64,000 bases of DNA. Origin: Candidatus Woesebacteria bacterium RBG_16_42_24. GTDB lineage: Bacteria; Patescibacteriota; Microgenomatia; UBA8517. The notes beneath the pieces are model-generated. The model did not search any database. It saw nothing but the letters and a program-made list of their open reading frames with translations, and was not told where the DNA came from. Location: contig MGFX01000007.1 of NCBI GenBank assembly GCA_001792115.1, positions 5,265 to 69,264 of the forward strand, written 5' to 3'. Shown in pieces: positions 1 through 64,000 of this stretch (position 1 is its first letter; the number at the start of each line of letters is the position of its first letter). The position numbers were made by a program, and so were the translations under genes.

Positions 1-457
1 GTGGCGTAGGTATATGGACTATGGGGTTTACGCCTACTCCTTTTGCAAGATACTCAATCCACCTGTATGGTGGAATACTTTGCGCAAGAGCTCCGACTTT
101 TGTTACTGCCATTGATACTGCTAGAATTGCATTTGCTCCGTATTTTGACTTATTTTCAGTTCCGTCTATTTCTATCAACTTGGCGTCAATTTCATAAAGA
201 TGTATAGGGTCAAGGCCAGAAACTCCCGGACCCAAAATGTCATTGACATTCTTTACTGCCGTTAATACCCCTTTTCCTCTATACCGGGTATTTTTAATGT
301 CTCTTAACTCTAACGCCTCGTGTGTTCCAGTTGATGTACCTGCAGGAACCGACGCGACAGAAATCATCCCATTGGTTAACTGGCAGGCTGCTTCAACCGT
401 AGGTATTCCTCTTGAATCAAGGATTTCTCTTGCCCATATTTTCGAGATAGTTGCCAT
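1..457 (-). CDS. eno: Enolase, N-terminal 152 aa (gene continues beyond the window start)
   Basis: Hand translation of the minus strand from an ATG at 457..455 gives MATISKIWAREILDSRGIPTVEAACQLTNGMIS...VPAGTSTGTHEALELRD...GKGVLTAVKNVN..., the canonical enolase N-terminus. It overlaps the ppsA stop by 1 nt (TAATG). Confidence 0.8.
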   Translation of the reverse strand, partial: MATISKIWAREILDSRGIPTVEAACQLTNGMISVASVPAGTSTGTHEALELRDIKNTRYRGKGVLTAVKNVNDILGPGVSGLDPIHLYEIDAKLIEIDGTENKSKYGANAILAVSMAVTKVGALAQSIPPYRWIEYLAKGVGVNPIVHIPTP

Positions 458-2727
458 TATTTCCTGCCCAATTTTTTCTCTGCGTTATGAATTAGAAGTC
501 TGGCGCGCTCTATAGAATCGGGATTTACAGAAATACTGGTTATTCCGTAACTAACCAGTTTTTCAACTAAATCGTCATACTGCGAAGGTGCCTGTCCGCA
601 AATTGAGGACGTAATTCCATGCCTATGACATGATTTTATAACCCGCTCAAGGGCCCATAGAACGGCCGGTGTTCTCTCGTCAAAAGCTGAAGCAACCTCT
701 GCGTTATCCCGATCTGTTCCTAAAATAAGCATAGTTAAGTCATTTGAACCAATGGATATTCCGTCTATTCCTACTTTAGCAAAGTCATCAAATTGGATAA
801 TGTTTACAGGAAGCTCAACCATCATCCAAAACTTAAAACTCGGGGATTCAAGTAATCCCTCTGATGCAACAATCCTTTTTACTTTTGAGAGTTCCTCAGG
901 TGAGCGTACGAAAGGAATCATAAGCCATAGGTTCTTGTGTTTTTCTCTAACCTTTTTAATAGCGGCAAGCTCAAGTCCAAAAACCTCCGGGTTTGATATG
1001 TAGCGAAATGCTCCACGGTACCCTAACATTGGATTTGATTCTTCCGGTTCCCATGCTTCTCCTCCGGGAAGAGATCTATATTCGTTAGTTTTAAAATCTG
1101 TTGCCCGATATACAACAGGTCGTGGGTTAAAAGCATCACAAAAGGTGGTCAAATGACTCGCCAGCTTATTAATAAACTCTCCTTGGGTTTTATGTTTTAT
1201 CGCTTCTTTTGGGTGAATCCCAATGTCTGCTATCATAAACTCGGCCCTAAGAAGCCCCACCCCTTCTACGTTCATTTTGGCAATCTCTTTTGCGCGTTCA
1301 GGTTCAGCAAGATTCACATATACTCGTGTTGCAGTTCTCAATTTCTTAGAAGATTTTTGCGGAGCAATCTTAACTTCGGTTTTTGAAACTGCACTGCCCA
1401 TAAACACCATTCCTTTCTTTCCGTCAACCGTAACAACCTGGTCGTCTTTGAGTGTTGAGGTTGCTTTTTTTGTTCCTACAACACAGGGTATTCCCAATTC
1501 CCTTGAAACAATAGCCGCATGAGATGTCTGCCCTCCTTCGTCGGTGATAATCGCCGCTGCCTTTTTCATCGCAGGGACAAAATCAGGTGAGGTCATTATG
1601 GATACTAATACGTCTCCTCGGCCGACTTTGCCTATTTCTTTGGGAGTTTTGGCGATTCTAACGGGGCCGGTGCCAATACCAGGACTAGCCCCGCTACCAG
1701 TGAGAATTGGTGCCTCGGCTATCTTATATTCCCCTTTATCTCCTTTTAATATCTCGCCGGCCTTTTTGATAGTTGTTATTGGTCTAGTTTGAACGATATA
1801 TATTTTCCCTTTTTCCTTAGCCCATTCAACGTCCTGCGGAAAGTAATAATGTTTTTGGAGTTTCGCTCCTATTTTTGCAACGGCTATAATTTCTTTATCG
1901 CTAATTTTTTGTAAATGTTTTATTCTCTCTGAAACTCCAGTTTCTATGGTTGCTCCTTTGACCCGAATGAGCTGTATTGATTGGTCAACTACCTGCTTTG
2001 AAAGAACGTCAAACGTATCTTTTTGAACAACGTAATGATCAGGAACAACTGTCCCTTGAACAATCAGCTCTCCCAATCCCCAAATTGCCTCAATAACAAT
2101 TCTGTCTTTCTCATTAGTCACTGGATCTTGAGTAAACATAACTCCCGAAACCTCCGACTGGATCATTTTTTGTACTATTACGGAAATTTTGACTTTTTGG
2201 TATGGTATTTTATTTTGTTCTCGATAAAAAATTGCCCGGGCAGTAAAGAGTGAAGCCCAACACTCACGGGTATAAGTTAAGAGGTTAGCCTCTCCCTTAA
2301 CATTCAAAAAGGTCGCTTGTTGCCCTGCAAATGAGGCATTTGGAAGATCCTCGGCTGTAGCTGAAGAGCGAACTGCTACGAGAGCATTTCTAAAAATCCC
2401 CGATAGTTTTTTGTAAGAGCGCACAATTTCGGTGCCAACTGCTTCGGGTATTTCAGAAGTTTTTATCTTCTTTTGTATTTTTAAGGCTGCGCTTTCAAGT
2501 TCCTGTGTATTGGCAACATTTGTAATCTTAATAATTTTCGCAATACCATCTACGATTTTGTTATGCTCCATAAAAACATCATATGCCGGAACCGTGATGG
2601 CAAATCCATTTGGAACAGGAAAACCTGCCTTTACCATTTCTCCTAAATTGGCGCCTTTGCCACCAACGAGTGGTAAATCTTCTTTGTCTATATCTTTGAA
2701 GAAAACGGTTAAGGGTTTGGCAGGCAT
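457..2727 (-). CDS. ppsA: Phosphoenolpyruvate synthase (pyruvate, water dikinase)
   Basis: N-terminal ATP-grasp region (VGGKGANLGEM), PEP-utilizer swivel domain (GGQTSHAAIVSRELGIPCVVG) and C-terminal TIM-barrel PEP-binding domain. Start reassigned to the internal MPAKPL (ATG at 2727) to remove the overlap with the upstream gene. Confidence 0.85.
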   Translation of the reverse strand: MPAKPLTVFFKDIDKEDLPLVGGKGANLGEMVKAGFPVPNGFAITVPAYDVFMEHNKIVDGIAKIIKITNVANTQELESAALKIQKKIKTSEIPEAVGTEIVRSYKKLSGIFRNALVAVRSSATAEDLPNASFAGQQATFLNVKGEANLLTYTRECWASLFTARAIFYREQNKIPYQKVKISVIVQKMIQSEVSGVMFTQDPVTNEKDRIVIEAIWGLGELIVQGTVVPDHYVVQKDTFDVLSKQVVDQSIQLIRVKGATIETGVSERIKHLQKISDKEIIAVAKIGAKLQKHYYFPQDVEWAKEKGKIYIVQTRPITTIKKAGEILKGDKGEYKIAEAPILTGSGASPGIGTGPVRIAKTPKEIGKVGRGDVLVSIMTSPDFVPAMKKAAAIITDEGGQTSHAAIVSRELGIPCVVGTKKATSTLKDDQVVTVDGKKGMVFMGSAVSKTEVKIAPQKSSKKLRTATRVYVNLAEPERAKEIAKMNVEGVGLLRAEFMIADIGIHPKEAIKHKTQGEFINKLASHLTTFCDAFNPRPVVYRATDFKTNEYRSLPGGEAWEPEESNPMLGYRGAFRYISNPEVFGLELAAIKKVREKHKNLWLMIPFVRSPEELSKVKRIVASEGLLESPSFKFWMMVELPVNIIQFDDFAKVGIDGISIGSNDLTMLILGTDRDNAEVASAFDERTPAVLWALERVIKSCHRHGITSSICGQAPSQYDDLVEKLVSYGITSISVNPDSIERARLLIHNAEKKLGRK

Positions 2728-2752
2728 TCTTATTATGTTCGCAGATATTTCA

Positions 2753-3829
2753 TCACTTCGCAAGCTCGTTTTTGAAGTAATCGACCCAGGGAATCGGGGA
2801 GGGATCAATGCCGTAGAGCATTGCAAGATAAAAGCTGATATACGAACCGAGAACCAAAAGTTCATAAACCTGATCAATCTTCGTCTGTCCTTTAATTTTT
2901 AAAACGTCACACGCAACACCATTTTTTTCAGTAACATCTATTGTTATTGGATACCTCTTTTTAATCTCTGTAGGATAAAGCTCTGAATCTAAGAAAAGAA
3001 AATGTATAAAACTTTTAGCGCTAGCCGGATTTCTTAAACCTTCTAATAAGTGATGATTGAGCTCAGGAATATCAAAGAAAAGAGCAAATGCTTTAGAATT
3101 TTCGTTCAGCTGGTTCTTAAAGGCATGCGCAATTCCTACTAAATGTGAGCTCGCTATAAGAACTGGAATTTTGTCCTTAAGCTTGGCAGCGTAGAGTTTC
3201 GCTAAGTTATCTTTTATAGGAGTTCTAGCTCCAAATGCCGAAACCGCACTTTCCATATCTTTAACTATTTTTTCAATATCCACGTTGCTAACCTGTGTAA
3301 AACCCAGCTTGTTGAGCAACGCTAAATTGGCCGTTATTGAGTAGCCTAATGCCATTCTAGGCTGCCCCGAAGGGTTTTGTTTGGCTTCAAATATATAAGA
3401 ATTGATATTGTTTTCTTTAGCTAACTCGGCCAACTTTCCGCCGGTTGCTACGATAAAAACCCGGGCTCCTTTAGACATAGCGTCATGGGCCGCCGAAACC
3501 GTTTCCGCTGTATTTCCTGAATACGAAGATAAAATAACGAGAGTGTCGTCTTTTACATAATAAGGTAAGCTGTAGTCCGTTACGACTTCGATTGGCGCGA
3601 GATTAGACGATGATAACAGTGAATGGAGTATTCTCCCAGCAAGTGCGGAGCCTCCCATCCCAGAAACCACGATATGAGATACGCTACGATACTCATCGGG
3701 GAGAGCAATTGCAATTTCTGATACTTCTTGCCAAGCTTGTGCGACTTGCTTGGGTAGGGCTTCAATCGAACCTAAAACATTCCCTTTATCAAGTTCTGCT
3801 ATTTTTGACAGATCATCAAGGTTATCCAT
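2753..3829 (-). CDS. Bifunctional phosphoglucose/phosphomannose isomerase (archaeal-type, SIS domain)
   Basis: 358 aa; SIS-domain motifs (VVSGMGGSALAGRIL, ILSSYSGNTAETV); length and sequence typical of archaeal-type PGI/PMI. Confidence 0.65.
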   Translation of the reverse strand: MDNLDDLSKIAELDKGNVLGSIEALPKQVAQAWQEVSEIAIALPDEYRSVSHIVVSGMGGSALAGRILHSLLSSSNLAPIEVVTDYSLPYYVKDDTLVILSSYSGNTAETVSAAHDAMSKGARVFIVATGGKLAELAKENNINSYIFEAKQNPSGQPRMALGYSITANLALLNKLGFTQVSNVDIEKIVKDMESAVSAFGARTPIKDNLAKLYAAKLKDKIPVLIASSHLVGIAHAFKNQLNENSKAFALFFDIPELNHHLLEGLRNPASAKSFIHFLFLDSELYPTEIKKRYPITIDVTEKNGVACDVLKIKGQTKIDQVYELLVLGSYISFYLAMLYGIDPSPIPWVDYFKNELAK

Positions 3830-5174
3830 TTGGGGTAGAAATCAGCTCCTTCACAAAAGATATTCCATCCTCAAGAAGTTTCCCAGCTTTTTTCTCATCC
3901 TTACTTTCAGCAAAGACCCTAAATTCAGGAGCATTAGCGCTTGATCTAAAAAGAATCCACGTATTTTCGTCCACCCATATTTTGAGTCCATCAAGCTCTT
4001 CTACTCTTACACCTTTGAAATTCTTTTTTGCTTCGGATAGGATTTTATCCTTTAGTTCCCACTTATAATCGATCTTAGTTCTAAACATATAAAACTTGGG
4101 GAGTGTAGCCACAAGCTCTGAAAACTTACCCCCAAATTCGAATAAAAGATTCAGCAACTTCATAGTCATAGTTCCTCCGTCTCGCGTGTACATTATTTCA
4201 GCAGAGATTCCGCCACCGTTTGACTCAAACCCAAATACCGCCCCTACTTCTTTCATCTTGCCCACAACAAACGGGGAGCCAACTTTGGTTCTAATAACTT
4301 TTTTGCCTAAAGTATCGACAACGGATGAAGCGCTAATAGTTGTAACTACTGTATCTCCCGGGGCTTTTTTGGCAATTAAAGAGCATGAGTATTCCCCGGG
4401 GACAAATTCTCCCTTTTCGTTAACGAAAACCACTCTATCACCGTCGCCGTCAAAGGCTATTCCAAAATGTACGCCCTCTTTCTTAACAGTTTCTTTGAGT
4501 GTCTCGATCGCTGCTTTGTCATCGGTATCGGTGTCTCTTGCTATAAAAGGTTCTTGCGGGTCGCAATTGACCTCGATTACATTAAGACCCAGTCTTCGAA
4601 GTAAAGCCGGCATAACGACAGACTGAGAACCATTGGCGCAGTCAAGGCCTACACTCCAGCTCGGGAAGGGACCTACGGCTAAATTAAATAACATGTCGGA
4701 ATAAAGCTCTTGGGCTCTTGACTCTATTTTTACATTCACGGGAATGCTATCGGGTTTTCCTTTCCCCTTAATCTGGTAATAAATGGACTCTATCTCTTTC
4801 TGATCATCAACGGAAACTTCCTCGTCGTGGGCGTAAAATTTTACCCCATTTAGTTCTGGGGCTATATGGCTACCTGTAATCATTATCCCTGCAACAACCG
4901 GCGTGTTGATAATGAGCCAGTTCATAGAAGGAATGGGCGTAACTCCTTCGTCAAAAAGCTCAACGCCACCCGTTGAAAGTCCTGTTAGAAGTTCGTTTCT
5001 TATTCTGGGGCTCGACTCTCTGGGGTCCATACCTATAGCGATAGGCCCCAGACTTTCATGCCGCCTTAAGAATTCTATGAAAGTTCTGCCTATATCAAAA
5101 CAAAACTGTTTTGTAAAAAGGGTGTCTGCAGATCCTCTTATTCCGCTCGTGCCAAAAAGGGATTTTTCTACCAC
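3822..5174 (-). CDS. Phosphohexomutase (phosphomannomutase/phosphoglucosamine mutase family)
   Basis: GTSGIRG N-terminus, active-site TGSHIAPE-like loop (ITGSHIAPELNG) and metal-binding FDGDGDR motif. Confidence 0.75.
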   Translation of the reverse strand: MVEKSLFGTSGIRGSADTLFTKQFCFDIGRTFIEFLRRHESLGPIAIGMDPRESSPRIRNELLTGLSTGGVELFDEGVTPIPSMNWLIINTPVVAGIMITGSHIAPELNGVKFYAHDEEVSVDDQKEIESIYYQIKGKGKPDSIPVNVKIESRAQELYSDMLFNLAVGPFPSWSVGLDCANGSQSVVMPALLRRLGLNVIEVNCDPQEPFIARDTDTDDKAAIETLKETVKKEGVHFGIAFDGDGDRVVFVNEKGEFVPGEYSCSLIAKKAPGDTVVTTISASSVVDTLGKKVIRTKVGSPFVVGKMKEVGAVFGFESNGGGISAEIMYTRDGGTMTMKLLNLLFEFGGKFSELVATLPKFYMFRTKIDYKWELKDKILSEAKKNFKGVRVEELDGLKIWVDENTWILFRSSANAPEFRVFAESKDEKKAGKLLEDGISFVKELISTPNG

Positions 5175-5177
5175 AGC

Positions 5178-5843
5178 TTATTCTAGTTCGGTGGCAATTA
5201 GAAGGTCAAGGGAAGAAACGAGACTTTCTTTTGAAGTTTTTACGCTAACGTCTATCTCGGCTAACTTATTAATCAATCTGCTAAGTTTTTTTTGAGTAAA
5301 CTTTTCCGACTGACTCTCAAGTTTCAACATTCTCCATTCGGGGTAACCCAAGAAAACCCCGTCTATTTTAAGTAGGTATAGATCGCGAAGAAAGCGGGAA
5401 AGAAGATGCAGAATCAATTCTTCAGGTTGGCTACTTGCGATCTGGTGAAATAAATTCAATGCGTTTTTTACATTTCCTGGATAAAAAGAATCCAGAAATT
5501 TATAAATCAGATTGGGGAGCTTAAATTCTTCCAACGACGCGGTGTCCGGAAGAGCGCTTATTAGTGTTTTGGAGATAAACCCTGATTGAAAAAGTATTAT
5601 GTTTCCTTCCCTCCGCGAGAGCAACATCTCAAGTTCTTTTTTTTTCAATCTTCCGGCGTTATCGATTAACAAGACACTTTCTCCAAAAAGACCTCGATTA
5701 AGGGCTACGTCACTTATTGAGGAGGAAGCATCAAGTGAAATTTTCTGTATGTCGATACCTTTCTCTCGGGCTTGAGCAATTAAGACCGCAAGCCTCTTTC
5801 TTGAAGCAACTTCATTGTCGCCGTTTACGACAAAAACCTTCAT
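5178..5843 (-). CDS. holA: DNA polymerase III delta subunit-like (short HolA)
   Basis: 221 aa; N-terminal region with LFGESVLLI motif and helical C-terminal region resembling HolA. Shorter than the canonical protein. Confidence 0.45.
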   Translation of the reverse strand: MKVFVVNGDNEVASRKRLAVLIAQAREKGIDIQKISLDASSSISDVALNRGLFGESVLLIDNAGRLKKKELEMLLSRREGNIILFQSGFISKTLISALPDTASLEEFKLPNLIYKFLDSFYPGNVKNALNLFHQIASSQPEELILHLLSRFLRDLYLLKIDGVFLGYPEWRMLKLESQSEKFTQKKLSRLINKLAEIDVSVKTSKESLVSSLDLLIATELE

Positions 5844-6259
5844 TTAAGACTCCTAAAGTATTGTGCGACCAATACTTCCAATTTACGGTGAAAGTTTCTC
5901 GGTCCACGTCGGATATGCGGCGCTAAAGCGCCTGAAAAATTTCTGGGAATATGTGTGATTTCATGAAGAATAACTTTATCCTTCTCTACTTCGGGAAGTT
6001 TATCATATTTCTCTGAAATTACTTCGACTATATATGCCGCTTCAACTTGAAGTACACCTTGCCAAATTTTTCCCAGTCCCCAAATTCTGGCTATTGCGTG
6101 AGTCTTTGCATTAAACGACCGAAGGCAAAAAACTCTAGTGGGTTTTACCCAGGAGATATCAAGCGAAGTTACAAGGTGAGAAAGTCTTTTTTTTACGTCA
6201 GGAGCTACTTCCCAAACAATACCCCTGCCCCTTTTATGATTCTTTATATACTTCTGCAC
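5840..6259 (-). CDS. Small HExxH-motif putative zinc metallohydrolase (WLM/SprT/YgjP-like)
   Basis: 139 aa containing VILHEITHIPRNF. No further family assignment is possible by eye. Overlaps both neighbours (operon). Confidence 0.35.
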   Translation of the reverse strand: MQKYIKNHKRGRGIVWEVAPDVKKRLSHLVTSLDISWVKPTRVFCLRSFNAKTHAIARIWGLGKIWQGVLQVEAAYIVEVISEKYDKLPEVEKDKVILHEITHIPRNFSGALAPHIRRGPRNFHRKLEVLVAQYFRSLK

Positions 6260-6497
6260 CTTCTTTTACCTCCGAATCGACTTTTAGACCAACAATTTCT
6301 CCTTTTTTGGCTGATTCCTTCTTTTCGTGTTCGACCTGCATGGACGAAACAGTTTGGGTGAAAAGGTCCTCCCCTCCCCTAGAAAATTTAATTTTATCTC
6401 CCACTGCAAGATCTCCTGAAAGTTCTAAAACCGCAACCCCAATTTTATCGTAATAATGTGTTATTTTACCTACTTTATAATCTGCCAAATTCTTCAC
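6234..6497 (-). CDS. Small beta-barrel protein (EF-Tu domain-2-like fold suspected)
   Basis: 87 aa: KVGKITHYYDKIGVAVLELSGDLAVGDKIKF...GEIVGLKV. Sits in the operon between ruvC and the HExxH gene. Confidence 0.3.
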   Translation of the reverse strand: MKNLADYKVGKITHYYDKIGVAVLELSGDLAVGDKIKFSRGGEDLFTQTVSSMQVEHEKKESAKKGEIVGLKVDSEVKEGAEVYKES

Positions 6498-7000
6498 CCC
6501 CCTCCACTAAAAACGTGACATAATGCTATGGCCAAAGCGTCCGCTTCGTTGTCAAAGTGAGTTTTCTTTTTAACTTTACTCCTTATTTTAGCACCTAAGT
6601 GGCCTCGTAGCGCCTGCTGCATCTTTTTTTTGTCAGCGCGTCCATCTCCGGCCACTACTTTTTTTATAGTACCTGGCGCATATTCTGAAACTTTTACCTT
6701 TGATTTGGCGGCAGCCAAAAGTATCACGCCTTGAGCTTGCCCCACGCTTATTGCTGTTTTGGCGTTTGTGGCAAAAAATATTTTCTCCATAGCCATAACG
6801 TCGGGTGAGAATTTTCGAAGCAACCCAAGCATTTCCTTATAAATATGGCTAAGTCTTTTTCCTGTAACACCATTTTTCTCGGTTTCAATAAGTCCCCAAT
6901 CAATAACCTCAAATCCCTTTTTTTCTTTTTTAATGAGTCCGAAACCAGTTGTGGCTGTACCTGGATCTATACCCAAAACAAGCATAGAGTTATTATACAC
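6494..7000 (-). CDS. ruvC: Crossover junction endodeoxyribonuclease RuvC
   Basis: LGIDPGTATTGFG N-terminus and ADALAIALCH C-terminal motif. Confidence 0.85.
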   Translation of the reverse strand: MYNNSMLVLGIDPGTATTGFGLIKKEKKGFEVIDWGLIETEKNGVTGKRLSHIYKEMLGLLRKFSPDVMAMEKIFFATNAKTAISVGQAQGVILLAAAKSKVKVSEYAPGTIKKVVAGDGRADKKKMQQALRGHLGAKIRSKVKKKTHFDNEADALAIALCHVFSGGG

Positions 7001-7009
7001 CCCAACTGC

Positions 7010-7225
7010 CTACTTCTTTCCCTTCTTTTGGAAGAAAGATAAATAAACTATCTCAAGAACCCCAAGTGTATTAATAACCAATAAACCGAAAAACCAATAT
7101 TTCTGGTTATTCCTTGCACTTCTCCAAAGAGCGATGCCTTTCCAAAATAAAGTCCAAACAAGGGCGATTACGACCAGAATTTTTGGCAAACCCGATATTG
7201 GGCCAAGAAGTAGCTCTTTATACAT
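7010..7225 (-). CDS. Small two-helix membrane protein, unknown function
   Basis: Hydrophobic 71 aa product from the internal ATG (MYKELLLGPISGLPKILVVIALVWTLFW...). The longer ORF upstream would run toward the tRNAs. Confidence 0.35.
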   Translation of the reverse strand: MYKELLLGPISGLPKILVVIALVWTLFWKGIALWRSARNNQKYWFFGLLVINTLGVLEIVYLSFFQKKGKK

Positions 7226-7458
7226 AAACTTATCACCCCCAATTAATATTACATAAAAAGAGCAGGGCGGGTCTAGAGTCGTAGGATTTTTGTGTTGAAG
7301 AGGCGAGGTGCCTCCCATCCTTCGATTCTAATTCTGACCCGCCCTGTGCGCTCCTTTACCAGGGGATGCAGACTTGCCGCTTGCTTGGCTACTGCTCTTT
7401 ACCCCCTGGTTCGGCCAGTTGGTATTCACCCGCGGAGAGTTTCCTTGGGTCTGGCCTA

Positions 7459-7533
7459 AGCCAACGGAAGGATTCGAACCTCCAACCCTCCAGGCTATGA
7501 ACCTGGCGCTCTGCCATTGAGCTACGTTGGCGC
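7459..7533 (-). tRNA. tRNA-Met (anticodon CAT), elongator-type or possibly Ile2
   Basis: Cloverleaf read on the minus strand: acceptor GCCAACG/CGTTGGC, anticodon stem CCAGG/CCTGG with loop TTCATAG, T-arm GGAGG-TTCGAAT-CCTTC. CCA is not encoded. Confidence 0.7.
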
Positions 7534-7540
7534 AAACCAT

Positions 7541-7611
7541 GCGCGGTGAGGGATTCGAACCCCCGTACTCCGGCACTCCCTGCCGATGCTCTACCACTGA
7601 GCTAACCGCGC
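7541..7611 (-). tRNA. tRNA with an atypical anticodon loop (AGGGAGT; GGA/GGG-like reading, assignment uncertain)
   Basis: Minus-strand sequence GCGCGGTTAGCTCAGTGGTAGAGCA-TCGGC-AGGGAGT-GCCGG-AGTAC-GGGGG-TTCGAAT-CCCTC-ACCGCGC. Acceptor, D and T arms are perfect but the anticodon loop lacks U33. Confidence 0.5.
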
Positions 7612-7653
7612 GACAGAACTGATATTTTATTTTGGGCTTGTAAAAAAGTCAAG

Positions 7654-8280
7654 CTAGAATGTTACGAAGTAGTTTATGGAGGCACCCGCTTTCAATTCCG
7701 TAATCCAACTTTGATAAGCTGATGAGAGCTTAGTCTGAGCCAGTTGATTTTTAATGTCATCCGCAACGTCCTCGAGCTTGGTCCCATCCTCATAAAGATC
7801 GCCATTTTTCTCGAAATAGTCCTTTACTTCCTCGTCAGATACTACAATTTTATCGGAAAGGATTTTCTCAACCGTCTTTTGAATTTTTATTTGTTCTAGC
7901 AAGTCCTTTTTCGACTGGTTTTGTAAAGAAAGTGCTTCATCGAGGGTCATCCCCTGCTCACTAACAATTTGCTCAAGCCTCGAAAGCTCCGAGTCGATTT
8001 CACTTTGTGAAACTTCCACTCCCTTTTTCTTTGCTTCCTGAAAGATTAATGATTTGACTACCAGATTGTCTAAAGTTTGACTCCCTCCCTGTTTTTCGAG
8101 TTCTTTTACTACCGTTAAACGACTGATGGGCATTCCATTAACTAATGCCGCAACAAATAGCCCTTTACCCAAGTACCCCAATGAGATGGCAGCAATAAGA
8201 GCTGCAATTAGAATGATTTTCTTTCTATTGAAAGATTTTAATTTCGAAAGAAGTTTTATTCGTAATTGCTTAATCTTCAT
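7654..8280 (-). CDS. Membrane-anchored SurA N-domain-like chaperone / PPIase-associated protein
   Basis: N-terminal TM helix followed by a helical region resembling the SurA/PpiD N-terminal domain. No parvulin domain seen. Confidence 0.4.
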   Translation of the reverse strand: MKIKQLRIKLLSKLKSFNRKKIILIAALIAAISLGYLGKGLFVAALVNGMPISRLTVVKELEKQGGSQTLDNLVVKSLIFQEAKKKGVEVSQSEIDSELSRLEQIVSEQGMTLDEALSLQNQSKKDLLEQIKIQKTVEKILSDKIVVSDEEVKDYFEKNGDLYEDGTKLEDVADDIKNQLAQTKLSSAYQSWITELKAGASINYFVTF

Positions 8281-8900
8281 TTTGTTTTTTTCTTCTTAAG
8301 GGCTTGGGTGTAGAGATTTTCTACCTCTTCCCAATTTACCACATTCCACCAAGCGTCGATATATTCGGCGCGTCTATTCTGATAGCGAAGATAGTATGCG
8401 TGCTCCCAAACGTCAAGAGCTAAAATGGGGGAAAGGCCCAAAGAAAGAGGAGAGTCCTGGTTAACGGTATCCACAACCTCGAGCTTCCTGCCGTGAACGA
8501 CAAGCCACACCCAACCACTCCCAAATCTTCCCATAGCGGTTGCGCTAAATTCTTCCTGAAATGTTTTAAAGTCTCTAAAGTTTTTTTTGATTAAGGACAT
8601 TAGTGAATGGGATGGAGCTTTTGCCGGCTTCGGTGCCATTAACTTCCAGAACAGTGAGTGGTTTAAGTGCCCACCACCTTGATTTCTAACTCGGGTTTGG
8701 AGTTCGGCGGGAATTTTTTTTAGACTCCCGATAAGGTCAAAGATATCCGTGTCCAAAAGCTCATCTCTCCCTTTTAAAGCGTCGTTCAGGTTTTGAACAT
8801 AAGCAGCGTGGTGTTTAGTGTGATGAATACGCATGGTTTCCGTATCGATAAAGGGTTCAAGTGCTGCGTAGTCGTAAGGAAGAGGAGGAAGAGTAAACAT
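8277..8900 (-). CDS. sodA: Superoxide dismutase (Fe/Mn family)
   Basis: LPPLPYDYAALEPFIDTETMRIHHTKHHAAYV, and metal ligands in DVWEHAYY. Confidence 0.9.
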   Translation of the reverse strand: MFTLPPLPYDYAALEPFIDTETMRIHHTKHHAAYVQNLNDALKGRDELLDTDIFDLIGSLKKIPAELQTRVRNQGGGHLNHSLFWKLMAPKPAKAPSHSLMSLIKKNFRDFKTFQEEFSATAMGRFGSGWVWLVVHGRKLEVVDTVNQDSPLSLGLSPILALDVWEHAYYLRYQNRRAEYIDAWWNVVNWEEVENLYTQALKKKKTK

Positions 8901-8902
8901 TA

Positions 8903-9298
8903 TTAATTCTCGTTTATGACATCCTCCGCATTTTTTGTCTTTAACTTGACAACCACGGGTCTAGCAAGAAGGGCCCCTAAAGAACCTATTTTATATCCTA
9001 CACTTGCGATAAATCCCATGAGGAGTAGGTGGGCAAGGGTATTCGAGGTCTTGTTTAATATGTCAGCCGGTACGAGCTCGAGCATTGGCGCTTGGCCGGA
9101 TGCCTTAAGTGCGTCACGCGCTTCCGGTGGAGCGTCGCTTCCAATTAAGCTTGAGGCATCCAACGAAATTGCCGGAAAATTAAAAAGCGCAAACGGCTTT
9201 GATTTCCCCGAAAAAACGCTGTAGACAGAAAATGCCGCTAAAACAATAATCACAATCCCGAGGATAATAAGGGCAAACCCGCTCACTCTTTCTGTCAT
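8903..9298 (-). CDS. Hypothetical membrane protein
   Basis: 131 aa with N- and C-terminal hydrophobic helices; no recognisable motif. Confidence 0.35.
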   Translation of the reverse strand: MTERVSGFALIILGIVIIVLAAFSVYSVFSGKSKPFALFNFPAISLDASSLIGSDAPPEARDALKASGQAPMLELVPADILNKTSNTLAHLLLMGFIASVGYKIGSLGALLARPVVVKLKTKNAEDVINEN

Positions 9299-9306
9299 AA
9301 CTTATA

Positions 9307-9948
9307 TTACACAAAATTAGAGTTTTTCAAAAGTACTCTTAAGGCCCCGATGGATGAATCCTCACCGTGGCCACTATAAACCTTGGTCTCGCTCGGGAGT
9401 TTTAGAATTTTTCTCAAACTATTTAAGAGATTGTCTTTTTCGGAATATCTAAAGTCGTACCTACCGATACTTCCATCCGAAAATACTAAGTCTCCGACAA
9501 ACACCAATGATCCCTTCATAGAGTAAAGGCTTACACTCCCAGGTGTGTGCCCGGGCGTAGCAAGGACTGAAAAAAAACTATTCCCAATCTTAATCTTGTC
9601 TCCATTTTTAAGATATTTAGTTATTATCGGCGGCAAGTCCTCTCCAACGCCCGTAGCAAGTTTTGAAGAACTTATCATTCTAGCCAGTAAAAATTCGTCC
9701 CTTTTATTCATAAGAAATGGAATGTCTAAAGCAAGCATAAGGTGGGTCGCCGCCAAAATATGGTCAAAATGTCCGTGGGTTGCGACAATTGCCAGAGGTT
9801 TTAATTCCCTTCTTCCTATTTCCTGCAAAATAAAATCGGGTGCGTCTCCCGGATCAATTATTATTGCCCCGCGGCTGCCCTTATCGAAGGCAAGATAACA
9901 GTTCGATTGCAAAGGGCCCAAAGTAAGAGTTATTACGGTCAAACCCAT
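9307..9948 (-). CDS. MBL-fold metallo-hydrolase (hydroxyacylglutathione hydrolase-like)
   Basis: HGHFDH motif (VATHGHFDHILAA), downstream TPGHTPGS and SGHGEDS motifs. Confidence 0.8.
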   Translation of the reverse strand: MGLTVITLTLGPLQSNCYLAFDKGSRGAIIIDPGDAPDFILQEIGRRELKPLAIVATHGHFDHILAATHLMLALDIPFLMNKRDEFLLARMISSSKLATGVGEDLPPIITKYLKNGDKIKIGNSFFSVLATPGHTPGSVSLYSMKGSLVFVGDLVFSDGSIGRYDFRYSEKDNLLNSLRKILKLPSETKVYSGHGEDSSIGALRVLLKNSNFV

Positions 9949-10317
9949 TTAATCAACAGTGATTATTTTAGCTTTTGTTACTCGTTCTTCACGAACTTCA
10001 ATTGCTACTACTTCGATGAGCAGTTTTTTGGGTAAATTCGAATTTAATAAAGAAAAATACTCGGCTGTCCTTTTTATTCTTTGAAGTTTCCAGGGAGTAA
10101 CGGCCTCCTCGGGTTTCCCAAATTTTTCACTCCAACGAGTTTTAACCTCAATAAAGACTAAGACTCCGTCTTTAAGGGCTACTATATCGATTTCGCCAAA
10201 CCGGCAGCGAAACTTTGTGGTGAGTATTTTATAACCACGCTCATAAAGAAACTTTTTCGCGAATTTCTCACCTTTATCCCCAAAATATCTTGTCGGGAAT
10301 TTTGCTCTCGCAGACAT
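9949..10317 (-). CDS. YraN-family (UPF0102) endonuclease
   Basis: GEKFAKKFLYERGYKIL...GEIDIVALKDGVLVFIEVKTR signature. Start placed at the internal ATG (MSARAKF) to avoid overlap with rplS. Confidence 0.65.
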   Translation of the reverse strand: MSARAKFPTRYFGDKGEKFAKKFLYERGYKILTTKFRCRFGEIDIVALKDGVLVFIEVKTRWSEKFGKPEEAVTPWKLQRIKRTAEYFSLLNSNLPKKLLIEVVAIEVREERVTKAKIITVD

Positions 10318-10318
10318 T

Positions 10319-10669
10319 TCACTTGGAGACCTTCGTCGAACCTCTGGTGTAGATCTTCTCAATCTCCCTTGGAGATTTTTCCCTTAGATAGAAAAGTTTT
10401 GCCCGTCTTACACCGGAAGTACCTTTTTTTATGATTTCAATCTTTTCTATGGTTGGAGCCTCTAACGGAAATATTTTTTCGATGCCGACCTTAGCTTCAC
10501 CAATTCTTCTGACGCAAAAACTATGGTTTCCGGCATCCCCCCTAATTGAAATTACTAATCCTTCGAAACTTGTGCTTCTTTGTTTCTGCCCTTCATTGAT
10601 TCTCTGATTGACTCGAATTTTATCGCCAACGCCAAATTCTACTTCTTTATGCTTAATTATTAGTGCCAT
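10319..10669 (-). CDS. rplS: 50S ribosomal protein L19
   Basis: 116 aa; FCVRRIGEAKVGIEKIFPLEAPTIEKIEIIKKGTSGVRRAKLFYLR matches the L19 core. Confidence 0.85.
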   Translation of the reverse strand: MALIIKHKEVEFGVGDKIRVNQRINEGQKQRSTSFEGLVISIRGDAGNHSFCVRRIGEAKVGIEKIFPLEAPTIEKIEIIKKGTSGVRRAKLFYLREKSPREIEKIYTRGSTKVSK

Positions 10670-10675
10670 AGGCGC

Positions 10676-13600
10676 CTATTCTACACGAGATGGCTCGCCG
10701 ACATCAAGGACATTCGAGATTTGTTTGGCTAAAGTTTCATCCCAGGATATCTTAAAGGGGAGCGTCAGTTTATGAGCGTTTCCAGCGAAAACTAGTACAA
10801 CTTCGTGTTCTCCCTGAGATGCCACCAGAAGCTTTTTCAAATCCCTTAACTTACTTAGGGAAATGTTCTTTGGCACTTTAATAAAAACTTGTTTTGTCCC
10901 TTCCCCAATAGTCTCAAGCGTATCAATTGCTTCAGCAATTAGAGAAGGATTATCCTCACGGCTGTCAACCTTACCGGTTACTAGAACGGGTTTGTAATCA
11001 ACCCAGTAATTTCTGGTTTTATCGAATATCCTTGGAAAAACGACAACTTCTATAGAACCCGTGTCGTCCTCAACCCGAACAAAAGCCATCTCCTGCGAGG
11101 TTCTTTTTGTAACTATTATTCTCACGTCAGAGACAACTCCGGCGACGCGTACGGTTTCACCAAAGGTTTGATTAGGAGAAATTTCGAAAATCTTGTGGGT
11201 TACTTCGTGAGACAAAGGTCCGATAAGTTCCCCGACGGGTCGGGCCGAAAGGGAAAAACCTAAAAGTTGTCTCTCGAGTGCCTGAAGCTCTTCGTCCGAA
11301 AACTCAGCTACGTTACCGAGAAGTCCCTTCACCTCAATTTTTTTGACAGCATTTTCTTCCCTTACATTAAATAAATCTTGCTGCCCGGATAGGCGCGCTG
11401 GCTTTGTAGTTTTTCCTCTAACTTCATCCAAAACCGAAAGAAGCGCTGCCCGGTTACCAAAAGCCTCAAGCCCACCAACCTTTATTAAGCTTTCTAATAC
11501 TTTTTTATTCACCCGCCGCGCGTCGACTCTACCGCAAAAGTCTGCCAGAGACGAAAAGGGCCTTTCCTTACGTGCGGAGAGAATTGCCTCTATTGCAGCA
11601 ACGCCCACATTTTTAATTGCCGATAGACCAAACCTAATGCCTCTTTTGGTTAAAGATTGCCTGTCAGAAGTTATACTAAAACCTACATTGCTTTCATTGA
11701 TATCAGGTGGTAAAACTTTTATTCTCATTCTTCGGCATTCGGATATGGCTGCTGAAATCTTCTCGCTATCTTGGCTTTCGGCAGTTAAAAGAGCGTTCAT
11801 GTATTCGACCGGAAAATTTGCTTTCATGAAAGCTGTTTGATATGCAACCATTCCATAGCTCGCTGCATGTGCTTTATTAAATCCGTATCCTGAAAATGGC
11901 TCTATCAATTTGAATAGCTCTTCTGCTCTTTCCCTCTTCATACCCTTTCTTACGGCTCCATTGATAAATTTCTCCTGTTGTTTCTTCATCTCGGCTGGAA
12001 TTTTCTTTCCTACCGCTTTTCTAAATTTGTCTGCCTCCTCCCAAGTGTAACCTGAAATTTTTATGGCGGTCATAAACACGTCATCCTGATAAACGATGAG
12101 TCCATACGATTTCCCTAAATACTCTTTCATTCTCGGGTCGAAAAAAATTACTTTCTTGGGATTATTTTTACGCTCAATATATTCAGGAATGACCGCCATT
12201 GGGCCAGGTCTATATAGAGCAACCATGACCATCAGATCTTCTACCCTTGTCGGCTTAAGTTCTCTTAGATACCTCGTCATACCCGAACCCGATAGTTGAA
12301 AGACCCCCATGGTTTCACCTCGTGACAACATTTCAAAAGTTTTCTTATCATTAACAGGAATTTGATGAAGATCGATACTCACCCCTCTAGTTTTTTTAAC
12401 TATCTCTATGGAGGCTCCTAAAATAGAAAGATTCCTAAGACCAAGCAAGTCAAATTTAAGAAGTCCTACTGCTTCACCAGGAGAAACATTAGGGTCCAAA
12501 GCGTCCATGTCGTATTGGGTGATTACTTTTTTTCCTTCCGGGTCAAGCTGAATAGGGGTAAATTCGGTAATATCTGAAGGTGCAATAACAAGTCCTGCCG
12601 CGTGCACCGAAACGTGGCGCGCGTTACCTTCTACTTGCTTAGCCAAATCAATTATTTTCTTAGTGTCGCCATCCGAATCATAAAGATTTTTTAGGTCGGG
12701 TGAGACGCTTAATGCCTTATCGATACTCATGGGAAATCCTTGAGATCCCAGAGGAATAAGTTTCGATATTCTATCTCCAGAGGAATAGGGGTACCCTAAA
12801 ACTCTTGCGGTGTCTCTTACTGCTGCCCTTGCCAACATTCTTCCAAATGTGCAGATTTGGGCTACCCTGTCGTGTCCGTATTTTTCTCCCATATAGTTGA
12901 TTATCTCCTCACGTCTGTCGTCGGCTATGTCGAAATCAATATCCGGCGGGGAAGGCCTCCAAGGAGTCAGGAATCTTTCGAATGGGAGGTCATAAGTTAA
13001 AGGGCTGATGTTTACAATTCCTAACGCATAGGCCACCAATGAGCCTGCCGTTGAACCCCTGGTATTTGTCACAATAGCCTGCTCTGCTGCCCACCTCGCC
13101 ATGTCGGAAACAATTAAAAAGTAGGTAGAATATCCCTTATTTTTAATCGTATCAAGCTCATTCTCGAGTCTAAGTAGCTCTTCTTTTTTTGGTTTACCTA
13201 CCTTTGAAGAAAGGCCCGCTCTCGCTCTAATCGCCAGTTCCTCTTCTGGCGTTTTACCTTCAGTGAGGGCGTATTTAGGAAAGTACCATCTAGTCAGTTC
13301 CAAGCTAACTTCGCATTTATCAGCTATTTTAACCGTATTATCCAGGGCCTCCGGCAAGTCTGAAAATAAGTCAGCCATCTCAGCTTGCGTCTTAATATAA
13401 AAGGATGGAGAGTCGATAAAGCGTAGGCGCTTTACCTCGCTTACATTTTTCCCTGTTGCTATGCAAACAAGTGAATCTTGGGCCATAGCGTCTTCCTTTT
13501 TGATGTAGTGGGCGTCGTTAGTGGCAACTATTGGAATCCCCAAGTTTCTACTTAACCGTTTAACTCCGGCAAAAATCGTCTTTTCATTCTTCGCCATACC

Positions 13601-14191
13601 AGATAACTGTTCCTTCAACTCGGGATTGTCCGTTTCGTTGATAAAGCTGTCATATTGGTGTCTCTGGACTTCCAGATAATAATTTTTTCCAAAAACATCC
13701 AGGAACCATTTTGAGATTTGCTTTGCTTTATTAAAATCTTCTGAAATTAAGGCTTGGGCGATTTCGCCTTGGGCACACGCTGAGGTAACTATCAAACCCT
13801 TTGAATACTTAGCCAGAGTTTCCCTGTCTACTCTGGGGCGATAGTAATAGCCTTCAATATGCGCGATGGAGCTCAATTTCATCAAGTTTTGATAACCTTC
13901 ATTATCTTTGGCCAGAAGTAGTAGATGATAATTCTGAAATTTCCCCCTTTCTGGACGCTCTTTAAGAGGAACATTTGTCGTATAGCCTTCCATTCCTATT
14001 ACGGGCTTTACTCCTTCTTTGATACACTTTTTGTAAAAATCTATAACACCGTACATCGCTCCATGGTCGGAAATTGCTATAGCTTCCATCTCCAACTCTT
14101 TTATATATGAAAGTAAATCGCTAATTTTTGAGAGTCCGTCAAGAAGTGAATACTCGGTATGGACGTGAAGGTGTACGAATTTCTTGGCCAT
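10676..14191 (-). CDS. dnaE: DNA polymerase III alpha subunit
   Basis: 1171 aa; PHP domain (FVHLHVHTEYSLLDG), polymerase core, and an OB-fold region near the C-terminus. Confidence 0.9.
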   Translation of the reverse strand: MAKKFVHLHVHTEYSLLDGLSKISDLLSYIKELEMEAIAISDHGAMYGVIDFYKKCIKEGVKPVIGMEGYTTNVPLKERPERGKFQNYHLLLLAKDNEGYQNLMKLSSIAHIEGYYYRPRVDRETLAKYSKGLIVTSACAQGEIAQALISEDFNKAKQISKWFLDVFGKNYYLEVQRHQYDSFINETDNPELKEQLSGMAKNEKTIFAGVKRLSRNLGIPIVATNDAHYIKKEDAMAQDSLVCIATGKNVSEVKRLRFIDSPSFYIKTQAEMADLFSDLPEALDNTVKIADKCEVSLELTRWYFPKYALTEGKTPEEELAIRARAGLSSKVGKPKKEELLRLENELDTIKNKGYSTYFLIVSDMARWAAEQAIVTNTRGSTAGSLVAYALGIVNISPLTYDLPFERFLTPWRPSPPDIDFDIADDRREEIINYMGEKYGHDRVAQICTFGRMLARAAVRDTARVLGYPYSSGDRISKLIPLGSQGFPMSIDKALSVSPDLKNLYDSDGDTKKIIDLAKQVEGNARHVSVHAAGLVIAPSDITEFTPIQLDPEGKKVITQYDMDALDPNVSPGEAVGLLKFDLLGLRNLSILGASIEIVKKTRGVSIDLHQIPVNDKKTFEMLSRGETMGVFQLSGSGMTRYLRELKPTRVEDLMVMVALYRPGPMAVIPEYIERKNNPKKVIFFDPRMKEYLGKSYGLIVYQDDVFMTAIKISGYTWEEADKFRKAVGKKIPAEMKKQQEKFINGAVRKGMKRERAEELFKLIEPFSGYGFNKAHAASYGMVAYQTAFMKANFPVEYMNALLTAESQDSEKISAAISECRRMRIKVLPPDINESNVGFSITSDRQSLTKRGIRFGLSAIKNVGVAAIEAILSARKERPFSSLADFCGRVDARRVNKKVLESLIKVGGLEAFGNRAALLSVLDEVRGKTTKPARLSGQQDLFNVREENAVKKIEVKGLLGNVAEFSDEELQALERQLLGFSLSARPVGELIGPLSHEVTHKIFEISPNQTFGETVRVAGVVSDVRIIVTKRTSQEMAFVRVEDDTGSIEVVVFPRIFDKTRNYWVDYKPVLVTGKVDSREDNPSLIAEAIDTLETIGEGTKQVFIKVPKNISLSKLRDLKKLLVASQGEHEVVLVFAGNAHKLTLPFKISWDETLAKQISNVLDVGEPSRVE

Positions 14192-14193
14192 TT

Positions 14194-14769
14194 TTAAATA
14201 ACCTGCCCTTTTTTTCCTTGCTTAACACCGTACATAGCTTTTTCGGCTAACTCCAAAGTTTGCTCAAAACTTAAGTCTCCGGAATTGTAGGCAAACCCTC
14301 CGCTTATTAAAAAACTAGGTTTAAAACTCCTCTCAATATTTCTCCAAGCTATTTTCGCGTCTTCCTCATACCCTCCCGGTAGGAACATTATAAACTCATC
14401 TCCCTGAGTCCATCTGCCGTATAAGTCGCGCGCTCTAGCCGAGAAACGAAGGGCATTAGCCGCCAGCTTCACCCAATAATTTCCTTCCTCATGGCCCACC
14501 AAGTCATTAATTTGACCCAAATAGTTTAGGTCTAAAAAGAGAACCGAGTAGGGTCCCCCTCGGGTTTTTTTTAGCTCTTCTCCAACCCTGTTTGTGAAAC
14601 CTCTCTTGTTTAATATTCCTGTTAGGGCGTCGCGCTCGGCTTCCGCTTCTTTTTGGGCCAGCATATCTCCGACTACCTCTGGAGATTTGCCTTTCACCCA
14701 ATTTTTCCAAAAGGTCCTTCTTCCTTCCACCCGGGGATCTTCTTGTGGGACTATTTCCGTCTCGTCCAT
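14194..14769 (-). CDS. Stand-alone GGDEF-domain protein (diguanylate cyclase-like, variant TQGDEF motif)
   Basis: LTGILNKRGF, VLFLDLNYLGQINDLVGHEEGN (the DxDxFKxINDxxGH block), RWTQGDEFIMFLP, and C-terminal AEKAMYGVKQGKKGQVI (the ADxALYxAKxxGRN block). No sensor, EAL or HD-GYP domain. Confidence 0.65.
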   Translation of the reverse strand: MDETEIVPQEDPRVEGRRTFWKNWVKGKSPEVVGDMLAQKEAEAERDALTGILNKRGFTNRVGEELKKTRGGPYSVLFLDLNYLGQINDLVGHEEGNYWVKLAANALRFSARARDLYGRWTQGDEFIMFLPGGYEEDAKIAWRNIERSFKPSFLISGGFAYNSGDLSFEQTLELAEKAMYGVKQGKKGQVI

Positions 14770-14771
14770 TT

Positions 14772-16082
14772 TTATTCCTTTATTTTATCTAGAAACAAAC
14801 TGTTAATCAGACTAGGATTTCCTTTCCCTTTCAGTTTAGCTTGCACCTGGCCGATGAGAAAACCTAAAACCTGGCCCTTTCCTTTTTTGTAATCATCTAC
14901 GGCTTTCTTTTGTTCTTCAAGAACTTCGCTGACTGCCTTTTGGGTTTCTTCCCTATTTGCGTATTCTACTCCGGTTAATTCTAATATTTTCTTAATCAGA
15001 CCTTCTGGTTCCGGAAATTCTCTATCGAGATTTTTATTCACCATAAGCTCAGCAATAAGTCCGGGGGGGATGTTTTTGGTCTTTCCCACCTTTACCGCTT
15101 TATCGAAATACTGAACTCTTTCCTTTTCTAAAACAATAATTTGCGTATAGTCATTCCTTAGACCGTATTCTTGGGTTAGGCGATTTCGAACCTGGGAAGG
15201 AGATTCTGGGAGCGCCTTTTGCACCTCTTTTATTTCCTCGTCTGAAAATCTCAAAGGAGGAATGTCTGGTTCGGGAAAATAGCGGTAGTCTTGGGCCTCT
15301 TCCTTTGTTCTTTGGGAAAAAGTTGTCCTTTTGGTCTCATCGTAGCCTCTTGTTTCTTGAACAACCTTTTCTCCCGAGGTGATCAGTTTTATTTGTCTAG
15401 CAATTTCCGAAACGATCGCTTTGTCTAAAAACTTAAAGGAGTTGATATTCTTGAGCTCAACTTTGTAGTTTGGAACTTGAGCGTCTTGGGAAACGGAAAC
15501 GTTAGCTTCAAGTCTCATCGAACCTTTCTCCATATCAGCACTTGATATACCCAGATATCTAACTATCATTTGAATCTCTTTCAAAAACTTTATAACTTCT
15601 TCTACACTTGCAAAGTCCGGTTCGGTAACCATCTCAAGGAGTGCTACGCCGCTTCTATTAAAGTCAATCAGGGTCACCTTTTTTCCATTGACCTCGGTAT
15701 GTTGGAGTTTCCCGGTATCTTCTTCAATATGAATTCTTCTTATCCTAATTTTCTTGCCGATAGGACTCTCCCACACGCCCCCTAGGCAAAGGGGTATGTC
15801 ATATTGGCTTATTTGATAAGCTTTGGGCAAATCAGGGTAAAAGTAGTGCTTTCTATCAAATTTGGAAAAGGAATTTATCCGACAGGAAAATGCCAAACCT
15901 AGGGAAATTGTTGAGTCTATGGCTTTTTTGTTCACATATGGAAGCGCACCGGGAAGACCCAAACATATCGGGCAAACCTGGGTATTTGCTTTTTTGCCAA
16001 AATGATCAGACGAGCACCCACAAAACATTTTTGTTTTTGTGCTTAATTCTATATGTACTTCTAATCCTATAACCGGTCTCAT
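14772..16082 (-). CDS. gatB: Asp/Glu-tRNA(Asn/Gln) amidotransferase subunit B
   Basis: [24 protein letters not shown]-terminus and GatB catalytic core, with a shortened C-terminal tail. Confidence 0.85.
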
Positions 16083-17335
16083 ACACTCTCCTTATTGGTT
16101 AAAAATTTATCCCCATAATTTCGGGAAAAGAAAAAGGCCGAAAAAGTTAGTGTGACGAATACAAAAAGTAAAAGTCTGACACCGAAAAGCTCGCTAACGG
16201 CTCCTGAAAAAAGTACAGGAAAAACAGTTGCAATGGTTGCTAAAAACCAGAAATTACCAAAAACCCTCCCCCTTAAACCTCCCGGCGTATTCTCCTGCAA
16301 AAAAGTCTGGGATGGAATTACAATGCCTATTGCGGAAAATCCCGCCAAAAAAATTGCTCCTCCTCCAATTAATGTCTTCATTATTATTCCCAACTCAGGA
16401 ACTAAAAAGGTGAAAAAGAGAAGCGAGAGGGAAAGAAGTAATAGAGAATTCTCTATAACCAGTTTCTTTCGAAAACCCCTCCTAAGAAGTTTGCTGATAA
16501 GAAGCGAGCCCGTTACTGCACCCAAGACAGCGCTAATGACGATAAATATGATTCCGGAATTTAAATTGAATCGAAAAATATCCACAACAATGAGTGGGGT
16601 ATTAATAAGAATGGTAGCCATGGTAATTTGGAAACCCAAAAGAAACAGGAAAGGAACAAGAACGTGTCTATTTTCCTTTATAAATTTATAACCTTGAAAT
16701 ATCCTTTCGAAAAAATTTACAATACCTTCTTCAAAACGTACAGGTAATTCCTCGCTCGGCTGTATTTTAGGCAGAAGGCTGACTGACACAAAAGCCAGAA
16801 AAAGGAAAAAGGAAGCCACAAAAAGTGTAGTTGCAAACCCCAGTAAATGGTTCAAAATACCGGCTGTTAAAAACCCGACTATAATCGAGCCCTGTTGGGT
16901 CATGAAAAATAAGCTGTTTGCAAAAGGTAGGTGCTTTTTCTCGACTAAGGAGGGTAAAGAGGCAGCCTCTGCGGGTACATAGAATTGATTTAAAAACGCA
17001 TAGCCTACAGTTGCTCCGTATAGAAGAAATATGCCCTTTGTGTAATTTAAGGCATAGAGAAAAATAACAAGAGACTGCAGTAAATTTGTAATTATTAAAA
17101 CAGAACGCCTATCCACCATATCTACAATGGCTGCGCCGAAAGGCCCGACGACAATTGCCGGGAGTGCATAAGAGACCCAAAGCAGTGAAGTAGCAATTGA
17201 AGAGCCGGTAGTAGAGAAAAGTTTAATTAAAAGAACAAAATTTGTCAGATTAATTGTGATCTGGGAAAAGATTTGGGAAATCCAAAGGTACAAAAATTTA
17301 CTATTTTTGACGACCGGCCTAAATTCTTTCAGCAT
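16079..17335 (-). CDS. MFS transporter
   Basis: 418 aa with ~12 predicted TM helices; the MFS D-R/K-x-x-R-like loop is seen as VDMVDRRSV. Confidence 0.65.
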
Positions 17336-17337
17336 GC

Positions 17338-18741
17338 TTATATTTCTCTCACGTTCGGTTTATAGTCGACGGCTCTCTCGTAAAGCTTTCCTAATTCAAA
17401 AAGTACGTATTCAGAAAATCTGGGGCCCAAAAGCTGAAATCCTAACGGAAGTCCGGCTTTTGTAAAACCGGAAGGCAGAGCCAATCCGGGTATTCCGGCT
17501 AGATTTCCTGCCACGGTCAAAATATCTGCGAGGTACATTTGTAAAGGGTCTGAAGCTTTCTGGCCCAATTTGAATGCCGGAGTTGGCGAAACCGGTGCGA
17601 TTATCAAGTCCACTTTTTTAAAAGCCATTTCAAAATCTTGAATGATTTTTGAACGAACTTGCATGGCCTTGAGATAATACGCATCATAATATCCTGCCGA
17701 AAGGACATAGGTGCCCAACATTATCCTACGCTTGGCCTCTTCCCCGAAACTTTCGCGTTGGTTTCCGTACCTAATTCCATCATAACGACCCAGGTTGGAA
17801 GAAACTTCTGCCGGCTGGATTATGTAGTAGACTGATATTGCGTATTTAGTATGAGGAAGTGACACTTTAACCAATTCGATTCCTTCACTTTCAAAAACTT
17901 TGGCTGCTTTCCTTACATTTTCTTCAACCTCTTTATCAATACCTCCTATAAAATATTCCTCCGGAATTCCTAACCTTAACCTGGCATTCGGCATCGTAAA
18001 TTTGGCATTTTTTACCGTCCCATCTTTCCCGTCCTCTCCCTTGGTTACATTAAATATTCTTTCTGCGTCATCCACACACTTCGTAAAATGGCCCATTGAG
18101 TCCAATGATGAAGCCATTGCAACCACTCCGTACCTTGAAACTGCTCCATACGTCGGTTTAAATCCGACAACGCCGCAAAAATTCGCAGGTTGGCGTATTG
18201 ATCCTCCCGTATCGGTTCCCGAGGCCCAAAGAGTTAAGTTCGAAGCTACACTGGCAGCCGATCCGCTTGAGGAACCCCCCGGAACATAATCCAAATTCCA
18301 AGGATTCTTAGTCGGACCAAAATCCGAATTCTCTCCGGATGCCCCGTGCGCCCAAGCATCACAGTTTGTCTTGCCTAGAGTAATTCCTCCCGCTTTATTC
18401 ACCCTATCGACATAAGTAGCCGAATATGCGGGTACAAAAGACTCTAATACTTTCGAGCCAGCTGTAGTTCGAATTCCCTCTGTCAGAAAAAGGTCTTTGT
18501 AGGAAACACAAGTTCCCAGTAAGGGGTAATCGTCAAATGCCTTTTCTTTAAAATCTTCAATTAACTTGTCTACCTTTCTGGCTTTTGTGTATGCCGACTC
18601 CTCAGAAACCGTCAGGAAGCAGTTTAGCCTGGAATTGAGAGAATTTATCCTTGCCAAATAAGCATCAACGAGCTCAACTGCCTTAATTTTCTTCCTTTTC
18701 AGGGCCTCTTGAGTAGAACTAATTGTTAAAGGAATTTCCAT
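17338..18741 (-). CDS. gatA: Glutamyl-tRNA(Gln) amidotransferase subunit A
   Basis: Amidase signature GGSSSGSAASVA, and the catalytic serine context (GTDTGGSIRQP). Confidence 0.9.
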   Translation of the reverse strand: MEIPLTISSTQEALKRKKIKAVELVDAYLARINSLNSRLNCFLTVSEESAYTKARKVDKLIEDFKEKAFDDYPLLGTCVSYKDLFLTEGIRTTAGSKVLESFVPAYSATYVDRVNKAGGITLGKTNCDAWAHGASGENSDFGPTKNPWNLDYVPGGSSSGSAASVASNLTLWASGTDTGGSIRQPANFCGVVGFKPTYGAVSRYGVVAMASSLDSMGHFTKCVDDAERIFNVTKGEDGKDGTVKNAKFTMPNARLRLGIPEEYFIGGIDKEVEENVRKAAKVFESEGIELVKVSLPHTKYAISVYYIIQPAEVSSNLGRYDGIRYGNQRESFGEEAKRRIMLGTYVLSAGYYDAYYLKAMQVRSKIIQDFEMAFKKVDLIIAPVSPTPAFKLGQKASDPLQMYLADILTVAGNLAGIPGLALPSGFTKAGLPLGFQLLGPRFSEYVLFELGKLYERAVDYKPNVREI

Positions 18742-18743
18742 TT

Positions 18744-19043
18744 CTACTTTTCTTTGGTTATGACCTGGGGCACAACAAAATAATTGTTATGAATTTTTTC
18801 TGTTCCTGAAAGAGCCTTCTCGGTGCTTAATGACTCCCCTTCCTCACTATCTTCCCGAAATACATTCGTTAACCCAGTTGTCTGACTTGTAGGTTCAACG
18901 TCTCTAGTATCGACCTCGCTTAGCTCGCTTACGTAACTTACAACGTCTGAGAGTTGTTTCTCGAACGTGGAAATTTCGGAAGGACTGAGACTAAGTTTCG
19001 CCAACTTCGCAACGTGTAGTACGTCCTTTTTAGTGAGCTTCAT
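18744..19043 (-). CDS. gatC: Glutamyl-tRNA(Gln) amidotransferase subunit C
   Basis: 99 aa; the N-terminus (VLHVAKLAKLSLSPSEISTFEKQLSDVVSYV) is typical of GatC. Confidence 0.8.
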   Translation of the reverse strand: MKLTKKDVLHVAKLAKLSLSPSEISTFEKQLSDVVSYVSELSEVDTRDVEPTSQTTGLTNVFREDSEEGESLSTEKALSGTEKIHNNYFVVPQVITKEK

Positions 19044-19085
19044 TTCACACTATGATAACTCTGGATACATAGGGGGCGCAAGGTG

Positions 19086-20012
19086 TTAAGCCATAGCTTT
19101 CAGTGCTTTTATTCTTTCCTCTAGGGGAGGATGTGTATTAAATAGGCTTGCGAACCAGTCTACGGCTCCATGGCCTTTCTCTTTAAATGGATTAACTATA
19201 TAGAGGTGTGCCGTTGCCTTATTGGCTGCCTCAAGAGGTTCGTGGTCAGAAGCAATCTTTTCTAAAGCCGATATTAAACCGATGGGCTGTCGGGTAATTG
19301 CGACGGAAGAGGAATCGGCAAAAAATTCGCGTCTTCGGGAAACCGCGAGTTGGATAAGTTGGGCAATTATTGGCGAGACTATAGCGAAAACAAGTCCCAA
19401 AAGTAAGAAGATTGCCCCTGATTCACCTTTACGATTTCCCCTCCCTCTAATGCTAACCCTAAGAAAGATATCCGCCAGGAGTGCGACCATACCCACTAAA
19501 ATAGCAACTATTGCCATAAGACGTGTGTCGAAGTTTTTTACATGCGAAAGTTCGTGGGCTATCACCCCCTCGAGTTCGGTACGATCGAGTTTTTCGAGTA
19601 ACCCGGTTGTTGCGCAGATAACTGCGTGATCAGGGTCTCGGCCTGTTGCGAAAGCATTCGGAGCGGAATCTTCAATTACATAAAGTTTTGGTTTAGGAAT
19701 TCCACTTGCAATACTTAAGTTTTCAGAAACTGTATAAAACAAGAAGTCTTTCTTTCTGTCTGCCGGGTGGGCACTTGAGATAGTCAGAATTATTTGATCG
19801 CTAAAATAGTAGCTCCCGAAACTTAATAAACCCGAAATTATTAAAGCCAAACCCGCAACTCCCAAGCCCCCTGGTTCATAGCCATAATATACGCCCAAGG
19901 CTTGGGAGATAATATACACAGCCGAGGTGACAAAAAGAATAAAAAGCACAATAATCGCTATACTCTTGCGCTTATTTGCCGCCTGTGCTTCGTAGATATT
20001 GACCATCTTCAA
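19086..20012 (-). CDS. htpX: HtpX-family M48 zinc protease
   Basis: Four TM helices, a HELSHVKN zinc motif and a downstream glutamate. Confidence 0.8.
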   Translation of the reverse strand: MKMVNIYEAQAANKRKSIAIIVLFILFVTSAVYIISQALGVYYGYEPGGLGVAGLALIISGLLSFGSYYFSDQIILTISSAHPADRKKDFLFYTVSENLSIASGIPKPKLYVIEDSAPNAFATGRDPDHAVICATTGLLEKLDRTELEGVIAHELSHVKNFDTRLMAIVAILVGMVALLADIFLRVSIRGRGNRKGESGAIFLLLGLVFAIVSPIIAQLIQLAVSRRREFFADSSSVAITRQPIGLISALEKIASDHEPLEAANKATAHLYIVNPFKEKGHGAVDWFASLFNTHPPLEERIKALKAMA

Positions 20013-20590
20013 AGGTTGATTTTGGGCGTCTTTGTTTCAGAAGCTGAAACTTCGACATGCTCTCCTTTTTCAGGAGCAATTATCCCAGGAAGCTCGGCAA
20101 ATCCGAACATACCGGCTATTAAATTAGATGGCATTGAAACTCTGCGCACATTGTAGTCAGCGGTAAGATCGATTACCAAACGCCTTGCATACATTATTTT
20201 GTCCGCAGTATCTCTTAATTCGTCCATCAATTTGCCAACCACTTCCGAAGCTTTGAGTTCTGGATTATCCTCAACCGCAATTCTAATACTAGGTAAAATA
20301 TTGGCAAGTTTGGTTCCAGCGTCGGCCATTTTCTGAACGTCCCCGGATTCAACTGCTTTGGCAATTTCCCGCCTCGCGTTGGCAAGATCCTCAAATATAC
20401 CCTTTTCGTGTTTCAGGTAACCTTTGGTACTCGCCTCCAAATTCGGAATCAAGTCTGATTGTCTCTTTAATTGATTCCCAATTTCCTGAACAGCCGCTTT
20501 AATTCTAGCCTTAGCCGAAACAAAGAAGTTGTAGTTTGAAATAACCCAAAAAACCAAAATTAGTAGTAGTATTAATAAAACATAACCCAT
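20009..20590 (-). CDS. lemA: LemA-family membrane protein
   Basis: N-terminal TM helix and LemA core (YARRLVIDLTADYNVRRVSMPSNLIAGMFGF). Start set at the ATG preceded by GGAGGAGGTGA. The lemA-htpX pairing is a known conserved arrangement. Confidence 0.75.
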   Translation of the reverse strand: MGYVLLILLLILVFWVISNYNFFVSAKARIKAAVQEIGNQLKRQSDLIPNLEASTKGYLKHEKGIFEDLANARREIAKAVESGDVQKMADAGTKLANILPSIRIAVEDNPELKASEVVGKLMDELRDTADKIMYARRLVIDLTADYNVRRVSMPSNLIAGMFGFAELPGIIAPEKGEHVEVSASETKTPKINL

Positions 20591-20618
20591 TTTGCTATCA
20601 CCTCCTCCACACCACAAT

Positions 20619-22388
20619 TTACAATATCACTTTCTCAAATTCTTTCAAGCTTAAGGTGTTAAGTACATCTTTTTTTGTCGCCCAGCCGCGTCTGGCAACG
20701 CTTACCCCAAACACCATGTTCTGCAAGCCGTCTTTATGGTGGGCGTCTGTTCCGAGGGTCAGCTTAACTCCCGTTTTCACGGCCTCCTTAACTAGAACGT
20801 CGGGTAAATCTAGCCTCATGGGGTCTGCATTTATTTCAAGAAATTTGTCATTTTTTACACAAAATTCAAAAATTTGGGGCCAGTCTAATTCAACGCCTTC
20901 CCTTTGAGTAAGTTTTCTAGCAGTCGGGTGAGCGAATATTTTTATTTTAGGATGGTCTAGGGCTAAAAGGACACGTTTTGTCATTTGAGCTCTATCAAGG
21001 TCGAAGGCTGAATGTATTGAGACTAAGGCAAAATCCAAATACTCAAGTCCCTTCTCGGGTATAGCAAGCTCACCAGTGGGAAGAATATCAATTTCTAAGC
21101 TATTGAACACTTTTTTTACGCTTCCTTCAGCTCTTTTCACGATTGAGGAATTAATTTTCTCAATAGCTTCAAGTTTACGCTTGAGTATATCTAAAGCTTC
21201 ACGCTCGCTGTGCTTACTTTTACTCGGATTGTGCTCTGTAAACGCGAGGTATTCATATCCCAATTTATCTGCTTCATCTACAATCTCTTGCATCGAAGAC
21301 TCTCCTATATCATGGCTTGTCTCTATGTCAAAATCGGAATGAATCTGTAAATCAGCCCTTATATCTTCCGTCTCGACTAAATTAGGAAGCTTATGCTTTA
21401 AGGCCGCCTCAATCTCTCCGGAATCTTCTCTAAGTTCGGGTGGAATTAAGTCCATACCCATACTTTTATAGAAGGCTTCTTCCGAAGGGTATTTGCTAAG
21501 CTTTCCATGCCTTTTTATTCCGTACTCTGACAGGCTCATTCCGTGCTTGATTGCGTATTCGCGCAATGCTATATTGTGGTGTTTTGAACCTGTAAAGTGT
21601 TGGAGTAGTGCTCCGTAAGCATTAGGAGGCTGGACCATCAAATCGACCTGGACGTCTCCTGGAAGCATTAAGGAGGCTGTGTGATCACCCTTTTCCAAAA
21701 CTCGCACCTTTTTAGGGTACAAGGTAAAGTGCTCTATAACCTCTTTGGCCTCATTTGAGGCTACGGCAATATCGATGTCTCCAACCGTCGCAGCCTGGCG
21801 CCTCAAGCTGCCTAGGGGATCAGCACGCTCTACATTCTTGTCTCTTAGCAGCCACTCAATGACTTCATTTGCATATAAAGCGGCATAAGGAAGCAGATGT
21901 CTTTTAGTTCTACCTTTTGTCTCCTCTATTGATTTTAAAATGTCAGCTTGCGATTGTTCACCAAATCCTTCTAGTCTGGCAATTTTACCGGCCTTGGCCC
22001 CCCTTTCAAGCTCAGCTAGGCTCTTTATCCCAATTTTTGTGACTAATTTGTAAGCCGTCTTAACTCCAATTCCAGGAATCTCCATGAGCTCAAACATACC
22101 TGCTGGAAGGCCTTTCATCACTTCTTCGAAGTGTTCAGAAGTTCCAATTCTAAAAAGCTCATCAAGGTGCGAGGCAATAGATTCGCCTATACCTGGTACG
22201 TCTTTGAGCTTTCCATCGTCCCAGAGGTCTTTAAGCTCGCTTGTAGAATGCTCAACAGCATCTGCCGCCCTCTGGTAAGCTATTATCCTAAACCTATTCT
22301 TTTCTTCGTCTTTGAGCTGATATGAAGCCGCAATTGCCCTCAAAAGCTCGGCAATCTCCAAATTGGACATATTTCTGTGAAGTCTCAT
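20619..22388 (-). CDS. Family X DNA polymerase with C-terminal PHP domain (PolX)
   Basis: N-terminal Pol-beta-like helix-hairpin-helix region (NRFRIIAYQRAADAV...VPGIGESIA) and C-terminal PHP motifs (HSDFDIETSHD...FTEHNPS). Confidence 0.8.
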   Translation of the reverse strand: MRLHRNMSNLEIAELLRAIAASYQLKDEEKNRFRIIAYQRAADAVEHSTSELKDLWDDGKLKDVPGIGESIASHLDELFRIGTSEHFEEVMKGLPAGMFELMEIPGIGVKTAYKLVTKIGIKSLAELERGAKAGKIARLEGFGEQSQADILKSIEETKGRTKRHLLPYAALYANEVIEWLLRDKNVERADPLGSLRRQAATVGDIDIAVASNEAKEVIEHFTLYPKKVRVLEKGDHTASLMLPGDVQVDLMVQPPNAYGALLQHFTGSKHHNIALREYAIKHGMSLSEYGIKRHGKLSKYPSEEAFYKSMGMDLIPPELREDSGEIEAALKHKLPNLVETEDIRADLQIHSDFDIETSHDIGESSMQEIVDEADKLGYEYLAFTEHNPSKSKHSEREALDILKRKLEAIEKINSSIVKRAEGSVKKVFNSLEIDILPTGELAIPEKGLEYLDFALVSIHSAFDLDRAQMTKRVLLALDHPKIKIFAHPTARKLTQREGVELDWPQIFEFCVKNDKFLEINADPMRLDLPDVLVKEAVKTGVKLTLGTDAHHKDGLQNMVFGVSVARRGWATKKDVLNTLSLKEFEKVIL

Positions 22389-22427
22389 TAAAACATTATA
22401 TAGCGAAGACTAAAGAGGAAAAACTAG

Positions 22428-22501
22428 CGAGGCTGAAGGGACTCGGACCCTCGACCTCTTGGTTGACAACCAAGCGCTCTAACCAACTGAGCTACAGCCC
22501 C
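22428..22501 (-). tRNA. tRNA-Asp (anticodon GTC)
   Basis: Minus-strand cloverleaf: acceptor GGGGCTG/CAGCCTC, anticodon stem CTTGG/CCAAG with loop TTGTCAA, T-loop TCCGAGT. Confidence 0.85.
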
Positions 22502-22555
22502 ATTCCGATGGAGATGCTATAGAAATTCCTATTTCTCTACAGCCCCATTCCGATG
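22492..22555. repeat. 19-bp direct repeat (ctacagccccattccgatg) spanning the tRNA-Asp 5' end and its leader
   Basis: Copies at 22492..22510 and 22537..22555. The first copy overlaps the first 9 nt of tRNA-Asp. Confidence 0.6.
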
Positions 22556-22593
22556 CTGAATTTTAGCACATTAGGAAAACAAACAAAATCCCC

Positions 22594-22628
22594 TTGACAT
22601 GAGCTACCTCATAGTTTAAATTCCAGAT
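22594..22628 (+). promoter_or_regulatory. Candidate sigma70-type promoter for the LysM gene (TTGACA, 17 nt spacer, TAAATT)
   Basis: Read directly: cccTTGACAtgagctacctcatagttTAAATTcc. It is followed by a ~100-nt leader with two hairpins (ccgac-caatt-gtcgg and cgctga-gct-tcagcg). Confidence 0.35.
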
Positions 22629-22732
22629 ACAAATTCTTCTGCCTTGCCTCGTCGCTCCGACCAATTGTCGGAGAAGGCGGGCCCTGCCTCTGAAATACTT
22701 GTCCGCTTTCGCTGAGCTTCAGCGAGATAAAG

Positions 22733-23299
22733 GTGGTGAGTAGATTGAACTTAAAATCAATTCTTAAAGCACTAAAATTAAACGAATCGACAATTAGTAT
22801 GGTTTTGGGAGCTTTGGTGATAGTGGTGGTCGGAGTTTTGGTAATCAACTACTTCAAGGGAAAAGAAACCGGCACTACTCTTCCTACAGGTGTAACAACG
22901 GAGAGAGAATCCCTATCGCTTCCGCGCACTCACACGGTAGTCGCTGGTGAAACCCTCTGGTCTATATCTGAGAGGTATTACGACTCTGGATATAATTGGG
23001 TTGATATTGCGAAGGAGAATGACCTCGCAAATGCTGGGCTCATTGAGGTGGGGCAAAAACTTTCAGTCCCGGATGTTCCCGCAAAGGCCGTAACTGTCTC
23101 GGAAGGTAAAGTAGTAAGCGAAACTTCCGGCAGTGCTATTTCTGGCTCAACTTACGAAGTCGTTAAAGGAGATTCTCTTTGGGACATTTCCGTTAGAGCA
23201 TATGGAGATGGATATCGCTGGGTAGAGGTTGCAAAGGAAAACAAATTAGCAAACCCTAATATCATCCACGCCGGAAACATTCTTATACTACCTAGGTAA
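22733..23299 (+). CDS. Membrane-anchored protein with two LysM peptidoglycan-binding domains
   Basis: GTG start after an AAAGG site; N-terminal TM helix; two LysM repeats (HTVVAGETLWSISERYY...VGQKLSVP and YEVVKGDSLWDISVRAYG...AGNILILP). Confidence 0.75.
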   Translation: MVSRLNLKSILKALKLNESTISMVLGALVIVVVGVLVINYFKGKETGTTLPTGVTTERESLSLPRTHTVVAGETLWSISERYYDSGYNWVDIAKENDLANAGLIEVGQKLSVPDVPAKAVTVSEGKVVSETSGSAISGSTYEVVKGDSLWDISVRAYGDGYRWVEVAKENKLANPNIIHAGNILILPR

Positions 23300-23334
23300 G
23301 AAATACTGGGAGTGATATAATTAATCCCATAAAA

Positions 23335-23405
23335 GCGGGATTAGTTGAGCGGCTCAATACTACCTTCCCAAGGTAGGGAGACGGGTTCGACTCCCGTATC
23401 CCGCT
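23335..23405 (+). tRNA. tRNA-Gly (anticodon CCC)
   Basis: Acceptor GCGGGAT/ATCCCGC, anticodon stem CTACC/GGTAG with loop TTCCCAA, T-arm ACGGG-TTCGACT-CCCGT. Confidence 0.8.
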
Positions 23406-23465
23406 CACAAGCGGAATCCGCAGCCGCGAGTTCGTGCGGGTTAGGGTTTGGGGGGAAGAGTAGGA

Positions 23466-24857
23466 CTAGAGCTTTGTAACTTGCCCCTCGATTGCATCAA
23501 CAAGTACTTTATCTCCATTCTTTAGTAGGAAAGTTGCATTGTTGGTTCCGACCACACAAGGAATTCCAAATTCTCTCGCAATAATTGCAGCGTGGGAAGT
23601 AATCCCACCAGAATCTGTAACAATTGCGGCGGCCTTAGTCATTGCAACAACATATGCTGGCTGGGTCTGAAATGCAACAAGTATTTCTCCCTTTTTAAAT
23701 TCTTTTAAGTCATCGTAGACTTTAATTATTCTTACTCTTCCCTCAACTTTTCCTCGACAAGCAGCAGTTCCTTTGATTTCTTGAGTTTTTGGTCGCTTAC
23801 GTTTTATTAATTTTTGGATTTTTTTAAATTGTTTTTGGTCTTTGAAGTAATAGAAATGAAGTTTGCCTTTCTCTGGCCAGACCAGCCTCAATTGGTTATT
23901 GTACCTTTCTTCATATTTCCTTATCTTTTTTGGGTTTTCGCTTACTTCAATGAGCTCTTCAAAAGTCAAGTTTTGGATAATTCCTTCGACATAGTACATA
24001 CCCATCTTTTTCTTAAGATAATTTTTAAATAGGAAATCAAGTTCGACTTGCTTGTCCGCGGCCCGATTATCGTACGAGTTAATCTTAACAAAAGTATTTA
24101 TTAGGTTTTTATCCTTGGCTGAAACTTTATCAATAAACATGAGTTCTTTATTTTGTTCTTTCTCCTTAACTAAGCCTTTTAGCTGATCTAGAAAGCTTTG
24201 TGGACCCCAGGGCTTGAGTCCTCTTTCGCTTGTGCTTATCCAGCCGTAATTTTCTGTGTGTCTTACCAATAATATTTTGATTTTTGGATCCAATTCTTCA
24301 AAGTTAAAATCAACTTTCTCAAACTCTTTTTGGAAATTTTTGTAAATTTCTAAAAGGTTATTATTGCTTTCCGTTAATTTAGTTTCTGAAGAATTTTTAA
24401 GAATGTAATTTATAATATCTGCTTCTGGAACTGATTCCTCTTTTGAAATTTCGGAAACCCCATGAGGGATAATCTCGTCAAATACCAGTGAAACAGAGCT
24501 CATAAGAAGAGATAAATTTTCCTGTATTTTAATGTACTTTTTAGAATCAAATTTTTGGTCATTAAGTTCAAAAATTAGTTTATCAGCAGATACACAGATA
24601 TCTTCAAAATCTTTTAAGAGTTTTTTAGTCTTTTGGCTGTCTTTGAAAAAATCTCTAAATCTTTCTAGGATCTCAGCTTCTTTATAAAAATCCAGGTACT
24701 CATCCCCGAAGACAGGCACCTTGTATCCTAGATAAATTGGATATTTGCCAAAAGACATTGTCTTGGCAAAAAGAAGGTGAATATACCAATCCCATTGCCA
24801 AACGCCTCCCCTGGTCCAATAGCCTTTTTTGACTTTTCTAATAAAACTTTCAAGCAC
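23466..24857 (-). CDS. Orphan PEP-utilizer swivel (phosphohistidine) domain protein with an uncharacterised lysine-rich N-terminal ~360 aa
   Basis: The C-terminal ~100 aa (RVRIIKVYDDLKEFKKGEILVAFQTQPAYVVAMTKAAAIVTDSGGITSHAAIIAREFGIPCVVG) matches the mobile His domain of PEP synthase and PPDK. No ATP-grasp GGKGANL motif and no PEP-binding TIM barrel. Markedly AT-rich. Confidence 0.55.
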   Translation of the reverse strand: MLESFIRKVKKGYWTRGGVWQWDWYIHLLFAKTMSFGKYPIYLGYKVPVFGDEYLDFYKEAEILERFRDFFKDSQKTKKLLKDFEDICVSADKLIFELNDQKFDSKKYIKIQENLSLLMSSVSLVFDEIIPHGVSEISKEESVPEADIINYILKNSSETKLTESNNNLLEIYKNFQKEFEKVDFNFEELDPKIKILLVRHTENYGWISTSERGLKPWGPQSFLDQLKGLVKEKEQNKELMFIDKVSAKDKNLINTFVKINSYDNRAADKQVELDFLFKNYLKKKMGMYYVEGIIQNLTFEELIEVSENPKKIRKYEERYNNQLRLVWPEKGKLHFYYFKDQKQFKKIQKLIKRKRPKTQEIKGTAACRGKVEGRVRIIKVYDDLKEFKKGEILVAFQTQPAYVVAMTKAAAIVTDSGGITSHAAIIAREFGIPCVVGTNNATFLLKNGDKVLVDAIEGQVTKL

Positions 24858-24909
24858 AGTATGATTATACAGTGAGAATGTGGAATTTGGGTGGAGTTTA
24901 GCCTCTAAA

Positions 24910-25119
24910 GGGAGTAAAATGTGTCTTTAATTGTCCGCGCACGGGTTGGGCTTGCCCTAAAAATTGCGCATTCAATTTTCAGGGTGAAGGGCAAGGACAA
25001 TTTGTTCCTGTCTTAACGCGCGCAAAAAATAGCGGAGGCGAGGCTGTTAGGCCGAGCCGGAGCTGCGACAATTAGGGTGTGCGACAAAAGTTAGTTCGAG
25101 CTTTTTCAAAAACGAGCTC
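24910..25119. repeat. Intergenic repeat element, copy 1 (~210 bp)
   Basis: Near-identical blocks shared with 29666..29929: gggagt...cgcacggg, gaagggcaa.gacaatttgttcctgtcttaacgcgcgc, caaaaaat, agcggaggcgaggc, ggccgagccgg, ttcgaRctttttcaaaaacgagctc. Ends 5 nt before the GTG start of the 25125 gene. Confidence 0.7.
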
Positions 25120-25124
25120 CATAA

Positions 25125-25847
25125 GTGACAAAAATAAACATTAATGACAAAAAAGTTACAATAATGGATAATGGTTTTATGAATAAATACGTGGTGTTGC
25201 TTCGTAGTAACATATTTAAAATCACGACGCTTGTTTTGTTTCTGATTGTTCTTGTTGTCAGCTTTGTTAACATCAGCTTCCAGCAAAAACTTAAGGATAC
25301 AACCCAAAAATTGGCATTTAAAAGCGAGGAATATGAGCTGTGCATAGATGACAAAGCAAAAATAATAGAAGAATCTAAGCAAACTTATTCTCCTCAGGAA
25401 TTTAAGATTTCTTCTCCTTTGTTTGAAGGAAAAGAAATGACCGTAAAAATGTTGGGTTATAAAGGCACTGAGATAAAAGAGATGACAATTGATCTTCCGC
25501 AAAGTGATCAGCTGGGTCATCCGATTAATATTAAAGTCTGGGATTATATTAACGTTCCTAATCCAAAAATGGCAAGATTCGACCAGTATTACAATGCCTT
25601 TCCACTTTGGGCAGAAACAGTAAATGATAATCTGACAAATTATTTTACATATAAGACGACTAGTGGATTTTCTATGAATCGCGCTTGTGGAGAATTAACC
25701 ATTTCGAGAAGCATCACCAGCATTCACAGCATTTATGTATTGATATCAGGCTATCAATGTACTGGAATATTTCCAGGAAAAGAGGAAGAAACAATCAGGG
25801 AGTCAACAAAGTTTCTAGAGGAAGTAGCAGACACTATTAATTTTTAG
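25125..25847 (+). CDS. Hypothetical membrane-anchored protein
   Basis: 240 aa; TM helix at ~30-50 then a soluble domain without recognisable motifs. Very AT-rich. GTG start with no obvious RBS. The antisense ORFs in this region look like low-complexity artefacts. Confidence 0.4.
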   Translation: MTKININDKKVTIMDNGFMNKYVVLLRSNIFKITTLVLFLIVLVVSFVNISFQQKLKDTTQKLAFKSEEYELCIDDKAKIIEESKQTYSPQEFKISSPLFEGKEMTVKMLGYKGTEIKEMTIDLPQSDQLGHPINIKVWDYINVPNPKMARFDQYYNAFPLWAETVNDNLTNYFTYKTTSGFSMNRACGELTISRSITSIHSIYVLISGYQCTGIFPGKEEETIRESTKFLEEVADTINF

Positions 25848-25942
25848 CTTTACTCTAGCGTGGCAAAATCATCAACACCTAAGAGTTCTTTCAAGGCCAA
25901 AAGCTGAACACCCAACTCTGGTGTGATATACTTTGATAGGCT

Positions 25943-25966
25943 TGTCCTGAGTGAAATCGAAGGGTT
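25943..25966. repeat. Short repeat fragment (gtcctgagtgaaatcgaagggtt) related to motifs inside repeat copy 2
   Basis: Matches the inverted copy ccttcgatttcactcagga at 29794..29812 and the direct copy gtcctgagcgaagtcgagggg at ~29874..29894. Confidence 0.5.
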
Positions 25967-26022
25967 CGAGCCCAGTACGGTATCCAGCTCAAAACGTGAG
26001 TGTACGTGCGTAAACCAGGATT

Positions 26023-26793
26023 ATGCAGATAGATTTCTTCGAGGAGTTCCCCAACGATGATAGTTTATCTAAGTTGCGCATTATTAAATTTCGAACAAAT
26101 CTCTATGTCGCTGCTAAAAGTGTAAAAGAATTCTTAGTTTTAAAAACTAAAATTAAGAAGTTTTATAGAAATGTAGCCGAGGTAATTTACTGGCCTATTC
26201 TAGAGGTGAATGAAGGTTATTGGCTATCAGCATTCTCCAAAACATTGGCAATTAAGCGAATTCTAAACGAGCTTAAAAATACAAACGAGAAGTTCTCAGT
26301 ACTTTGGGATGCAGAACTGCCAATATTAGCTAAAGAACTTTTCGTGACTCAATTACCAAATTTCTTAAGAAATCGGAAAATTATAAAAAAAGTAACATTG
26401 CATCAAGACTCAAATCATCCTCTTATAATAACGGCATTTCCCAAAAGCGGAATAAATAAATTCTTCTCGAGTCTGGCGTGCACTTATTTTTCTTCTGGAA
26501 GTTTTCCCTATATCGATATGCTCTATACCTCTTTACTGAGGGTAAAAGATAAGTCTAGGTATGTACGTAGTGCCATAAAAAGAAATAAAAATAAATTTCA
26601 GGAATACTCTGTTGCACTTGGACTTATTGGGCGAGGGGTAGAAGATTACTCAACACCACTAATTTCTCCTCTTGGCTTAAAAATGGATTTAGGTATCGCA
26701 CAGAAAGAAGGGGTAAAAAATGTAGTACTTTATCGCCTAGGAGGCTTAAATAAAAATTATCTCGGAGTGCTTGAGGAATTTGTCAGTAAATAG
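26023..26793 (+). CDS. Hypothetical protein
   Basis: 256 aa, AT-rich, no recognisable motif. Confidence 0.4.
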   Translation: MQIDFFEEFPNDDSLSKLRIIKFRTNLYVAAKSVKEFLVLKTKIKKFYRNVAEVIYWPILEVNEGYWLSAFSKTLAIKRILNELKNTNEKFSVLWDAELPILAKELFVTQLPNFLRNRKIIKKVTLHQDSNHPLIITAFPKSGINKFFSSLACTYFSSGSFPYIDMLYTSLLRVKDKSRYVRSAIKRNKNKFQEYSVALGLIGRGVEDYSTPLISPLGLKMDLGIAQKEGVKNVVLYRLGGLNKNYLGVLEEFVSK

Positions 26794-26909
26794 CCCACAA
26801 AAAGTGTTAATTTATTAAGTTGTACTTTATTATGTATTTTTTAGTTCTAAAGCATAAACTAAATCAGGTAATAGGCCGTCTTGATAGAATAATCTGATAA
26901 AATCTAACT

Positions 26910-27386
26910 ATGATTAAAGATTTGAACAAACTAGCCAGGAAAATTATTCAGGAAAACCAATATGTAACAATTGCCACATCAGACAAAAATGGCAATCCTT
27001 GGATTTCTGCAGTGGTTTATGCATATGACAAAGACTGGAATTTTTATTTCATTTCAATCCCTTCATCTAAACACTGCCAGAACATAAAAAATAATAAAAG
27101 GGTTGTGGTTGCAATTTTCGATTCACATCAGCTTTTGGGTGAAGGAGTCGGTTTACAAATAGAGGGTGAAGCGATTATGGTGGATATTAAAGACACGCCT
27201 AAAGTAGCTACAATTTATTTTGGAAGAAAATACCCATATGGCAAGGTGGCGCATAATGCCGGTCAGTATATCAAAAGATTTATGAAGAAAGGAGAACTAT
27301 ACAGATTTTATAAAATTCGACAGACAACGTTTTGGATGAACGACCCAAATAGCAAAATTGATTTAAGAGTTGAAGTAAAATTATGA
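26910..27386 (+). CDS. Pyridoxamine 5'-phosphate oxidase-like FMN-binding split-barrel protein
   Basis: YVTIATSDKNGNPWISAVVY...NKRVVVAIFDSHQ pattern typical of the PNPOx/general-stress-protein-26 family. Paralogous to the 28102..28578 product. Confidence 0.55.
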   Translation: MIKDLNKLARKIIQENQYVTIATSDKNGNPWISAVVYAYDKDWNFYFISIPSSKHCQNIKNNKRVVVAIFDSHQLLGEGVGLQIEGEAIMVDIKDTPKVATIYFGRKYPYGKVAHNAGQYIKRFMKKGELYRFYKIRQTTFWMNDPNSKIDLRVEVKL

Positions 27387-28105
27387 ATATGGATTTTCAG
27401 AATAAAGTAGCAGTTATCACAGGAGCAAGTAGAGGACTTGGCAAAGAAATTGCGATACTTTTGGCTGAGCAAAAAGCCAAACTTGCACTGGTTTCCCGAT
27501 CAGAAAATGAGCTAAATAAAGTCAAAGAAGAAATTGGCCCCAATGCGGAATATTTTGTCTGCGATATTTCAAACTCAAAAGCAGTTGAGAAAACCATCGT
27601 TGAGATTCATCAAAAGTTCGGCAAAATAGACATTCTCATCAATAATGCCGGTATTTGGTTTGAGGGGCTAGCAGAAAAACACCCTCCAGAAAAGGTTAAA
27701 GAATTATTCGACGTAATCACGTTGGGAACTATTTATGTAACAACAAGCGTGCTACCAATTCTCAAAAAACAGGCTGAAGGGCAAATATTAAATGTCGTTT
27801 CTGTCGCAGGGATAGAAACTCCCGGAGCTGAAATGGGTCCTTACTCGCCGTATACTGCCGCAAAATATGCTGTAACCGGGTTCACGAAATCATTAGAGGA
27901 AGAACTCAAAGGGACAAAAATAAAAGTAATGGGAATTTATCCAGGCGGAATGAATACACCTCTATTCAAGAAAGCTGGTTTTGATTATACAGAAAACGAA
28001 AATTGGATGATGGATAAGAAAGATGTCGCCAAAATTATTTTATTCATGCTCTCACAACCAAAAGACGTAATTATTGACCACTTAGTTGTAAGAAAATTTA
28101 GTTAA
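27383..28105 (+). CDS. Short-chain dehydrogenase/reductase (SDR)
   Basis: TGASRGLG cofactor-binding motif, NNAG, and a YxxxK active-site region (YTAAKYAV). Confidence 0.8.
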   Translation: MNMDFQNKVAVITGASRGLGKEIAILLAEQKAKLALVSRSENELNKVKEEIGPNAEYFVCDISNSKAVEKTIVEIHQKFGKIDILINNAGIWFEGLAEKHPPEKVKELFDVITLGTIYVTTSVLPILKKQAEGQILNVVSVAGIETPGAEMGPYSPYTAAKYAVTGFTKSLEEELKGTKIKVMGIYPGGMNTPLFKKAGFDYTENENWMMDKKDVAKIILFMLSQPKDVIIDHLVVRKFS

Positions 28106-28578
28106 GCCTTCCAAATTCCGTATTCTTCAGGTGAATAAAGTTCTTTGTTGAAAAACTTTAAATACTTTGGGGTAATCTTCCAAACGTTAGTGTCAGCAAA
28201 TTTTATAACCTCCTTTATCGTTATCTCCTTTTCTACTCCAGGGTTTTGCTTATGCCAAAGTGCTAATGCCTTAGTTAGATTGATAATTCCTTTAACCTTC
28301 TCGATTGTGCCGGATCCTTGGAGCCCCTTCTTGGGTTCAAAAATCTTTTGGTGAGAATCGAAAATATTAAATGCGATTTTGTTGTTCTTAGTCATATCTT
28401 TGCCGTGAATTGAGTTCGGGTCGGTAACAATGTACAGATTCATATCTTTGTCAATTCCATAATAAACAGTGCAAACCCAAGGGCCTTTTGAGGATTGAGT
28501 AGCCAACGTCATGATTCCCTTCTTTTTAAGAAACTTGAAAATATCTTGCCCGATTAGAACGTTTGTTCTTTTACCCAT
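28102..28578 (-). CDS. Pyridoxamine 5'-phosphate oxidase-like FMN-binding protein (paralog of the 26910..27386 gene)
   Basis: IMTLATQSSKGPWVCTVYYGIDKDMNLYIVTDPNSIHGKDMTKNNKIAFNIFDSHQ aligns with the 26910 product. Start placed at the internal Met to avoid a 90-nt overlap with the pyrD-like gene. Confidence 0.5.
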   Translation of the reverse strand: MGKRTNVLIGQDIFKFLKKKGIMTLATQSSKGPWVCTVYYGIDKDMNLYIVTDPNSIHGKDMTKNNKIAFNIFDSHQKIFEPKKGLQGSGTIEKVKGIINLTKALALWHKQNPGVEKEITIKEVIKFADTNVWKITPKYLKFFNKELYSPEEYGIWKA

Positions 28579-28599
28579 CAAGGCTATAATATCACTGGA

Positions 28600-29664
28600 G
28601 TGAATAAATTCAAAATTGAACACTGGGTCTATAAAAATATTCTCAGGCCATATTTGTTTGCTATTGATTCCGAAAAAATCCACGACCAAATGATTAGGTT
28701 TGGGGAACTCACGGAAAATGCAGGCTGGTTTTTAGAAGCCCAATACTCATATAAAAGCGATAGGTTAAAAAGGTCGTTTTTAGATGTAGATTTTGAGAAT
28801 CCAGTGGGGCTTGCTGCCGGGTTTGACTACGATGGACATTTAGCCAAAACAATGAAACATCTCGGGTTTGGATTTAATACCATTGGCACAGTTACGGCTA
28901 AGCCTTACGGAGGTAACCAGAAGCCTAGGTTGCTAAGACTTGTGAAGTCTCGAGCGATTCTTGTAAACAAAGGCTTCAAGTCAGAAGGTGCGACCAAAGT
29001 GGCAAAAAGGCTAGACGCAAAAAATCTTCAAGGACACACTGTCGGAATCAGTGTCGGAAGCTCAAACATTCCAGAAGTGAACACAATTGACAAAGCGATC
29101 AATGACTATGTCTTTACTTTCAATGTTTTTAAAAACAAGCCTTACGTTAAATATTTTGAACTTAATATCAGTTGTCCTAACACAGCGATGACTGAGTCAT
29201 TTACTACACCACAAAATTTTGAAAAGTTGGTATCCGCCGTAAGTAAGCTGAATTTGAAGCAACCAATCTTTGTGAAAATGCCAAACGAAATAGTCAGTAA
29301 AGAAGCAGAAAGCTTAGTAAGAATTGGTTTGAGGTATAGAATAAATGGCTATATTTTCTCTAACCTTGTTAAGGATCGGGGAAATAAATACTTTGTAAAA
29401 AGCGAGATCGAAAAGATGGAAGGCTACAAAGGTAATTTTAGCGGGAAACCCTGCACGGAGAACTCTAACAAACTTCTGGCGCATGTTAAGACAAAGTTCG
29501 GTAATAAGGTTGTCCTGATTGGCCTTGGCGGAATTTTCAATGCGAAAGACGCAATCCAGATGTTTGAAAGTGGGGCCGATTTAGTACAACTTATAACAGG
29601 AATGATTTTTGAAGGACCTCAAATAGCAGGAGAGATAAATTATCAACTTTCTATTGGTAAGTAG
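28600..29664 (+). CDS. pyrD: Dihydroorotate dehydrogenase-like, class 2 (quinone-type) architecture
   Basis: N-terminal extension YKNILRPYLFAIDSEKIHD, ENPVGLAAGFDYDG, GFGFNTIGTVTAKPYGGNQKPRL, NISCPNT, and C-terminal LGGIFNAKDA...GADLVQLITGMIFEGPQI all match class-2 PyrD blocks. Confidence 0.7.
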   Translation: MNKFKIEHWVYKNILRPYLFAIDSEKIHDQMIRFGELTENAGWFLEAQYSYKSDRLKRSFLDVDFENPVGLAAGFDYDGHLAKTMKHLGFGFNTIGTVTAKPYGGNQKPRLLRLVKSRAILVNKGFKSEGATKVAKRLDAKNLQGHTVGISVGSSNIPEVNTIDKAINDYVFTFNVFKNKPYVKYFELNISCPNTAMTESFTTPQNFEKLVSAVSKLNLKQPIFVKMPNEIVSKEAESLVRIGLRYRINGYIFSNLVKDRGNKYFVKSEIEKMEGYKGNFSGKPCTENSNKLLAHVKTKFGNKVVLIGLGGIFNAKDAIQMFESGADLVQLITGMIFEGPQIAGEINYQLSIGK

Positions 29665-29665
29665 A

Positions 29666-29929
29666 GGGAGTGTGTTTAATATATTTTACGTTGGCACGCA
29701 CGGGCAGGGCTTGCACTAAAAAATTTCCGGAGGAATTTTTCAGCGTGAAGGGCAAAGACAATTTGTTCCTGTCTTAACGCGCGCGCAAAAAATCCTTCGA
29801 TTTCACTCAGGATAAATAGCGGAGGCGAGGCCACATTCGGCTTAGCTCAGTGTAAACTTGGCCGAGCCGGCGAAGTCCTGAGCGAAGTCGAGGGGAGCGA
29901 AGCGGTTCGAACTTTTTCAAAAACGAGCT
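29666..29929. repeat. Intergenic repeat element, copy 2 (~265 bp; carries extra internal segments relative to copy 1)
   Basis: Shares the blocks listed for copy 1. It also carries an internal imperfect inverted pair (ccttcgatttcactcagga ... tcctgagcgaagtcgagg) separated by ~60 nt. Confidence 0.7.
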
Positions 29930-29958
29930 CAAGTTATTAGTTGTGCTAAGCTAGGATT

Positions 29959-30678
29959 ATGAAGTTTAAGCTTGTTGATAAGAAGGCAGAGGCGAAGGGG
30001 ACGAAGTCTTTCTTTTGGGAACCTGACAAAAGGTTTGAATTCTTACCCGGACAGTATCTTTATTACACTCTTCCAAAGCTTGAGTTTCCGGATCCAAGAG
30101 GCGCTACGCGGCACTTTACTATTTCAGCCTCACCTACGGAATCTCCCCCCGTCAGGTTGACTACTAGGATTCGTGAGGAGTCTGGTTACAAAAAAACTTT
30201 AGATTCGCTACCAATTGGCAGTTTTGTTGAAGCAGAAGGCCCTGACGGAACTTTTATTTTAGATACTGGCGATGCGGGACCCCATATCTTTATTGCGGGA
30301 GGAATCGGCATTACTCCTTTCAGAAGCATGATTAAGTTTGTCCTTGACAAAAATCTGGGTTACGAGATGCATTTAATTTATTCAAACTCTCTTCCCGAGG
30401 AAATTGCTTTTAGAGAAGAGTTTGACCATTACGCTGACCTTATTCCCAATTTTAAGATTACCTCAACTGTGACTAAGAAAGACGAAATAAAAACGCCCTG
30501 GGTTGGACTGACCGGGAGAATTGATGTCAACTTAATTTCGAAGGTTGCAAGCTCTTACCAAAATCCCACATTTTGGGTTTGCGGTCCACCTCCGATGGTC
30601 GATGCGATAGAGAAAGCTCTTTCCGAGCTCAAAATCTCTTCGAGCCAAATAAGGACAGAAAAATTCACGGGTTATTAG
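29959..30678 (+). CDS. FAD/NAD(P)-binding ferredoxin-NADP reductase-like oxidoreductase
   Basis: RHFTIS (RxYS flavin motif), GGIGITPF, and a C-terminal VCGPPPM NAD-binding motif. No Cys cluster for a 2Fe-2S centre. Confidence 0.7.
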   Translation: MKFKLVDKKAEAKGTKSFFWEPDKRFEFLPGQYLYYTLPKLEFPDPRGATRHFTISASPTESPPVRLTTRIREESGYKKTLDSLPIGSFVEAEGPDGTFILDTGDAGPHIFIAGGIGITPFRSMIKFVLDKNLGYEMHLIYSNSLPEEIAFREEFDHYADLIPNFKITSTVTKKDEIKTPWVGLTGRIDVNLISKVASSYQNPTFWVCGPPPMVDAIEKALSELKISSSQIRTEKFTGY

Positions 30679-30716
30679 CTTCAGATGTCTTCGCAATGAT
30701 ATAATTCCAATTGATC

Positions 30717-30788
30717 GCCGATGTAGCTCAATGGCAGAGCAGTCCCTTCGTAAGGGAAAGGTTAGGGGTTCAAGTCCTCTCATCGGCT
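30717..30788 (+). tRNA. tRNA-Thr (anticodon CGT)
   Basis: Acceptor GCCGATG/CATCGGC, D-arm GCTC-AATGGCA-GAGC, anticodon loop TTCGTAA, T-arm AGGGG-TTCAAGT-CCTCT. Confidence 0.85.
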
Positions 30789-30794
30789 CCCTAA

Positions 30795-31510
30795 ATATGA
30801 GAAATTATTCCAGACTTGTGAGATTCGAGGAAAGGAGAAACCTAAGAAGTGCGGTACTATTGGGACTGTTAACTTTGGGGCTCATTCTATTTTTTATATT
30901 TTTTGGCCTACCTCTCATGGCTAAATTTGCGGGGTTCTTGGCAGATTTGAGAAAAACATCTACACCTGTCGAGAGTGCCGACACAACTCCTCCTGCACCC
31001 CCAAGACTTGATACACTGCCAGAGGCTACAAATAAGCTAAGTATAAATATAACTGGGTCGACCGAACCTGGTGCCACAGTTATTCTTAGTTTAAATACTA
31101 AAGAGGAAGAGATTCTAGCCAACTCCGAAGGCGAATTTACCTTTAATTTTGAACTACTTAATGGAGAAAACTCCATCTTGGCGAAGGCACGAGACGACGC
31201 CGGCAACGAAAGTCAAAAGACCCAAACAGTCAAAATTATTTTCGACGATGAAGCTCCAAGTTTAGAAATCACCGCTCCTCCCGATGGAGCTTCTTTTTTC
31301 GGCTCAAAGCAAAGGCAAATAGTCGTTGAAGGGAAGACCGAAGAAGGAACCTCCCTTACTATAAATGACCGTTTTGTTTTGGTTGAAAACGACGGAACGT
31401 TCGCCTTTACAACCACTCTCGGAGAGGGAGAAAATTCTTTCAATCTTAAGGCTAAAGACAAGGCTGAAAATTTAACTGAAAAAACTATTAAAGTATCCTT
31501 TACTCCTTAA
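30795..31510 (+). CDS. Membrane-anchored surface protein with two Ig-like (BIG-type) repeats
   Basis: Start moved downstream of the tRNA (MRNYSRL...). TM helix, then two ~70-aa repeats (GATVILSLN...NSILAKARDDAGNES and GTSLTINDRF...NSFNLKAKDKAENLTE). Confidence 0.5.
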
Positions 31511-32663
31511 GGATTGCCAAAATAGCCATAAAACCCAGCACCCAGGGGTAAAAAAGGGAATTAACAAAGAAAGAATGGATAATAAGGGCGGCCGAGCTTC
31601 CAAGAAAAGCCGTTGAGTAAAGATTCCGTCCAGAACCCTTTAATAGGTCGTAAGCAAATTTAATGAACGCCAAGGTTCCTAATACCCCAGTAGTGGCAAA
31701 AATTAGAAGGAGGCTTGAATCCGAACCGCTGCAGGCGTGTGAGGTTGTTTCTCTATCTCCCAGATATTTTTCTCTTGCCAAGCACATATTGTTAAATCCA
31801 ACGCCAAAAAGGGGTACTTCCTTGATAATATTCAGCGTTTGCCCATAATTGGTTAGCTTTGCATAGATACTATGAGTTCTTTCTAGCATTACTCCGTAAC
31901 CTGCGGGGCGCGGTAAAAAAAGCGTCAACGCCAATAAAAACAAGGAAGTAATTAAAAGTGGCCGAAAATTGCCTTTCATTTTGGAGATTACATAGACACC
32001 GCCTAAAAGCGCAACATATGCCGCCCTCGCGTACGTAAAAGTCACGCTTAGCAAAAGCAGCATTGAAAGCAGCAAAAAGATTTTCTTCTTTTCCTCAATA
32101 AACTTAACTGCCGCAAGCAAAAATCCAAAAACCAAAATAATACTAGTAAAACCGGGGTCCAAAAATGTACCGATTAATCGGTACAAATGGTCGTCCCAAC
32201 CGATATAAAATAGACTTCTTAGGTCGGGGAATCGAAAATACTGAATCCACCCGAAGATTGCTGAAATAGCCGCAACTGCAATTAGCAAATTGTATATAGT
32301 ATTTTTTGCTTCTTTGCCCTTTACCACATTAAAAAGAGCTACGAAGAAAAACAGATATGAAATAAGTCTAAGTAGATAAAACGCCCCTTTAATAACCTGT
32401 GCGACACCAAAAACTGAGGTAGAGAAAAGCAAAGAAAACACGGCCACTGTTAAAAAAGAAGTCATACTTTTGTAAAATTGGGGTTTACTAAATGGTCCGG
32501 AAATTGTGGTTAGAAAGATTAAAACAATCACTACATCGATGGGGTGAATTGTGATATTTGTGCCAAAGAACACTACTTCACTTCTAATAAGTTGTCCAAA
32601 GGGGAAAAGTATCAAAAAAAGAAGTGTAAACGCCTTAATTATCTTTGATTTTGTCTTATCCAT
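31500..32663 (-). CDS. O-antigen ligase/polymerase-like polytopic membrane protein
   Basis: 387 aa with ~10 TM helices and a large periplasmic loop. Its position among GT2 and flippase genes supports a Wzy/WaaL-like role. Confidence 0.45.
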   Translation of the reverse strand: MDKTKSKIIKAFTLLFLILFPFGQLIRSEVVFFGTNITIHPIDVVIVLIFLTTISGPFSKPQFYKSMTSFLTVAVFSLLFSTSVFGVAQVIKGAFYLLRLISYLFFFVALFNVVKGKEAKNTIYNLLIAVAAISAIFGWIQYFRFPDLRSLFYIGWDDHLYRLIGTFLDPGFTSIILVFGFLLAAVKFIEEKKKIFLLLSMLLLLSVTFTYARAAYVALLGGVYVISKMKGNFRPLLITSLFLLALTLFLPRPAGYGVMLERTHSIYAKLTNYGQTLNIIKEVPLFGVGFNNMCLAREKYLGDRETTSHACSGSDSSLLLIFATTGVLGTLAFIKFAYDLLKGSGRNLYSTAFLGSSAALIIHSFFVNSLFYPWVLGFMAILAILKE

Positions 32664-33385
32664 TGTTTGCTCCAGGCCAGGAACGAGTGGAAACTCATCA
32701 AAATTGCGATAACAAATCCGTAAACCCCGTCTAATATTCCCAACCTTAATAAGGTATCCCGGAAAAATTTTAGCTTCGGCCAGAGAATAATTTTAGCCAG
32801 GCTTGAGTGTTTTCCTTCCCCCATATTTTCTTCGGCGTGAAGTGTTGAATAAAAATTAACTTCGTCAATAAATTTAGATAGGTTCTGGTGCGGATAATGA
32901 ACGACGGGATTTATGAGAGTCTGTTTATAACCCCCGACTTCCCAAAACTCGTGAACTTTTCTCTTCCAGTCTCCCGTACCTTTTCTAACAACTCTCAGAA
33001 GTTTTATATTCGAGTTTTCTCCGAAGCGAAATCTCTTTCCCCAAATAATGTCGACACGTTTTATATAGTAGGCTTTTATTTGAGATGGCTTACTAATTTC
33101 TGCAACAATCTCTTGGCGCAACTTTTCCGATATTCTTTCGTCGCAGTCGAGAAACAAAACCCACTCTCCTTTAGCTTTTTCTAAGCCAAAATTCCTTTGG
33201 CCTGCGAAGTTATCTTCGAGGCTCCTCGTAAAAACTTTTGCACCAAGACTTAAGGCAATTTCAACCGTCTTATCGGTGGAATTATCATCAATAACTATGA
33301 CTTCATCACAAAAATCTACACTCTTTATGGCATCTCCAATATTTTTCTCTTCGTCTTTAGCCAAAATAACAGCTGAAATTCTCAT
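32639..33385 (-). CDS. Family 2 glycosyltransferase
   Basis: ISAVILAKDEEKNI...VIVIDDNSTDKT...LFLDCDE (DxD) motifs. Start at the internal MRISAVI. Confidence 0.8.
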   Translation of the reverse strand: MRISAVILAKDEEKNIGDAIKSVDFCDEVIVIDDNSTDKTVEIALSLGAKVFTRSLEDNFAGQRNFGLEKAKGEWVLFLDCDERISEKLRQEIVAEISKPSQIKAYYIKRVDIIWGKRFRFGENSNIKLLRVVRKGTGDWKRKVHEFWEVGGYKQTLINPVVHYPHQNLSKFIDEVNFYSTLHAEENMGEGKHSSLAKIILWPKLKFFRDTLLRLGILDGVYGFVIAILMSFHSFLAWSKQWIRQNQR

Positions 33386-33491
33386 AACAGTTTCAAGGAT
33401 ACCACGGATCACACAATCCGTGGAGGAATTGAACCTGATATATAATCCTCGCTCAGGCGTGAAACCGACGAGTTTGACTCGGCGGAGGATT

Positions 33492-34718
33492 TTATTTAAC
33501 TTCCTCCAAAGACTTTCTTAGGGCGTAAATAGCAGCGGGAATTGCGACAATTGCCCCAATTAGAGCCGAAATTCCGGCTCCGACAATGCCGTAGGCTCTT
33601 ACCAAAGGTAAAATACTGACTCCCAAGCCTAATATTCCAACGAAGGTTATTAGTGTGACATATTTCTGTTTACCTAAGGATAAAAGCACTGCAAAAACAG
33701 TATTTGATATTGCCTTAATTACACCAAAAATCGCCAAAACTTTTAGCACGGAAGCTGCTTCTAACCAGTTAGAACCCAGAGTCACATTAATTATTTCGCG
33801 CGGAAAAAGAAAAAGTAAAGCTCCAAATGGAATTACTAAAAGACAAACCCCCCCCAGTGTCTTAAAAAATGCCTGGGTCAATCTTTTTTTCTCCCCTGAG
33901 ATTTTTACATAGACTGGGAATGTGACCTTCCCAACTACGTCTGAAACTTCGGTTATGGGAAGGGTCGAGATTCTATAGGCAACCTGATAAATTCCCAAAG
34001 GGTAAGTCCCCAAAATTCGACCTACAACGATATCGTCACCGTGTTGAAAGAAATAATTGAAAATTCCGGCACCTGTCAACCACTTACCCCTATTGACTAT
34101 CTCTTGCAATTTTTCCTTCTCAAAAGTAACTCTGGGCCTGGGTTTAACAATGATATACGATAGGATTACTTCAAGAATGGCTCCGGCGATTAAACCATAG
34201 ATTATACTCGCCGCGGAATGTGTTATAAGAGCGGCTGATACGGCAACCAGAGTATCGAAAATAAATATCGATAGTCTAAAAGTAAATTCCCTTTTGAACT
34301 TAAGTTCCTTGACAAGCTTAACCACCGAAGGGTTAATAAATCCCCGAATAATCGGAACAACCGCCATTAAGTATAGAAGCCGGTAAGCATCGGGAGACTT
34401 AAAGAACACAACTATTACGGGTGAGGCTAACAAAATAACTATCGAAATAAGAAAACCCCGGGCAATAGAAAAAATCCAGGCTGTGTTGATATAGGTATCC
34501 ATGTTTTTCTTCTCCTGCATTAGAACCACATTTACACCCGTTTCTGTTAAAATCTCAAGAAGTTCTAAAACTAAAGAAGCTATTCCAAAGAGTCCGAATT
34601 GAGCAGGAATAAGAACTCTCGCAAGAATCGCTGTCTTAGCAAAGGCAATTGCTCGCGAGATGGCCTTGAGTCCACCAAGCCAGGAAACCCCTTTTACAAT
34701 GTCTCTTAAATACCCCAT
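33492..34718 (-). CDS. Polysaccharide flippase (Wzx/MOP superfamily)
   Basis: ~12 TM helices; N-terminal LGGLKAISRAIAFAKTAILARVLIPAQFGLFG is typical of Wzx-like polysaccharide biosynthesis proteins. Its start overlaps the upstream stop as TAATG. Confidence 0.7.
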   Translation of the reverse strand: MGYLRDIVKGVSWLGGLKAISRAIAFAKTAILARVLIPAQFGLFGIASLVLELLEILTETGVNVVLMQEKKNMDTYINTAWIFSIARGFLISIVILLASPVIVVFFKSPDAYRLLYLMAVVPIIRGFINPSVVKLVKELKFKREFTFRLSIFIFDTLVAVSAALITHSAASIIYGLIAGAILEVILSYIIVKPRPRVTFEKEKLQEIVNRGKWLTGAGIFNYFFQHGDDIVVGRILGTYPLGIYQVAYRISTLPITEVSDVVGKVTFPVYVKISGEKKRLTQAFFKTLGGVCLLVIPFGALLFLFPREIINVTLGSNWLEAASVLKVLAIFGVIKAISNTVFAVLLSLGKQKYVTLITFVGILGLGVSILPLVRAYGIVGAGISALIGAIVAIPAAIYALRKSLEEVK

Positions 34719-35668
34719 TATTTTCCTATTATACCTTTCAAAAACCCTGCCATTACGGCAAAATCCGATGAAATTTGAATCACCGGTCCCCAAATACTAA
34801 TCTCCCAATCTTTAAATTCTAAATTGACCTTCTTATAAGCCCACAGAAGGTAAAGTATGACAAGTATCAAAAGTATGACGGGGAGTGAAGGGTTTGCAAA
34901 AGATAAAATTAATATTAAACAACCAAATATATATCGCCCGAAGATTGAAAGAACATGGATATTGTGCGACGAAAGCTTTTGGGTTGGGTGCCACCAATTT
35001 CCGTATCGGGCGTCCCATCTGGCATAATCCTCCATAGTTTTTAACCCCTCCCTTAAAGTCCCCGGTGTCCCCCACTCCACTATCGCATCTTTCACGCGTG
35101 AATACTTTAGCCCCAGCTTAATTGCCTTTGTGTTGAATTCCGAATCTTCAGCCGAATTCTCCTCCCTTTCCGGGAATCCCCCAACAGTCTCCCAAGCTTC
35201 TTTTCTAAAAGCCATCGACCTTGCCGTGGGTAGAAAATCTTTGTCGAATTTTGAGGCAGGAAATCCAAGAAAGCAGCCTAAAGCTTTTTGCATAGGGCTC
35301 TCCCCTATCATCTCGTATAATCCAGCAACAATATCTACGTCTGGGTCGTTAAAAGGTGCTGTAATCTTTTCCAACCAATCCTTTTTAGCAATACAACCAG
35401 CGTCGGTCATAGCTATTATCTCGCTATCGGCAATTTCAACGGCCAAATTTCTGCCTCTTGCCCTTAAACAATTCTCAAGGAGAAGCTTAATTCTCCCATC
35501 TTTCTTTTGATAATGTTTCAGAATCTCAATAGTTTTATCCCTAGATCCCCCGTCAACCACCACTATTTCTTCTGTTCTTTTAGTTTGTCCTAGTAACGAA
35601 TCCAGAAGTGGACTTATTATTTTCTCTGCGTTTAAGACGGTTAAGCAAATTGACACCTTCATTGCCAA
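34718..35668 (-). CDS. Family 2 glycosyltransferase with C-terminal membrane anchor
   Basis: VSICLTVLNAEKII...VVVDGGSRDKT...AMTDAG GT2-A motifs and a hydrophobic C-terminus. Confidence 0.75.
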   Translation of the reverse strand: MAMKVSICLTVLNAEKIISPLLDSLLGQTKRTEEIVVVDGGSRDKTIEILKHYQKKDGRIKLLLENCLRARGRNLAVEIADSEIIAMTDAGCIAKKDWLEKITAPFNDPDVDIVAGLYEMIGESPMQKALGCFLGFPASKFDKDFLPTARSMAFRKEAWETVGGFPEREENSAEDSEFNTKAIKLGLKYSRVKDAIVEWGTPGTLREGLKTMEDYARWDARYGNWWHPTQKLSSHNIHVLSIFGRYIFGCLILILSFANPSLPVILLILVILYLLWAYKKVNLEFKDWEISIWGPVIQISSDFAVMAGFLKGIIGK

Positions 35669-35739
35669 ATTATAACAATCTTTTAGGGCGGGGAGAACGT
35701 CATTGCACTTTTACGGCAGTCTAACTAAACTGAATTTAT

Positions 35740-36330
35740 ATGGCACAAACCCCCAAAGAGAAGGACCCTCCGATTGTCGATGTTAAGGTAAGAAACCCAA
35801 TAACCTACATCAAAAAGTGGTGGAAAAAGGTCATTGAGAATGAAGGAATATTTTTCAGTTTCCGGGTGCGTCCCCTCACGGCCATTGCGGTCGCTTTGGT
35901 TGTCACAAGCTTAACACTTGGGCTAGGTAAATTTGTATTGCCATTTACTATCCCATTTTTCCAATATAACCCCGAACCGGCTACGCCTCTCGTTCCTACC
36001 CCTGAGGTTTGGAAAGAAACCGCCTATACAGGGACTTTACGCTATTCGGAAGCAACAGGTAAATACTATTTGGTGACGACCGCATCTGAAGCAATCACCC
36101 TTCAAGTACCAGAAAACATAAAGCTTTCCCCTTATGTCGGAAGAAGAATTTTTGCAACTGGAAAGTATTACAAGGCAACACGTACATTAGTGGTAGCCAG
36201 CGCTAACGACACAGAACTTTTACCGTCAGCCTCCAACCCTATTCCTACAACATCTCCTACCCCGTCGCCATCTCCCACTCCCACTTTTGAGCCGGCCTCA
36301 GGTACCGACACAATCACACCGTCTCTTTAG
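35740..36330 (+). CDS. Hypothetical membrane-anchored protein with Pro/Thr/Ser-rich C-terminus
   Basis: TM helix at ~45-65; C-terminal PTTSPTPSPSPTPTFEP low-complexity tail. Confidence 0.4.
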   Translation: MAQTPKEKDPPIVDVKVRNPITYIKKWWKKVIENEGIFFSFRVRPLTAIAVALVVTSLTLGLGKFVLPFTIPFFQYNPEPATPLVPTPEVWKETAYTGTLRYSEATGKYYLVTTASEAITLQVPENIKLSPYVGRRIFATGKYYKATRTLVVASANDTELLPSASNPIPTTSPTPSPSPTPTFEPASGTDTITPSL

Positions 36331-36333
36331 CTC

Positions 36334-36990
36334 CTAAACGTATTCTTTCTTGGGAAGAAAATATTTTCTATAAAGTCGTCTTAAAATTGTCAAGCCTACT
36401 ATTAAAACAGCAAACCAATAAAACCACGAAAAGGGGGGCGTCCAGGCATCTGTTCCAGTGAAATAGGCGTGGACTGCGACGAAAAGGAATGCAACATAAT
36501 TGAGGATGTGCAAACTCCTCCACTTTTCTCTAAAAAAGGGTTTTGTTCGAAAATAACCAGCGGCAACTCCGACAGTAAGAAGTAAAAAAGCGAATCTGCC
36601 AAAGCTTATCCAAAGCTCTCTTCCTGTCAGTGACATCGGGAAAATTGTAAATAAAGGATTAAAAATGCCCAAATTAAAGTAGTTGAAAAGTGTATAGAGC
36701 ATTGGGTGGATAAGAATTAATCCGTATATAAAAAGCCCTTGGGTCGTATGAAACTTAAAGACCCAACCCCCTAATTTTTCTGTTAATAAAGTCATATATG
36801 AGCCCAGTATTATTTGCCAAAACAAGAGTATAAATGCGGCTAATCCCGTTAGTCTTTGGAAAAAGTTGGTAATTAAAGTTGGGTTATCGATGGAACCGGG
36901 AGGGGTAAGACTAAGGATTGTCAAAGGGGCAATTAGAAGTGTCACAAACCAGAGAAACAAAAAGAGGGGCTTTCCAACACCGATACTCAT
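36334..36990 (-). CDS. Ferric-reductase-like / YedZ(MsrQ)-like haem-binding membrane protein (tentative)
   Basis: ~6 TM helices with paired conserved His residues in TM helices (HTTQG...LILIHP and HILNY...FVAVHAY), the pattern of bis-haem ferric reductase domains. Confidence 0.35.
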   Translation of the reverse strand: MSIGVGKPLFLFLWFVTLLIAPLTILSLTPPGSIDNPTLITNFFQRLTGLAAFILLFWQIILGSYMTLLTEKLGGWVFKFHTTQGLFIYGLILIHPMLYTLFNYFNLGIFNPLFTIFPMSLTGRELWISFGRFAFLLLTVGVAAGYFRTKPFFREKWRSLHILNYVAFLFVAVHAYFTGTDAWTPPFSWFYWFAVLIVGLTILRRLYRKYFLPKKEYV

Positions 36991-37297
36991 CTATAAAAGT
37001 ATATCAAAAAAACTACTTGACTTTCAAAAGTGTCTTGTTAAGCTAAATGAGGTGTCATATCCTGAAAACCGGGCAGGCCAAGCCGGACAAATAGGCCGAA
37101 GTATAGGAGTTATTGAACCAGATCACCCTTCTTTTAAAGTTGATACCCCATTACAAACTGGAAGACCCGAGTGGATGGACAATAAAGTTTTAGCGGTTAA
37201 AGACGGAAAGACTATCGAAATTCCCATCGGTGTTTGGCTCAGAGATAATATTTCTCCTCATGCCCGCGGCACCTAAAAAAGTGCTATCATCTTGTAA

Positions 37298-37861
37298 ATG
37301 TTAGAGTATTTCGGGTTAAAAATCTGTGGTCTAACTCGCAAACTTCCCCTAATCCCCATTTCCAAGAACACCAAAATTGCTAGCTTTAACATTTTGGGGG
37401 ATGCAGAGCTGACCGAAAAAGTGGCTACTGAACTTTCAAAAAGACTAAAAAAATATAAATTTGATTATCTCGTGGGACCCGAAGTAAAGGTGGTTCCACT
37501 TATTCATGAACTGGCAACTAAATTAAGACACAAAAAATATGTAATATGCAGAAAGAGCGTCAAACCTTATATGGCCTCCCCAACTATTCTCAAGCCTCTT
37601 TCCCACTTCCCCAAACACGTAAGGCCCCTTGTTATTGACGGGGCTGATAAAGAAATGCTCTCTGGAAAAAAAGTTGTAATTGTAGACGATGTGGTCTCAA
37701 CCGGAGTAACGATAAGAATGATTAAATACCTGATGGATAAAATTGGAGCAAAGGTTGTGGCAACTGTTGCAATCATAAGGCAGGGAGAAAAACAATTTGA
37801 CGAAATTGAGAATTTTATTTACTTGGCCGAACTTCCAATTTTCAAAGAGACCACAATATAG
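37298..37861 (+). CDS. Type I phosphoribosyltransferase (purine/pyrimidine salvage PRTase)
   Basis: PRPP-binding motif KVVIVDDVVSTGVTI. Confidence 0.7.
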   Translation: MLEYFGLKICGLTRKLPLIPISKNTKIASFNILGDAELTEKVATELSKRLKKYKFDYLVGPEVKVVPLIHELATKLRHKKYVICRKSVKPYMASPTILKPLSHFPKHVRPLVIDGADKEMLSGKKVVIVDDVVSTGVTIRMIKYLMDKIGAKVVATVAIIRQGEKQFDEIENFIYLAELPIFKETTI

Positions 37862-37989
37862 GACATTTCTTCTTCTTGACAGGGGTAAGGGCAATTGCTA
37901 AGGTTAATATGTTTTCACAACAGCGCAATATCTCAGATTAAGCCGGAGAAAAATATAAGAAACAGGGCTTAAAAAAGGTACCCGGACTG

Positions 37990-39111
37990 TTGTGTTCGGG
38001 TTTTTTAGTTTTAATGAGTGTAGAATTTCGAGTTACCTCCGATTTTCGGGAACTTGCCGAAATAGCAGAAGCTAGAAACGCCTCTCCAGAATGGCGCGGA
38101 GTTTTAGAAATTAAGCCTTCAGTAAATAGAGTCTTCCGTCTTCGTGGAAGACCTCCCAATAAGGGTGATATAAACGACATCTACTACGACTTGGTAGATT
38201 TTTCCCAAATAACGATATCTTTTAATGAGCTTGCTCGGCGACTTTCACAAATGGCAGAGTTAGAAGGTACTTATTACCCTCTAGCCGAAAATTTCGCCCT
38301 TCGTGTCGCTCGAGATACAGGTCGTTACGAAAGAATCCCGGATTTTATAGATGCAGGCAAAGACCTGGTTGCTCACGCCGTCTGGTACTTATGGAGACCG
38401 GAAAGAGGGGAAGATTTTACAACCCTAAACAGTATAAATAAAGCTCAACTAAACAGGGCCCTAAAATCTTTTTGGTACCGCTCAAATTTCCACCAATCCT
38501 TCTCGGGCGTGGCAATCCATGAACTGCATACGGCCAAGCCTTTGGATGAAAATGACGCGACTGCCGTACGATCAAAGCCTAGAACAAGACTCAAGCAAGC
38601 CACTCTACATCTTTCTCTGCCCTCTGTTATCGCAACTGTTGATGAATGTGACCCGATCGAAAAGATAGCCTCCCTTGCCGTAATGGGATATTACCCCGAC
38701 GGGAGAGGGCTCATGGGAGTAGCCAAACAAATTAGGGTGGATCGAATCAAGTTGGGATACGCCTTAAACCGAGCGATTGAAAAACTTATACAGACTCGAA
38801 ACGGAGCAACTCCCGAAAGGTCAATTAGAGAAATTGTTGACGAGCTCCTACGAGACGGAAAATACCGCTACGCCTCCGGAGCAGCAGTGGTAAGAAACTC
38901 TCCGAGATACTTACTTCTAAGAATGAGGAAGTTACCCCAAGGACTATCTGAACCAGAAAGGAAAATCGTGGAATTAGCACTCATGAGAAACGGCAATACG
39001 CTCTTGTACTCTAACAATGAGGAAATAGGACAACAACTCGGAGTAGACAAGAATATGATTTTCAACGTAATCCGAAACGTCACGAGTAGTCTTCAGCAGG
39101 ATACACTTTAG
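37990..39111 (+). CDS. Hypothetical regulator with sigma-70 region-4-like C-terminal HTH
   Basis: The C-terminus (LSEPERKIVELALMRNGNTLLYSNNEEIGQQLGVDKNMIFNVIRNV) fits the sigma-70 region-4 / LuxR-type HTH pattern. N-terminal ~300 aa unrecognised. The real start may be the ATG at 38014 (MSVEFRV). Confidence 0.4.
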   Translation: MCSGFLVLMSVEFRVTSDFRELAEIAEARNASPEWRGVLEIKPSVNRVFRLRGRPPNKGDINDIYYDLVDFSQITISFNELARRLSQMAELEGTYYPLAENFALRVARDTGRYERIPDFIDAGKDLVAHAVWYLWRPERGEDFTTLNSINKAQLNRALKSFWYRSNFHQSFSGVAIHELHTAKPLDENDATAVRSKPRTRLKQATLHLSLPSVIATVDECDPIEKIASLAVMGYYPDGRGLMGVAKQIRVDRIKLGYALNRAIEKLIQTRNGATPERSIREIVDELLRDGKYRYASGAAVVRNSPRYLLLRMRKLPQGLSEPERKIVELALMRNGNTLLYSNNEEIGQQLGVDKNMIFNVIRNVTSSLQQDTL

Positions 39112-39242
39112 GAAAAACCTTGAGACTATCCTGCTGCAGTCTACCTTTTCTAGGTCCCGAAGGTAGAAAATCCTAGCAGCAAAAAGGAGGATTGCCCTTT
39201 TACAAATAGGGACCGCTTACACTCAAACTGGAGGAAGCAACA

Positions 39243-40259
39243 ATGTCTCGCAAATGGAGGGTCCTGTTCGTGCTGGGAATCCTGGCGGTACTTACTGCCG
39301 GATGCGGAGCCTCTGCTCAACCGCAAGCCCAGCCGCCTGTGCAGGTGGAGGTTATCGTTGTCTACCCTACTCCGATGCCTACCCAGATTCCTGCACCAAC
39401 AGCCGTACCGTTGAAGCTCGATGACACCCCTCGTATCGCCCTGATTTCTGCCTTTGACGGCGAACTCTACGCTTTCAGGGACGAGGGCAACATCGAGGAA
39501 ACCCTAGTCGTCGACGGCCGAACCGTGTACATGGGAACGCTTGCTGGGCACGACGTTCTCATGACGATCAGTGGGGTTTCGATGGTCAACGCAACGCAGG
39601 CGGTGACCACGCTGATCGAGCGGTTCAACATCACACACATCGTGTTTTCGGGTATAGCGGGCGGCGTCAACCCGGATCTTCGAATCGGCGACGTGGCTGT
39701 GCCTGCGAGGTGGGCTGAGTACCAAGAGAACTACTTCGCCCGAGAGACGTCCGGCGGCTTCGCTCCCCCGCCCTGGGTCACGCCGATAGCACCCAACTTC
39801 GGGATGATGTTTCCCAGCTGTCCCGATGTCGTTCTGCCAGGGTCTCCGCCCGACCTCGAGACTACGATGTGCTGGTGGAACGCCGACCCAACCATGCTCC
39901 AAGTCGCCCAACAGGTGGCCACCAGCATCGAGCTCGAACGGTGTGTCGATGCAGACCACTGTCTCAGTGAAACGCCGGTCGTCAGGGTCGGTGGAAACGG
40001 CGTAGCCGGGCCCACTTTCGTGGACAATGCGGAATACCGAAGCTATGTCTGGGACGTCTGGCGGGCTGACTCCCTGGACATGGAAAGCTCAGCCGTTGCC
40101 CACGTGGCTACCGACAAGCATGTTCCGTTCATCATCTTCCGGAGCCTCTCCGATCTTGCCGGAGGCGGCCCAGGAGAGAACGAGATCGGGACATTCTTCG
40201 GCATCGCGGCCACCAACAGCGCCAGGGTCATGCTCGCCTTCCTGGAAGCCTGGCCGTAA
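39243..40259 (+). CDS. Lipoprotein of the PNP/UDP phosphorylase family-1 (MTA/SAH nucleosidase-like), strongly GC-rich
   Basis: Lipobox LTAGC after a signal peptide; GHDVLMTISG, FSGIAGGV and DMESSAVAHVA match family-1 nucleoside phosphorylase/nucleosidase motifs. GGAGG RBS 7 nt upstream. 60-nt spot counts give ~63% GC, against ~35-45% for neighbouring genes. Confidence 0.65.
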   Translation: MSRKWRVLFVLGILAVLTAGCGASAQPQAQPPVQVEVIVVYPTPMPTQIPAPTAVPLKLDDTPRIALISAFDGELYAFRDEGNIEETLVVDGRTVYMGTLAGHDVLMTISGVSMVNATQAVTTLIERFNITHIVFSGIAGGVNPDLRIGDVAVPARWAEYQENYFARETSGGFAPPPWVTPIAPNFGMMFPSCPDVVLPGSPPDLETTMCWWNADPTMLQVAQQVATSIELERCVDADHCLSETPVVRVGGNGVAGPTFVDNAEYRSYVWDVWRADSLDMESSAVAHVATDKHVPFIIFRSLSDLAGGGPGENEIGTFFGIAATNSARVMLAFLEAWP

Positions 40260-40346
40260 GCACCGTACGGGGAAAGAAATTTAAGTCCCCAAAGGGGGGG
40301 TCGAAGTGGACAATCGTCCATCAGGCCCCCTCTGGTACTTTAAAAG

Positions 40347-40418
40347 TGGTCGCTGCAGGGATCGAACCTGCGACCTCTTCGATGTGAACGAAGCGCTCTA
40401 CCACTGAGCCAAGCGACC
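40347..40418 (-). tRNA. tRNA-Val (anticodon CAC)
   Basis: Minus strand: acceptor GGTCGCT/AGCGACC, anticodon stem CTTCG/CGAAG with loop TTCACAT, T-arm GCAGG-TTCGATC-CCTGC. Confidence 0.85.
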
Positions 40419-40500
40419 AATATGCATATTTTACCACGCCAGTGGGCCATTCTCATTTAACCCCTTGTAACTTAAGTTTGGACACGAATATAATTAATTC

Positions 40501-41067
40501 ATGTTTCTAAAACGTCTGGGAGCTTTTTTTTTGGACTTTTTGGAGGTAATTGTTTTTGCCGTAGCAATATTTCTTTTCTTTTATCTTCTGATCTTGCAAC
40601 CCCATAGAATTGACGGCAACTCCATGCAACCCAATTACCCAGACAACGAACTACTTTTGACCGACAAAGTAAGCTACAGATTCAATGAACCCCAGCGAGG
40701 TGATGTGATTGTTTTTGAAGCTACAGCACCAACCGATAAAGGAAAAGAATTCATTAAAAGAATAATGGGTTTACCCGGGGAGAGGATTATGGTAAAAGAC
40801 GGCCTTTTTTGGGTAAATGGAAAGGTAGTGAGAGAGGATTATTTAGCTTCCGGCACCCAAACCTTTTCAGGAGTTTTCCTTAAAGATGGGGAGGAAAAGG
40901 AAGTTCCAAGCGGAGAATACTTTGTCATGGGAGATAATCGTGGCTCCTCGTCCGATTCAAGAGCCTGGGGATTTGTTCCCAAGGAGGCTATTACCGGAAA
41001 GAGCTGGTTCATCTATTGGCCACCTAAAAACTTGGGAATAGTTGCAAAAGTTGAATATTCTATCTAA
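40501..41067 (+). CDS. lepB: Signal peptidase I
   Basis: TM helix, catalytic Ser box (DGNSMQPNY), RIMGLPGERI and GDNRGSSSDSR boxes. Confidence 0.85.
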   Translation: MFLKRLGAFFLDFLEVIVFAVAIFLFFYLLILQPHRIDGNSMQPNYPDNELLLTDKVSYRFNEPQRGDVIVFEATAPTDKGKEFIKRIMGLPGERIMVKDGLFWVNGKVVREDYLASGTQTFSGVFLKDGEEKEVPSGEYFVMGDNRGSSSDSRAWGFVPKEAITGKSWFIYWPPKNLGIVAKVEYSI

Positions 41068-41070
41068 AAG

Positions 41071-41919
41071 TTAAATCGAGGTAATGGCTCTATGAACTTT
41101 TTGAAGCCTTTCCTCTGTTTCCTCCAAACCACCCTTAAATACGATACTGATTTTTGTTTCGCGCCTTGAGCGAACTAATTTAACGGTTGATTTCCTAATA
41201 TCTTCGGAAATTCCGTCGTTCAATTTCTTTTGCATCTCCTCCTGCATTTTGTCTAGCTCCTCCGAGACTACCCTTAACTGGTCTTGTCTAACCCCAACCG
41301 TTTTTGTCGACTGTTGAGACTTTGCTTTCATTCTCCTCGCTAATTCCTCAGCCCGCCTCACAGACCCACTTTCCCGCAAAATTATCTTATAAGCCTCAAG
41401 CATAAGCCCCTGGTCATCCACGGCCGCCAGGGCTCTTGCGTGACCCTCCGATATTAAACCAGAAAGAAGACCATCCTTCAGGGCGTCTGGCAAAGAAAGA
41501 AGCCTTATTGAGTTTGAAACGTAAGCAACGCTCTTTCCGATTCTTACTGCAATCTCGCTCGTTGTGAGACCAAACTCATGAATTAATCTTTCGAATCCCT
41601 TCGCCCGATCGAGTGGATTAAGGTCAATCCTCTGAACGTTTTCAACTAGTGCCATCTCAAGCATCCCCTTGGGCGATGTTTCCCTTATTAGTGCTGGGAC
41701 AAACGGTAATCCCGCCAACTTCGAAGCGCGCCATCTTCTCTCCCCCGCAATTATTTGATATCCGGCTGGTGTCTTAGCAACAACCAGGGGCTCAAGTATT
41801 CCGTGTTCTTTAATAGAATCAACTAGATCTACCAGGGATTCTGGAGTAATTGCACCACGCGGCTGGAGAGGATTTGGTTGGAGCTCGTTTACGTCTATCT
41901 GAACTACTTCTTCTGCCAT
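41071..41919 (-). CDS. parB: ParB/Spo0J chromosome partitioning protein
   Basis: ParB box GILEPLVVAKTPAGYQIIAGERRWRASKLAGL, followed by an HTH. Confidence 0.85.
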   Translation of the reverse strand: MAEEVVQIDVNELQPNPLQPRGAITPESLVDLVDSIKEHGILEPLVVAKTPAGYQIIAGERRWRASKLAGLPFVPALIRETSPKGMLEMALVENVQRIDLNPLDRAKGFERLIHEFGLTTSEIAVRIGKSVAYVSNSIRLLSLPDALKDGLLSGLISEGHARALAAVDDQGLMLEAYKIILRESGSVRRAEELARRMKAKSQQSTKTVGVRQDQLRVVSEELDKMQEEMQKKLNDGISEDIRKSTVKLVRSRRETKISIVFKGGLEETEERLQKVHRAITSI

Positions 41920-41920
41920 A

Positions 41921-42166
41921 TTATGTTATTGAAATTATGCCTTTCCCATATTTTTGGCTCATTTTCACTTTCCCAACCCGCACCGAATAAATCGTGTGGT
42001 CTCGACCTTTTTTGGCACCGGTACCTGCATGAAATTTAGTACCTCTTTGTCTAATCAATATTTCTCCCGCTCCAACACTTTCTCCATTTGACACTTTCAT
42101 TCCAAGCCTTTTTCCAGCTGGGGAAACGTGTTGAGATGCTTTACCGCCTTGTTTATGCGTAGACAT
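41921..42166 (-). CDS. rpmA: 50S ribosomal protein L27
   Basis: Start MSTHKQGGKAS..., then RLGMKVSNGESVGAGEILIRQRGTKFHAG...GKDHTIYS, the L27 core. Start moved to the internal ATG. Confidence 0.8.
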   Translation of the reverse strand: MSTHKQGGKASQHVSPAGKRLGMKVSNGESVGAGEILIRQRGTKFHAGTGAKKGRDHTIYSVRVGKVKMSQKYGKGIISIT

Positions 42167-42248
42167 AGTAATTTTTTGAAATTGCAATCAATATAATGGA
42201 TATTTTCACAGCTGTCAAGAGACTAGAAAGAGGCAATTTGATATATTT

Positions 42249-42551
42249 TCAGAGAGATATTTTCTCTACAAGTAGCCTTGAGAATTGGGGACGAAATCCT
42301 ATATGTTTCCTGTATCTTGATTTAGCTCTGAATTTTATGACGTCAATTTTTTCTCCTTTAACGTCTGCAATCTTTTTTAGAGCTACCTTTGCGCCGACGA
42401 CTTTTGGTTTTCCGACGGAAACTTTTTCTGAATCCACAACCAACAAAACCTCAGGAGCGACCTCATCCTCTATCCTATCGACTAAAATTTCTTCTTTTTC
42501 CGAAACTTTATATTGATGACCGCCAAGCCGTATTACTGCATATTTAGCCAT
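42249..42551 (-). CDS. rplU: 50S ribosomal protein L21
   Basis: MAKYAVIRLGGHQYKVSEKEEILVD...KIDVIKFRAKSRYRKHIGFRPQFSRLLVEKI matches L21. Start at the internal ATG. Confidence 0.8.
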   Translation of the reverse strand: MAKYAVIRLGGHQYKVSEKEEILVDRIEDEVAPEVLLVVDSEKVSVGKPKVVGAKVALKKIADVKGEKIDVIKFRAKSRYRKHIGFRPQFSRLLVEKISL

Positions 42552-42586
42552 ATTCATCGCAATTTTAACCTGAAGGGCAGGCAAAC

Positions 42587-43648
42587 TCAAGATTGAATTT
42601 GTTTCCGACAGGAAGTTACTATCGCAAGCGAAATGCTGGTGGCAAGAAGCGACGATCCTCCTCCTGAAACAAGTGGTAAGGGAACACCGGTTATGGGTAG
42701 AATACCCATATTCATCCCGATATGCACAAATGTTTGGGCAAAAAGAGTTAAAAAAATTCCTGCCGTATACGCCCTCGCCGCAAAACTTCTAGGATCTGAA
42801 ATTACGCTTGAAATCCTCCAAAAAACCGCAAAAAGGCCTACCAGGATTAGTCCTGCTCCAACTAGACCCATCTCCTCGGCAATTGAAGCAAAAATAAAGT
42901 CCGTGTGCCGCTCGGGCAGGAATGCTAGTTGTGTTTGAACCCCCCGCCCCAATCCCCTACCGGTAAGCTTTCCAGAGCCAACAGAAATCATCGCTTGCAA
43001 GCTATTGTATCCCGCTCCATAGGGGTCGCTGCCGGGATTTATGAAAGTAATTATTCTTGCTTTTTGATAAGGGGCAAGAGCCTGCCAGGCAAGCGGCACG
43101 ATTACTATAAGTATTAGTCCCCCAAAAAGCAACAATTTTTTGTTTATTTCCGAAGCTAGTACTACGCCTATAAAGCCAACTAGTGTCAATATCGCCACCC
43201 CGAGTGAGGGTTGTACCAAAATAAGAAAAGCGGGCAGGGTAAGTAAGATTAGAGTATTTATAAATCTTTTTAAGTCAATCTTCTGGGATGTTAGGTAGTT
43301 GGCGAAATAAATAATTAAAAGCGGTCTAACTATTTCCGCCGGCTGAATAGTAAGAGGTCCAATTGGTATCCAACGAATTGCACCCCTGGTAACTTGTCCA
43401 ATCAAAAGCGGAGCCAAAAGAAGAAGAATCGAGAGTATATACAGATGTTTTGAAAAAAGCGAGAGAATTTCAAAATCGATATGAGAGAATATAATAAAGG
43501 CAACCACCGCGAGTGCCAAATATAAAAAATATACAGGGAAAAGAGAAGGAGCCAGAGAGCGAAGGTTAACCACACCAAAGACTACCAAAAAAATTGCTGC
43601 GAATAAGAGGATATAGTCAAAGCGGCGTGAGATTGAAAAACCTTTCAT
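42587..43648 (-). CDS. rodA: SEDS-family peptidoglycan glycosyltransferase, RodA-like (second SEDS paralog in the window)
   Basis: 10-TM FtsW/RodA/SpoVE signature region (ERHTDFIFASIAEEMGLVG...GILPITGVPLPLVSGGGSS). Called RodA because a separate ftsW lies next to murG. Confidence 0.75.
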   Translation of the reverse strand: MKGFSISRRFDYILLFAAIFLVVFGVVNLRSLAPSLFPVYFLYLALAVVAFIIFSHIDFEILSLFSKHLYILSILLLLAPLLIGQVTRGAIRWIPIGPLTIQPAEIVRPLLIIYFANYLTSQKIDLKRFINTLILLTLPAFLILVQPSLGVAILTLVGFIGVVLASEINKKLLLFGGLILIVIVPLAWQALAPYQKARIITFINPGSDPYGAGYNSLQAMISVGSGKLTGRGLGRGVQTQLAFLPERHTDFIFASIAEEMGLVGAGLILVGLFAVFWRISSVISDPRSFAARAYTAGIFLTLFAQTFVHIGMNMGILPITGVPLPLVSGGGSSLLATSISLAIVTSCRKQIQS

Positions 43649-43649
43649 C

Positions 43650-46580
43650 CTAACTCAATTTGCTTACCTTGAAATCTCCTTTTGTCAATTTGCCAATTAT
43701 AGCTTTAGATGTTACTCTTTGAATAAGATATTTGTTCATTGGCAGCCATGGTGTAGAAACGTTTATCTTTTGGGTAAGATCCATACCCATTTTTTTCCTT
43801 TCTTCCTGAATATCTCTAATAAGTTCTCGAGTTTTAGCTTCCTCTTCGAGTTCAGGTGTTATTTTAGTATCTAGTTTGTTATTTAACGTTTTCCCCTTCT
43901 TTAAGGTCCATTTTTTTATATTTAACTCATCTAATAAATAAGTCCTGAGATTATTACCAATTTCGAATGGAGCAGAAGTTTCTAAATAAGCTAATGGTTG
44001 TCTAACTGGAATTCCCTTTTCTTTTCTAATTGAGTGAACTTTCTCTACGACTAGCCTAAGATTCTGCATATCACTAATTAATTTGGCGTCAACATCAGCG
44101 GCTTTTGGCCAATCCGACAAATGGACCGATTCTTCCTCTGACAAATTTTTATAAATTATTTCAGCAATGAAAGGGGTAAATGGAGCAAGAAGTTTGGTTA
44201 AGGTAACAAGTAGCAAGTGACAAGTTGTATAGAATATATCTTTATCTTTTTCGGACTCCGCGGCTGGACCTATTCTATCTCGGGAACGCCTAACGTACCA
44301 AAGAGATAAATCATCGACAAATGCCTCAATGGCCCCACTCGCTTGATAAGCATCATATTTCTCAAGGGATTCTGTTACTTCCTTAATAGTTTGGTTGAGT
44401 CTCGAGAGGATCCATTTATCAAGTGGCGTCAGATTTGAGTTTTTCCCGCCTGCCGGCGGGGCAGGGAGTTTTCTAGTTTTTGATGGCTTCCATCTATCAA
44501 GATTCGCATAGGTGACAAAGAAGTTATAGACGTTCCAGAGTTTTAGATGAAATCTCCTTCTTGTTTCATCAGCAACATGATATCCGAATATAAGATTCTC
44601 TGATGGGTTCTGTCGAACATACATCCAGCGCATGACATCGACTCCAATTTTGTCTGCGCCTTCATTGAATTCGATTGCATTCCCCCATGATTTATGCATT
44701 GGACGGCCGTCTTCTCCAAAAAGCGTCGCAAAACCCAAAACGGATTTAAAGGGTTCACGATTTTCTAAGACAGTACTCATCGCCAAAAGTGAGTAAAACC
44801 AATTTTTAAACTGTCCCGGAAAGCTTTCTGTGATAAAGTCAGCCGGATACCACTTCTCAAACTCTTTTTTGTCTGTTAAGTAAAGCGGGGCACTTTTATT
44901 GTCAACCGAAACCGTGGAGAATGAAACAATCCCCGCGTCAAGCCATGGATTTCCTACATCCTGTATTCTTTCCATAACCTCCCCACACTTTGAGCACTTT
45001 ATTTTCACTTCGTCGATCCACGGCTTGTGAGGAGATTTGCCCTCAAATTTATCCCAACCCTCTGTCGCTTTTTGCCTTAATTCATCCTTTCCGCCAATCA
45101 CTTCAAAGTTTCCACATTTGCCACATACCCAAATGGGAAGAGCCAAACCCCAATAACGCTTTTTTGATATAAGCCAATCGTGCATATTTTTCAACCAGTC
45201 TAATTCCCTATCCAGTCCGAATTTTGGCAACCAGTTTATTTTCTTTGTGACTTCCATCATTTGCTCTCTCAACCCATCCATCGCGATGTACCATTCATCC
45301 ACCACCCTCCAAACAAGCTCGGTCTTGCAGCGCCAGCAGGCCGGGTATCTGTGTCTGTAAGAAACAATGTCGAAAAAGTACCTGCCTCCTTCTTTATCTT
45401 TGATGTAATCAAGAATTACTTCAGGGTGCTCTTTTGCATTTTTACCCGAGAATTCGCCCAAATCCGAAAGATAAGTTGCTTCCTCGTCTATAAGCTCGAT
45501 CACCGGAAGTTTTAGTTTCTTTCCAAGTTGAAAGTCTTCGCTTCCGGCTCCAGGGGCAACGTGCACAAGGCCTGTTCCTTCCTCTTCGCTGACCGGCAGA
45601 ATTTTTTCATCGGTCGCAACTACTTCATGAACATATTTTCCAAGTGATTTTTTTACCCTGACTAAACTATCGAATGGAGATTCATATTTGAATCCAGCTA
45701 ACTCTCGACCTTTCAATTTCTTTTCTAGAGTAAGCCCTAATCGCTTCGCCGCAAATTCAAGGAGATAATATTTATTTCCCGCAACTTTCCCAGTTGCAAC
45801 GACATAATCTTTGTCAGCGTCGATTGCGACAGCTACATTTCCTGGAAGGGTCCAGGGAGTCGTAGTCCAAACTAAAAGATACTCATTTCTCCTGCCCTTG
45901 ATCGGATATTCGATGTAGACGGAATCGTGAGTTGCCTCTTTATAATCTTCTGTGAGCATCTCGTGCTGGGAAATTGCGGTCCCGCAACGGGGACACCAGG
46001 GAACTGAATCTCGTCCTTTATAAATAAGACCGCGTTCATGGCACATTTTAAGAAAGTGCCAAATCATGTAGTTATTCTCATCCGAGAGGGTGTAGTAGGA
46101 GTTATCCCAATCCATAAAATAGCCCAAGCGTTTTGATTGCTCGGTTTGAATTCCGGCATATTTTTTTGCCCTCTCCTTACAAAGCTCTACAAAGCGCGCA
46201 ATTGAAGCTTTCTTGTCACCGGATACTAAATTCTCTATATCTCTTTTATTCTTTAACCCTAATTCTTTTTCAACTTCTACCTCAACCCAAAGACCTTGAC
46301 AATCAAAACCATTCTGAAATCTTTGCTTAAATCCCCGCATGTTATAGAAACGCTGCCAGAGATCTTTATAGGTCCTCCCCCATGCATGGTGAACTCCCAT
46401 GGGATTGTTGGCTGTAATGGGTCCGTCCAAGAAAGAGAAGTTTTTAGTAGAGTTTTTGTTTCTTTCTCTATACTTCTTAACCATTCCCGTAGTTTCCCAT
46501 TCTTTCAGGGTCTCCTTCTCCAAAGAAGGAAAGTCTACCTTGGGGTCAACAGCATCAAAAAAAGGCTTTTTGGCGGCCAT
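43650..46580 (-). CDS. ileS: Isoleucyl-tRNA synthetase
   Basis: Class I HIGH region (PITANNPMGVHHAWG), editing-domain insertion, NGFDCQGLWVEV, KMSKS-like PMHKSWGN, and C-terminal zinc-finger cysteines. Confidence 0.8.
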   Translation of the reverse strand: MAAKKPFFDAVDPKVDFPSLEKETLKEWETTGMVKKYRERNKNSTKNFSFLDGPITANNPMGVHHAWGRTYKDLWQRFYNMRGFKQRFQNGFDCQGLWVEVEVEKELGLKNKRDIENLVSGDKKASIARFVELCKERAKKYAGIQTEQSKRLGYFMDWDNSYYTLSDENNYMIWHFLKMCHERGLIYKGRDSVPWCPRCGTAISQHEMLTEDYKEATHDSVYIEYPIKGRRNEYLLVWTTTPWTLPGNVAVAIDADKDYVVATGKVAGNKYYLLEFAAKRLGLTLEKKLKGRELAGFKYESPFDSLVRVKKSLGKYVHEVVATDEKILPVSEEEGTGLVHVAPGAGSEDFQLGKKLKLPVIELIDEEATYLSDLGEFSGKNAKEHPEVILDYIKDKEGGRYFFDIVSYRHRYPACWRCKTELVWRVVDEWYIAMDGLREQMMEVTKKINWLPKFGLDRELDWLKNMHDWLISKKRYWGLALPIWVCGKCGNFEVIGGKDELRQKATEGWDKFEGKSPHKPWIDEVKIKCSKCGEVMERIQDVGNPWLDAGIVSFSTVSVDNKSAPLYLTDKKEFEKWYPADFITESFPGQFKNWFYSLLAMSTVLENREPFKSVLGFATLFGEDGRPMHKSWGNAIEFNEGADKIGVDVMRWMYVRQNPSENLIFGYHVADETRRRFHLKLWNVYNFFVTYANLDRWKPSKTRKLPAPPAGGKNSNLTPLDKWILSRLNQTIKEVTESLEKYDAYQASGAIEAFVDDLSLWYVRRSRDRIGPAAESEKDKDIFYTTCHLLLVTLTKLLAPFTPFIAEIIYKNLSEEESVHLSDWPKAADVDAKLISDMQNLRLVVEKVHSIRKEKGIPVRQPLAYLETSAPFEIGNNLRTYLLDELNIKKWTLKKGKTLNNKLDTKITPELEEEAKTRELIRDIQEERKKMGMDLTQKINVSTPWLPMNKYLIQRVTSKAIIGKLTKGDFKVSKLS

Positions 46581-46602
46581 ATTGAACTTATTCTACAACA
46601 AA

Positions 46603-46640
46603 CCTAGTGGATTTTGCGAAGGAGAGCGGAAAATTTCGTT
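46603..46640. repeat. Tail-module repeat copy A (within the Nudix 3' end; encodes ...FSALLRKIH-stop)
   Basis: Minus-strand aaattttccgctctccttcgcaaaatccactagg shares a ccttcgcaaaatccactagg core with the ftsZ 3' end (copy C) and tccgctct/ccttcgcaaaatccac with copy B. Confidence 0.7.
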
Positions 46641-47125
46641 ATCGTTTCTAATATTCCCCTCTTAAAATTTTCAGGGTGAGCTTTAGCCATAGCAGTAATT
46701 GTAACTACATCCAACCATTCTAGTTTGTCGATTTCCTGTTTATTAAATTCTCCGATATCGTCGGCAATGTCGACTCTGTAAACCATAGCAAAACACCCAA
46801 CACCGTCTTTTGGAGTCATTTTTCCCAATTCCTGAATCTTAGCTTCTTTAATACTCAATTCCTCGTTTAACCCCCGCTTGGCTGCCTCAAGATAACTCTC
46901 TCCCGAACGAACATGCTCTCCGCACGAAAAGTCGTAACATCCGGGAAAGATTTTTTTCTTCATTGACCGTGTCGGTAATAATATTTTATTTTCGGCGTTT
47001 AAAACAAAAATATTAACCACCCGGACATTATGCTCAAGCCCCCTCTTCCAGATATTGTTCCTTGTATCACGACCGACGACTTTATCGTTCCTATCTACAA
47101 TATCTAAATATTCTTCGTCTTCCAT
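46604..47125 (-). CDS. Nudix hydrolase carrying an FtsZ-type C-terminal tail (LLRKIH)
   Basis: Nudix box GEHVRSGESYLEAAKRGLNEELSI. The last 9 codons are encoded by the repeat module shared with ftsZ. Confidence 0.75.
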   Translation of the reverse strand: MEDEEYLDIVDRNDKVVGRDTRNNIWKRGLEHNVRVVNIFVLNAENKILLPTRSMKKKIFPGCYDFSCGEHVRSGESYLEAAKRGLNEELSIKEAKIQELGKMTPKDGVGCFAMVYRVDIADDIGEFNKQEIDKLEWLDVVTITAMAKAHPENFKRGILETITKFSALLRKIH

Positions 47126-47149
47126 AGGCTAACTATATTATATACGTCA

Positions 47150-47190
47150 ATTTTGTGGATTTTGCGAAGGAAGAGCCGGGATCTATTTGA
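47150..47190. repeat. Tail-module repeat copy B (just after the stop of the 47183..47572 gene; frameshifted and degenerate)
   Basis: Minus-strand ttcaaatagatcccggctcttccttcgcaaaatccacaaaattga matches atcccggccttccttcgcaaaatccac of ftsZ except for a 1-nt indel and loss of the terminal cactag. Confidence 0.7.
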
Positions 47191-47572
47191 AAGCAACCAT
47201 ATGTTTTTCCAATACCTCATTAAAATCCAACGCTGCGTCGGTCTCCGAGGCGCCTATCTCTGCCAAAGCATTCAATCTCGGTTGTACCTTGGGATACTCC
47301 TCGTAAAAATATGGATTATCCGGATTCAAACCCCGGGTGGTTATCGTTGAAAAGCGGGATACGAGAAGAATGCTTATCGCTTGCCCTTTGTCAATCAAGA
47401 TTTTCCCGGAATCGGGGTCCGTATGGCTTCGGATATACAAATCCAGAGCATCCGATGGGGCTAGAACAAAAGTTTCGTCCGTTTGGGGATTACGGAATCC
47501 TATTTTTCCCCCTTCAACTGGGAATACCTGGTATTCTCTAAGCTCAGCATTCGGAATAAATTCATGAGTCAT
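47183..47572 (-). CDS. Hypothetical protein
   Basis: 129 aa, no recognisable motif; lies between ftsZ and the Nudix gene on the same strand. A degenerate tail module follows its stop codon. Confidence 0.4.
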   Translation of the reverse strand: MTHEFIPNAELREYQVFPVEGGKIGFRNPQTDETFVLAPSDALDLYIRSHTDPDSGKILIDKGQAISILLVSRFSTITTRGLNPDNPYFYEEYPKVQPRLNALAEIGASETDAALDFNEVLEKHMVAFK

Positions 47573-47574
47573 AG

Positions 47575-47615
47575 CCTAGTGGATTTTGCGAAGGAAGGCC
47601 GGGATTTCAAATTTC
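47575..47615. repeat. Tail-module repeat copy C (ftsZ 3' end; encodes the conserved FtsZ C-terminal peptide [10 protein letters not shown]-stop)
   Basis: Minus-strand gaaatcccggccttccttcgcaaaatccactagg. IPAFLRK is the canonical FtsZ C-terminal partner-binding peptide. Confidence 0.75.
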
Positions 47616-48760
47616 TCGCCAAACATATCTTGTTCTTCTTCCTCCTCCGGTGGCTCCTCTGGCGGCCTTTTTTCTTCTTCCTCTTCCTCGTCCCCCTGGG
47701 CCTCTAGGGCTTGCGGGCCGGGAGCTTCCCGCCTCTCACTCACTACCCCCTGAATTACCGGAGGTTCTGGTTTTGGCTGGGAGATTTGTGCAAGTCGTGC
47801 TCTTGTTTCGTCAAACCCAGTGGCAATTACCGTAATTCTTACCTGGTCAACAAGTTCGTCTTTAATAACGGCCCCGAAAATAATATTGGCGTCAGCGTCA
47901 GCCGAGCTTGAAATAATCCTTGCAGCTTCGTCCACTTCAAACATTGTTAAGTCGGCACCCCCCGCAACATTAAAGAGTACCCCTCTTGCTCCCTCGATAG
48001 AGAGGTCAAGAAGCGGCGAGGATACCGCGGCACGTGCGGCCATTTGAGCTCGATTTTCTCCAACACCAGTTCCAATTCCCAGAAGAGCTGTTCCAGCATT
48101 TTGCATGATGGTTCTAACGTCAGCAAAGTCGACGTTAATTAGCCCCGGAGTCGTAATAATATCGGCAATCCCGCCAACCGCCTGCCCCAGAACCGAGTCA
48201 ACCACTTTAAAGGCTTCAAGAAGTGTCATTTTCCTATCAATCACATCCATCAACCTCTGATTTGGAATAACAATTAATGTGTCAACCGACTCTCTCAATT
48301 TCTCAACACCGTCCTCGGCGATTACCATTCTTCTTGTACCTTCAAAAGCAAAAGGTTTAGTTACAATACCCACAGTTAGGGCTCCGGACTCCTTTGCTAG
48401 TTTTGCGATAACAGGAGCCGCCCCCGTCCCGGTTCCTCCTCCCATTCCTCCCGTAATAAAAACCATGTCGGAGTCTAATAACAGTTCTTTTATTTTTTCG
48501 GTCGATTCTTCTGCTGCCTGTTGACCCTGCTGCGGGTCTCCCCCTACCCCTAACCCCTTAGTCAGCTTTTCTCCAATTTGAAGTTTTGTCGGAGCTTTAT
48601 TGGCAAGAAGAACCTGCGCGTCGGTATTAACTGCAATAAACTCCACGCCGTTAACGCTATTTGTCTCAAGCATTGAGGAAACGGCGTTTCCCCCACCACC
48701 GCCAACTCCAATTACTTTAATCTTCGCAATTCTTGCTGAATCTGGTTTAACGAGCGCCAT
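47576..48760 (-). CDS. ftsZ: Cell division GTPase FtsZ
   Basis: Tubulin signature GGGTGTG ([16 protein letters not shown]), T7 loop, acidic linker and C-terminal peptide IPAFLRKIH. Confidence 0.9.
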
Positions 48761-48817
48761 GAATATCTAAAACTAAGTCAGACGATTGTATACAAGGCAG
48801 GGAATTTTTACAAGTAC

Positions 48818-50089
48818 TTAGGGCAAGAGGTTTTTGATAGCTTCGACTAACTTTCCAGCTATCCCTTTTGTGGGTAGTTTTATTCTTTTGCCTATACTTG
48901 TCAAGCCCTCTTTTCCCGGCTCGTTAGCTCCATAAAGAATCAAGCCAACGCAAGTCGAAAAAGAAGGATTAATTACGTCATCAATGAGGCCTCCAATACC
49001 TTTTGGTTTCCCAATTCTAACAGGCAGTGAAAGCATTCGACGTGCTGCATCTTCTATGCCTACGGTTTCTGCTCCTCCGCCCGTTACCACAACTCCAGAG
49101 GGAACTCTATTGGCAACGTCCGCTTTATCAAGCTCAAGTCGCACCATTGTAAAAATTTCATTCAAGCGCGGCCTTATAATTCCATCTACCAGGGTTCTTT
49201 TTGAAACATTCTTTACCTCGGGAACACCTAAGCTTTCTAAATCCAAAGTGTCTCCTTCTTCCTTTGTCTTCTTGTCTTTTTTTGCCGAATCCGAAAGAAA
49301 AACTTTAATTTTTTCCGCCGACTCCAAGGACACCCTTAAACCTATAGCTAAATCATTGGTTACATTCTTGGCACCAATCGGAATAACTCCAGAATAGGTA
49401 ATCGCTCCGTCGATAAATGCAGCTACCGAAGTCGTTCCACCACCAATATCGACTACCACGCACCCCAACTCTTTCTCGGTACTCGAAAGAATAGCTTCAG
49501 CTGATGCTAAAGCGGAAAAAACCAATCCTTCTGTCTCTATTCCAACCTCTTTAGCCGCCTTCCTCAAATTTTTGATGGCTGCAAAGGACGCTGTAATTAT
49601 GTGGGTGTCGACTTCAAGTCTCACTCCGCTCATTCCAATCGCGTCTTTCACTCCAGCCTCTCCGTCAACAATAAACTCGCGGGGAACCACATGAATGACC
49701 TCTCGAGAAGAAGGAAGCGAAACTGCCGAAGCTCCTTCAATCACACGGTCAACGTCGTCTTGGGTTATCTCCCCATCAGGATCCGAAACAGCAACGACTC
49801 CGTGGGAATTTTGTGATGCCATATGTGCCCCGGAAACGGCAATATATGCACTGTCGAGATTGTATCCCGCCATCCTCTCAGCCGCCTCAATAGAAGCAAT
49901 TGCCACCTCAACAGTCTCTTCAATATCAACTATCTGGCCTTTTTTCACTCCACGAGAGGGAACCGCTGCAACCCCTACGATATTAATACTTACCTCAAAG
50001 GTGGTCGGGTCGGTAACGACTTGAGCAATCAAAGTCGCCACTTTAGAAGACCCGAGCTCAACTGCCGCGACTATTCGATTTTTAGCCAT
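48818..50089 (-). CDS. ftsA: Cell division protein FtsA
   Basis: Actin-fold ATPase with SHS2 insertion: VAAVELGSSKVATLIAQV N-terminus, phosphate-2 VVDIGGGTT, and C-terminal GGGAE-like VVTGGGAE. Confidence 0.85.
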   Translation of the reverse strand: MAKNRIVAAVELGSSKVATLIAQVVTDPTTFEVSINIVGVAAVPSRGVKKGQIVDIEETVEVAIASIEAAERMAGYNLDSAYIAVSGAHMASQNSHGVVAVSDPDGEITQDDVDRVIEGASAVSLPSSREVIHVVPREFIVDGEAGVKDAIGMSGVRLEVDTHIITASFAAIKNLRKAAKEVGIETEGLVFSALASAEAILSSTEKELGCVVVDIGGGTTSVAAFIDGAITYSGVIPIGAKNVTNDLAIGLRVSLESAEKIKVFLSDSAKKDKKTKEEGDTLDLESLGVPEVKNVSKRTLVDGIIRPRLNEIFTMVRLELDKADVANRVPSGVVVTGGGAETVGIEDAARRMLSLPVRIGKPKGIGGLIDDVINPSFSTCVGLILYGANEPGKEGLTSIGKRIKLPTKGIAGKLVEAIKNLLP

Positions 50090-50111
50090 ATTTAATATTG
50101 TAGATTATTTT

Positions 50112-50783
50112 TCACTCCCGTAGAACTGGATTTTTGAATCTTAAGTCTATCTCTCTTGGCTTGACGTCTACCCCCTCGTATCTTTTTAGAACTAAAGCTA
50201 AAGATGAAATTAGTATTTCACGATCACCTTCAAGAGGAAAGATTACTTTTGTTCCGTCATTAAGGAAAATATATAACGCCCCATTCTCGACGACACCAAC
50301 TTTAACCTGATAGAAAGAAAATAAGTCAGCCAAAATTAAGAGTGCAAAAAAGTTCTCTTGACTAACTTTCTCTCCAACACTCCCGATGCCTTCCGGAATT
50401 ACGATTTGGGGCAGATTTGACGCCTCTTCAATAGAAACTATATACCCTTCCGCATCAACTAACGCAAGAGCTTTCGTGTCAGATCTTACGACTGCGAATT
50501 GGGGCTTCCTTTCTATTAAGTTAACACTTAGGCGATTTGGTAGATAAAATTGGATAGAAAAATCTTTGACTAAGACCTCGTGAGCTAATATTTCGGATAT
50601 CCCAACTTTCGCCTGGTGAAACGGTAGGCCCTCGAGATTCTCAAGTTTAGCAAAGATGGTTACGTTGCAAGGTCCAAATTGACTACTACAGGTTATATCC
50701 CCAATTTTCAGAATTCTTGATACAAAGATGGTTAATACTATAAGAACAAGAACTCCTAAAATTAGCTTTATAACAGTCTTCAC
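50112..50783 (-). CDS. ftsQ: Cell division protein FtsQ/DivIB-like
   Basis: Single N-terminal TM helix followed by a POTRA-like and beta domain. Its position between ftsA and murG is conserved in dcw clusters. Confidence 0.55.
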   Translation of the reverse strand: MKTVIKLILGVLVLIVLTIFVSRILKIGDITCSSQFGPCNVTIFAKLENLEGLPFHQAKVGISEILAHEVLVKDFSIQFYLPNRLSVNLIERKPQFAVVRSDTKALALVDAEGYIVSIEEASNLPQIVIPEGIGSVGEKVSQENFFALLILADLFSFYQVKVGVVENGALYIFLNDGTKVIFPLEGDREILISSLALVLKRYEGVDVKPREIDLRFKNPVLRE

Positions 50784-50784
50784 T

Positions 50785-51915
50785 TTAAACGTACTCCTTA
50801 ATCAGATCGACCAATTTCTTGGAGGCGCCCGTATCCGGGCTAATTTTGTGTCTAGTTTTTAGAGCGAAATAGTCCCAATTCCTGACCATATATAGAACCT
50901 CTTTAAAAAGAATATTAGACGTTAGGGTGTCTTGTCTTAACACCTTGGCAATTCCAAATTCCTCGGCGAACTTGGCGTTCTTCGTCTGTTCATCTTCATA
51001 GCTCCAGGGAATCGGGATAAGAATTGAGGGAATTTTTGTAATCATAATCTCGGAAACTGTATTTGCACCAGCCCGGGCAATAACTAGATCCGCACGCTTG
51101 TATACTTCACCCATTTGCATAGGATCTATTTGGGCAAATATTTGATATTTTTCCTTTAATTCCCCGGGTAAGTCGTGCTTTAACCTTGAAAACTTTTTGT
51201 AATCCATCGGCCCTGTGTGGTGAATCAGTTTAAACTTGGTAAGGAGTTTGGGTAGAACTCCCTCAATTAGGCTATTTATTGTTAGCGATCCTCTTGAACC
51301 TCCAGTTACAAATATTGTCGGGGGGGACACTAACTTATTTTTGGGAGTAACTAGCGAAATTTGGGCCATAGTAGGATTGCCCGTCACAATACACTTTTCT
51401 TGGGGGAAATATTTCATACTCTCAACTCTCGCCAGTGCAATCCTCTGTGCAAAATATGCCGAGTACTTATTGGCTCTACCTACGGCTACTGTTTGTTCAT
51501 GAACAATAACCGGTATCCTCCTTAGATATCCGGCCAAAACTACTGGGAATGCTGCAAAACCTCCGAATGAAAGAATTACATCGGGATTAATTTTAGATAA
51601 TTCCCAAAACGCAAAGAAAAAACCTAGAGGAATTTTAAAGAACGACGGAATTGTCCAAGATGTAAATCGCATCTGTAGCCTCCCGCTAATAATCGGGCGA
51701 AGTTTTACTCCCATTCTGGGGAAAATCGACTCTTCAATAGGCACAACTTTTTTTCCCTCGATGGCACTTTTTGGCCCTATCCAGTAAATATCCCAAAAAT
51801 TAGTTTGGGGGCCTTGCTTATTTAGTTCTTCGATAACCGAAAGTGCCGTCGTTGCCGCGTGTCCACCCGTAAGGACAATCTTTACAATTTTTCTTTCTCC
51901 TTCAGTTTTTGGCAT
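50785..51915 (-). CDS. murG: Undecaprenyldiphospho-muramoylpentapeptide beta-N-acetylglucosaminyltransferase
   Basis: GT-B fold; N-terminal GGHAATTALS (G-loop) and C-terminal GANTVSEIMITKIPSILIP. Start placed at MPKTEG. Confidence 0.8.
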   Translation of the reverse strand: MPKTEGERKIVKIVLTGGHAATTALSVIEELNKQGPQTNFWDIYWIGPKSAIEGKKVVPIEESIFPRMGVKLRPIISGRLQMRFTSWTIPSFFKIPLGFFFAFWELSKINPDVILSFGGFAAFPVVLAGYLRRIPVIVHEQTVAVGRANKYSAYFAQRIALARVESMKYFPQEKCIVTGNPTMAQISLVTPKNKLVSPPTIFVTGGSRGSLTINSLIEGVLPKLLTKFKLIHHTGPMDYKKFSRLKHDLPGELKEKYQIFAQIDPMQMGEVYKRADLVIARAGANTVSEIMITKIPSILIPIPWSYEDEQTKNAKFAEEFGIAKVLRQDTLTSNILFKEVLYMVRNWDYFALKTRHKISPDTGASKKLVDLIKEYV

Positions 51916-52993
51916 GTTTAGAAATATTAAGTAGTATACCAGCTGCAACCAAGATCATGGTTAGGGCGCTCCCCCCATAAGAAAAAAAAGGCAAAGGTAC
52001 ACCAGTAAGGGGGGTCAGGGCGACCATTGAGCCAATATTTAAAAATATTTGACCCCCAATCCAGGAAGCTATACCAATTGTAAGTAGCTGGGAAAATTTG
52101 TCCGGAGCATTTTTGGCAATAATAAGGACCTTTATAACAAATGCTGCTAAAAGAAAAATAACGACCAAGGCTCCGACAAAGCCTACTTCCTCGGCGACAA
52201 CCGCAAACACCGAATCCGTCGCCGCCTCTGGCAGAAAGAGATATTTCTGCCGAGACGCCCCCAAGCCCACTCCGAAAAGACCACCTGAACCTAGCGCAAG
52301 GAGTACCTGCCTTATATGATAGGATTTACCTAAAGGGTCCTGAGTTTGTTCGAAAAAGGTTAGCAGCCTATCTCGTCTATACTGCGAGGTGAGTACAAGA
52401 ATCAAGCTTGCTGTTACCCCTAAGGCCAACGCTCCAAAAAAGTAGAGTAAACTAATCCCTGAAACGAAAATTTGCGCCATTGAGGCGGCACCTACGACCA
52501 GGAAAGTGCCCAGGTCTGGCTGAAGCATTATAAGCCCCAAAACAATTACAAGCGGCAAAAAATAAGAAAGCGGTCCCTTGCCTTTGCTATAAGCTTTCGC
52601 CAAATAAATGGCCAGGCTAAGCTTCACAAACTCCGAGGGTTGAATCGAAACCGTACCAATTACTATCCACCTCCTTGCTCCCAGGGCCGAAACTCCGAGC
52701 GAAGGAAAAAGAACAGCAACAAGTCCTAAAATGCTTAGAAAAAGTAATGGGAGAGCCAACTTTTCCCAGAAAGAGTAATGAATTTTTGAAACAATAAAAA
52801 GAAGAACGAGACCTATCCCCCCCCAAACAATTTGCTGTTTTACAAAATAAAATTTGTCGTTAAAGGCGCTTAATGCCTGGGGCGCTGAAGCATCGGCAAC
52901 AGCAATAAGACCCAAAGCCGTTAAGCTTAGAGTAAGAACGAGAAATGTCCTGTCCCAAACTTTCTTTTGTCTGGATAGACGCAGTTTTCTCAC
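51902..52993 (-). CDS. ftsW: SEDS-family peptidoglycan glycosyltransferase FtsW
   Basis: 10-TM SEDS signature (ATDSVFAVVAEEVGFVGA...LTPLTGVPLPFFSYGGSA); located between mraY and murG. Confidence 0.8.
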   Translation of the reverse strand: MRKLRLSRQKKVWDRTFLVLTLSLTALGLIAVADASAPQALSAFNDKFYFVKQQIVWGGIGLVLLFIVSKIHYSFWEKLALPLLFLSILGLVAVLFPSLGVSALGARRWIVIGTVSIQPSEFVKLSLAIYLAKAYSKGKGPLSYFLPLVIVLGLIMLQPDLGTFLVVGAASMAQIFVSGISLLYFFGALALGVTASLILVLTSQYRRDRLLTFFEQTQDPLGKSYHIRQVLLALGSGGLFGVGLGASRQKYLFLPEAATDSVFAVVAEEVGFVGALVVIFLLAAFVIKVLIIAKNAPDKFSQLLTIGIASWIGGQIFLNIGSMVALTPLTGVPLPFFSYGGSALTMILVAAGILLNISKHAKN

Positions 52994-52994
52994 T

Positions 52995-54050
52995 TCAAAT
53001 TGTAGCCAGCCAGAGTCCGAAAATTGCCAGCATGAGTCCTGCCAACCAAGCTCTGATTACAATTTTTGGCTCTTCCCAACCTATTGCCAAGAATGTGTGG
53101 TGAATAGGAGCTAATGGAAAAATAGGTCTTTTCATAAATTTCCAGCCGAAAATCTGAATAGCGGAAGACGCAGCCTCGATTACGAAAATTCCCCCAATAA
53201 CTACTAAAGCGACCAAGCTTCCTGTTAATAATCCGATAACAGCCAGCGTCGCTCCAAATGAAAGGGCTCCTGCGTCACCCAAAAAGAGTCTCGCCGGCCA
53301 GACATTAAAATAAAGAAAGGCCATCATTATCCCTATCCAGATGGAGATGAATATCGAAAGCGGGGTATCGAGTCTCCCCTGGGTAATTATCAGGAATGCT
53401 AAGAGACAAATGACCAAAAGTCCCGAAGCCAAACCATCAAGCCCGTCTGTGATATTAAAAGCATTCGAAAACGATACTATTACAAAAGCGGTGAAAGGAA
53501 TATACCATATTCCCAAATCGTAAACCCTATCAAATAGGGGAATATGTAAAATATGAATCCCAAGATACCTATAGATCACGTAGCCTATTGAGAGTCCCAA
53601 AATCCACTGCAAAATGAATTTGTGCTTCCTGCCTAGACCAAATGAAAGACCTAAAATTCCTGCGTGGCTCTTCCCAAAAATTTTTACCAGGTCGTCTGAG
53701 AGTCCCAAAAGGCCAAAAGATAAGAAGGTGAGAAATATGATGAAAAGCTCTGTCTTTAGTTCAAAGGAACTTCTGATAAAAACTCCCAAGTAGGAAGCTA
53801 GGGGGAATACCAAGGCAAAAAGCAGACAAACAAGGACAATAATCAAAATTCCACCCCCGACTGGGGTCCCGGCTTTAATATCGTGCAGCTTGTCAAAAAG
53901 CGGTACTTTACCCTTCCTCGGCGCTTCCTTTTTCCTGGTAAGTTTAAATTTATAAAGAAGGTCAATAAAAGGAATTACCAAAACCGAGGCTATGGAAAAC
54001 GAAAATATGATTAGCCCCAGGCCGAGCGATAAGTAGCTTGAAGAACCCAT
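52995..54050 (-). CDS. mraY: Phospho-N-acetylmuramoyl-pentapeptide transferase
   Basis: NAFNITDGLDGLASG and DDLVKIFGKSHAG motifs, ~10 TM helices. Confidence 0.9.
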   Translation of the reverse strand: MGSSSYLSLGLGLIIFSFSIASVLVIPFIDLLYKFKLTRKKEAPRKGKVPLFDKLHDIKAGTPVGGGILIIVLVCLLFALVFPLASYLGVFIRSSFELKTELFIIFLTFLSFGLLGLSDDLVKIFGKSHAGILGLSFGLGRKHKFILQWILGLSIGYVIYRYLGIHILHIPLFDRVYDLGIWYIPFTAFVIVSFSNAFNITDGLDGLASGLLVICLLAFLIITQGRLDTPLSIFISIWIGIMMAFLYFNVWPARLFLGDAGALSFGATLAVIGLLTGSLVALVVIGGIFVIEAASSAIQIFGWKFMKRPIFPLAPIHHTFLAIGWEEPKIVIRAWLAGLMLAIFGLWLATI

Positions 54051-54077
54051 CTTTAGAATTATATTGTACCTAGGATT

Positions 54078-55331
54078 TTAAGACAACCTTGCAATAAGAT
54101 TATCGAGGCCAACACTCCGTGAGCCTTTAACTAAAACTATTATTCCTTCTCTTAAAAGTTTCTTTGCCGGTTTCACTGCCTCTTTCCAATTTGGTACAAC
54201 CAAAACTCTTTCTTGGCCCAAAATTCGAGCAGCCGTGCGAGCCGTAACTTCTGAGGCATGCCCTACACAGATAAGGTTTGCCACGCCAGCCTTTCCAATA
54301 TATTCGCCCAACTCCCTGTGGTATTTCTCCTCCCACCTTCCTAGCTCTAACATGTCTCCAAAGATTATGACTTTCTCTCCTTGGAGCTCCTCAAGAGTGG
54401 AGAGCGCCTCTATGGCAGCCCTGGGGCTACTATTATAAGAATCGTCAATAATGATCGCCCCGGAGGCGTGTTTTATTACTCTCATTCTATGAGGCGGGGC
54501 GTCGTAATTTGTGAGACCATTCCTGATTTTGTCTACATCGACCCTTAAAGCATAGGCTACAGCTGCCGCGGCTAGGGCATTGCCGATAAATTGTTTCCCA
54601 AAAACTGGGAGCGAAATTTTGATTTTTTTTCTAGAGTTTTGATCAAGGATTAACAAAAACTCTGTCTTAAAATCACTAGTAAACTTTTCTTGAGACGACA
54701 TCACGTGAGTATCATTACCAAACCAAAGAGTTTTAGTCTTTGCCTTTCCTTTTAGTTTGGTCAAAAACTTGTCCTCATTATTAAGAACCGCTATCCCCTC
54801 TTTAGAAAGACCATTTACCAGTTTACTTTTCTCTCTGAAGACCCCTCCGGTATCGCCAAAAAAAAGTGTATGGGTGGGATAGATATTGGTAATTACGCCG
54901 ATATCAGGTCGGGAAAGCCACAAGTAAAAATCCATCTCTCCAAGATACTCTACCGACATTTCAAGAATTAGAAATTTTGCCCCCCAAGGTATTCTTAAAA
55001 TTGTGTTTGGAATATTGTAAACAGAGTCTACGCCTTCTTTCGACCAAACAGTTTTCCCAGAAAGATTCAAAATTGATGCGAGCATTTGAATAGTGGTCGT
55101 TTTACCAGCACTTCCGGTAACTGCAATAACTTTAATATCTGTATACCTTTGAAGAATTTTTAAATACCCCCTAGCCAGCCTTCTTTTAACGGGGTGAGCT
55201 AACCATTGCGATATGACGTGTCGAACTATTCCAAAAATATTTTTATTCTTGAGAAATGGAAGTTCAAAAACGTCGTGATATGGAAGTTTCGGTGTTACCC
55301 ACCACTTTAGTATTGGATTAATTGTATTCAT
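54078..55331 (-). CDS. murF: UDP-MurNAc-tripeptide--D-alanyl-D-alanine ligase
   Basis: Mur ligase P-loop VIAVTGSAGKTTT and central/C-terminal Mur ligase domains. Assigned MurF from its position next to mraY. Confidence 0.75.
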   Translation of the reverse strand: MNTINPILKWWVTPKLPYHDVFELPFLKNKNIFGIVRHVISQWLAHPVKRRLARGYLKILQRYTDIKVIAVTGSAGKTTTIQMLASILNLSGKTVWSKEGVDSVYNIPNTILRIPWGAKFLILEMSVEYLGEMDFYLWLSRPDIGVITNIYPTHTLFFGDTGGVFREKSKLVNGLSKEGIAVLNNEDKFLTKLKGKAKTKTLWFGNDTHVMSSQEKFTSDFKTEFLLILDQNSRKKIKISLPVFGKQFIGNALAAAAVAYALRVDVDKIRNGLTNYDAPPHRMRVIKHASGAIIIDDSYNSSPRAAIEALSTLEELQGEKVIIFGDMLELGRWEEKYHRELGEYIGKAGVANLICVGHASEVTARTAARILGQERVLVVPNWKEAVKPAKKLLREGIIVLVKGSRSVGLDNLIARLS

Positions 55332-55333
55332 TA

Positions 55334-56485
55334 TTATCTAACTAACACTCTGGGAATCCTTTCATTTATCCTTGCAATCATTTCATAATTAATTGTACCG
55401 CTTCTTTCAGCCAATTCTTCTGCCGAAATTGACTCCTTCCCACTTGGCCCCATTAAGAGAACCTCGTCCTCAACATGAACATTTTTAATATTGGTTACAT
55501 CCACAACTATCATATTCATCGCGACCCTGCCGACGAGAGGAGTGAATTTGCCTTTTATAAGAACTCTTGAATTATTCGACAACCCCCTATCGTACCCATC
55601 GGAATAACCGACCGGAACAACCGCAATTTTAGTTTTTCTGTGTGCAAACCAGCTCCTGCCGTAGCCTACCGATTCGCCAGCCTCTATCTCCTTTACCTGG
55701 GCAACTATACTCTTCCAAGAAAGAACGGGTTTAAGAATTAATTTCTTTTTTCTAGTAGCAAGGGCTATTTTAGTTTCTCGCGAGGGCCAAAGACCATAAA
55801 GGGCTATTCCAATTCTTACCATTTTGAAATGGGTCTTGGGGTAAAGAATTGCCCCTGCGCTTGCTGCCGAATGAATTAAAGGGGGATGGATTCCATTTCG
55901 CTTCAACGCGGCAATTGCTTTATTTAAATTCTTTAATTGCAGATTAGCAAAACTCGCATCAAGCGTATCCTCGATATTGGCAAAGTGTGTAGATACACCC
56001 TCCAAAAACATCCTCTTTTCATTTTTAAGAATGTGTTTTGATAGCGTAAGCAAAGCTTCTTTCCCCACTCCCTGTCTATTTAATCCGGTTTCAATTTTAA
56101 TGTGCAATTTAGCCTTTATAGGAAGATTTAGATTTACAATCTTATTTATACTTTCTCGGTTATATACGACCATTGAAATGTTTTTTTCTATAGCCTCTTT
56201 CATACGAGAAAGTGGGGTGTAACCCAAAATTACAATTGGTTTATTGGAAAGCTCTCTAACTATTAGGGCTTCCTCGATATTGTCCACGCAAAACCAATCG
56301 GTTGTATCTTTAAGGATTTCAACGACTTCACGGATTCCGTGTCCATAAGCATTTGCCTTGATCACACAACCAATTTTCGTTTTTGCTCCTACGATTCCCT
56401 TTATTTCACTTAAATTGTGAAGTAATGAAGACCTAGAAATCTCAATCCAAGTCTTGAAAGGAAGCGAATTATTTTTCGAGTGCAT
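55334..56485 (-). CDS. alr: Alanine racemase
   Basis: PLP-binding VIKANAYGHG, TIM barrel plus C-terminal beta domain. Confidence 0.85.
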   Translation of the reverse strand: MHSKNNSLPFKTWIEISRSSLLHNLSEIKGIVGAKTKIGCVIKANAYGHGIREVVEILKDTTDWFCVDNIEEALIVRELSNKPIVILGYTPLSRMKEAIEKNISMVVYNRESINKIVNLNLPIKAKLHIKIETGLNRQGVGKEALLTLSKHILKNEKRMFLEGVSTHFANIEDTLDASFANLQLKNLNKAIAALKRNGIHPPLIHSAASAGAILYPKTHFKMVRIGIALYGLWPSRETKIALATRKKKLILKPVLSWKSIVAQVKEIEAGESVGYGRSWFAHRKTKIAVVPVGYSDGYDRGLSNNSRVLIKGKFTPLVGRVAMNMIVVDVTNIKNVHVEDEVLLMGPSGKESISAEELAERSGTINYEMIARINERIPRVLVR

Positions 56486-57497
56486 ATTTAATAATTCTTT
56501 CCAAAAGTTTTGGATAAGAAATTCCTGCGGCGGCTGCCGCTTTGGGTAGAAGGGACATTGGTGTAAGCCCCGGTATTGTGTTAATTTCTAAAACGTAAGG
56601 ATATTTGTTTTCTTTCAAGATGAAGTCCACCCTCCCAAAACCACTTGTCCCAATAGCTTTATAAACCTCAATTGCCAATTGCTGAACTTTCCTAGTAAGT
56701 TTTTTAGATAAACGTGCTGGGACAATTTCCTTAGCTCCGCTTTCGCTATATTTTGATTCATAGTCGAAAAATTCTCCTTTGAGTGGCCTAATTTCAATAA
56801 CGGGGAGAGCTTTTGGATCCTCGTTTCCTATCACACTGACTGTTAACTCCTTACCCTTGAGGTATTCATCGACAAGGGCGATATTCCCGTATTCGAATGC
56901 TAACCTGAGGGCATTCTTAAGTTCGGATTTTTTCCTTGCAATAGAGGCGCCCACCGAGGAACCCAAGTTATATGGCTTTACGAAATAGGGGGGTCTTCCC
57001 AACTCCTTAAGGTTCCGAACCTTCTCACCCCTTTTTACAACGATGTACTTGGGAATAGGAATACTCCTCCCCTTAAGAAGCTCTCGAAATTTTATTTTGT
57101 CCATTCCCAAAGCGCTTGCAAGAACTTTAGAGCCGGTATATTTAACTCCTGAAAGTTCAAGCATCCCTTGAATTGTTCCGTCTTCACCGTATGGACCATG
57201 CATAGCAATAAAAGCTACATCTACCCCACGGGATAAATTATTTGCCCCGGTTATTTCTTTATAGGAAAGTGGTACTATTTCCTTTTTCTTTGACCTCGCT
57301 TTTATAGGGTCCGGTAATGAAAAGATACTTTTTGCATCCGTGAGTCTCCATTTGCTTCCGTCTCTTGAGATAACTACGGGGAGAGGGGTGTATTTTGATT
57401 TATCGAGATTCCTTACTACTTCGCGACCTGAAATCAAAGATATCTCATGCTCGGGTGATTTCCCACCCATCAATACGGCGACTTTCACTTTTCTCAT
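56469..57497 (-). CDS. ddl: D-alanine--D-alanine ligase
   Basis: N-terminal Ddl domain (KVAVLMGGKSPEHEISLISG), ATP-grasp with GSSVG, and C-terminal EINTIPGLTPMSLLPK. Confidence 0.85.
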   Translation of the reverse strand: MRKVKVAVLMGGKSPEHEISLISGREVVRNLDKSKYTPLPVVISRDGSKWRLTDAKSIFSLPDPIKARSKKKEIVPLSYKEITGANNLSRGVDVAFIAMHGPYGEDGTIQGMLELSGVKYTGSKVLASALGMDKIKFRELLKGRSIPIPKYIVVKRGEKVRNLKELGRPPYFVKPYNLGSSVGASIARKKSELKNALRLAFEYGNIALVDEYLKGKELTVSVIGNEDPKALPVIEIRPLKGEFFDYESKYSESGAKEIVPARLSKKLTRKVQQLAIEVYKAIGTSGFGRVDFILKENKYPYVLEINTIPGLTPMSLLPKAAAAAGISYPKLLERIIKYALEK

Positions 57498-58291
57498 AGA
57501 CTTACCTTCTTAATCGAACCACTAATTCTTTCTCCCAAAAACATTTCTGCAACTCCTATAAATCTACTCGTTAAGTCCGTGACAAAATATATTCTTTTTG
57601 CTTTTGGGTTTTCGGGCGCCAAAAGATTCTTTTCCTCTAAATATAAGGAAAGGGAGGCTGCGATTTCTTCGGCGGGATCTATAAGGGCTACCCCCTGCCC
57701 CATAAAGCGTTTTATTTCTTTTTTGATAATGGGATAATGGGTGCAGGCTAAAATTAGCGAGTCAATTTTTTCCTTTTTAAGAGGAGTCAGATATTTCCTG
57801 ATGAGCGCTCTTATTAGTTGCCCCGACGTTTCCCCTTCCTCAATTGCCGGCACCAAAAGGGGACAGGCAAGTTCTATGATCTTACTTTTTGCATTCAGTT
57901 TCTTTATCGCATCCCTATATGCATGGCTTCCTATTGTGCCTCTAGTTCCTATCACACCCGTTTTTCTTAAGGAGAGGGTAGCTACTTTCTTGACTGTAGG
58001 AGAAATTGCATCAAAGACAGGAACCGGTGAAATTTTTCTTACTTCACTCGCCCCCAAGGCAGAGGAAGTATTACAGGCAATTACCAAACATTTAACTTTT
58101 CTTGTGATAAGAAATATTGCATCCTCTAAAGAAAACTTTTTGACGACTTCCTTGCTTCTAGTTCCATACGGAACCCGGGCCGTATCTCCCAAATAAATTA
58201 TGTCTTCATAAGGCAAGGCTTTCTTTATCTCATTTACTACTGTAAGGCCTCCAAGTCCGGAGTCAAAAACACCGATTGGTCGAGCATTCAT
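57494..58291 (-). CDS. murI: Glutamate racemase
   Basis: VFDSGLGGLTV, ACNTSS and CTHYP catalytic cysteine motifs. Confidence 0.85.
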   Translation of the reverse strand: MNARPIGVFDSGLGGLTVVNEIKKALPYEDIIYLGDTARVPYGTRSKEVVKKFSLEDAIFLITRKVKCLVIACNTSSALGASEVRKISPVPVFDAISPTVKKVATLSLRKTGVIGTRGTIGSHAYRDAIKKLNAKSKIIELACPLLVPAIEEGETSGQLIRALIRKYLTPLKKEKIDSLILACTHYPIIKKEIKRFMGQGVALIDPAEEIAASLSLYLEEKNLLAPENPKAKRIYFVTDLTSRFIGVAEMFLGERISGSIKKVSL

Positions 58292-58292
58292 A

Positions 58293-59591
58293 TCAGCCGA
58301 GGGCTTTCACGGCAGATTTAAACTTTCTTCCTCTATCCTTGTAATCTCTAAACATATCAAATGACGCCGCGGCAGGAGAAAGAAGTATAACCCCTCCATT
58401 AGGCGTATTCAAAAATGCCTCCCGAACAACTTCTTCCATAGATGAATTTCCTTTATCGATTATCTTTCCTTTATACCCCGCATTCTTAATAGCAATTCTT
58501 ATTTTTTGCCTTACCTGACCTATCAAAATTACAAATTTTACATTTTTTGCTTTAGAAATTTCTTCCCCCAAACCCTTGTAGTCAAGGAACTTCTCTGACC
58601 CTCCCAAAATTACAGTCAATGGCTCATCAAACGACCTAATGGCGGCAATTGTTGGCTGGGGACCCGTTGCAAATGAGTCGTTATAGAAAGTTATTCCTTT
58701 GACCTTCCCAACCAGTTCGAGTCTGTGCTCCAGTCCCCTAAAAGTCGTTAAAACCTTAAGGACGGCCTCGTCGCTAACTTTAAGAATATCGGAAACGGCG
58801 ACGGCCGCCGCCACATTTTCCCAGTTATGTTCTCCCTTAAGAAGTAGGCTCTTTTTATACCTATCAGCAAGTTGTCTTTTGGAGAAAAAGACTACCTTAG
58901 CTTTGGTTTGCTTCGAAAAACTTTTTGGGGGTTCGTAATCGGAATTAATAACTGCAAAATCGTCTTTACCCTGAAATTTGACAATATTTTTTTTGGCACT
59001 TACGTATTCGCTTAAATCTTTATGCCAGTCGAGATGATCCTGGGTGATATTAAGAACTACGGCGATGTGGGGACTTTCGTCCATATCTATAAGCTGAAAT
59101 GAGGAAAGCTCAAGCACAACCAAACTTTCTTTTTTAAGCTTGGGGATGAGTTCAAGAAAGGGTTTCCCAATATTTCCTGCCAAATAGACATCGTATCCTG
59201 CCTTTCTAAGAATTTCATAAATTAATGTAGCGGTTGTTCCTTTTCCTTTAGTTCCAGTAACGCCAATTATTTTTGCAGGAGATAGGTCAAAAAAAAGTTT
59301 AATCGCGCTTGAAATTGTTACTCCCTCACTCTCGGCTTTAACAATCTCGGGAATATTTCTATAAACCCCAGGAGATCTAAAAATGGTATCGAAATTCCCC
59401 AGTCCGTCTCTTAGATAATCCTTTCCGCAAATTAGAGTCAAATTATTTTTGGCCACACCCTCAAAATTCAAATCCCCCTCATTTTTCCTATCAAATACGA
59501 AAATTTTGGCCCCTTCCCTTAAAAGGTAGTTTGCCAAGTCTTTGCCCTCCATACCAAAACCCAAAATTGCTATCTTTTTATCCTTAAACAT
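58293..59591 (-). CDS. murD: UDP-N-acetylmuramoylalanine--D-glutamate ligase
   Basis: Rossmann N-domain (IAILGFGMEGKDLANYL), P-loop GVTGTKGKGTT, MurD C-domain. Confidence 0.85.
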   Translation of the reverse strand: MFKDKKIAILGFGMEGKDLANYLLREGAKIFVFDRKNEGDLNFEGVAKNNLTLICGKDYLRDGLGNFDTIFRSPGVYRNIPEIVKAESEGVTISSAIKLFFDLSPAKIIGVTGTKGKGTTATLIYEILRKAGYDVYLAGNIGKPFLELIPKLKKESLVVLELSSFQLIDMDESPHIAVVLNITQDHLDWHKDLSEYVSAKKNIVKFQGKDDFAVINSDYEPPKSFSKQTKAKVVFFSKRQLADRYKKSLLLKGEHNWENVAAAVAVSDILKVSDEAVLKVLTTFRGLEHRLELVGKVKGITFYNDSFATGPQPTIAAIRSFDEPLTVILGGSEKFLDYKGLGEEISKAKNVKFVILIGQVRQKIRIAIKNAGYKGKIIDKGNSSMEEVVREAFLNTPNGGVILLSPAAASFDMFRDYKDRGRKFKSAVKALG

Positions 59592-59593
59592 CT

Positions 59594-60550
59594 TTAGTTA
59601 AAACCAATGAGCTGTACTTCGGGTTCTAACTTTATTCCAAATTTTTTCTCTACTTTGTCTCGGTAAAAGTTCGCTAAATCGATAAAGTCTTTCGCTTTTC
59701 CTCCACCTAAGTTTATTATTAGGTTTCCGTGATACTCGGCTATTTCCACCCGGCCTTTGCGAGCTCCGATTGCTCCAACCGATTGCATAAGATACCCGGA
59801 GGGGATTTTACCAAAAATGATTTTATCTTCCGGAATTCTCTTTAGGGACTCCGCCGAAACGTCCTTTAATAGGACATTTTTAAAAAAACTACCCGGGCAC
59901 CTAACTCCTTCTGGATATTTACCCGCCCTCATGGCAATAATTTCTTTACTTTTTGAGACGAGCTCTGAGGATTTTCCCTTGGGAAACTGAAACGTCGCCG
60001 AAAGTATTATCCAACTTTTGTGTCCTTTAAAGACGCTCTCTCTGTAGGAAAACCTAAGTCTTCTTTTTTTCCAAATTACGACCTTGCCGTCTTTAAAAAA
60101 CTTAACACTTTTTAAATGGTCACATATTGCTTGGCCATATGCGCCTGCATTTCCATAGATCGCCCCACCCACAGTTCCGGGAATACCAGCCATGCTCTCT
60201 ATTCCTTGACTGCCTGAACGATTAACGAAATCTATAAACTCCGCTAAAGAAGTCCCTGCCTTGACTTCAAAATGGCCGTTTTCTTTGCTTATTCCCTCTA
60301 CACGATTCACGATTACGACTCCGTCGTAGCCTTTATCACTAACTAGTAGGTCGCTCCCCTCCCCTATGACTATAAATTTTTCTTGGGGGATAAGCTCTTG
60401 CAAAAGTTTTAGCAAAGTTTCTTCTCCACTTACTTCAATAAGCATCTTTGAGGGCCCGCCAATTTGAAGAGTAGTATGCTTACTCATTGGCTCGCTCTTG
60501 AACCCTTTTAGTCTATTTTCTTTAATAAACTCCTCAAGTTTTTTCATCAT
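59594..60550 (-). CDS. murB: UDP-N-acetylenolpyruvoylglucosamine reductase
   Basis: FAD-binding PCMH domain (IGGPSKMLIEV...GEGSDLLVSD), and MurB C-terminal domain with catalytic Ser/Glu context. Confidence 0.8.
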   Translation of the reverse strand: MMKKLEEFIKENRLKGFKSEPMSKHTTLQIGGPSKMLIEVSGEETLLKLLQELIPQEKFIVIGEGSDLLVSDKGYDGVVIVNRVEGISKENGHFEVKAGTSLAEFIDFVNRSGSQGIESMAGIPGTVGGAIYGNAGAYGQAICDHLKSVKFFKDGKVVIWKKRRLRFSYRESVFKGHKSWIILSATFQFPKGKSSELVSKSKEIIAMRAGKYPEGVRCPGSFFKNVLLKDVSAESLKRIPEDKIIFGKIPSGYLMQSVGAIGARKGRVEIAEYHGNLIINLGGGKAKDFIDLANFYRDKVEKKFGIKLEPEVQLIGFN

Positions 60551-63345
60551 TTAATTAAAGCTTCGTGTAAATAAAAAATGTCGCCAGCGCCAAGTGTCAA
60601 AAGCAGATCTCCCCTCCTTAGATTCTTTTCAAGCCAGTTAGCCGCCTCTTCATGCCCTCCTATATAATAGGCCTCCTTATTATGCCTCCTCGTTTCTTTA
60701 GCCAAATTAAGCGAGTTTACCGTGGGATCCTTTTCTTCCCTGGCCGAGGAGTAAATGTCCATGAATGCCACAACGTCTGCGTCGTCAAAAGAGGTGGCAA
60801 ACTCGGCAAAGAGAACCTTTGTCCTAGTGTACGTATGAGGTTGAAAAACGGCGACAATTCTTCTTTCGGGGAACCACTGCCTAGTCGCCGCAAGAACCGC
60901 CCTAATCTCGAGTGGGTGATGTGCATAATCGTCATAGATTTTAGCTCCTCCAACCTCTCCTACGAACTCGAATCTTCTTTTTACTCCAACAAATGCCGCC
61001 AGTCCTTCTTTCGCCACATTTGGAGAAATTCCAAAAAGTTTGGCTACGATAAATGTGGCAGTGGCATTGAGGACATTATATTGTCCCGGAATATTAATTC
61101 TTATATTTTTTACGATATCTGTTTTATGTTTAAGAGAGAATTTTGTAGAACTGGGGGAGAAAGTAACGTCCGTAATTCTCCAGTCGGCGTCAGGGGAAAA
61201 GCCAAATGTAGCCTTGGGTACGTCTATGTCGGAAATTAAGTCCCTTATATTCTTATTATCAACGTTAGCAACCAACCATCCATCACTTGGTACTTTTTGG
61301 AAAAATTCTTTAAAAGCTCTCTTAGTATCGGCAATTGTCGGGTAAATATCTGGGTGATCGTGCTCAATGTTTGTTACGACCAATACTTTAGGGGAAAGAA
61401 GAGAAAATCTGGGGTTATCGTTCACCCCGGGTGAAATTGCAAATTCATCTCCCTCGCAAACAAAGTATTTTCCCTCCTTATTAAACTTTCCAGGAGTATT
61501 TAGGGGGAAAATATTGCCAACCCCTATTGCAAACGATGGGGCTAGATTGGCGCTTTCAAGAAGATGCGCAATTAAAGAGGAGGTGGTGCTTTTGCCTCCG
61601 ACCCCACATACGCAAATTGTATCTTTGCCCTGTGAGAGCATGGCTAAAGCTTCTGCGTGGGTCATAACGGGGATTCCTCGCCTGCCTGCCGCCAAAACCT
61701 CCGGATTATTAAGGCCGCCATGCGCTCCGGTGGTAATCAACAAATTGCATTCCTTGTCAATATTTTTTCCCGAAAAACCAACTTTCCATTTGATTTTTCT
61801 TTTTGCGAGAATCTCGTCGGTAACAAATACTTCCTTCGTATCGCTTCCCGTAACTTTTGTTCCTTCATCGTCAAAACAAAGGGCAAGCGATGTCATTCCT
61901 ACCCCCTTTATTCCGGTAAAATGCACAAGCTTTAGACTCTCAAAATCAAATCCTCTCTCGACTGTCTTAACTTTTCCTTTGAGAGCATCTGCCACCGCCT
62001 CCTGATCACTCCATGGATATTCTTTTGACCCATAAGCCATACTTTTTTCGTGACCCTTTCCTAGTATTGCGACAATATCCCCTTTTCTAGCTAATTTATT
62101 AATAGCATAAAAAATTGCCTCACCCCTTTCTTCAATCTTGTAAATGTCCGTACCCTCCTTCGCTCCTCGGGAAATTGCACCGGATGCCATTTCATTTATT
62201 ATTTTTCTAACTGATTCGCCTCTTGGATCCTCTGCGGTGAAGACGGATATATTAGCTAGCCGTGCCGAAATATCCCCCATCATAGGCCTTTTTTGCTTAT
62301 CTCTCTCACCCGCGCATCCGAATATGGCAATTAATCTTGCACCATGACTTATCCTTACCAGCGCTCCCAGAGACATTTCTAAACCATTGGGAGTATGGGC
62401 AAAGTCTATAAATACCCTAAAACCTCTATTTGTTTTTATCTCTTGCATCCTTCCAGGGAGTTGGGGAAGAGTTTTAACTGCCTTCACTATTTCCGCTTCT
62501 TTTACCCCACACTCTTTTGCAACTGAAATCGCTGCTTGAGCATTTAAGTGGTTGTAATCCTCGGGAAATCTGTTTTCTATCGCTTCCGTCAGCCTTTTAC
62601 TAAGGGAAACGGGGTAATTTACTATCCTCACATTTTTATTTATGAGAGGTTTAATTTTGTTGTAAGAAGCGTCCCTCAGATTAAGAATAGCAACTCGGAC
62701 ATCCAAAAAAAGTTTGGATTTTGCTAAAATGTAGGCGTCGAAAGACTTGTGATAATCAAGGTGCTCATGCGTAATATTGGTTAATACCCCTATATCAAAT
62801 TTAATCCCTGCCGTCCTTTTTTGATCTAGACCGTGTGAAGTTATTTCAAGAACTGCGTATTCACATTCTGCGTCAACCATTTGTGAAAGAATTCTTTGAA
62901 GGTTAACTGTGTCTGGATTCGTAACGTGGAAACCCGTATCGAGAACCTTTCTCCCGACTTTTGCGTCAATTGTTGAAACAAGGCCAACTTTCTTCCCGGC
63001 ACACTTTAGCATCCAGTAGATAAGGCTTGCGGTTGTAGTTTTTCCGTCCGTACCCGTCACCCCTATTACCTTCATTTTGGCCGAAGGATTATGATAAAAG
63101 TTAGATGCGAGCACCCCGAGAGCTTCTCGAGAATCGGGGACTCTTATGTAGGTCGCATCCGGAATAATATCATACTCTCCAACGACTATCGAAGCTCCCC
63201 GGGAGATTGCGTCTTCTATAAAATCGTGTCCGTCGTGATTTATTCCTTTGACCGCAACAAAGATATAACCTCCCTTCACCTGCCTTGAATCGCTAGTTAT
63301 CCCCGAGTATTTTCCAAGTTCCTGAAGTAATTCGTCGAGCTGCAC
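60547..63345 (-). CDS. murE/murC: Fused MurE (UDP-MurNAc-L-Ala-D-Glu--diamino acid ligase) and MurC (UDP-MurNAc--L-Ala ligase) polypeptide
   Basis: The N-terminal half has MurE motifs (ITSDSRQVKGGYIFVAVKG..DGHDFI; VIGVTGTDGKTTTA; HEHLDYH). The second half restarts with a MurC N-domain (HFTGIKGVGMTSLALCF..GTKVTGSD), a second P-loop (GVGGKSTTSSL) and a MurC C-domain. There is no stop or frameshift between the halves. Confidence 0.75.
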   Translation of the reverse strand: MQLDELLQELGKYSGITSDSRQVKGGYIFVAVKGINHDGHDFIEDAISRGASIVVGEYDIIPDATYIRVPDSREALGVLASNFYHNPSAKMKVIGVTGTDGKTTTASLIYWMLKCAGKKVGLVSTIDAKVGRKVLDTGFHVTNPDTVNLQRILSQMVDAECEYAVLEITSHGLDQKRTAGIKFDIGVLTNITHEHLDYHKSFDAYILAKSKLFLDVRVAILNLRDASYNKIKPLINKNVRIVNYPVSLSKRLTEAIENRFPEDYNHLNAQAAISVAKECGVKEAEIVKAVKTLPQLPGRMQEIKTNRGFRVFIDFAHTPNGLEMSLGALVRISHGARLIAIFGCAGERDKQKRPMMGDISARLANISVFTAEDPRGESVRKIINEMASGAISRGAKEGTDIYKIEERGEAIFYAINKLARKGDIVAILGKGHEKSMAYGSKEYPWSDQEAVADALKGKVKTVERGFDFESLKLVHFTGIKGVGMTSLALCFDDEGTKVTGSDTKEVFVTDEILAKRKIKWKVGFSGKNIDKECNLLITTGAHGGLNNPEVLAAGRRGIPVMTHAEALAMLSQGKDTICVCGVGGKSTTSSLIAHLLESANLAPSFAIGVGNIFPLNTPGKFNKEGKYFVCEGDEFAISPGVNDNPRFSLLSPKVLVVTNIEHDHPDIYPTIADTKRAFKEFFQKVPSDGWLVANVDNKNIRDLISDIDVPKATFGFSPDADWRITDVTFSPSSTKFSLKHKTDIVKNIRINIPGQYNVLNATATFIVAKLFGISPNVAKEGLAAFVGVKRRFEFVGEVGGAKIYDDYAHHPLEIRAVLAATRQWFPERRIVAVFQPHTYTRTKVLFAEFATSFDDADVVAFMDIYSSAREEKDPTVNSLNLAKETRRHNKEAYYIGGHEEAANWLEKNLRRGDLLLTLGAGDIFYLHEALIK

Positions 63346-63350
63346 AGAGA

Positions 63351-64000
63351 CTAGTTCTCCCTCCTTATTTCCGCCCCTAACGCCCTCAATCTTTCCTCAA
63401 GTCGTTCATACCCTCTTTCTATCATTTCTACATTATCAATTACGCTTTCCCCTTCTGCTGCCAGGGCAGCCAAGACCAAAGACATTCCGGCCCTAATATC
63501 TTTTGAGTAAAGAAAGTCAGCAGAAAGTGGCGTTGGGCCGCTTACTATTACTCTGTGAGGATCTGCAATAAAAATATTTGCACCCATGGAAATTAAATCG
63601 TCGACAAAAAACATCCTCCATTCATACATCCAGTCGTGGCATAGAACTACCCCAGTAGTTTGTGTCGCCAAGACGATAAATGGGCTCATCAAGTCTGTTG
63701 GGAAACCAGGCCAAGGCCGAGTTTGAAACTTTCGCTTAAGGGCAACTAGCTTGGATGGTAGAACTTCCAAAGAGTCTTTTTCCTCACGAAACTCCACCCC
63801 CATATTCCTAAAATAATGAAGGATCATTTTATAATGTCCCGGAATATAATCCTTTATCGTCACTCTACCTTTGGTAATAGCCGAAGCAATTATAAAAGTT
63901 CCGCCTTCTACGTGATCCGGTATCACTTTATGGGTAGCTCCTTTCAACTTTCTTTTGCCTTTTATTGTCAGAATATTTGTACCTTCCCCTGAAATGTCTA
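63351..64000 (-). CDS. murA: UDP-N-acetylglucosamine 1-carboxyvinyltransferase, C-terminal part (gene continues beyond the window end)
   Basis: C-terminal EPSP-synthase-fold blocks (VIDNVEMIERGYERLEERLRALGAEI). Confidence 0.75.
   Translation of the reverse strand, partial: DISGEGTNILTIKGKRKLKGATHKVIPDHVEGGTFIIASAITKGRVTIKDYIPGHYKMILHYFRNMGVEFREEKDSLEVLPSKLVALKRKFQTRPWPGFPTDLMSPFIVLATQTTGVVLCHDWMYEWRMFFVDDLISMGANIFIADPHRVIVSGPTPLSADFLYSKDIRAGMSLVLAALAAEGESVIDNVEMIERGYERLEERLRALGAEIRREN

What the first reader, a model, noticed from the sequence alone, without database searches (positions are those of the whole stretch)
60547..63345. Single 932-aa polypeptide fusing MurE and MurC
The ORF runs uninterrupted through a complete MurE (N-terminal TSDSRQVKGGYIFVA, P-loop GVTGTDGKTTTA) and then a complete MurC (HFTGIKGVGMTSLA, second P-loop GVGGKSTTSSL). 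Murein ligase fusions are rare. Fusing the first (MurC) and third (MurE) ligases of the pentapeptide pathway is unusual. It implies obligatory co-expression or substrate channelling. It should also be checked against a frameshift or assembly error that could have joined two genes.
Basis: seen in the sequence. Interest (0 to 1): 0.55.

Follow-up and report, generated by a model that had tools for sequence, protein, structure and literature searches.

The report
Natural MurE–MurC fused cell-wall enzyme
One gene in an uncultured Woesebacteria genome really does encode two complete cell-wall enzymes (MurE then MurC) as a single protein; it is a genuine, conserved gene fusion, a pairing absent from the published list of Mur fusions, and probably two ordinary enzymes on a short tether.

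Summary
Window 60547..63345 (minus strand) is one uninterrupted 932-aa ORF. Residues 1-457 are a complete MurE and residues 474-932 a complete MurC, and each half alone passes NCBI's curated cut-off. It is not an artefact. The protein is identical to GenBank OGM15181.1 (Candidatus Woesebacteria bacterium RBG_16_42_24). Five other contigs carry a 932-aa copy with one to three real residue differences. Relatives at 80%, about 60%, about 50% and about 40% identity keep the same frame, and dN/dS is about 0.16 in both halves. Catalytic motifs are invariant in 23 fusions. The gene lies in a full peptidoglycan operon: murA, murE::murC, murB, murD, murI, ddl, alr, murF, mraY, ftsW, murG, ftsA, ftsZ. 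Relatives keep the order E-C-B but put the protein boundaries elsewhere: E|C::B, E::C|B, E::C::B, E::GlmU-N::C::B. A split relative has an ATGA stop/start overlap exactly where the window is fused. The likely origin is loss of that overlap. The result is two independent ligases on a tether of about 16 residues. Direct channelling is unlikely because MurD, the step between them, is a separate protein. This pairing is absent from the published catalogue of Mur chimeras, so it is a new variant of a known kind, of modest interest.

The parts
60547..63345 (-). murE::murC fusion ORF, 932 aa plus TGA stop, GTG start
   Evidence: The translation is identical to OGM15181.1 (P0260).
61975..63345 (-). 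MurE module (aa 1-457): N-terminal, central ATPase and C-terminal domains
   Evidence: NF001126 427 bits, TIGR01085 440 bits; best PDB sequence hit is T. maritima MurE 4bub, aligned over aa 13-460; structural matches to MurE with target-normalised TM-score 0.78-0.79.
63028..63063 (-). MurE P-loop GVTGTDGKTTTA (aa 95-106)
   Evidence: One search gives the coordinates. G98, T99, D100, G101, K102, T103 and T104 are invariant in 23 fusions.
62707..62727 (-). LAKSKLF segment. K209 is at the position I infer to be the carbamylated lysine of MurD/E/F-type ligases.
   Evidence: K209 is invariant. It aligns with the 'kaklhlf' segment of T. maritima MurE. The equivalence to E. coli MurE K224 rests on established knowledge and was not aligned here.
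62221..62232 (-). EDPR motif (aa 372-375) at the position of the DNPR third-residue specificity motif
   Evidence: One search gives the coordinates. D373 and R375 are invariant. It aligns with DDPR of T. maritima MurE. The role of DNPR is described in PMC3829189.
61927..61974 (-). Junction or tether, aa 458-473 (KVKTVERGFDFESLKL). The first part is the natural MurE C-terminal tail and the rest is the MurC N-terminal leader.
   Evidence: The 461-470 block of the model has pLDDT 67. Linker length and sequence vary across the 23 fusions.
60550..61926 (-). MurC module (aa 474-932)
   Evidence: TIGR01082 390 bits, above the 335 cut-off. The Mpl model scores only 179 bits, below its 388.7 cut-off; target-normalised TM-score 0.93 and rmsd 2.0 Å against H. 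influenzae MurC 1p3d.
61573..61605 (-). MurC P-loop GVGGKSTTSSL (aa 581-591)
   Evidence: One search gives the coordinates. G581, G584 and K585 are invariant.
60547..60550 (-). ATGA overlap: the TGA stop of the fusion overlaps the ATG start of murB
   Evidence: In the triple fusion L082 this overlap is erased by a 4-nt insertion plus ATG>ACG.
63346..63365 (-). murA stop (TAG at 63351-63353) and an AGGAGG/GGAG Shine-Dalgarno-like run 11-14 nt upstream of the GTG start
   Evidence: The start position agrees with homologues that align from residue 1.
50785..60550 (-). Downstream genes of the operon: murB, murD, murI, ddl, alr, murF, mraY, ftsW, murG
   Evidence: NCBIfam.
63351..64000 (-). 3' part of murA, immediately upstream. 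ftsI lies further upstream, off the window.

Best explanation
This is a genuine bifunctional MurE-MurC polypeptide of a Candidatus Woesebacteria (Patescibacteria/CPR) bacterium. It probably arose when the overlapping stop/start (ATGA-type) junction between adjacent murE and murC in a tightly packed peptidoglycan operon was lost. That joined the natural C-terminal tail of MurE to the N-terminal leader of MurC. I infer that both modules act as ordinary, independent three-domain ATP-dependent Mur ligases. MurC would add L-Ala to UDP-MurNAc. MurE would add the third, diamino-acid residue to UDP-MurNAc-L-Ala-D-Glu. A tether of about 16 residues, probably flexible, joins them. The fusion gives fixed 1:1 synthesis and physical proximity of two pathway enzymes. 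It does not give direct transfer of product from one active site to the other, because the MurD step lies between them and MurD is a separate protein.

Shown: the ORF, the completeness of both modules, conservation, purifying selection, and the split and re-fused relatives.

Inferred: both catalytic activities, tether flexibility, and the lack of channelling.
For: - **ORF and modules.** One ORF, two full Mur ligases, each above its curated equivalog cut-off.
- **Reproducibility.** The protein is identical to OGM15181.1, whose exact sequence is recorded on 7 contigs. Five other contigs carry a 932-aa copy with 1-3 real substitutions. A sixth differs only in how the GTG start codon is translated.
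- **Family size.** 29 clusters at 90% identity show the E::C or E::C::B architecture, at 80% down to 33% identity.
- **Junction.** The frame is kept, changes are synonymous, and there is a one-codon indel. dN/dS is 0.16 for the MurE half, 0.07 for the linker and 0.17 for the MurC half against the 80% relative.
- **Catalytic motifs.** These are invariant in 23 fusions: both P-loops, K209, D373/R375, R790/R791, DDYAHHP, H837 and R841.
- **Structure.** AlphaFold2 mean pLDDT is 90.8. The C half superposes on liganded MurC 1p3d with target-normalised TM-score 0.93, and the N half on MurE structures with 0.78-0.79.
- **Pathway context.** The operon otherwise encodes every cytoplasmic step exactly once, and the window has no other murC or murE.
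- **Origin.**
  - The split relative L084 ends MurE at ...KGRVLRIER*, with an ATGA overlap onto the MurC start. This is the position fused in the window (...KGKVKTVERG...).
  - The C|B overlap in the window is erased by a 4-nt insertion plus ATG>ACG in the E::C::B relative.
- **Precedent.** The modules of MurE-MurF and MurC-MurB chimeras are each functional (PMC10214165, PMC4803751).
Against: - No biochemistry or proteomics exists for this protein, so both activities are inferred.
- The MurE specificity motif is EDPR rather than DNPR, so the third-position substrate is uncertain.
- The relative orientation of the modules in the AlphaFold model is not confident (pTM 0.58). A fixed interface, and therefore an adaptive scaffold role, cannot be excluded.
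- Fusions recur in several clades. That could reflect selection for tethering rather than passive stop loss.
Confidence: 0.8

Rival explanations
1. Adaptive metabolon scaffold. The fusion holds MurC and MurE in a fixed geometry onto which MurD (and MurB) dock. UDP-MurNAc intermediates would then pass C->D->E without equilibrating with the cytoplasm.
For: - E::C fusions fall in at least 4 separate clades of rough NJ trees, interleaved with unfused forms.
- The same lineage also fuses E::C::B, E::GlmU-N::C::B, E::D and C::D::E.
- MurE-MurF binds MurC and MurD with high-nanomolar Kd, and a Mur complex has been proposed (PMC10214165).
- The linker shows dN/dS 0.07 against the closest relative.
Against: - The linker varies in length (0 to about 22 residues) and in sequence across fusions.
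- Linker pLDDT is about 67 and pTM is 0.58.
- The model does not adopt the rigid MurE-MurF architecture of 8f5d (TM 0.35-0.40, rmsd 25 Å).
- The linker dN/dS value rests on only 18 codons, and it is 0.64 against the triple-fusion relative.
Confidence: 0.13
2. Sequencing or assembly artefact. A frameshift or chimeric join has merged two separate genes.
For: The split relative L084 has the two genes overlapping by 4 nt at this spot, so a single indel could mimic a fusion. No read data could be inspected.
Against: - The full-length ORF is reproduced in independent ENA, JGI, NCBI and Logan assemblies with distinct point differences.
- It is also present in relatives at 80% down to 40% identity, with synonymous changes and a whole-codon indel at the junction.
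Confidence: 0.01
3. One module is catalytically dead or repurposed. For example, the C half could act as an Mpl-like recycling ligase, or the MurE half could be only a structural partner.
For: - The MurC half carries a GIKGVGM motif. It is only about 30% identical to the MurC half of the group-B fusions (clusters named Woesebacteria) and to the MurC of unfused relatives.
- EDPR replaces DNPR in the MurE half.
Against: - TIGR01082 (MurC) scores 390 bits, above its cut-off. Mpl scores 179 bits, far below its 388.7 cut-off.
- All ATP-, Mg- and substrate-binding motifs are invariant.
- dN/dS is about 0.16 in both halves.
- The operon has no other murC or murE to supply these steps.
Confidence: 0.04
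4. Dual expression. An internal start at Val474 (GTG) also yields free MurC, so the fusion is not obligatory.
For: The window has an in-frame GTG at 61924-61926, exactly at the MurC N-terminus, with a purine-rich stretch upstream.
Against: - That codon is GTC or GTA, which are not start codons, in the 80%, 69% and 59% relatives.
- No promoter-like site lies near the junction, and site counts are below shuffle expectation.
Confidence: 0.03

Closest known systems
MurE-MurF chimera of Bordetella pertussis (PDB 8F5D; Shirakawa et al. 2023, PMC10214165)
   Same: - MurE is the N-terminal module and a second full Mur ligase is joined head-to-tail to its C-terminus.
- It is encoded inside the cell-wall operon.
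- It is the best Foldseek hit of the whole model (E 1e-42) and is also hit by sequence.
   Different: - The partner is MurF, the next step in the pathway, so channelling is conceivable there. Here the partner is MurC, two steps earlier.
- 8F5D has a tight hydrophobic, linker-less interface. Here there is a variable tether of about 16 residues, and the model does not superpose globally (TM 0.35-0.40, rmsd 25 Å).
MurC-MurB ('MurB/C') fusion of Verrucomicrobium spinosum (PMC4803751)
   Same: - MurC is fused to a neighbouring pathway enzyme.
- The fusion is a lineage signature and complements both E. coli mutants.
- The same C::B architecture occurs in close relatives of this locus (L084, L004, P0121) and is added to E::C in the triple fusion (P0003-5).
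   Different: MurC is the N-terminal module there, and its partner MurB catalyses the preceding step, so the two steps are consecutive.
MurG-MurC (Actinobacteria) and MurC-Ddl (Chlamydia, Firmicutes) chimeras (PMC10214165; NCBIfam NF011171)
   Same: These fuse MurC to an enzyme of a non-consecutive step. The literature explains them by stoichiometry, stability or complex assembly rather than channelling.
   Different: The partners are different, and MurC is at the other position in the MurC-Ddl fusion.
Stand-alone MurE (T. maritima 4BUB) and MurC (H. influenzae 1P3D, P. aeruginosa 8DOF)
   Same: Each half matches these over its full length, in both sequence and predicted fold.
   Different: Those are separate polypeptides.

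Membership tests
MurE (UDP-MurNAc-L-Ala-D-Glu : diamino-acid ligase; TIGR01085 / NF001126) | Full-length HMM match above the curated cut-off | tested here: met
   The N half alone scores 440 bits on TIGR01085 (cut-off 257) and 427 bits on NF001126 (cut-off 373), covering model positions 22-484 of 486.
MurE (UDP-MurNAc-L-Ala-D-Glu : diamino-acid ligase; TIGR01085 / NF001126) | Three-domain Mur ligase fold with a GxxGKT P-loop and the conserved lysine inferred to be carbamylated | tested here: met
   PF01225, PF08245 and PF02875 are all present. G98-T104 and K209 are invariant in 23 fusions. Target-normalised TM-score is 0.78-0.79 against MurE structures. Carbamylation itself cannot be tested here.
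MurE (UDP-MurNAc-L-Ala-D-Glu : diamino-acid ligase; TIGR01085 / NF001126) | DNPR motif that marks meso-DAP-adding enzymes | tested here: inconclusive
   The sequence is EDPR (aa 372-375). The Arg is kept but Asn is replaced by Asp, as in DDPR of T. maritima MurE, the best PDB hit, which is annotated as an LD-lysine ligase. The role of the motif is given in PMC3829189. The third-position substrate is therefore not assignable.
MurC (UDP-MurNAc : L-alanine ligase; TIGR01082) | Full-length equivalog match above the cut-off, and a better match than the paralogue Mpl | tested here: met
   The C half alone scores 390 bits (cut-off 335.1), covering model positions 2-448 of 449. Mpl (TIGR01081) scores 179.5 bits against a cut-off of 388.7.
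MurC (UDP-MurNAc : L-alanine ligase; TIGR01082) | MurC fold and conserved catalytic motifs (P-loop, RRF, DDYxHHP, QPHxYxR) | tested here: met
   Target-normalised TM-score is 0.93 and rmsd 2.0 Å against 1p3d. G581, G584, K585, R790, R791, D805-P811, H837 and R841 are invariant.
Natural Mur chimeras (bifunctional fused Mur enzymes) | Two complete Mur enzymes in one ORF, conserved as such in related genomes | tested here: met
Natural Mur chimeras (bifunctional fused Mur enzymes) | Both enzymatic activities shown for the fused protein | not testable with these tools
   This needs enzymology or complementation.
Rigid head-to-tail chimera of the MurE-MurF (8F5D) type | Fixed inter-module hydrophobic interface with no linker | tested here: inconclusive
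   The tether is about 16 residues with pLDDT about 67, and pTM is 0.58. Global TM to 8f5d is 0.35-0.40. No PAE or experimental structure was available.

The most novel reading that the evidence does not exclude
In Woesebacteria and neighbouring CPR lineages, MurE is a hub for gene fusion. The set of natural fusions is E::C, C::B, E::C::B, E::GlmU-N::C::B, E::D, C::D::E and E::MurL. These may record the physical neighbour map of a cytoplasmic Mur multi-enzyme assembly. On this reading, recurrent independent E::C fusions are selected because they pre-assemble a complex onto which MurD docks. These minimal cells would then build peptidoglycan precursors on mega-enzymes.
Probability: 0.15. Interest if true: 0.6.

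Novelty: new variant of a known kind. Interest (0 to 1): 0.33.

Why it matters
Whether the cytoplasmic Mur enzymes work as a complex is a long-standing question, and natural chimeras are the main genomic argument for it. The published census (PMC10214165) excluded proteins from unidentified species. It lists MurE-MurF, MurC-Ddl, MurC-MurB, MurG-MurC, MurD-FtsW and MraY-MurG, but not MurE-MurC.

This locus and its relatives add a new pairing of non-consecutive ligases. They also show a lineage where the same three adjacent genes (E-C-B) are cut into proteins in every possible way. That offers natural fused and split pairs for testing whether tethering changes flux, stability or complex formation.

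On the practical side, the public annotations name this protein as only MurC (NCBI) or only MurE (UniRef). Pathway reconstructions of CPR genomes could therefore wrongly score one step as missing.

Tried and rejected
- **GTDB scan.** Peptide-pattern search of the representative genomes found no close fused relative. Only L002 carries MurE and MurC in one ORF, as E::GlmU-N::C::B. The scan depends on exact peptide patterns, so it says little about true distribution.
- **Literature search.** The terms 'MurE-MurC' and 'MurC-MurE' gave zero occurrences. All 419 hits were the unrelated acronym MUREC. A search combining CPR with Mur fusion terms found nothing relevant. The library excludes most subscription journals, so absence there is not proof.
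- **Internal GTG start at aa 474.** Rejected, because relatives have GTC or GTA at that codon.
- **Promoter and terminator scan.** Fewer sites than in shuffles and none at the junction, so it is uninformative. CPR promoters may also differ from the consensus used.
- **Inter-module geometry from AlphaFold.** Not used, because pTM is 0.58 and no PAE was available.
- **Mpl identity for the C half.** Rejected on scores.
- **Second murC or murE copy.** None in the window. The rest of the genome was not available.
- **NJ trees.** These are distance trees without support values. I use them only to say the fusions are interleaved with unfused forms, not to count events precisely.
Full report
**1. Observation**

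Window 60547..63345 holds a single ORF on the minus strand, with a GTG start and 932 codons before a TGA stop.

Pfam finds the N-terminal, central and C-terminal Mur ligase domains twice in succession. I scanned the two halves separately against NCBIfam:
- aa 1-470 score 427 bits on the MurE equivalog NF001126 (cut-off 373) and 440 bits on TIGR01085.
- aa 471-932 score 390 bits on the MurC equivalog TIGR01082 (cut-off 335), covering model positions 2-448 of 449.
- The paralogue Mpl reaches only 179 bits against a cut-off of 389.

**2. Is it an artefact?**

No.
- The translation is identical to GenBank OGM15181.1 / UniRef100_A0A1F7XJG3 from Candidatus Woesebacteria bacterium RBG_16_42_24. That exact sequence is recorded on 7 contigs.
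- Five other contigs from ENA assemblies carry a 932-aa version that differs at one to three residues. A JGI copy differs only in how the GTG start codon is translated.
- One of the ENA contigs (ERZ4903072 k141_254800) differs from the window by 3 of 2799 nucleotides in this gene.
- Among the best 120 homologues in a search of 5.8 billion 90%-identity clusters, 29 clusters have the collinear E::C (or E::C::B) architecture. Their identities run from 80% through about 60% and about 50% to 33-45%.
- Codon alignments across the junction show synonymous substitutions, a one-codon indel and no frame change.
- Nei-Gojobori dN/dS against the 80% relative is 0.16 for the MurE half, 0.07 for the linker and 0.17 for the MurC half.

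**3. Are both modules likely to be active?**

In an alignment of 23 fusions, the invariant columns include these:
- the MurE P-loop (G98-T104), K209, D349/K352/R353, D373/R375/E377 and G429/K430/H432/E433;
- the MurC P-loop (G581, G584, K585), E631, D633, N659, H664, N757, N760, R790/R791, D805-P811, H837 and R841/T842.

K209 aligns with the lysine of the 'AK' segment in T. maritima MurE. I infer that it is the carbamylated lysine; this is established knowledge for MurD/E/F and was not tested here.

AlphaFold2, run on that alignment, gives mean pLDDT 90.8. The C half superposes on substrate-bound H. influenzae MurC with target-normalised TM-score 0.93 and rmsd 2.0 Å. The N half superposes on MurE structures with 0.78-0.79.

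One caveat concerns substrate specificity. The motif that reads DNPR in meso-DAP-adding MurE (PMC3829189) is EDPR here. The best PDB sequence match is T. maritima MurE, which has DDPR and is annotated as an LD-lysine ligase. The third-position amino acid cannot be assigned from sequence.

**4. Context**

The gene sits in a continuous minus-strand cell-wall and division operon:

(ftsI, off the window) - murA - murE::murC - murB - murD - murI - ddl - alr - murF - mraY - ftsW - murG - ORF223 - ftsA - ftsZ

- Each cytoplasmic step is encoded once, and no other murC or murE lies in the 64 kb.
- The genes are tightly packed. The murA stop is 5 nt before the GTG start, and an AGGAGG run lies 14 nt upstream.
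- The TGA stop of the fusion overlaps the murB ATG as ATGA.

**5. How the fusion arose**

Relatives keep the order murE-murC-murB-murD but place the protein boundaries differently:

| Locus or protein | Boundary pattern | Source |
|---|---|---|
| L084 (982-kb contig) | E \| C::B | |
| L083, L086 and the window | E::C \| B | |
| L082 | E::C::B, 1251 aa | |
| P0025 | E::GlmU-N::C::B, 1464 aa | |

- In L084, MurE ends ...FKGRVLRIER followed by TGA, and the MurC start ATG overlaps it (cgATGA). The window reads ...LKGKVKTVERG FDFESLKL VHFTGIKG at the same place.
- The 'linker' is therefore the natural MurE tail joined to the MurC N-terminal leader.
- The neighbouring boundary shows the process directly. 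In the triple fusion, the window's ...AAATGATG... is replaced by a 4-nt insertion plus ATG>ACG. This removes the stop and shifts the reading into the murB frame.
- The most economical origin is loss of an overlapping stop/start in a compact operon. This is inferred for E|C and seen by direct sequence comparison for C|B.

**6. How it most likely works**

The fusion guarantees equimolar synthesis and proximity of MurC and MurE. MurC makes UDP-MurNAc-L-Ala, whereas MurE consumes UDP-MurNAc-L-Ala-D-Glu. The MurD step lies between them, and MurD is a separate 432-aa protein (TIGR01087, 382 bits). Direct site-to-site channelling within the polypeptide is therefore not expected.

- The tether is short (aa 458-473). 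Across fusions it varies in length from 0 to about 22 residues and in sequence. It has the lowest confidence in the model, with a block pLDDT of 67.
- pTM is 0.58, so the relative placement of the modules is not confidently predicted.
- The whole model hits the MurE-MurF chimera 8F5D by order of domains (E 1e-42). It does not superpose globally (TM 0.35-0.40, rmsd 25 Å).
- There is thus no evidence for the rigid, linker-less hydrophobic interface described for MurE-MurF (PMC10214165).
- The authors of that paper make the same argument for other non-consecutive chimeras (MurG-MurC, MurC-Ddl, MurD-FtsW). They favour stoichiometry, stability or complex assembly over channelling.

My best reading is two independent ligases on a flexible tether (confidence 0.8). 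A scaffold for a MurD-docking metabolon is the main live alternative (0.13).

**7. Distribution and recurrence**

In a full HMMER scan of 1.84 billion 50%-identity representatives, about six of the top 150 hits are collinear E::C clusters. Ten are MurE-MurF. The pairing is rare.

Rough NJ trees place E::C fusions in at least four groups:
- **Group A** (P0001-16) contains the window protein. Its MurC is closest to the C::B fusion P0121 and to stand-alone MurCs at 52-54% identity.
- **Group B** comprises P0018-25, P0032 and P0054. The P0020 and P0022 clusters and P0025 are named Woesebacteria. It is interleaved with unfused and C::B forms.
- **Two further groups** have a MurE module that lacks the N-terminal domain.

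Between groups A and B the MurE halves are 52-57% identical but the MurC halves only 29-33%. Either the fusion arose more than once or the MurC module was replaced.

In the MurE tree, E::C, E::GlmU-N, E::D and E::MurL proteins are intermixed. The C-terminus of MurE seems to change partner often in this lineage. These trees have no support values and I treat this point as suggestive only.

**8. Comparison with what is known, and novelty**

Natural Mur chimeras are a known kind. The 2023 census lists MurE-MurF, MurC-Ddl, MurC-MurB, MurG-MurC, MurD-FtsW and MraY-MurG. It excluded proteins from unidentified species (PMC10214165).

'MurE-MurC' and 'MurC-MurE' do not occur anywhere in the searchable library. 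No paper there links CPR with Mur fusions.

The protein itself has been public since the Rifle MAG releases. It is named only as MurC (NCBI) or only as MurE (UniRef). The triple fusion carries the automatic UniRef label 'Multifunctional fusion protein'.

I therefore class this as a new variant of a known kind. The protein is real, conserved and undescribed as a class, but mechanistically probably ordinary. Interest is 0.33.

Noticed in passing
window 62221-62232 (aa 372-375 of the fusion): The MurE specificity motif is EDPR rather than DNPR. D373 and R375 are invariant in 23 fusions. The best PDB sequence hit is T. maritima MurE (DDPR), annotated as an LD-lysine ligase. The third residue of this organism's stem peptide is therefore uncertain.
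   Followed up: partly
window 54078-55331 (-): murF scores 272 bits on TIGR01143, below the 288.6 cut-off, and aligns only from model position 69. Its N-terminal domain is short or divergent.
   Followed up: no
window 50112-50783 (-): A 223-aa ORF lies between murG and ftsA, where ftsQ normally sits. It has no Pfam hit at E<=1e-5.
   Followed up: no
window 55334-56485 (-) vs L083 13871-16109 and L086 6140-8436: alr lies between ddl and murF in the window and in L084. It is absent from that position in the 59% and 80% relatives.
   Followed up: no
P0031, P0034, P0045 and about 50 other hits; P0025 (= locus L002 2280-6848); P0032: Many Woesebacteria MurE proteins carry a C-terminal GlmU-type uridyltransferase domain (GlmU model positions 3-242). 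P0025 is a 1464-aa MurE::GlmU-N::MurC::MurB four-module protein.
   Followed up: partly
P0027, P0029, P0035-P0049 etc.; P0048; P0041; P0129: Other MurE fusions occur in the same radiation: MurE::MurD (18 of the best hits), MurC::MurD::MurE (1330 aa, named Parcubacteria), MurE::MurL epimerase (932 aa) and a tandem MurE::MurE-like protein (979 aa).
   Followed up: partly
L007 5932-7125, L009, L012; P0173-P0195; fused forms P0023/26/28/30/33: One clade of MurE homologues (about 370-400 aa) lacks the N-terminal, UDP-binding domain. It occurs alone, next to a gene of about 240 aa and murC, or fused to MurC. One such genome is labelled Saccharimonadales.
   Followed up: no
L087 12545-15280: A contig carrying a group-B E::C fusion, whose protein cluster is named Woesebacteria, also encodes a MurL epimerase next to a MurD-like ligase. 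This suggests the L-Glu-then-epimerise route to the second residue, instead of (or alongside) MurI.
   Followed up: no
window 60750-61750 vs flanks: GC skew is about 0 across most of the MurC module but -0.2 to -0.34 in the adjacent sequence. The MurC half is also only about 30% identical to the MurC half of the group-B fusions (clusters named Woesebacteria), whereas the MurE halves are about 55% identical. The MurC module may have a different origin.
   Followed up: partly
L084 12147-13022: In the split relative, the gene called at the murD position gives only 291 aa and lacks the MurD N-terminal domain hit. This could be a truncated gene call or a real shortening.
   Followed up: no
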